A DNA stretch of 63,519 nt, the filler included, from Collodictyon triciliatum (lineage: Eukaryota), in assembly GCA_043381765.1 (NCBI GenBank). It is 11 parts of 11 records of this genome, joined end to end, with 100 filler letters (N's around TTAATTAATTAA, not from the genome) between each part and the next. Parts side by side here need not be neighbours in the genome. Positions count along the whole stretch, not along the records: positions 27,308 to 32,455 come from JBHJMP010005432.1; 10 more parts are not named here. The stretch is one strand, 5' to 3'. The notes beneath the pieces were generated by a model. The model had not been told where the DNA came from. It saw nothing but the letters and a program-made list of their open reading frames with translations, and searched no databases. This document shows positions 1 to 63,519 of this stretch, in pieces (within the stretch, counting starts at the first letter, position 1; each line of letters starts with the position of its first letter). Both the position numbers and the translations under genes were made by a program.

Positions 1-18077: not shown

Positions 18078-21000
18078 ATGTCAGTACCACCAAAGGTCTC
18101 CTATTTTTATGACGGAGGTTTCTTACTTTCCATATTTTTTTCTTTATCTTTCATTTTCACATCACTCTATCCTCTTGGAATATATTGATCGATGATCTTT
18201 ATAGACAGATATATTAGTCAAGCTTGGTTGCGAAGGCTTATATCTATTATAATTTTTTTATTACATTTAATTTCTACAGTGGGTTACTATATTTACCTGT
18301 CGATGACTCTGATTAGATATGAACTTGATGAGCTTTCAAGGAAGACACACTGATTGTATGCCGCTGATTTCTAATTTAAAATGCAGATATAACCGGATAC
18401 TACTATGGGCGATATCATCCGATGAAACCCATCCGTTTGACCTTGGCCCATCACCTAATACTCAGTTACGGACTAGCCAGAAAGATGGAGATTTATGTAA
18501 TCAAAACAGCCTAGATTTCCTAATATTCTTGAACTGGTTGTATTCTAAAAATGAAATAAAGATGTTTTGGATCAATTTTAAAGTTTCTTGCCATGTAATG
18601 CATATTTTATACATACCTCTATGCTTATTTCACTCGAACCAACCACCAGCATTAGTGCCAGGAAATCCGAAAAACTATGCTCGGCTATGGCTTTCATTCA
18701 TTCATTCATTCATTTATTTTCACCTACATAGCGCCCTCACAAAGCATCGTCAGAAGAGTTTTGTCAGTTTCATTCGGCTGACTATATCGATTTCCTCAGA
18801 AGAGTGTCTCCTTCAAAGATTACAGACTTTCAAGACCAGCTCTCGCGGTGTAGGCAACCAAATTCTCATAAAACATAATAGCATTTGTCTCCTCCAAGAA
18901 ATCAACACATGGGGAATGTATGCTTTTACTGAAAAATTAATCCAAAAGACAATCTTGGAGATGACTGCCCTGTGTTTGATGGCCTTTATGATTACTGTAG
19001 ACTTTACACAGGAGGTTCAATCGGTAAGTGAGAATTTATTAGGTGAATGTAGTATATATAGGTTATACATTAATAATAATAATAATAATAATAANNNNNN
19101 NNNNNNNNNNNNNNNNNNNNNNNNNNNNNNNNNNNNNNNNNNNNNNNNNNNNNNNNNNNNNNNNNNNNNNNNNNNNNNNNNNNNNNNNNNNNNNNNNNNN
19201 NNNNNNNNNNNNNNTTTTTTTTAGTGTAACTAACAAAATGTATTTGAAGATGGGGCTATCAAGTTGAATCAGAAAGACTGTGACATTGCAATCAATTGGT
19301 CGGGTGGGCTTCATCATGCAAAAAAATGCGAAGCATCAGGGTTTTGCTACATTAATGATATCGTGCTAGCCATACTGGAGTTGTTGAAGTATGAATTTTA
19401 TAGATAAAATTACATGCAAACATTATATTTGTATTGCTTTCGATGATAAAACGAATGTAATTGCTCTTTGTATTTTCTTGCAAAGATATCACGCCAGGGT
19501 CCTTTATGTTGACATTGATATCCATCATGGAGATGGAGTCGAGGAGGCATTTTATGTCACTGATAGGGTGATGACTGTCTCCTTTCATAAGTATGGTGAT
19601 TCTTTCTTCCCCGGTACAGGCGATCTACGGGTATGTCTAATTGTATTCTCTTGTAGGGAGATTTCATGTTTGTACACCAAACATTTCATTTTAAATTTAC
19701 AAAATATCACACAAGTTAATCAAAAAAATCAAATAAACAAACACAACATGACAAGGATATCGGAACACAAAATGGAAAGCACTATTCGGTTAATGTTCCA
19801 CTAAAGAGCGGCATCGATGATAAAACATTCATCCAAATATTTAAGCCGGTGAATTTCACCTTAGTCTGTTAATTTTCAAACTATTTTCTATAAACAATCC
19901 GCATGGGACATGTTTTTCCCCCCTTCATTCGATTCAAATATCCGCATGAGACATGTTGATTATATGTAGTAATATGACATGATATCGAATCTCTATTTTT
20001 ATTTGCATGGAAAATAAATTCAAATGACTAACCTATAACCGAAAACCTCACATCTTAATTATTATTTTTTACTTAGGTAATGAATAAAGTGATGGAGACC
20101 TACAGACCTGGCGCAGTTGTGCTTCAATGTGGAGCAGATTCTCTTAGTGGTGACAGACTTGGATGTTTTAATTTATCTTTAAAAGGTACCCTTTTCCTCT
20201 TTTTTAACATTAAGTGAGGGTAACTCCAGCTTTAGATGATAACTCAATGTTACCTTCAACAATAAGGGCATGCCGAATGCGTGAAAATTATGAAATCTTA
20301 TCAAGTTCCCATGCTCGTTCTCGGAGGCGGAGGGTACCTATACACAATTCCGATCAGGATTTAATAAAGATTCATGATAAAAAAATTTTTCTGTAAAGTC
20401 TGAATTTCTATTCCATACTACTACAGTTACAATGTCAGAAATGTGGCCCGCTGCTGGACTTACGAAACAGCAGTCCTTTTGGATACCGAAGTATCTGATA
20501 GTATGTATTTGTTTGAGATACATTCCTTTCACTGGGTCGTTATAAAACAACCGAAATTGTAGTGCTCCCTGTGAACGATTATTGGGACTACTACAGCCCT
20601 GATTTTCAGTTGCATATAACTCCATCAAATATGGATAACCTTAATACCAAAGAATTCATAGATAAAATGAAGTGAGTTTGTGTTTTGTTTCATTCCCCAT
20701 CTCGTATTGTTCTGTTGCGGTATAATCAGGGATCTGATAAAAAAAATTTTTATCATCATGCAGGATAAGAGTAATGGAAAATCTTCGTAATATTGAGTTT
20801 GCCCCTAGCGTCCAAATGCAGGAGGTGCATACTCATAAACGCGCATAAAAGCTTCATATTTGAAATCACATATAGCTATTTGGCAATTTTTATTTTATTC
20901 CTTAGCTTTATTGAATCCTACTATTTCACGAAAGGTCCCGCCTGATATGCATTACCGAGAGGATAACGAAGACGAGCATGACCCAGAAATCAGAATATTG

Positions 21001-21196
21001 CGTAACCTTCTTTTCATAGTCATTAATTGAAGTAAAGATTATGTTTTCCGAATTAAATGAAAGCATTTTCAGTCATGTTTATCAGACAGATTAATATAGG
21101 TTGAAGTAAAAATTGATATTATAAATTCACCTCATTACAGAATCTGACAAAGATAAAAGAATCTCGCGTGATGGAGCTATGTATGATTCAGACTAA
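18078..21196 (+). CDS. Class I histone deacetylase (RPD3/HDAC1-3 type), complete multi-exon gene
   Basis: [138 protein letters not shown]. Stop TAA at 21194-21196. Confidence 0.97.
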
Positions 21197-21234
21197 AGCC
21201 AATTTTTTTTCTTCACAGCGATTCTTTTCAATCT

Positions 21235-21760
21235 TTATATCACCTTCTTTGAAGCGAATAAATCTGAAAATCCCTTGCCATTGAGGCTCACTCGAAGACA
21301 TTGCATCAGAGTCTTGTTTCCTTCATTAAACGCAAGCAGAGAAGGTACACACCTTATTACCCAACTGAGGTGGCTCTCGTTTAAACTGCTGTACCTTAAC
21401 CTAGACTTAGTGAGTGTGTCTTTAATGATTGGATGTGATGTTAATACATATATTCGGAACGGTGGTGTATGTTCTGATTCGAATAAGGATTTCACCTACG
21501 ATTATTCGTATTTTCCACATATACAATATTTCTTTGAATTTTAGAACTAAACAATCTCGCAACCATGGGGATATACAGCCTTATTCCACACATATCCCCT
21601 TCCAAAAGCGGACGAATATTCCAACACACGTGGCGGAACACAACATATCCCAAAACAGAACAGGTGGAATTCATCCATATTTGGATGATTTGTTGATTCA
21701 ACGAAAGACGCGTTTCGATAACGCATCATCAATGCTGTTCCTGATCGCGGGTTTTGATCG
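21235..21760 (-). CDS. 3' exons of an unidentified gene, possibly C2-domain-like
   Basis: Spliceable segments YRNASFVESTNHPNMDEFHL, VKSLFESEHTPPFRIY and TLMQCLRVSLNGKGFSDLFASKKVI*. Only loose resemblance to copine-type C2 strands. Confidence 0.3.
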
Positions 21761-22159
21761 AATACATCCGATCCAGAAGCTGTGCGGTTGGGCGATGGAC
21801 TTTGGCGTAAGTGTTGTTTGCTGGACAGGATAACGTGCCTGTCAACTATGCAATGCCCGTGATATTTTCAAGAAACAAATTAACCAAGAACAAAACAAAA
21901 AACAAAAAACAAAAAACAAAAAACAAAAAACAAAAAACAAAAAAACAAAAAAACAAAANNNNNNNNNNNNNNNNNNNNNNNNNNNNNNNNNNNNNNNNNN
22001 NNTTAATTAATTAANNNNNNNNNNNNNNNNNNNNNNNNNNNNNNNNNNNNNNNNNNNNTTTTTTTTGAGAAAGCCGAACAAAGGATCCATGGGTAATGAT
22101 TTAGAGAATGTTTTTTCGTGGGCACAGTTAAAGCTACAAAATCGTGTCGATTAAACCTT

Positions 22160-22997
22160 GGATGTGTTGTTCGCCTCTACAGCCCGGTAAAGCTAACCGC
22201 AGAATCAGTTGGTTTAAGTGAACAATTGGTATATGTAAGTACAACTAAAGATTACCTCAGTAAAATAAAACCAAAAAAAATTACAAATTACATTTGCACG
22301 AACTAGAGAAAGGATGAGGGAGGAAAGACTGATTATGAAATCAGTCTTCTTCTAAGCAAGCAAAAACAAGAGGGAAGGTAGGAGGCCAAGTCGCCCGACG
22401 GCTTGTATACTCCAAGAACACTCTTCTGCCAAGTTGTCCCTTACAAAGACTGCAAACCTGCTGCTCTGGAGCTCCGGCATTTGAAGCAGAGTAAACTTCC
22501 TCGATCGCGCCGTTCATCTTTTCCTGAGCAGATTGAGAAACTGAAACTGAAACTAATACTAATACTAATACTAATACTAATACTAATACTAATACTAATA
22601 CTAATACTGAAACTGAAACTGAAACTGATACTAATACTAATACTAAAGCTAGATCTTTATCTAATACTACGGCTTTAACAAACGCTAATACCATACTCCC
22701 CCTGTGACGCTTCTGCTGCCTTCGCCCATTCTTGCGGTTTGATTGTTCCTACAAATAGGTGATTGTAAGGCCACAAATTGCGCAGATTCACTGAAAATGC
22801 TGATTCTCTAATTGTGGAAAACATATGTATTTCGATATACATTGCACTACAAGGGATCAATTCCCCAATAAATTATATTAATAATAATCTTGTATGTTTA
22901 ATTATTACAATATTAATACTCTTTACATAACTAGGCAACGTCGCTCCACATAAGCGGAGATAACCTATCTTTGGTTTTCACGAAACCCTTTGCCCAT
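22160..22997 (-). CDS. 5' exons of an unidentified gene, truncated at contig end
   Basis: ATG at 22997; GT-AG splicing gives MGKG|NNQTARMGEGSRSVTGG|EKMNGAIEEVYSASNAGAPEQQ. No family recognised. Confidence 0.35.
22538..22645. repeat. Compound (GAAACT)n/(AATACT)n hexamer repeat
   Basis: Read directly; intronic in the model above. Confidence 0.9.
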
Positions 22998-23077
22998 CGC
23001 GCTTGTGAATTGATTGTAATTTTTTTTTTTTTTTATGAATTGATTATAAATTAAGATTTACTAATAATTTATAGTTT

Positions 23078-23134
23078 GTAGGAACGTGTCGTGCAATATC
23101 TATCACAGCAAATCCAACCCGTGCTACCCACGCA
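23078..23134 (-). repeat. Dispersed 57-bp element, copy 1
   Basis: Reverse complement TGCGTGGGTAGCACGGGTTGGATTTGCTGTGATAGATATTGCACGACACGTTCCTAC matches 37810-37866 with 7 mismatches and no gaps. Confidence 0.8.
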
Positions 23135-23359
23135 ATCAATCAACCAGTTGGGACGCCCACCTGGCCAACTCGCTATCACTGACTTCTTTCCAGTGCTATC
23201 CTCTCCACGATAGTGTCTTCTCTTACTCGTGTTCGCTCTCTACCATGCGCGCCTATCCCGCCCCCTTTGTATGGCATAACCTCGCTGCACTTTGAATCGA
23301 ATAAAGGGAAAAAAATTTTTTTTAGCATTATATTTATTGAAGAAAAAAAAAAAAAGAGG

Positions 23360-24383
23360 AGATGCGACCGATTCGGCAATGTTGCTGCTTCACCGTGAGG
23401 GTCATAGAGATAATGGAAATGATGATAGGACTTTCAGAGCAGCCTAATTATTTACTCTATCTGTTTTTTTTTTCTCCTCGCCTTTATTTATTATCACTTG
23501 TTTGAAACCACTTTCCATCCTCATCCAAACAAGACCTCAACCATCAATATCAAGGCATTGACAAAAATCAACGGAACTGCGTGGGTAATATATAAGAACG
23601 GTGAAACATGAAAAAAGTCTTGTGTATGGGTTGCGTAAGACATATTCGGTTATGTTAGAGTTTGCGGTGCTGTTGCTGGTCGTTGATTCTATGTACGATT
23701 TCATTAAGATGTAAAACAGGATAATACAGTGAAAAACAAACCTCGCACGATACTGCGGACGGAGGACAGCAAGTTGATAATCTGTCGCTTGCTTACACTA
23801 GTTTGATAGCTGCTGAGCTCGTTCACACCAAAGCCATCTGGTTATTTTGGATATTCATATATTACAGTAGTCCAACTTGAATGATTGCAAACAATCAAGA
23901 AACCATTGGGAGCCCAAAGGAAAGAGAGGGTGGCCGATGTATTTAGTCTCATGCAGTAAATAAAAACAACGATATCACCATCATATAACTAGAATAGAAA
24001 TCATGATATGTAGAGTGAAATAAAAATGGGTATANNNNNNNNNNNNNNNNNNNNNNNNNNNNNNNNNNNNNNNNNNNNNNNNNNNNNNNNNNNNNNNNNN
24101 NNNNNNNNNNNNNNNNNNNNNNNNNNNNNNNNNNNNNNNNNNNNNNNNNNNNNNNNNNNNNNNNNNNNNNNNNNNNNNNNNNNNNNNNNNNNNNNNNNNN
24201 NNNNNNNNNNNNNNNNNNNNNNNNNNNNNNNNNNNNNNNNNNNNNNNNNNNNNNNNNNNNNNNNNNNNNNNNNNNNNNNNNNNNNNNNNNNNNNNNNNNN
24301 NNNNNNNNNNNNNNNNNNNNNNNNNNNNNNNNNNNNNNNNNNNNNNNNNNNNNNNNNNNNNNNNNNNNNNNNNNNNNNNNNNN

Positions 24384-24416
<33 letters not shown>

Positions 24417-24723
24417 GAGAGCGACGCGTGGCAACATTGATCACTAATGTCTGGTATTATCGCGACTCTCTCTTTGAAACAAGTCGATTGCACTTACACT
24501 ATTTTTAACCAGGTTCGACTGATTTCGTCCAGCTCCTACGGCATATTTGTGATGGCGTATGTGTAACACTCTCCCAGCCCAAACCCAACCCAAAGGCGTT
24601 AGAACCATGCACAGATAGTCGAATCATTCATTTTTTTTTTCTAGTATAAAAGAAAGCCATTCCTGGCTTGGTCGCATTCTGGTCTTGAGTAGTCGACTCA
24701 AATATTATGGCATACGTTCTTAA
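23360..24723 (+). CDS. Unidentified small multi-exon gene (model not closed)
   Basis: Short exons bounded by GT/AG at ~23360-23394, 23534-23584, 23659-23691, 24513-24556 and 24645-24723, including a hydrophobic EFAVLLLVVDS stretch. I could not join all frames across the N gap. Confidence 0.25.
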
Positions 24724-25029
24724 GAAAGAGAGAAAAAAAAGGGGTTTTGCTGGCGGCCGTGTGAAGCCAAGAAAAGAAACAAAGAAAGCTCAAGAGAAAA
24801 AAAATTGCCAAAACACAACAAAGTCCGTGCGCATGGCGTGTTGGTCGAGTTACTTGCAGAGAAGCCTGACTGGCTATTTAATGTGAGGAGGATAGGGGAT
24901 AGCGAATTGTGAAACCCAACGCACATAAAAACAGAAAAAAAACAAAAAACAAATGCAAACCAATCAAACGACAGAAAGAAGTAAAAGAATATAACAGAAT
25001 TGAATCGAGTTGTTTGAAAGAAGAGGTAG

Positions 25030-27062
25030 TTGTGACATAGTGTCGATTGAAAGTGTGTAGACAAAGGAGGGAGGAGCGAGGTGGAGAGAGAAGGCCTTTC
25101 CTGATTCATAGTTGGATACTTGTGATTTGTATGATGCCCACGGTATTTGAGGGTACCGTTGCAGTGAGTAGGATTGTGCTCTTTTTAATATTTTTTTAAA
25201 AAAAAATTCCAGTCAATAGAGGAAAGAAGGACTTTAAGATGTCATTCTCTTTTTGTCAAACTTATCGATGTTGGATCTGGTAAGCTGGCCATAGGTATGC
25301 CCATGGTCCATGTAGTATCCCGGAACATACCCTAGAGTTGTTAATTATACATGTAAATGGATATAGTGCCGATTGATTGTCATTTACAGCATAAATTATA
25401 CAAGAAAAAAAAGAAAAAAAAGAAAAAAAAGAAAAGAAAGAAAAGAAAGAAAAGAAAGAAAAGAAAGAAAAGAAAAGAAAGAAAAGAAAGAAAAGAAAAG
25501 AAAGAAAAGAAAGAAAAGAAAGAAAAGAAAGAAAAGAAAGAAAAGAAAGAAAAGAAAAGAAAGAAAAGAAAGAAAAGAAAAGAAAGAAAAGAAAGAAAAG
25601 AAAGAAAAGAAAGAAAAGAAAGAAAAGAAAAAAGAAAATAGTTGTAATCGAAGAGAATATTATTAGTATTATTATTAAAAAAAAAAAAAAAGGAGGAGAG
25701 GATAGAAAAATTCAATTTTGATACCGCTACAATACCTGTGTACCCTGGGAGATGGCTGGGATGGTGAGGTTCCAGGGGCTGATTCAACGAATGCGATGGG
25801 AGAGCCGGAGGCATGGACTGCGGTCGGCTTTCGTCACGGAAATCGATGGGTCTGTCGCCTCCTTGGCCATCATTGGACAGGGCATCCGCAAGCTCGCCTG
25901 TAGCGCCTCTAGACGGCACAAGGGTTGCCCCCACCTGATGGCTGTATCGCGAGACATTCCCGTAGGTCGATGCGAATATGTGCTGCTTGTGAGGGAGGAA
26001 TCCGGTGTATCCGGGCGGCGGGCGTAGCGGAGACGGGGATAGCTGCGACTGAGACAGCGGCGGGGTGGGCGGGCGATTGTGGCGAGGAGAGAGGGGAAGG
26101 GCCGATGTGGACGCGGGGCGCGGGCGGCCGTCGAGGCGGGCCTCTGTCAGCCCGGTGGATTTGCCGTAGGTCACTGCGTGGGTGAACTTGTTCCCGGGCC
26201 TGTACCCGCCATAGCCGAGGGTGCGGCGCGTGGGGCTGTAGGGCTGCCAGGTGGGGTCCTTCATGTCGAGGGTGGAGTAGTGGGGGTCGCGGCCGTCGTG
26301 AGGGAGCAGAGGGTCGTCGCCCGACGGGTGCGGCCTGTCCAGCGGGTGCGTCTCCGCGGCAGCCTGCGGCCCTGCGGCGTCGAGGGGGTTTGGCGACGGG
26401 CCCGCCGTCCCGTGCAAGGCGGCGTCCTGGGAGTATATGCGGCGGGTCATTTCGCCGTACGTCAGGCCCAAGGTGTGGGCCGTGCGGTGGATGTAGCCTG
26501 TGTAGCCGGGCTTCTGGTGGGGCTGGAACTGCTCCGGCAGCAGCAGCCCGTGCGCGGCCGGGTCGTCCGTGGGCTGCGGCCGGGACGTGCGGAAGGGGAC
26601 CGGCTGCGCATCCTCGTGCGCCCGCCTCTCGCGCGTCTCGCCTTCGCGCTGGTGCTGCGTGTGCAGTGAGCGCTGTTCCACGCGCAGGTCCCGCAGGCGC
26701 TCCTGCGTCTCCCGCCCGTACGTGCGTGCGTGGTCGTCCTTGGCCTGCCGGATGAACCCGGTGTATCCCGGCAGATGCTTGTGGAACTCGTGCCGGTTCA
26801 CCGGGTCGCCGCTCGCGCGCGGCTCGTCCGGGTCGTCGGGCCCCCTGACGTGGGTGTTGACGTCTGCATCGCGCCCCCCGTACGGCCACCGCCGGGCCTC
26901 AGACTGCGCCGCCACCCGCGTCATGTCCCCGTAGGACGACCCGAAGTGGTGCTGGCCGCCTGGGGTGAACCCCGTGTATCCCGGCGGGCGGTGGTCTTTG
27001 CTCTGCTCCACCTCCGGCTTCCAGTCCACCTGGTTGGGCCTGAAGATGGTTCTGTCCGGGAG
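25030..27062 (-). CDS. FAM166/CIMIP2-like ciliary microtubule inner protein (PGYTG repeats), 5' partial
   Basis: Six repeats of (P/L)GY(T/G)G(F/Y)x followed by (G/A)x(T/S)YG: PPGYTGFTPG, LPGYTGFIRQ, KPGYTGYIHR, LGYGGYRPG, PPGYTGFLPH and LPGYTG|YVPG..GHTYGQLT across the intron at ~25735-25334. 3' end uncertain. Confidence 0.75.
25402..25638. repeat. (AAAG/AAAAG)n intronic purine repeat
   Basis: Read directly. Confidence 0.9.
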
Positions 27063-27079
27063 CTGTGTGGCGGCCGTGG

Positions 27080-27132
<53 letters not shown>

Positions 27133-27727
27133 TGTGTGTGTGTGTGTGTGTGTGTGGGGGGTGCCGACATACTCGTTCTATATCGCGTGTGGGTTTGTGT
27201 GTGTGGGNNNNNNNNNNNNNNNNNNNNNNNNNNNNNNNNNNNNNNNNNNNNTTAATTAATTAANNNNNNNNNNNNNNNNNNNNNNNNNNNNNNNNNNNNN
27301 NNNNNNNCCTACTGAAAAGACCCTAATACGGTCTGGAAGGAGGTGAGTCAACCATGCAGAGAAGTCCTCTTTGCACTCGACCTAGTGCTTATCAAACGAA
27401 CCTCACATCTCTTTTCACCATCCTTATCGACACCTTGCGCCATCAAAGCAGTATTCCCCCTCCTCCATCCAATCAATATCACCCGTCCCTTTTTTTTCTT
27501 TCTCATACTCGCGGGACACTATCACGCGTCCCCAAAAGAAATCCATGCGCCTCTTATCAAGCCTCAAGGACCTCTCTTTTCCCTTTTTTCTTTTATCTTT
27601 ATCCCTGTTTTTCTTTTTTCTATCTCCCATACATCCCCACCTACTTTGGAACTACTTGCCTGATGGCTGAATGAAAGATTGTTGAGGCGGGCTCAACAGC
27701 CAAGATTTTTAGAATAAAAAAAAACGT

Positions 27728-30700
27728 TCAAATTAATAGACATCCCTCCTGAGAACACGTGAACGTGTGTACTGTAGCAGTTTCATCTTCCTTTCCTGTA
27801 GGCCTGATTTCTGGAGGATATTTTGGCTCATTTCTGGCACTCATGCAACGGATACTAGGAGGTCGAGGCGATTCGATAGCATTTCCGGAGTCAACGGTAT
27901 TAGGAATAGTAAAATCTTGTATTGCGCACGCATCCTACATATGAAAAAGTATCAAGCATTAAAACAAATGCAACATTATATGATAAGTTTTCTCTTTTAA
28001 CCTGTCTCATCGCTGGTGGATGCAGGAAAAGGTTGTCCGGGACATCCTGAAAATCTTGAACTTTATCCGCAGACGATTCTTTCTCTTCATAGATGGTAAA
28101 TGCTTGAATCATCTCAGCAGCATTATTTAATTCTTGTTTAGAGATTGAATAAGTCGCGTGGACATCTGGTTCGCCAAGCTTGGATATTGTGTTTCCATCA
28201 AGCTTCAGAGCAATCACTTTCTCAAGCAATCTTTTTGACGATGGGTCTTTCTTTTTTTGCAAATGAGTCACCAACGCCATATGACTCATCTCCATCACTT
28301 TCTTCTTTGGAACTTTGAAGTTGCTGCCAGTGTCTTCCTGCTTTGACAAATCAACAAATGCAGAAATGTCATCTGGCGTTATGTGATACATATCAACCAT
28401 CGTCCTTTCATCTAGTTTGTCTTGAATTTCTTCGAATCTTTCCCAGCCCATTTGGTTTGAAATTGTATCGCTCAATTTTAAAAAGCCATGCTCTCGAAGC
28501 CACTCCACAAATTCACCCCTGTACATATCAGTCAAAGGAGCATATTTAATTGGAAGCAAATTGCCCATCACCTTTTGAGAAAGCTTCTGTTCACCTGATT
28601 TCAACTCATCCAAGTATACACAAACTTGATTTAAAGAAGGTCGGAGCTTGTAGTTTTGCCTCCAGCACGCTCTGATAAGATAATTAAGTTCACAAGTGGC
28701 CTCTTTCGGTATTTCAGGTCGTAATCCTCTGATGACAAAGCCTTGTGTCTCTTTTTCATGCAAAAAAGGATCGATGCCAGAAAACATGTACCAAACGAGC
28801 ATTCCCAAAGCATACACATTGCTTGGTTCTCCTCGATGTCCAATATTGACTTTTTCTTCACCACACATTTCTGGATTATCATCATAATGAGGCTTACAGG
28901 CAACTTCATGTATTTCCGGTGCTTGCCAGTTGGCAGTTCCACCTTGTTTGTCCTCACCAAATCTCGTCGGTAAGTTTGACCCGACTTTATCTACTTCACG
29001 AAGGCTCACTATCCCAAAATCCACAATTTTTACTGTTTCACTCACAACCATAACGTTATCGGCCTTCAAATCTTCGTGGCACAAGTTTTTGGAATGCATG
29101 AAAATAAGACCGTGACACAGTTGCTTTGTGTAAGAAATAATTTGAGGTAATGTTAGCTTAATCTTTTTCTTTTCCAACATAGCTTTCAACGAAAAGCCTA
29201 CATTCTCCATAACCATGAAGAAATCGTCGTCTTTGCGATACACACCGAATAATTTTACTATATTTTCACATTCAGAGCATTCATTTAGAGACTTGCTTTC
29301 AAAAATAAGAGATTGAATCACCTCACTGACAGTCTGCTCCTTGGTCTTCTGAATAGTTTGGATTTTCACCACAGCTTTCTTTTCCTCGATAATTTGAGTT
29401 GTATACACTCGTCCAAATGAACCCTTAGCGAGATACTCGTCTAACTCAACCTCTTTTCTCATCCATAAATCTTTCACTCTGGTAAGTTCTTCATCAATTG
29501 AATCCAGCTTCAATTCTTCGAGCGTAACTTTGAATTCTTCCTTTCTCTTTCTTATTTCAGACTTCATCGACATACCTAAGGCACAAAATCATTAATCAAA
29601 TACATTATAAATGATTATACATTATATTTCAATTATATATTACCTTGATTCGTATAGACATGCCCTTTTTCAAAAATCTGGTAACTCAGCTTGTGTTCAT
29701 TCGTACATGTCTTGAGTTCTGATTTGTCTATATTTCTTGATGTTCGAATATTTCCATTCATTTTGTCTAGCTTGCATTCATAGCATTCAAATTGACAGGA
29801 TTCAACAAAATTTGGTCGAATAGCTGATATCTGTTTGGAAAAAAACGATACCACATCAAAGATTTTCACAGAATTTTGGCTTGAACCATGTTCCACATTG
29901 TATCTTCGAACAACAACAGAAATTTTGTCCGCATGAATACGACAAAGGACCATAAACTCGTTCCCAGAAACCAAATAATTCTCCTTTGTTTCTGCGTTAA
30001 AATCAACATTCACATGTATGAGAGCTGTGTCTTTGAAAAAATCATCTTCATTCTGAACTCCAGCTTGTTCCTTGTTTGTCAGACGAAGCGCTTGAATAAT
30101 GACGTTGCTTTTATCGGAGAGTTGGATTTCGCCGTTGGTCATTATTTCTACAAGCATTTCTCCGACACAATGTGTCTCTGGTTTTTCATTCCATAACGCC
30201 TTGATGTTTTCGCAATCCTCCATCAGTGAGGGAAAGGCAATGCATTCTCTGTTGTACTTTATTCCAAGACCGAAATGGTCAAATATTGTAAGAATTGTAT
30301 TGAATACATGTTCATCTAGGTCTGTATTCAATTCTTGTTTGATTCGGTTTTTTAGCTTGCTCAACAAAATGATGCCATTTGAATTCCTACCGATGCCTTT
30401 GAAACTGAAGACACAGCGGAAAATGTTGATGAGAAAGAGCGGGTCTAAAAAGATACGATCTCTAGCGCTCGTAATATTTGAGTACCAAATGATAGAGCCA
30501 AGGTCGTGGAGGAATTTGAGAGCACTATCACACTGATTTTCATCCATTTTGAGGGGAGCTCTGACAAATTCGTATGTGTCTTGGATACTCTCGTACTTTT
30601 TGGATTGTCCTTTTAACGCTAAGTGCCTCTTCAGTTCAATATATGACTTCGGAACATCTTTGTTCATGTTATCAAGCGTCATCATTCCCTCATATATCAC

Positions 30701-32368
30701 TCTTTTCAATTCTGATACATTTGTACCGCTTTTGTTGCTTACTTTCAAATCTGTATCGACGAAGATGTGGTGGGCTTTTTCATCCAGTTTCCGCTCATTT
30801 TCTTTTTTGATTCTTTCAATTTCTATCAGCATCTCCTTGCTATAAGTTTGATTTTCACAATCTTGATGAGTCCCAGCAATTATGATTTTTGAGCCAGGTG
30901 CAAAGTCATCAAGCATTTTGACCCAGCGGCTGAGGTTGTTCTTCTCCTTGCCTTGGTCGAGTCTATACAGGATTAAAACGAGGGCGCCTGATGACAAAAA
31001 GAACGGATGTGTCACTTGAAACTCCTCTTGTCCTCCAAAATCCCATATTTGAAGAGAGATGGGCACCTGTCCACTCTCTATTATGTCAACATCAAGAATA
31101 TCCAAGCTTACATGCTCGATTCCATTGGTTGCAATCCTTTCCCTGCCTGTTTCACTTTGGAATTCAGAAGATTTTTGGATGATAGACCTTGACAGCGTTG
31201 TTTTTCCCGCCTCGCCTTCTCCGAGTAATAGGAGTCTTCCTTGGGTCCATTTTTCAACTCCATGTATTAAAGAAGCTAGGAAATCAAAAACTGCTTCTGG
31301 GCCCCTCTCCATCACATTTTTAGGGACATTTTCAATTGGATTTCCGTAGATGATAAGCCCGCTTCGCAGACTCTGAATCGATCCGAGGAGTGAAGATATC
31401 TCCTTTATCTGCACAGTCAAGTAAATTAAATATTTAGAGAACAGTACTCAGAATAATACAACATCAAAGTCTATTTCATGCTTCACCTTTTTTTTTTTTT
31501 TTTTTAGAAATTATGCCGATTACTTTTTACTTTAGGTTAAGTAAGATTCAAATCTTAAAATGAATATTAATGATAAAATTATAACATTAAGATTTCCGTT
31601 AAAATAACGTTTATTTTATTGCTTAGTTTCATCAGAGTTTATGAGTTTTTTTGTATTTAGTGTAGCACAAAAAAAATTTCTTTTCCCCTCAATTTACTTT
31701 ATAATGACAAAGTTGATTTGTTGGCATTGCAGGTGTTCCTTGGGATATGAGATGATTATACTTGCCTGATTCAGCGAAATATCGAGCTTCTCTAAGTTTG
31801 TGAGTCTGAATATGGGGTCTGGAACTGTGGTCAACTGTGACATACTTAACATTTAAGTGTCTGAGATTTGAAACAAGATGAAGATACTGTCAAAAGTGCG
31901 TGATGGTGGTTTTCAGAAAAGGCTACCTGACATTTCGAGATATTTAATCTTTTTATCGTGGTCATTTTTCCAAGCCACTCGGTGTATGCAGTAATCTGCA
32001 GAAAATGAACGTAAACATTTTCAAAATAACTCACGAAAACTAGAAAACGCCACATCAGGTCAATGTATTATTATTTGTCAAAATGATTATTACTTTCTTC
32101 AAGATTTAGGTCTAAGTTTTTTTTCGAGATTGGAGCCCTGACCTGGTTATTCGAAATATTCAGAGATTCGACCGAAAACATACCAGACAACCGCTCTGGG
32201 CATTCTGTAAACTAGGAAATCGTTCATTATAAACAGCAGGCTTCATCATTAATTTTATTTCATCTATTGAGTCTATAAAATTTTTTTATTATTAAAAACC
32301 TTGTTTTTGCTTATGTCTAATGACGTTAATCCTGTTAAGCTTGATATTTCGAGGGGAAGTAACGATAT
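27728..32368 (-). CDS. Roco protein: LRR - Roc GTPase - COR - TKL-type kinase - 2x SAM-like - CaaX (5' truncated)
   Basis: Exons 32368-32300, 32211-32143, 31995-31927 and 31834-31766 (LRRs), 31408-29644 (hinge GNPIENVPKNV; Roc GEGEAGKTT, IWDFGGQEEF, GTHQD; COR ALKFLHDLGSIIW..IFLDP), 29575-28002 (kinase KGSFGRVY, VVK, HEDLKADN, VDFG, GTANWQAPE) and 27934-27728 (ends EGCLLI*). Confidence 0.92.
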
Positions 32369-32555
32369 CTGTGATGCGTGTTGTAAGTAAAAATTGCATA
32401 ATCGTTTCTCGAAGAAATTTATGTGTTTGACAAAATCAGGTAGAAAATAAGGGCTNNNNNNNNNNNNNNNNNNNNNNNNNNNNNNNNNNNNNNNNNNNNT
32501 TAATTAATTAANNNNNNNNNNNNNNNNNNNNNNNNNNNNNNNNNNNNNNNNNNNN

Positions 32556-32666
32556 ATGTATGTATGTATGTATGTATGTATGTATGTATGTATGTATGTA
32601 TGTATGTATGTATGTATGTATGTATGTATGTATGTATGTATGTATGTATGTATGTATGTATGTATG
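32556..32666. repeat. (ATGT)n microsatellite
   Basis: Read directly; the same motif occurs at 58408-58508. Confidence 0.9.
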
Positions 32667-32710
32667 CGCTAAAGAATAGTGCAAACCAAGACAGAGAAAA
32701 AGAGCCATAC

Positions 32711-32982
32711 CTTTTCCGGCCGGAGGAGCTGGTCCCTTAACCGTGGTCTTGATCGGAAGGAAGGCGGCATTACAGAGCAGTTGGGTGTTAGGATCGTTGA
32801 ACGACGAGTGGTAGGCCTAGAAGGACGAGAGTAGGCAGTTTCTTAGCCCAGTGAAAAGAGGTAAACGGCAAAGTCTGAGCTTCCTGGGCACTTTGGCAGC
32901 GGAAGATGTGTGATACGAGATCGGTGGTGTGATGGGGGTGTTTAGTCCCAGGTTGTTTTGGAAATGGAACTCTTACGGGCAT
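32711..32982 (-). CDS. ARPC3: Arp2/3 complex subunit 3 (p21-Arc), first two exons
   Basis: ATG CCC|gtaaga...ctag| gives MP|AYHSSFNDPNTQLLCNAAFLPIKTTVKGPAPP, matching the ARPC3 N-terminus (MPAYHS...LPI...KGPAP). Absent from the ORF track. Confidence 0.92.
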
Positions 32983-33070
32983 CTTGGGAGGTTTTGCGGG
33001 CTTCCTGTGAAAACGAAGAGTTGAGGAAGTTTCAAGCTCACATCTTAACTCCTTTCGTTTCTCTCTTCTC

Positions 33071-33109
<39 letters not shown>

Positions 33110-33122
33110 CCTTTTTTTTTTT

Positions 33123-33178
<56 letters not shown>

Positions 33179-33461
33179 ATTCCCTTTTTCTGGTTGTATT
33201 GGATTGCTGTGCGCCCTGGTTGATTTGCTTCATTGATCAAGTTTGCTTGACAGACGAAATTAGAAATGCCATTCCATTCCTATGTACATGCCATTATAAA
33301 TATACCGTACTTAATTTCCAAATCAGTCCCTCTTTGCTTGGTGATACTGGATTTGGAACAAGCCTGGAGAATCTTGTTGCCTGCCTCTGCGATGTGGTTG
33401 CCATTTGGTTGGGAGCTTGATGTGTGCATCTTGGATGAAGGAGTGAATCGCTTTTAAAAGT

Positions 33462-34790
33462 TTATTTTGATGAGGATTCTGTGTTTGCTGGCTGTCGTCC
33501 TGATTGTGAACGGCGTTCAAATTCCTGGCGGTCCTGTTCTCTCTGGAATAAAGAGCAGACATTGAGTGATTAAAACTTGGGGGGATGGTGGAAAATATAA
33601 TAAAAAATATAAAAAAAAAAAAAAGTAAAATAGACAAATAAAAAAAAAGTGTGATGCGGTCTGTTGTGTGTTTCTTTGTTTGTTTACTATAGTAATCCTG
33701 GAGTAATCAAGTCATTTGTTTTGGTGCAATACCAACACGTGTGATATAGAAACGGATTCAATAAACACTTGACCATTAAAAATAAAAAGAAGTCACGGTT
33801 TTTAATGAAAGAGGGTAGAGGTGGATGAGGAACAAATCTACATTCTCAATTGCAGCAAACCTTTTTCCATCTTTCAGAGTTGGAGCGCTTTGCAGCAATC
33901 AAAGCATCTCGGATTTTTAAGTTGAGTAGGCGCTCATCAACCTCGTCATCAGTCAGGACAGGAACAGCACCAAACTCCAGCGCCTGTTTCTCTGCAGCCA
34001 TGCGCTCAAGCCTTCAGGGCACACATACGGGAAAAGGATATGGTGAGAAAAAGAAAGGAAGGACATGAAAGCGAGCGGTATTGGGTGATAGTAGATTATG
34101 TAAAGGCATCTGGCATCGAGGATATCAAAGTGGTCTTTAGATGCCAATACCACAATCGATGGGATGGAGAACCATAGGGAGAGGCCTTAGTTGTGCACAA
34201 AGAATGAGGGGAAATCATGGAAATGAAGGGTGATACGAGCGATCCCAGTTATTACATCATTCGTGCACTATCCTCATCAAACTTCTCCTTGACAGCGAGA
34301 AAAGCCTCCTTCTCTGACTTCCCCTGCTTCATTAGCTCCATTTGCTTTTGTACAAACTCTTCACTGGGGCTGTAGTCCATGTAGGTCAGTTCAGCCTGTG
34401 CCATTCATGCGAGGAGTAAGGGATAGAAAAACATAAGAACGATTCTTACAGGGATGGGAAGGAAATAAAAGAAGAAAGAAAGAAAAAGGGAGGGGAGGGA
34501 GGGGAGAGAGAACATAGTAAAAGGGACTCCAGGAAAAAGGAAAAGGAAAGAAAAAAAAAAGTCAGCCTGGCCGAGCACACCTCACGAGCACGGAGTTGCG
34601 GGAGACGATCAAACAGCTTTGCACGGAGCCGATCCTCTTCGTAGACAATAAGCGGGATTTTTCCACCAGGGCGAGTGGGCTTTGGAGGAGGCGGGACGAT
34701 GGTCATGGGGTCAAACCAGGCAGGCTTTGTGACGAGGCCGGCCCCGATCATCTTCTTGACCTCCAGATAGATGTTGTAGTTTCTGCTCAT
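33462..34790 (-). CDS. MRPS23: Mitochondrial small-subunit ribosomal protein mS23 (MRPS23/Rsm25 family)
   Basis: MSRNYNIYLEVKKMIGAGLVTKPAWFDPMTIVPPPPKP..IPLIVYEEDRLRAKLFDRLPQL|..SEEFVQKQMELMKQGKSEKEAF..|RLERMAAEKQALEFGA. The PxW..PP, IxYxED and FVxxQxxLMxxG motifs are present. Confidence 0.8.
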
Positions 34791-35107
34791 CTGCAGAGCA
34801 TTTGGGGGGTGAGACATGCACGCTCGCAAGCCAGCCGGAGAGGCCACCGAGAAGAGACCCGGGAGGAAAGGACGGTATAGAGTGAGCCGGGTGCTTTCCG
34901 CCTTGTGGGTGTGGTATGTGCTTTGGACTCTCTCTCTCTCTGCACAAGGAACCGAGTCGCGGGGCCAGAGATGAATCAGCCCCTGTGAAAGCCTGGTCTG
35001 ATGGCAACCGCGACGCAAGGCGCCCCAATGAGGCGATGCAGCGCCACAGAGAGAGGAAGCAGCCCAAGCGCATAGGCACGGGAGGGACGCTTTATGGGGG
35101 TGCCACA

Positions 35108-35265
35108 AGAGAAAAGAGGAAAAGAGGATGACGCAAAAGAGAAAAGAGGAAAAGAGAATGATGCAAAAGAGAAAAGAGGAAAAGAGAATGATGCAAAAGA
35201 GAAAAGAGAAAAGAGGAAAAGAGAAAAGAGAAAAGAGGATGATGCAAAAGAGAAAAGGAAAAAGA
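35108..35265. repeat. ~30-bp purine-rich minisatellite (GATGCAAAAGAGAAAAGAGGAAAAGAGAAT-like)
   Basis: About five imperfect units just downstream of the PiT stop codon. Confidence 0.8.
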
Positions 35266-35275
35266 GCGATGCCGG

Positions 35276-36820
35276 CTAGAGAATGACAACATCCTCGGTC
35301 CAGAGGCGGTCGCCGCCCACGAGGATGACGAAGGCAAGGAGGGTGCCGAGGAAGCCGGCGGGGATGGTGAGGACCCAGCTGCCAAAGATGCTGCGGAGGA
35401 CCTGGGTGTCGATGGAGGCGGAGCCGTGGATGAGGCCGACGCCGGTGATTGCGCCGACGATGGTGTGGGTGGTGGAGACGGGGATGCCGAGGAGGGTGGC
35501 GGCGGTGACGGTGAGGGCGGCGGCCAGGAGGGCGACAAAGCCCTTGGAGGGGGTCAGGCGGGTGACCTTCTCGCCGACGGTGGCGATGACGGCCTGGCCC
35601 ATGGTGCCGAGCCCCAGGACAATGGCCACGGACGCGACAACGGGGATGTACCAGTCCAGGTCGTCCCAGTAGGTGACGTCGTCGTTGTTGTAGACGGAGA
35701 GGATGCCGGCAAAGGGGCCCATGGCGTTGGCGACGTCGTTGGCCCCGTGCGAGAAGGCCACGAAGCAGGCGGTCAGGATCTGCAGGACGACAAACATGCG
35801 CTCCACGCCCTCGTACGGCACAAACGCCTCCGCCGTGGACAGCCGCTGGTTGCCGAACGCCCGCAGGCTCCGCGTCGTCGCGTCCACCGCGTCCAGCAGC
35901 GCCACGCCCAGCACTGCGTCGTGCAGCGCCGCGTCCGACACCGCGTCTGCCGCCCCGCGGTACGTCTCCTCCGACGACTGCAGCAGCGCCTTCATCTTGA
36001 GCCGCTGCGCCTGCCCCGGGTCCTTCAGCAGCAGCGGGTCGCTCGCATTGACGCCCCGCTCCGTCTCGATGCCGCTCGACAGCCGCGCAGACAGCGCAAT
36101 CAGCGCCTCGAAGAAGAAGCGGTCCAGCAGCACCCACACAACCACCCCGATGCCCAGCCCCGTGATGAAGATGGCCCACAGCGGGAAGTCGGCCGTGTCC
36201 ACCGTCTCGATGACCACAAAGACAATCAGCACAAAGACCGTGCCTCCAAAGAACGCCGGGATGAAGCGCCGCGTCTTGCTCTCTGCGTTCTCCGTGTCCG
36301 ACAGGATGTATGTGTCCAGCGGCCGCATGATGCCGTACCCGACAAGCGCCCCGAGCACGGGCGACGTCACCCATGACAGCACGATGAACCCGATTTGGTC
36401 CCACTTGGCTGCCCCGAAGCCCTGCCGTGTTTGACTTGCGGTTCATTCATGTCTTTTTTTCTTCTTTTTCCTTCTTTTTCTTCTTTTCTTCTTTTCTTCT
36501 TTTCTTCTTTTTTTTCTTTTTTTTTCTTTTTTCTTCTTTTTTCTTCTTTTTTCTTCTTTTTTCTTTTTCGTTTTGCTATGGGCAGCGTGAAGAGGGAAAG
36601 GTGGGTATGGATTTTGAATGTTGGACAGAGTCAGGGCAAGCGCGGTTTACCTCCGATGCGATACCGAAGGCAAGGATACCGCTCACGATGGTGTGTGTTG
36701 TGGAGACAGGCAGGCCGTAGTATGTGGCGAATAGGAGCCAAGCAGATGAGCCTGTTACAGGGAAAGACATATGTCAGTGGATTTTGAGTCCAAGGCAACG
36801 TAATTAGTTTATTTTTCCTT

Positions 36821-36876
<56 letters not shown>

Positions 36877-37412
36877 TTCCTTTTTGTGTGTTTTTTTTCT
36901 TCTCTTTTCGGCCCATTCCACTTGTCTCAGCACTCATTCGTCATCTCCTTGAATGCTTGCAGGGTGCTCTTGCGCTGTGGATATTGCCTTACCGATCAGG
37001 GCGGCAAACATGCCCACGATGTAAAGCTCCTCCTGTCCGACAAACTCGTCGGCATCCACAATCTTCTCGCGGAGCGTGTCCGAGACTTTGTAGCCCAGAC
37101 TCACGCCACCGGCAAACTCAAAGAGGCCGCCGAGAACCAGTGCGCTGCGGAGATTGAGACAGCGTGAACCCACGGCCGTGCCGATGGCTGTTTTTTTTTA
37201 GTGCGCCGCAGAGAAGAAGGGAAAAGAACGTCAGAAACAGGGTCGTGGTGGAATCCTGTAAAATGAACGAGCGCACAGACAGGCGGACTCCTTGCACAAA
37301 CAGAAAGGCGAGGGAGAGAAGAAAGTCTCAGACCGTTGGCCACGTCGTTGGCGCCGATGGCGTAGGACATGGCGAAGGCTACAAAGCCGGAGAGAACAAC
37401 GATGGCCAGCAT
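35276..37412 (-). CDS. PiT/PHO4-family inorganic phosphate transporter
   Basis: Both signatures present: IGANDVAN (N-half) and SHGANDVANAMG (C-half). Also FEFAGGVSLGYKVSDT, YGLPVSTTHTIVSG and LGIPVSTTHTIVGA; multi-exon. Confidence 0.96.
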
Positions 37413-37469
37413 TGGTGACAAAGGCTGCTTCTAGTGTGTTTGAATAGTGTTTTTGCTATCTTAGCTGCT

Positions 37470-37704
37470 ATTTTTTGTGTCTTTTTTCTGTGTCTTTTTT
37501 TGTGTGTCTTTTTTGTTTCTTTTTTGAGTCTTTTTTCTGTGTCTTTTTATGTGTCTTTTTTATGTGTCTTTTTTATGTGTCTTTTTTTCTGTGTCTTTTT
37601 TTCTGTGTCTTTTTTTATGTGTCTTTTTTTATGTGTCTTTTTTTATGTGTCTTTTTTTATGTGTCTTTTTTTATGTGTCTTTTTTTATGTGTCTTTTTTT
37701 ATGT
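37470..37704. repeat. (TATGTGTCTTTTT)n-like minisatellite
   Basis: Read directly; a related (TATGTCTTTTT)n array lies at ~52929-53135. Confidence 0.85.
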
Positions 37705-37809
37705 NNNNNNNNNNNNNNNNNNNNNNNNNNNNNNNNNNNNNNNNNNNNTTAATTAATTAANNNNNNNNNNNNNNNNNNNNNNNNNNNNNNNNNNNNNNNN
37801 NNNNTTGGT

Positions 37810-37866
37810 TGCGTGGGTAGCAGGGGTTGGATATGCTGTGGGAGATATCGCACGACACATTCCCAC
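37810..37866 (+). repeat. Dispersed 57-bp element, copy 2
   Basis: TGCGTGGGTAGCAGGGGTTGGATATGCTGTGGGAGATATCGCACGACACATTCCCAC; see 23078-23134. Confidence 0.8.
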
Positions 37867-38932
37867 ATCTCTCTTCGCTTGCGGTCAGAGTAGCGAAGAA
37901 TACGGGACGTCAATCCAGATTTAATGCGATGGTTGTATGTACAATAGATTGATATTTATATGGGTACACTTTTATTGTATAAAAAGTGTTGTGCCTTGAA
38001 AGGGATAAAACCAAGTTCGTCACAACCTTTGCGATGAAGCTTATCTATTTACAGGCTGAATGAGACCGAAAAGAAGAAAAGAAAAGAAAAGAAAAGAAGG
38101 GAAAATGAATGAATGAACCAGAGCAAATGATATTGAGCACTGTATTCATACTTATTTTGCTACCCGCGAGTTGATGGCTTGAGCTTGAGTCATATAAACC
38201 CTTTCTCCAGTAACCTCTTGCTTTCTTGCTGCCCGTGGGTCGAAGGCTTGAGCTCACTCCGTCTTTTTTTATTCCCCTTTATTGCTATTACTATTATTCG
38301 TTTCAAAGAGCTCCCTCCATCTTATTAGTAATTTGTTGTACTCACGAGTCGGTGGCAGCTGGCGTCTTGATCGTCGGTGTGTCTCGGTGCGTAACCTGTG
38401 TTGTAAGGGATGTGGTCAAGTGACCTTTTCGCTCTCCGTGTTGGCTGCGTCGGCCTTCTCGGTTTTCGTACAATCAGTTAGCATTCCACGGGGCAGGGCT
38501 GTGGGGCCTGTCTCCTGGTAGGCGGTCTCGTCCTTCTCGGGATCCCACTTTCCGATCGCTTGCTTGGTTTTTTTTTTTCGACTTCAGAATATGGTGGGTT
38601 GGAAGAAGGAAAGAACGCCAGTGTAACAATATTATTTTTCAGAGAATGCGCTCTTTTCTCTCTCAGTGTACTTATTGTTTCTTAGCAAAACAGACTTTTT
38701 CTTATTCACTGTGTTTTTTTTTTATTGCTCCTCTCAACTCTGTCACTGTCGTTGTGACACCGTATTTATTCACATTGTGATTTTTTCGCTACGCGGGGGG
38801 ACGGTATGATTCTATTTCGCTCCCACACAGCCGCCTTGATCGAACTTCCTCGCCTCAGCAAACAACCAGAGTCCAAGCTAGCAACAAGTTTATTTCTCCT
38901 TCTAGCAAAAGACAGGAAAGACTAAAAGGAGC

Positions 38933-40043
38933 ATGGCTGAGCCAGAGAGTAAGCAAACCACTGCTGGGTTGATTGTCATCGGGGACGAGGTTCTGAGCGG
39001 AAAGGTTCAAGATGCCCATGGCCTCTTTTTTGCCAAGTTTCTGTACGAAAAAGGTGTTGATCTCGCGCAGATAGCGATCATCCCCGACGTGACAGACACC
39101 ATTGTTCAGTATGTATACGGGCCTTGACTCACACAATAGTTTCCTCCTTGCCTTTCGAAAAAGAAAAAGAAAAAGAAAGTATACACTTCATCCTCTAAGC
39201 GGGGCGATGACCCTAACCCGTCATCTTCCATCCCCCACCCCATTCACCTGACCCTCTCTCCGGGCAACATCCCAGAAAAGTTCGAGAGTTCTCCGAGGCC
39301 TACACGTACGTGTTCACCACAGGGGGAATCGGAGTCACGCACGACGACGGTATCTATTCCCATCACGCCGCATCCCCTGCATCTGCCATAAACCCACCGG
39401 CAAACACTCGCACCCGCTCACTATAGACTAAAGACTAAACACTAAATACAACCACAAACACACCGTGCTCTGCCTGCCTCTGCTGCAAACGGGACGCGAG
39501 ACAGTCACCTATGCGTCGATTGCAAAGGCCTTCTCGCTGGAGATGCAGGTGCATGCGGAGACGCGGGGGCGGATGGAGCGCTTCTTCAAGACAGACGCGG
39601 ACGAGGTCGACCTGCGCATGGCCATCTTCCCGGCCCCCTGCGAGGCGCTCTACGCATCCGACCCCTTTGTCCCGCTCGTCGTGGTCCGCAACGTCCACAT
39701 CCTCCCGGGCATCCCGCACCTCGCACAGGACATGATCCTGGCGCACGCCGCCCGCTTTGTGGGCCGCCCAAAGACCCTGGTGCGCGTCTACACGTGGCTG
39801 TCCGAGCGCGCGATCGCCACGCCCATCGCAAAGGTCCAGGCCGACTTCCCCGCCTGCGCGATCGGCTCTTACCCGCGCTGCGGCCAGGAGAACTTCCACG
39901 TGCAGCTCACGATCGAGGGCCGAGACCCGCTCCTTGCCCGCCGCGCCGCAGAGGCCATCCGCCTCGCCACTGCAGGCGTCTACTCGCCGGACGAACTCGG
40001 CCCCAAACCCGTCGACCCCACCGACGAAGACGACGGCTACTAG
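38933..40043 (+). CDS. Stand-alone molybdopterin-binding (CinA N-terminal/COG1058) domain protein; putative FAD or ADP-ribose pyrophosphatase
   Basis: AGLIVIGDEVLSGKVQDAH..IIPDV; YVFTTGGIGVTHDD|VTYASIAKAF; RMAIFP; NVHILPGIP; IGSYP. Three exons. Confidence 0.9.
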
Positions 40044-40199
40044 CGCCTGGGGCCCCTGCCCTGCCTGCCCGAGATAAAGCGTGCGGCCTCGACATGCTTG
40101 GGTGGCTTGGTCGGTGCGCCTGTTTTATTGGTTGCTGCCCCGCTGGCGTTGTGTGGGGCGGGGTTTGCCTTTGCGTCCGACCGCGCGTGGATCGCCTGG

Positions 40200-42840
40200 C
40201 TATGTGAGGATGATGCGCTGGCGGAGGTGGTTTGCGTTGGGCGAGCGGCAGACCGGGCAGTCGTGCAGGTCCTTGCTGAGCATGTCGATGGCGCAGTGGC
40301 TGTTTGTTTAGAGTGCGGGTCAGAAGATGGTGTTGTTGCAGAGACATGAATAGTTTGTTTTTCTTTCTTTCTTTCTTTCTCTCTTTCTTTTTTGGGGAGG
40401 GTGTGTGCGCAGGGTTTGTGGGGGTTGTGTCCTACTTGCAAACGCAGGCGTGCCCGCACGTCGTGTAATGCTCCGAGACAGGGTTTTGGTAGCACACTTT
40501 GCAGGTGATGAGGCTGTGGTATTCGTCCAGCGACGTCTGCATCTGTCCGTTCTTGCGGCAGAGCGCTGCATTCTCTGTCAACAGTCGTTTCTTTTCCGTT
40601 TCTTGCAAAGAGAGCTGTTTTTCGCACTTTAAAAGAAGCTCATCCTTGGCCAAGATGTCCTTCTGGATGGTGTCGTGGCTCTCTTTGACCAGGGCTAGCT
40701 CAGCCTTCAACATTTCTCTCTCCTGGATTAGCTATAGATGGCACATATGAATGAAGGTACATGTGCCATTGAAATAACGTGACGAAATTCCGCAAGAGTT
40801 CGAGATGAGCGGGCGTAGGGCTTGAATGAAAATGAATGTGGAAATGCGTAATTCTGAAAATAGCCAATGCAAAAGGAGAGCTCACAGAAAAGTGCAAAAT
40901 AGATTGCTGGTGCAAGTATGAAAAGAAAAAAGGAATGAAGAAAACAATAAGAAATCATGTCGAGAAATATAACATATAGAAAACCTCTTCAAGGGTAGGG
41001 ATTTTGATGGGATCGGAGGAGCTGACCGCAGTACCCTGTTATCAAAATGCAAATTAAGCCATCACATACAATTTTAAAGCCATCTTTGCATTTCTCTCTC
41101 TCTCTCTAAAAGTATTCCATGTGGGGTTTATCACCAAAAAAAAAATAAAAATAAACAAACCAAATTCTGTTCTGAGCCCACATATTTGCTTTTATTTTCA
41201 CATTCATTCTGGTCAATAAATACACCCCATTAGAATGGAAAGTCGTTTAATGCAGGAAATACCTTGGTTACATGCACTGAATGACACATATTAGAGGCTA
41301 TTAAGTTGGTTAAATACCTTGGTAAATGGAGTAGAAAATGAAAAAAAAGACGTCCAGGATGACTTCAAGTCAAGTTCCTGTTAACAAAAGGTATATTTAG
41401 ACGACTAGGCCTTCAACAAACCTTCCAATTTATTATGTTAAGGTGTGTTTGAAACGATAAGCTATACGAAGTCTTGGGCATCTTTCATCTCTGGTTCGTC
41501 CAGAAAGCTGAACGGGCTGTTTCCACATTGAACAGCAGAAATACGAGGGAAAATGAAGAAGGCTAGAAAGTCATGCATATGCATGTTAGAAACCAACAGA
41601 TAGTATGCCTATCATAATTCTGCTTGAACAGCGTGGATAAAGTGAAGGATCCGAGACATGACCCCTCCAAAAAAAAAAAAAGACTACGCACAGGTGTAAA
41701 AGTCAAGATAAGGCGATGACTAAAGTAAAAAAGGAAAACCTCCAGCAGCTACAAGTGATGTAACATGTCGGTGTTGGATGGGTAGCTTAACCAAATGCTT
41801 GATTGGGGTTAAGACAGAGTTAAATACGCGCTTGAGTAGACCTGGTTGGACAACTCTAGATGCCGCATGTACGAGTCCTGAGGTAGGAAGAGCGGCAAAA
41901 AATATTCCCGGTGCTCTTGCTACTCAATAATAGAAAAGTGGTTCAAGGAAGTTTTGGATCAATAAACAGTAGATACCTTCGAAAAAGTACATTCTTGTAA
42001 TTCATATTCTCGCTTTAGTTTTCGAGAGAAATACGTTGGGTGGAGACCAATCAGACACAATTATTGTTCTTGAGTTCCGCCTTCAGGCAGATAGAAAAAA
42101 AAAAAGAAAGAAGCCAGTGAAAGATAATCAAAAGAAAGGAACCTTGACTGCGGGTTGGATTCGTTGCGGGGCGAGCGAAGCGCCCAGCTAGGCCTGTGGC
42201 CTCTGATCGGAATGAAATACGATATTAGTTACAAATGAGTGCTTGCAAATATGTAAATTGTGGAGAATATTAGTCTGTCAAATCGGAATATATTCTATCG
42301 CTTTTCTTTCTCTTTTTAACGGGAACAGTTTCTCACTGGAGGAAAGCCGTGTTAACGAGCTATTCATGACGTTTATGCTGGAGATACTTCCTTTTCCCCT
42401 GTATGTTCTCTCCTCCTGCTTTGTTCACTGGTGCTGGGCCTACGGACGTGATATCATTCTCAGTGCTAGACACCTTTGGGACTCCAGCCTTCTTTGGCGC
42501 TTCGATGATCCGTGCCTGTTATTGATTGATCCGAATGATGACTCAGCACTTCTAATCCCCCACCGCGGACAAGCGCAATTATATGGCAGCGGACACAAAT
42601 TTGAACAGGAATTCCGCAAAAAGCAATTCCACATAAGTTCAAATGACATCAGTGCAGATGGGATGCACGAAGCAGGTAAGAAGGTTCTGGAAGCAGGCAC
42701 AGCGGAGGGTTGGATCGGTGTGTGTTGGCGGCTGTTTCGCAGAACTAAGCCAAAGTACGACCGACGAGCTACATATCTTGAATTAGAGAATAACCACGAC
42801 TTTCGACTGGTGTTGTGATGCTGGGTTATTTTTTTGAATC
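40200..42840 (-). CDS. Coiled-coil protein with C-terminal C3HC4 RING finger (putative E3 ligase); 5' part poorly defined
   Basis: Spliced TCKVCYQNPVSEHYTTCGHACVC|NHCAIDMLSKDLHDCPVCRSP..ILT* after a heptad-rich segment. Stop TAG at 40200-40202. Confidence 0.8.
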
Positions 42841-57000: not shown

Positions 57001-60000
57001 ATTGTCGAGTATTTTCATGCGATGGGATTCAAGAATCGGGACAACCGCAACAAAGAAAAATACGTATGATAGTTTATCAGATATATATAATTGTCTATTA
57101 CACGCATTGTATGCCCTTTCTGTTGTCATAGGCTTTTTTTACCTCGCAATAATGCTTTGTCGGCGAAAGTAGAGGTGGTCGGACAGCTCAAGACCGTCGT
57201 TTGAAGTTCCCATGCCACTGCCCGTTCAATAGTGTTAAAGTCTCATAATGTCAAAGCGGAAAGATAAAGAAGCACATTGGCGTCAAAGTGGCCATATGTA
57301 AACATATATTTATATAACATCATCACAAGACACGTGTCATTAGGATTTTCAGTCAGTAGAACGGATAACAACAGATTATATGATGGCTTTGAAAAAATAA
57401 ATACCGATACTCCAGCTCTTGCTGCCACGCTCGCCTCAAGTATGCCACCAGGAAGCGCCGGTCGATGGTCTCGTGTTTCAGTCCAAGAACCTGGAAATGT
57501 GCGTGCAGCAGGCGTGTACAGTTGTGAGCGCTCGTAAGATTGGTGTCAATACAAAGTTGCTGATGGCGACTCGTGGCTAGTCAAAGAAGTACATACACTA
57601 TACACGTGCAACTGAAGCTCGGATATGTCTGCAGACTCATCAAATGCAAGAAGAAAAAGACTGTATTGGATACGGATGTATGGCTCCTTCTTGAACTCGT
57701 TGATGCCGCACGCGTACATCTTCTTTATCGTCCGCATCCTGGTCAATATCGACATATCAGCACAGCGTCATACACAAATTGCATTTGCACGATAAACGCG
57801 GGTCATGGGAAAGCATATAAATCAAGCGAGATAAGTGACCGAGTGTGCATGTCATCATCTCAAAATACTTTGTATCGTCCAGCTCATCATCGGAGAGCGC
57901 GTAGCGCGTGGACAGCTCCACCAAGTACCAGAAGCCAAAGATATGCTTTGCATGCTTATTGTTGACTGCAGAAGAGTACATGTCGCCCAGCTTCTTGAGT
58001 CTTCGGACTGAAAATACACACATTTTTAGAGCGTTGTGTCACAATCAGAAGAGAATATGAGGTGAGTTGACGGACTAGCCATGAGTAGTGTCGATTATAA
58101 ATATTCAAAGTCATCGGGTCTTTGGGAGCCGTAATCGCTAATAGCTCTTTGTGCTCGCTCTATGACGATTTGACGCTGCAATCAATCATTTTACTCACCA
58201 ACAAGGTAGTATGGAGCAGCTGCAGACACAGGAAGAAGCAGACAATAAGCAACAAGCGGCCCGTACTCGTTGTGGTTGAGGCTTGTGGCATATACGACGG
58301 AGAACAGAGATGTCCACGATATCACTCCGATGGACGCCACTTTCTGTGGGAAGACTCATCAATAAGGCTGGCTGAGTGAACGACACACAGCGCGTGTTTG
58401 TACGCACGTATGTATGTATGTATGTATGTATGTATGTATGTATGTATGTATGTATGTATGTATGTATGTATGTATGTATGTATGTATGTATGTATGTATG
58501 TATGTATGTGATGCAACCAGGATGCTTATGGGTCGTTACCAATGCATTTGCGAGAGTTTGATGGAACATGGGATAGCGAATCCACACAACCAAGGATGAG
58601 ACATTGCACACGAAGAGGATGCATGACTTTGCGATGCCGACATCAACCAGGATATGCATGGCGATGANNNNNNNNNNNNNNNNNNNNNNNNNNNNNNNNN
58701 NNNNNNNNNNNNNNNNNNNNNNNNNNNNNNNNNNNNNNNNNNNNNNNNNNNNNNNNNNNNNNNNNNNNNNNNNNNNNNNNNNNNNNNNNNNNNNNNNNNN
58801 NNNNNNNNNNNNNNNNNNNNNNNNNNNNNNNNNNNNNNNNNNNNNNNNNNNNNNNNNNNNNNNNNNNNNNNNNNNNNNNNNNNNNNNNNNNNNNNNNNNN
58901 NNNNNNNNNNNNNNNNNNNNNNNNNNNNNNNNNNNNNNNNNNNNNNNNNNNNNNNNNNNNNNNNNNNNNNNNNNNNNNNNNNNNNNNNNNNNNNNNNNNN
59001 NNNNNNNNNNNNNNNNNNNNNNNNNNNNNNNNNNNNNNNNNNNNNNNNNNNNNNNNNNNNNNNNNNNNNNNNNNNNNNNNNNNNNNNNNNNNNNNNNNNN
59101 NNNNNNNNNNNNNNNNNNNNNNNNNNNNNNNNNNNNNNNNNNNTAGAAAAAGAATAGAAAAAGAATAGAAAAAGAATAGAAAAAGAATAGAAAAAGAATA
59201 GAAAAAGAATAGAAAAAGAATAGAAAAAGAATAGAAAAAGAATAGAAAAAGAATAGAAAAAGAATAGAAAAAGAATAGAAAAAGAATAGAAAAAGAATAG
59301 AAAAAGAATAGAAAAAGAAAAGAAAAAGAATAGAAAAAGAAAAGAAAAAGGAACATATATGAGTGAAAATTGTTTAAGGTCTCATTCTCATCCGTCTCTG
59401 ATACATCAAATGTGTTTGATTCTCTGTTATTATTATAGACTCACACAAGTGCATATGTCAAAGATGCTGTTATGTAAAGCAACGATACGACCGCTGAGAT
59501 TGCGACACTTGTCATGTGAGCCGTGTCTGTACAGACAATCTTATCAGAATCCAGCTGGCAGCCCATTGGAGACATGACAATCTGAATTGGTTGTAAGGTA
59601 AGGTTTGAGTATATGCGCCATCTCGAACACGATGCCTCTCATTCATAAGCCTTGCACTTGAGTATACATTATTCCGCTCAGTACTTATCATTTTTCTTTG
59701 AAATTCATGATAAAACGTGATGTATGGTGAAGTGCTTGTACAGAGAGGAACGGCTGGTATCCAATCTCGTAAAGCACATAGAACGACATGCGTAGGAAAA
59801 GCACCAAGTTTGTATGTGGCACATCTCGGTCCTTATGACGTAAAAGTAGATACACGTGATGTTATAATCGACACAAAAAAGTGAGTCCGAGCAAAGTGTG
59901 CGGTGATGCGTGACGGTCAGTGGATTAGTCAGCGACGTACCTGTACAACCCGCACGCAGTACACAAAAATGGCAAGCGAAATGACAATCAGCGACACAAT

Positions 60001-60916
60001 CAAGTAGAAAAGCGGAGCTTGGACTGCAGGGCTCATCGTCCTGGACGAAGGAAGGAAGGAGTCTGCCACTCTCTGGAAATCCTCCATCGGTGCGTACCAG
60101 CTTATAGATGGCGAGAAGCATAGCATCAAGGTGACTATGGACGCACGCAGTGTGACAACGCACCGTTGAAAACATTAGCAGCATGCCTTATTACTCAGGT
60201 GTATATGTGATATTTCAAACGATAAATAGACGACGGAAAGTATGGCCAGTTTTAGAAACACGTTCCTCTTTCGGTTTTGACGATGCTTGAGCGTAGACGT
60301 AAAAAGGTCATGACAGGATGGAAGGTGATGTAGCATATTGAGATGCTCAAATACATACACCAAAAGTCCAGCCACATGGAGAAGAGAGAGGCGGGCTTTG
60401 ATGAGGTGAGGGTAGTCCTGTGGGTGAGAATCAGGTAGAGCAGGACAAAGCAGTGCTCCTCCAACTCGCGGACCTTTCCGAGCCACCCGGTCTCCTCATA
60501 GATCATTTCGATCTCACCAGACTCCGGAGCAGTGTTTTGCTTGGGTGGCGCGGACAAGATGCATGAATATTTCGGGCGAATAAAGCAAACGATGGTGTAA
60601 GCGGGCGAAAGAATGTCGGAAGAAATGAAGATTAGTTTTAGTGTGGGACTTTTGAGGTGTCTCGGGTAAGTTCATTCTTTGTGGTTTTGACTTGCTCTAT
60701 GGCGCGGGTAGTCGGGTAGCAGCGAGGCAAGAGACGCTTTTTTTTTTTTACATCGAACGAATGAAAAGCTGGAAGAGAAAAGGAACAGGTGCGGGGTACC
60801 TCTGAGCGCTTTGAGGATGCGGCTATTCTTTTTCGGCGGTGAGGCTTTGTTGCGGGGTGTACTGCGAAGCTTGAGGAGGGCTCGGCCTGGTCGGCGCCGG
60901 ACGAAGACGAATCCAT
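54092..60916 (-). CDS. TmcB/TmcC-like large multi-pass membrane protein with helical (TPR-like) cytosolic region, 3' partial
   Basis: N-terminal TM block (CFVLLYLIL..MWLDFW, PLFYLIVSLIVISLAIFVYCV, PMGCQL..VCTDTAH, IRYPMFHQTLAN). Then LVELSTRY, MYACGINEFKKEPYIRIQYSLFL, IDRRFLVAYLRRAWQQ, FQEEAKKTLYYFWRTIL, AYDNLLRRFP, LLRSYGQFWLEIY..YFSIADEIE, and further TM/extracellular modules. The stops I checked fall in GT-AG introns. Confidence 0.68.
59144..59350. repeat. (TAGAAAAAGAA)n 11-mer array
   Basis: Read directly; next to an N gap within the TmcB-like gene. Confidence 0.9.
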
Positions 60917-61431
60917 GATATATCGCCGTGTCTGTCAGTGTTTTAAATCGAGCCTTTTCTTTTCCAAATATCACACTTGAAAAAAGAAAAAAAAGAAGGA
61001 AAGTCAGTTACACAAAACCAAAAAGTAGCCATACGAGAAGAACATCCATTTCGATGGATTCTGCCCATATACATGTTCGTATTTATATTATTCTCTGTAT
61101 CTCTCCTCCTCTTCAATTTCTTTGTCAGACTGGTCAACGCCACCCCAGCGCGGGCGCTTCAGGTACTCAGCGCGCGAAAGAGTCGGCCTGGCACGCGACA
61201 AGTGCATAAGACGCAGAGCAAATAAACACCGCCTGAATATATCCGAAACTTCGCCTCTCGCATGCCTGAGAAATAAAAGCGCAGATACATCGTCCTGCTC
61301 TCGGCTTTTGTGTTTGGAGCTCTGTTTTGCTTCTCAGCCGCCCAAGAGAATACTTCCGCAAGGAGCTTGGCCGCGCTGAAGCTGGTTTTTTTTTCTTGGT
61401 GGTGTTGTCGCTCGAACGCCGTTGCGAAACA

Positions 61432-63383
61432 ATGACGACACGCCCTTCAGTGAAACGTGCTTATTATGGAAGCCAATTTTGTCCACAAAAGGGAAATTAT
61501 GTATGAGGAGATTCCGCATTGGGATATTCGATGCACGAGAAATGAAATCTCCACAATAAGAAAGTGTTCCGCTCCGTGCATTCGCTCCAGTTTTGTATAG
61601 ACTTTGCAAATGCTTTTTGAAGCGTGATTGACGTTTTAGAGGGCGGGTCTCGCCAATTTTTGCAACTGGTACTGCCTATGGCGCAGTGCCTTCGGAGTCA
61701 AGATTACCTTCCCAAGAAAAGAAAAACGCAGCTGCCTTCATTAAGGAGGCGTCGTTTAAGCTCCTCAATCACCAATACACTCCCATGCCAGCAAAAACCG
61801 TCACAAAGGTTGCGCACCTGTCTAATATACCACTGGGGGTTGACTGGACTGACATTTTCGAAGCCTGCAGTGAACACTTCACCCAATCAATGTCAACTGG
61901 ACAAAGCCTGGAGGAATATGCATGAATGATGCACTCGTTACTTTTGACGAAGAACAGGAAGAAGTGGGGAAAATACCTACCTTTGTCATCATTCATGGCA
62001 GACGCTGTCGCGTGGAGATACGCGCCCTCAAAGAGTCTGACATCCCATCAACCCTCCCCAACAAAGAAGGGTATGACACACAATTTCAGACCACAAAAAA
62101 AAACAGCTACTGCCAAGCCGATGCCCACCAAACAGGCGGCCACCAACAAACAAAACGCCACCACTCGCTTCTCAGGCTTCAACACAAAAGTAGCCGATCT
62201 TGTCGCTAAAGACTGGCCAACCGTGCATGAATCGTCTGTGCAAAACAAGTCCAGAGCCCACAAACAAGGCCAAAGGCAACACGCAACGTCTTCTAATATC
62301 AGAGGGAGAAATCGCGACAAGAAAACCGTGGATGAAGTGCTCGAAGTCTCAATCAAGACAAAGGTTCAGGAACGGCCCCAAAATCAAGAAACGGATATCG
62401 AAATGATGGACGAATCACCAGGCGGTTTGTCCGAAAGTGCTTCGTCAAGTTCTCCAATGAACACAGAGAAAGCAGTATCAATCGTGGAATGGCTTCAAAG
62501 TGGAAGAAACATCGCTAGCCTCCAAGATTTCCAACCTCCTCAAGCCGGTGATATCTCGCCAAGCTCTCCGTTAAACCATGGAGAGGACGCCGAGGAAAGG
62601 GAAGTTCAAGCCAACTCGGTAACAGAATCGGGAAACAGCATAATGGCACCCAGCAAACCACACCCGCCTACCTCCTTAGAGGGCATGGCTCCTGGAACCA
62701 CCCAAGAGACTCTCTCTTCAGCAAGTACTGCGGAATCCATAAGAAGCGACGTCCCAGACTCGGGATTGGAAGAATAACAGTCCATCCAACCTGTCGTCAT
62801 CATAGAATGGTCTACTGAAGAAGAAAGTGAGCACCTTGAAGCTTCGGGATCGACAAATTACTCCTCAAGTACTGTTTATGGGAGCAGACCTGCTGTCGAG
62901 ACTCTTGCGACTCCCCAGCGAGAAACACCTTCCTATCCAAGAAAAAGAAAGGTTGATGAATATAAAACACCGGTTACTCATCCTGCAATCACTGGCGCCC
63001 CAAAAATTATCGAAACCGTCGAAGATAAAGCCTCGCCCGATGAAAAGAGAGTGAATCAGTCAAGTACACCACCGAATATAGCGAGCCAGAGAGCAAGCCA
63101 GAATGAAAGTGGAAACATGGTTAGCCCTGCCTACCGCGTGGATGAGGGAGAAAAATTGGAACCGAGGGGTACCGATGACCAACAGAGTGCATATCCCAAC
63201 ACACCAGCTACAAAGGGGGTGCAGCCAGAAGCCCAAGACTATCCAACATATTCTGGCTGAACCGCGAGCAATTATAACACTGGCCGAATGAAGGATGACT
63301 CGAGTAAACCATTCCACTCTGAGCAACCCAGCTCCAGCGGAGAGGGCCAACCACCGGGGGCTACGGTCTTCAAAAGCCAGTAG
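61432..63383 (+). pseudogene. LINE ORF1, disrupted (RRM-like region then low-complexity S/T/P/E tail)
   Basis: VAHLSNIPLGVDWTDIFEACSEHF / PINVNW..DALVTF..IPTFVIIHGRRCRV needs a frameshift near 61880, and another at the A-run near 62100. In-frame stops at ~61557, 61629, 62775 and 63258; final TAG at 63381-63383. Confidence 0.65.
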
Positions 63384-63390
63384 ATTATTC

Positions 63391-63519
63391 ATGCGTTTTA
63401 ACGTTCTGTCGTGGAATATTAGGGGGATTAACGACCCCCAAAAAAGAAAAGAGGCCCTAAACACTGCTCTTTTCTCTCATGCAGACATCATCTGCCTCCA
63501 AGAAACATGGCTCAGCCCT
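63391..63519 (+). CDS. LINE ORF2 N-terminus (APE-like endonuclease), runs off the window
   Basis: MRFNVLSWNIRGINDPQKRKEALNTALFSHADIICLQETWLSP carries the WNIRG and DIICLQET endonuclease motifs. Confidence 0.9.
   Translation, partial: MRFNVLSWNIRGINDPQKRKEALNTALFSHADIICLQETWLSP

What the first reader, a model, noticed from the sequence alone, without database searches (positions are those of the whole stretch)
31766..32368. One-exon-one-LRR cassette array (four 69-nt phase-0 exons) in a Roco kinase: candidate diversifiable receptor
Seen: four consecutive minus-strand exons are each exactly 69 nt, all phase 0-0, and all cut at the same point of the 23-aa LRR. They are ISLLPLEISSLTGLTSLDISKNK (32368-32300), FTECPERLSGMFSVESLNISNNQ (32211-32143), ITAYTEWLGKMTTIKRLNISKCQ (31995-31927) and LTTVPDPIFRLTNLEKLDISLNQ (31834-31766). 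In contrast, Roc-COR (1765 nt) and the kinase (1574 nt) are single giant exons in a genome whose housekeeping genes have many short exons. Known: one-LRR-per-exon ROCO genes with exon shuffling are reported in the brown alga Ectocarpus as candidate pathogen receptors. Inference: any module can be skipped, duplicated or swapped without breaking frame, giving a variable sensor on a constant signalling chassis, possibly an immune or self/non-self system in this protist. More LRR exons probably lie beyond the contig end.
Basis: partly seen in the sequence, partly recalled or inferred. Interest (0 to 1): 0.78.

Follow-up and report, generated by a model that had tools for sequence, protein, structure and literature searches.

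The report
Roco kinase gene with single-repeat exons
This is the 3' part of a protist gene for a leucine-rich-repeat GTPase-kinase (Roco family) in which each repeat sits on its own 69-base exon, a real and tidy layout, but nothing here shows it is used to generate receptor diversity.

Summary
On the minus strand of one 5.1-kb scaffold (27308-32455) there are four 69-nt, phase-0 exons, each holding one 23-residue LRR cut at the same point. They are followed by a 1765-nt LRR+Roc+COR exon, a 1574-nt kinase exon and a 207-nt last exon: 3822 nt in frame, with the 5' end lost at the scaffold end. The fourth exon's donor is GC, not GT. One lake metatranscriptome contig joins 31766 to 31408 exactly, so that splice is real; the boundaries of exons 1-3 rest on sequence alone.

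Roco membership is met (Roc, COR-A and kinase by Pfam). By Roc-COR the gene sits in a fully supported clade with 13 Diphylleia rotans transcripts (at most 39% identity), apart from LRRK2-type proteins. None of those 13 carries a kinase.

The "diversifiable receptor" reading is not supported. The exons are 35-54% identical in DNA, their introns are unrelated, no relic LRR exons lie in the introns, and 0 of 10 isoform groups in the relatives differ by LRR modules.

Brown-alga ROCO genes already show one LRR per exon, but with 72 nt, phase 2 and no kinase, so this is an independent variant. Most likely it is an old tandem exon duplication in an intron-rich genome.

The parts
32369..32455 (-). partial intron upstream of the first visible LRR exon; the scaffold ends here, so the gene's 5' end is missing
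   Evidence: Sequence read; N-linker positions; acceptor ...cacag at 32370-32369.
32300..32368 (-). LRR exon 1 of those visible: 69 nt, phase 0-0, AG..GT
   Evidence: No RNA cover. The acceptor is inferred, because the frame is open upstream.
32143..32211 (-). LRR exon 2: 69 nt, phase 0-0, AG..GT; the acceptor's TAG is an in-frame stop just upstream
31927..31995 (-). LRR exon 3: 69 nt, phase 0-0; acceptor ttttctgcag, donor gtagcc
31766..31834 (-). LRR exon 4: 69 nt, phase 0-0; the donor is GC (cag|gcaagt)
   Evidence: An RNA contig joins 31766 to 31408 (table 5 and record 24).
31409..31765 (-). 357-nt GC-AG intron
   Evidence: Skipped by the RNA contig in X6. It is present, about 94% alike, in a DNA contig of X1 covering 31515-31754.
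29644..31408 (-). 1765-nt exon: last (capping) LRR, Roc GTPase, COR-A and the rest of COR; ends in phase 1
   Evidence: Pfam Roc residues 71-196 and COR-A 266-388 of the 604-aa ORF. Best solved relative is LRRK2 residues 1320-1677. Boundaries.
29576..29643 (-). 68-nt GT-AG intron, phase 1
28002..29575 (-). 1574-nt exon: protein kinase domain, then about 195 residues with no family match
   Evidence: Pfam PK_Tyr_Ser-Thr 123.6 bits. The catalytic-loop Asp, DFG and beta-3 Lys are visible in the translation. The tail has 0 Pfam families.
27728..27934 (-). last exon (207 nt with the TGA stop), after a 67-nt GT-AG intron at 27935-28001
   Evidence: This splice is inferred from sequence only. Without it the frame would run 36 codons further to a stop.

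Best explanation
This is the 3' 3.8 kb of coding sequence of a eukaryotic gene for an intracellular LRR-Roc-COR-kinase (Roco) signalling protein. It belongs to an unnamed freshwater protist whose nearest sampled relatives, for this protein, are all from Diphylleia rotans.

Shown: the domain order, the intact frame, the four symmetric single-LRR exons, and one splice junction.

Inferred mechanism, from what is established for LRRK2, Dictyostelium and bacterial Roco proteins: the LRR solenoid binds a partner or folds back on the enzyme core; the Roc GTPase, dimerised through COR, switches with GTP; and this sets the activity of the C-terminal kinase. The kinase keeps its catalytic Asp, DFG and beta-3 Lys, so it is probably active.

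Inferred origin of the exon pattern: the LRR array grew by ancient tandem duplication of one exon-plus-intron unit in an intron-rich genome. Every repeat therefore kept an intron at the same place (phase 0, 69 nt). The copies have since diverged almost to saturation.

The odd part of the gene is rather the 3' end. Roc-COR and kinase have only 2 introns in 3.5 kb, which fits 3'-biased, cDNA-mediated intron loss or the late addition of an intron-poor kinase module. The modular exons allow exon skipping or duplication, but nothing here shows that either is used.
For: Gene model:
- Open and in frame over 7 exons, 3822 nt.
- Roc, COR-A and kinase all score above Pfam cut-offs.
- The spliced N-terminus matches Roco LRR arrays repeatedly.
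- An RNA contig joins exon 4 to exon 5 across a GC-AG intron.

Age of the duplications:
- Exon pairs are 35-54% identical in DNA, with third positions at 13-48%.
- All 6 intron pairs score within the range of their shuffles.
- Tandem Repeats Finder reports nothing in 31766-32368.

Intron-rich background:
- The HDAC gene on another scaffold is split into at least 5 collinear short pieces.

Family:
- An exhaustive HMMER search gave 6998 hits at E<=1e-3 but only 10 at E<=1e-30, the best at 39% identity.
- In a 59-row tree the window's Roc-COR falls in a clade with SH-aLRT 100 that holds it and 13 others, all D. rotans.
- Five LRRK2-type kinase Rocos form a separate clade with support 99.
- 0 of the 13 D. 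rotans relatives has a kinase.
Against: - Only one splice junction has RNA support, from a single depth-2 environmental contig.
- The 5' end and the total number of LRR exons are unknown.
- No genome is held, so copy number, other 69-nt arrays and population variation could not be examined.
- Old divergence within one array does not exclude alternative splicing of these exons, or shuffling between paralogs that I cannot see.
- The relatives form a multi-copy family with variable LRR numbers and, in 5 of 13, STAND-like DUF4062/AAA tails. That looks like an innate-immune family and leaves the receptor idea open.
- The isoform test used short-read Trinity transcripts of another gene set, which is a weak test.
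- 3'-biased intron loss is an inference from one gene.
Confidence: 0.7

Rival explanations
1. Diversifiable receptor. The symmetric single-LRR exons are cassettes that are alternatively spliced, duplicated or exchanged among paralogs. This would give a variable ligand-binding solenoid on a constant Roc-COR-kinase core, used for non-self or prey/pathogen recognition, as proposed for brown-alga ROCO genes.
For: - The exons are frame-neutral and register-neutral.
- In brown algae, ROCO genes with one LRR per exon show exon shuffling, splice variants with different LRR sets and four positively selected concave-face sites (PMC11378527 sections 11 and 15; PMC3341825 passages).
- The nearest relatives form a family of at least 13 members with very different LRR-region lengths, some fused to DUF4062/AAA modules.
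Against: - There is no sign of recent duplication or exchange: 35-54% nt identity and unrelated introns.
- There are no relic non-coding LRR exons of the kind described for Ectocarpus.
- 0 of 10 isoform groups in the D. rotans relatives gain or lose LRR units. The one internal 49-residue difference is non-LRR sequence that looks like a retained intron.
- No paralog lies in the window.
- The metagenome scan found only distant loci at 22-28% identity.
Confidence: 0.12
2. The one-LRR-per-exon layout was inherited from the same ancestor as the brown-alga ROCO layout, so the gene belongs to that shuffling type rather than being an independent case.
For: Both are LRR-Roc-COR genes with roughly 23-24-residue repeats, one per exon.
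Against: - Exon length differs: 69 versus 72 nt.
- Phase differs: 0 versus 2.
- The cut point in the repeat differs: after N-x here, against the published exon consensus that ends NxLx.
- The domain order differs: a kinase is present here and absent there.
- No brown-alga protein is among the 17 nearest proteins that I looked up by name.
Confidence: 0.05
3. Artefact or dead gene: a mis-assembled or chimeric scaffold, or a pseudogene whose exon-like pieces are not spliced as proposed.
For: - The assembly is very fragmented.
- Other scaffolds in the window mix AT-rich low-complexity DNA with GC-rich genes.
- Exons 1-3 have no RNA cover.
Against: - The frame is intact over 3822 nt with consensus splice sites.
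- Exon GC is even at 0.35-0.44.
- An RNA contig bridges the LRR array and the Roc exon.
- Environmental RNA and DNA contigs lie collinear on the Roc-COR exon at 95-100% likeness (table 8).
Confidence: 0.03

Closest known systems
Diphylleia rotans LRR-Roc-COR proteins (EukProt transcriptome, uncharacterised; 13 clusters, e.g. P0034, P0102, P0035, P0036, P0037)
   Same: - They share one fully supported Roc-COR clade with the window's gene (SH-aLRT 100).
- They have the same N-terminal order, LRR then Roc then COR, with regular 23-residue LRRs.
- The G-motif stretches around the P-loop and switch II are near-identical.
   Different: - Identity is only 26-39%.
- None has a kinase: the C-termini carry DUF4062 and/or AAA, PH, or nothing.
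- Their gene structures are unknown, because only transcripts are available.
Brown-alga ROCO genes with shuffling LRR exons (Ectocarpus, Saccharina; PMC3341825, PMC11378527)
   Same: - ROCO family, with the LRR array N-terminal to Roc-COR.
- Each LRR lies on its own exon of constant length, a multiple of three, so exons can be added or skipped in frame.
   Different: There:
- 72-nt exons in phase 2, with another cut point.
- No kinase.
- Exons and introns are highly similar within and between loci, with traceable recombination.
- Relic non-coding LRRs, pseudogenes, splice variants and positive selection are reported.

Here:
- 69 nt, phase 0, a kinase present, diverged exons, and none of those signs.
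LRRK2/LRRK1 and Dictyostelium Roco kinases
   Same: - Same order: LRR, Roc, COR, kinase.
- LRRK2 is the best solved match to the Roc-COR exon (E 8e-20, residues 1320-1677).
- The likely working principle is the same: a GTPase-controlled kinase.
   Different: - The Roc-COR lies outside the LRRK2-containing clade.
- The kinase shows no special likeness to LRRK kinases; the best solved matches are various tyrosine and TKL-type kinases at E 1e-20 to 1e-15.
- No ankyrin, armadillo or WD40 domain is seen in the part that is present; the 263-residue tail has no family.
- Dictyostelium proteins were not compared directly.
Other repeat genes with one LRR per exon (gonadotropin receptor genes, as discussed in PMC11378527 section 15)
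   Same: Equal-sized, in-phase LRR exons, taken as relics of exon duplication from one prototype exon.
   Different: These are extracellular receptor LRRs in animals, in phase 2, unrelated in sequence and context. I know them only from that paper's discussion and did not examine them here.

Membership tests
ROCO proteins | Roc (Ras of complex) GTPase domain | tested here: met
   PF08477 scores 73.7 bits against a cut-off of 27, E 1.9e-20. The P-loop GxxxxGKT and the DxxGQ motif are visible in the translation.
ROCO proteins | COR domain directly after Roc | tested here: met
   COR-A (PF16095) scores 48.6 bits against a cut-off of 35.3, at residues 266-388 right after Roc. COR-B (PF25497) gave no hit, but the alignments to D. 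rotans relatives run on to query residues 441-464.
LRRK-type Roco kinases (LRRK1/2 clade) | Kinase domain C-terminal to COR | tested here: met
   PF07714 scores 123.6 bits and PF00069 120.4 bits on the next exon.
LRRK-type Roco kinases (LRRK1/2 clade) | Roc-COR groups with LRRK proteins in a tree | tested here: not met
   In a 59-row IQ-TREE the window lies in the D. rotans clade (SH-aLRT 100). LRRK2 and four other kinase Rocos form their own clade with support 99.
Brown-alga type shuffling LRR-ROCO | Each LRR on a 72-nt exon in phase 2 | tested here: not met
   The exons here are 69 nt in phase 0, with a different cut point.
Brown-alga type shuffling LRR-ROCO | Recent exon duplication or exchange: high nucleotide identity of exons and flanking introns, and relic LRR exons | tested here: not met
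   Exon identity is 35-54% and introns are like shuffles. TRF finds nothing. There are no relic motifs. Only this one locus could be tested.
Brown-alga type shuffling LRR-ROCO | Splice variants with different LRR sets | not testable with these tools
   Exons 1-3 have no RNA cover. As a proxy, 0 of 10 isoform groups of D. rotans relatives vary by LRR units.
Brown-alga type shuffling LRR-ROCO | Positive selection on concave-face LRR positions | not testable with these tools
   No orthologs or close paralogs are available; the best relative is 39% identical.

The most novel reading that the evidence does not exclude
A lineage of deep-branching freshwater flagellates, related to or including Diphylleia, independently evolved a cassette-type ROCO receptor family. 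In it, arrays of frame-neutral 69-nt single-LRR exons are combined by splicing or exchanged among many paralogs, and are wired to interchangeable outputs (kinase, STAND-like ATPase, PH). That would be a second, convergent origin of the brown-alga style candidate immune repertoire, this time with a kinase read-out.
Probability: 0.1. Interest if true: 0.7.

Novelty: new variant of a known kind. Interest (0 to 1): 0.33.

Why it matters
ROCO genes with one LRR per exon have so far been described, in the literature I could search, only for brown algae, where they are candidate immune receptors.

A second case in an unrelated protist, with a different exon length, phase and cut point and with a kinase attached, would show that this gene layout arises repeatedly in the family.

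It also gives a concrete target for long-read cDNA work in collodictyonid-like flagellates: does symmetric exon structure by itself lead to combinatorial receptors? As it stands, the locus is a well-formed but ordinary Roco kinase gene with an old repeat-exon structure.

Tried and rejected
- Own genome: none is held, so paralogs and other 69-nt arrays could not be counted. Only the window could be searched, and it has no second copy.
- Earlier findings of this scan: three look-ups, all empty.
- Metagenome contigs, scanned with a Roc-COR alignment: 485 relatives, the best 80 kept, all at 22-28% identity. They look like the distant Roco proteins already seen, so nothing extends or parallels this locus.
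- Word-based protein searches: no relative closer than 37% identity in the near or longer length classes. The kinase exon found only remote kinases (best E 1.5e-8).
- Sequencing runs: the 7 holders each had only 5-10% of the words. Of the four runs laid, no contig covered LRR exons 1-3, which says nothing about their expression.
- One X2 contig with a C4A4-type repeat end touches only 33 nt of intron 4 and is a chance AT-rich match (table 7).
- Rfam: no hits in the window.
- Pfam on single 23-residue exons: too short to score; 1 of 4 gave a sub-threshold LRR_6 hit.
- The kinase tail (195 + 68 residues): no Pfam family. The Atlas gave SAM-like leads at 0.80-0.85 only, below the level that means anything.
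- Length differences among D. rotans isoforms: all are N- or C-terminal truncations, one 49-residue non-LRR insert or one 6-residue low-complexity indel.
- Literature: no paper in the held library combines leucine-rich repeat, '69 bp', exon and 'phase 0'. A search for ROCO, protist, LRR, intron and Roc-COR returned only the two brown-alga papers and LRRK literature among the 12 of 28 listed.
- Supplements of the two brown-alga papers were not seen. They hold the exon tables and selection tests.

Full report
**What the window is.** The 63.5-kb window is not one stretch of chromosome. It is about eleven scaffolds of roughly 5.15 kb each (one of 6.2 kb, and the last, of about 10 kb, ending at the window's end), joined by N44-TTAATTAATTAA-N44 linkers. 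The finding lies in the scaffold 27308-32455. No whole genome is held for it, and earlier notes of this scan hold nothing on it.

**The observation.** Reading the minus strand and splicing by script gives seven exons.
- Four 69-nt exons: 32368-32300, 32211-32143, 31995-31927 and 31834-31766.
- One 1765-nt exon: 31408-29644.
- One 1574-nt exon: 29575-28002.
- One 207-nt terminal exon, 27934-27728, ending in TGA.

Together they make 3822 nt in one open frame. The introns are 88, 147, 92, 357, 68 and 67 nt, and are AT-rich (GC 0.18-0.37, against 0.35-0.44 in the exons). All acceptors are AG.

Each small exon encodes one 23-residue LRR and ends two residues after the Asn/Cys of LxxLxLxxN. The large exon begins at the same register with a last, less regular repeat. 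The coordinates, lengths, phases and peptides in the finding are therefore exact.

**More than chance.** In 31300-32455, over both strands and all frames, a loose LRR motif occurs seven times. The four hits free of nearby stop codons are the four exons. The spliced 125-residue N-terminus matches the LRR arrays of Roco proteins many times per protein. Single exons are too short for Pfam.

**RNA evidence.** Seven public runs, all environmental (mostly freshwater and lake, one subsurface), hold 5-10% of the scaffold's sampled words. I laid four of them. One 264-nt contig of the lake metatranscriptome X6 (depth 2) runs 31196-31408 and continues at 31766-31816, with one and zero mismatches. It skips exactly the 357-nt GC-AG intron. 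A DNA contig of X1 covers that intron (31515-31754, about 94% alike). So the exon 4 to exon 5 junction is real, and the LRR array and the Roc exon belong to one transcript. No contig lay on exons 1-3. Their boundaries remain inferences. The acceptor of exon 1 is the weakest, because the frame stays open up to the scaffold end.

**What the gene is.**
- Pfam finds Roc (73.7 bits) and COR-A (48.6 bits) on the 1765-nt exon and a protein kinase (123.6 bits) on the 1574-nt exon, all above the curated cut-offs.
- The translation shows the P-loop, DxxGQ, the kinase beta-3 Lys, a catalytic loop with its Asp, and DFG.
- The best solved relative of the Roc-COR exon is LRRK2 residues 1320-1677, followed by archaeal and bacterial Roco proteins and LRRK1.
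- The kinase has no special affinity to LRRK kinases.
- The last 263 residues match no family and give only weak SAM-like leads.
- The model has no start codon and ends upstream in an intron, so the 5' part, very probably with more LRR exons, is missing.

**Relatives.** An exhaustive HMMER search of 1.84 billion representatives gave 6998 hits at E<=1e-3 but only 10 at E<=1e-30. The best is 39% identical. I built a tree of 59 rows: the window, the top hits, and seven further named or kinase-bearing Roco proteins. It places the window in a clade with SH-aLRT 100 that holds 13 other proteins. All 13 are Diphylleia rotans transcripts. LRRK2 and four other kinase Rocos form a separate clade (support 99).

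None of the 13 has a kinase. Their tails carry DUF4062 and/or AAA modules (5), a PH domain (5) or nothing (3). So the window's organism is probably a relative of Diphylleia, or that lineage itself. This was not tested with housekeeping genes. Within this family the LRR-Roc-COR part is the constant and the output domain varies.

**Tests of the 'diversifiable' reading.**
- Pairs among the four exons are 35-54% identical in DNA, with third positions at 13-48%. All six intron pairs score within their shuffles.
- Tandem Repeats Finder sees no repeat there.
- There are no relic LRR exons in the introns or on the other strand.
- There is no paralog elsewhere in the window.
- The metagenome scan returned only loci at 22-28% identity.
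- Among ten D. rotans clusters with several Trinity isoforms, none differs by LRR units. The differences are terminal truncations, one 49-residue non-LRR insert that looks like a retained intron, and one 6-residue indel.

These are weak tests, made on one locus and on short-read transcripts of other genes. All of them point away from ongoing shuffling.

**Comparison with what is known.** In brown algae each ROCO LRR lies on a 72-nt exon in phase 2. Exons and introns are similar enough to trace recombination, and relic LRRs and pseudogenes occur. Splice variants with different LRR sets exist and four concave-face sites are under positive selection. The proteins have no kinase. (Sources: PMC3341825, passages; PMC11378527, abstract, sections 11 and 15, and passages. 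Supplements were not seen.) Here the exon length, phase, cut point and domain order all differ, and none of the dynamic signs is present. The likeness is in principle, not in descent.

The same paper notes that equal, in-phase LRR exons in gonadotropin receptor genes are read as relics of exon duplication. That is the simplest reading here too.

**The contrast in exon sizes.** A class I histone deacetylase gene on scaffold 16810-21958 is split so that five successive short ORF pieces, in changing frames, match Hist_deacetyl profile positions 29-59, 95-140, 129-190, 183-220 and 220-255 (5 of 10 pieces matched). So the genome is intron-rich, and 69-nt exons are near its normal grain. What stands out is the intron-poor 3' 3.5 kb. 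I take this as 3'-biased intron loss, or a late-joined kinase module. That is inference only.

**Verdict.** The Roco-kinase and one-LRR-per-exon statements are supported. The receptor-diversification idea is untested and has no positive sign. I rate it a new variant of a known kind, of moderate-to-low interest unless cDNA or a full genome shows that the cassettes are actually used.

Noticed in passing
window 1-63519 (linkers at e.g. 27208-27307 and 32456-32555): The window is a chain of about 11 separate scaffolds joined by N44-TTAATTAATTAA-N44 spacers. Most are about 5.15 kb, in roughly descending length. Neighbouring genes in the window are therefore not genomic neighbours.
   Followed up: yes
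window 27308-27723: The stretch just downstream of the gene's stop codon has far higher depth in environmental runs than the gene itself: X1 DNA contigs at 53-56 against about 2, and an X4 RNA contig at 16. It may be a repeated or separately transcribed element. It has no other copy in the window and no Rfam hit.
   Followed up: partly
window 18732-20214 (+): A class I histone deacetylase gene is split into many short exons: five collinear Hist_deacetyl pieces, with further HDAC-like pieces seen by eye at 18380-18511 and 20266-20672.
   Followed up: partly
window 25383-27080 (-) and 35279-36442 (-): Two long GC-rich ORFs lie on scaffolds whose other half is AT-rich low-complexity DNA. The windows holding them are about 0.57 GC against about 0.35 elsewhere. 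One is a CMI2B-like ciliary protein with repeated PGYTGF motifs, the other a PHO4 phosphate transporter. This could be mixed composition, a foreign organism's DNA or chimeric scaffolds; it was not resolved.
   Followed up: partly
window 50667-52369 (-): Kelch-repeat and U-box pieces lie on one scaffold, probably exons of one E3-ligase-like gene.
   Followed up: no
window 27731-28586 (-): The 263 residues after the kinase domain match no Pfam family. The language-model atlas gives only weak SAM-domain-like leads at 0.80-0.85.
   Followed up: partly
P0034, P0035, P0036, P0102, P0134 (Diphylleia rotans transcripts): Several relatives join LRR-Roc-COR to DUF4062 and/or AAA-type ATPase modules. Such a Roco-STAND-like fusion may deserve its own look as a candidate immune architecture.
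   Followed up: no
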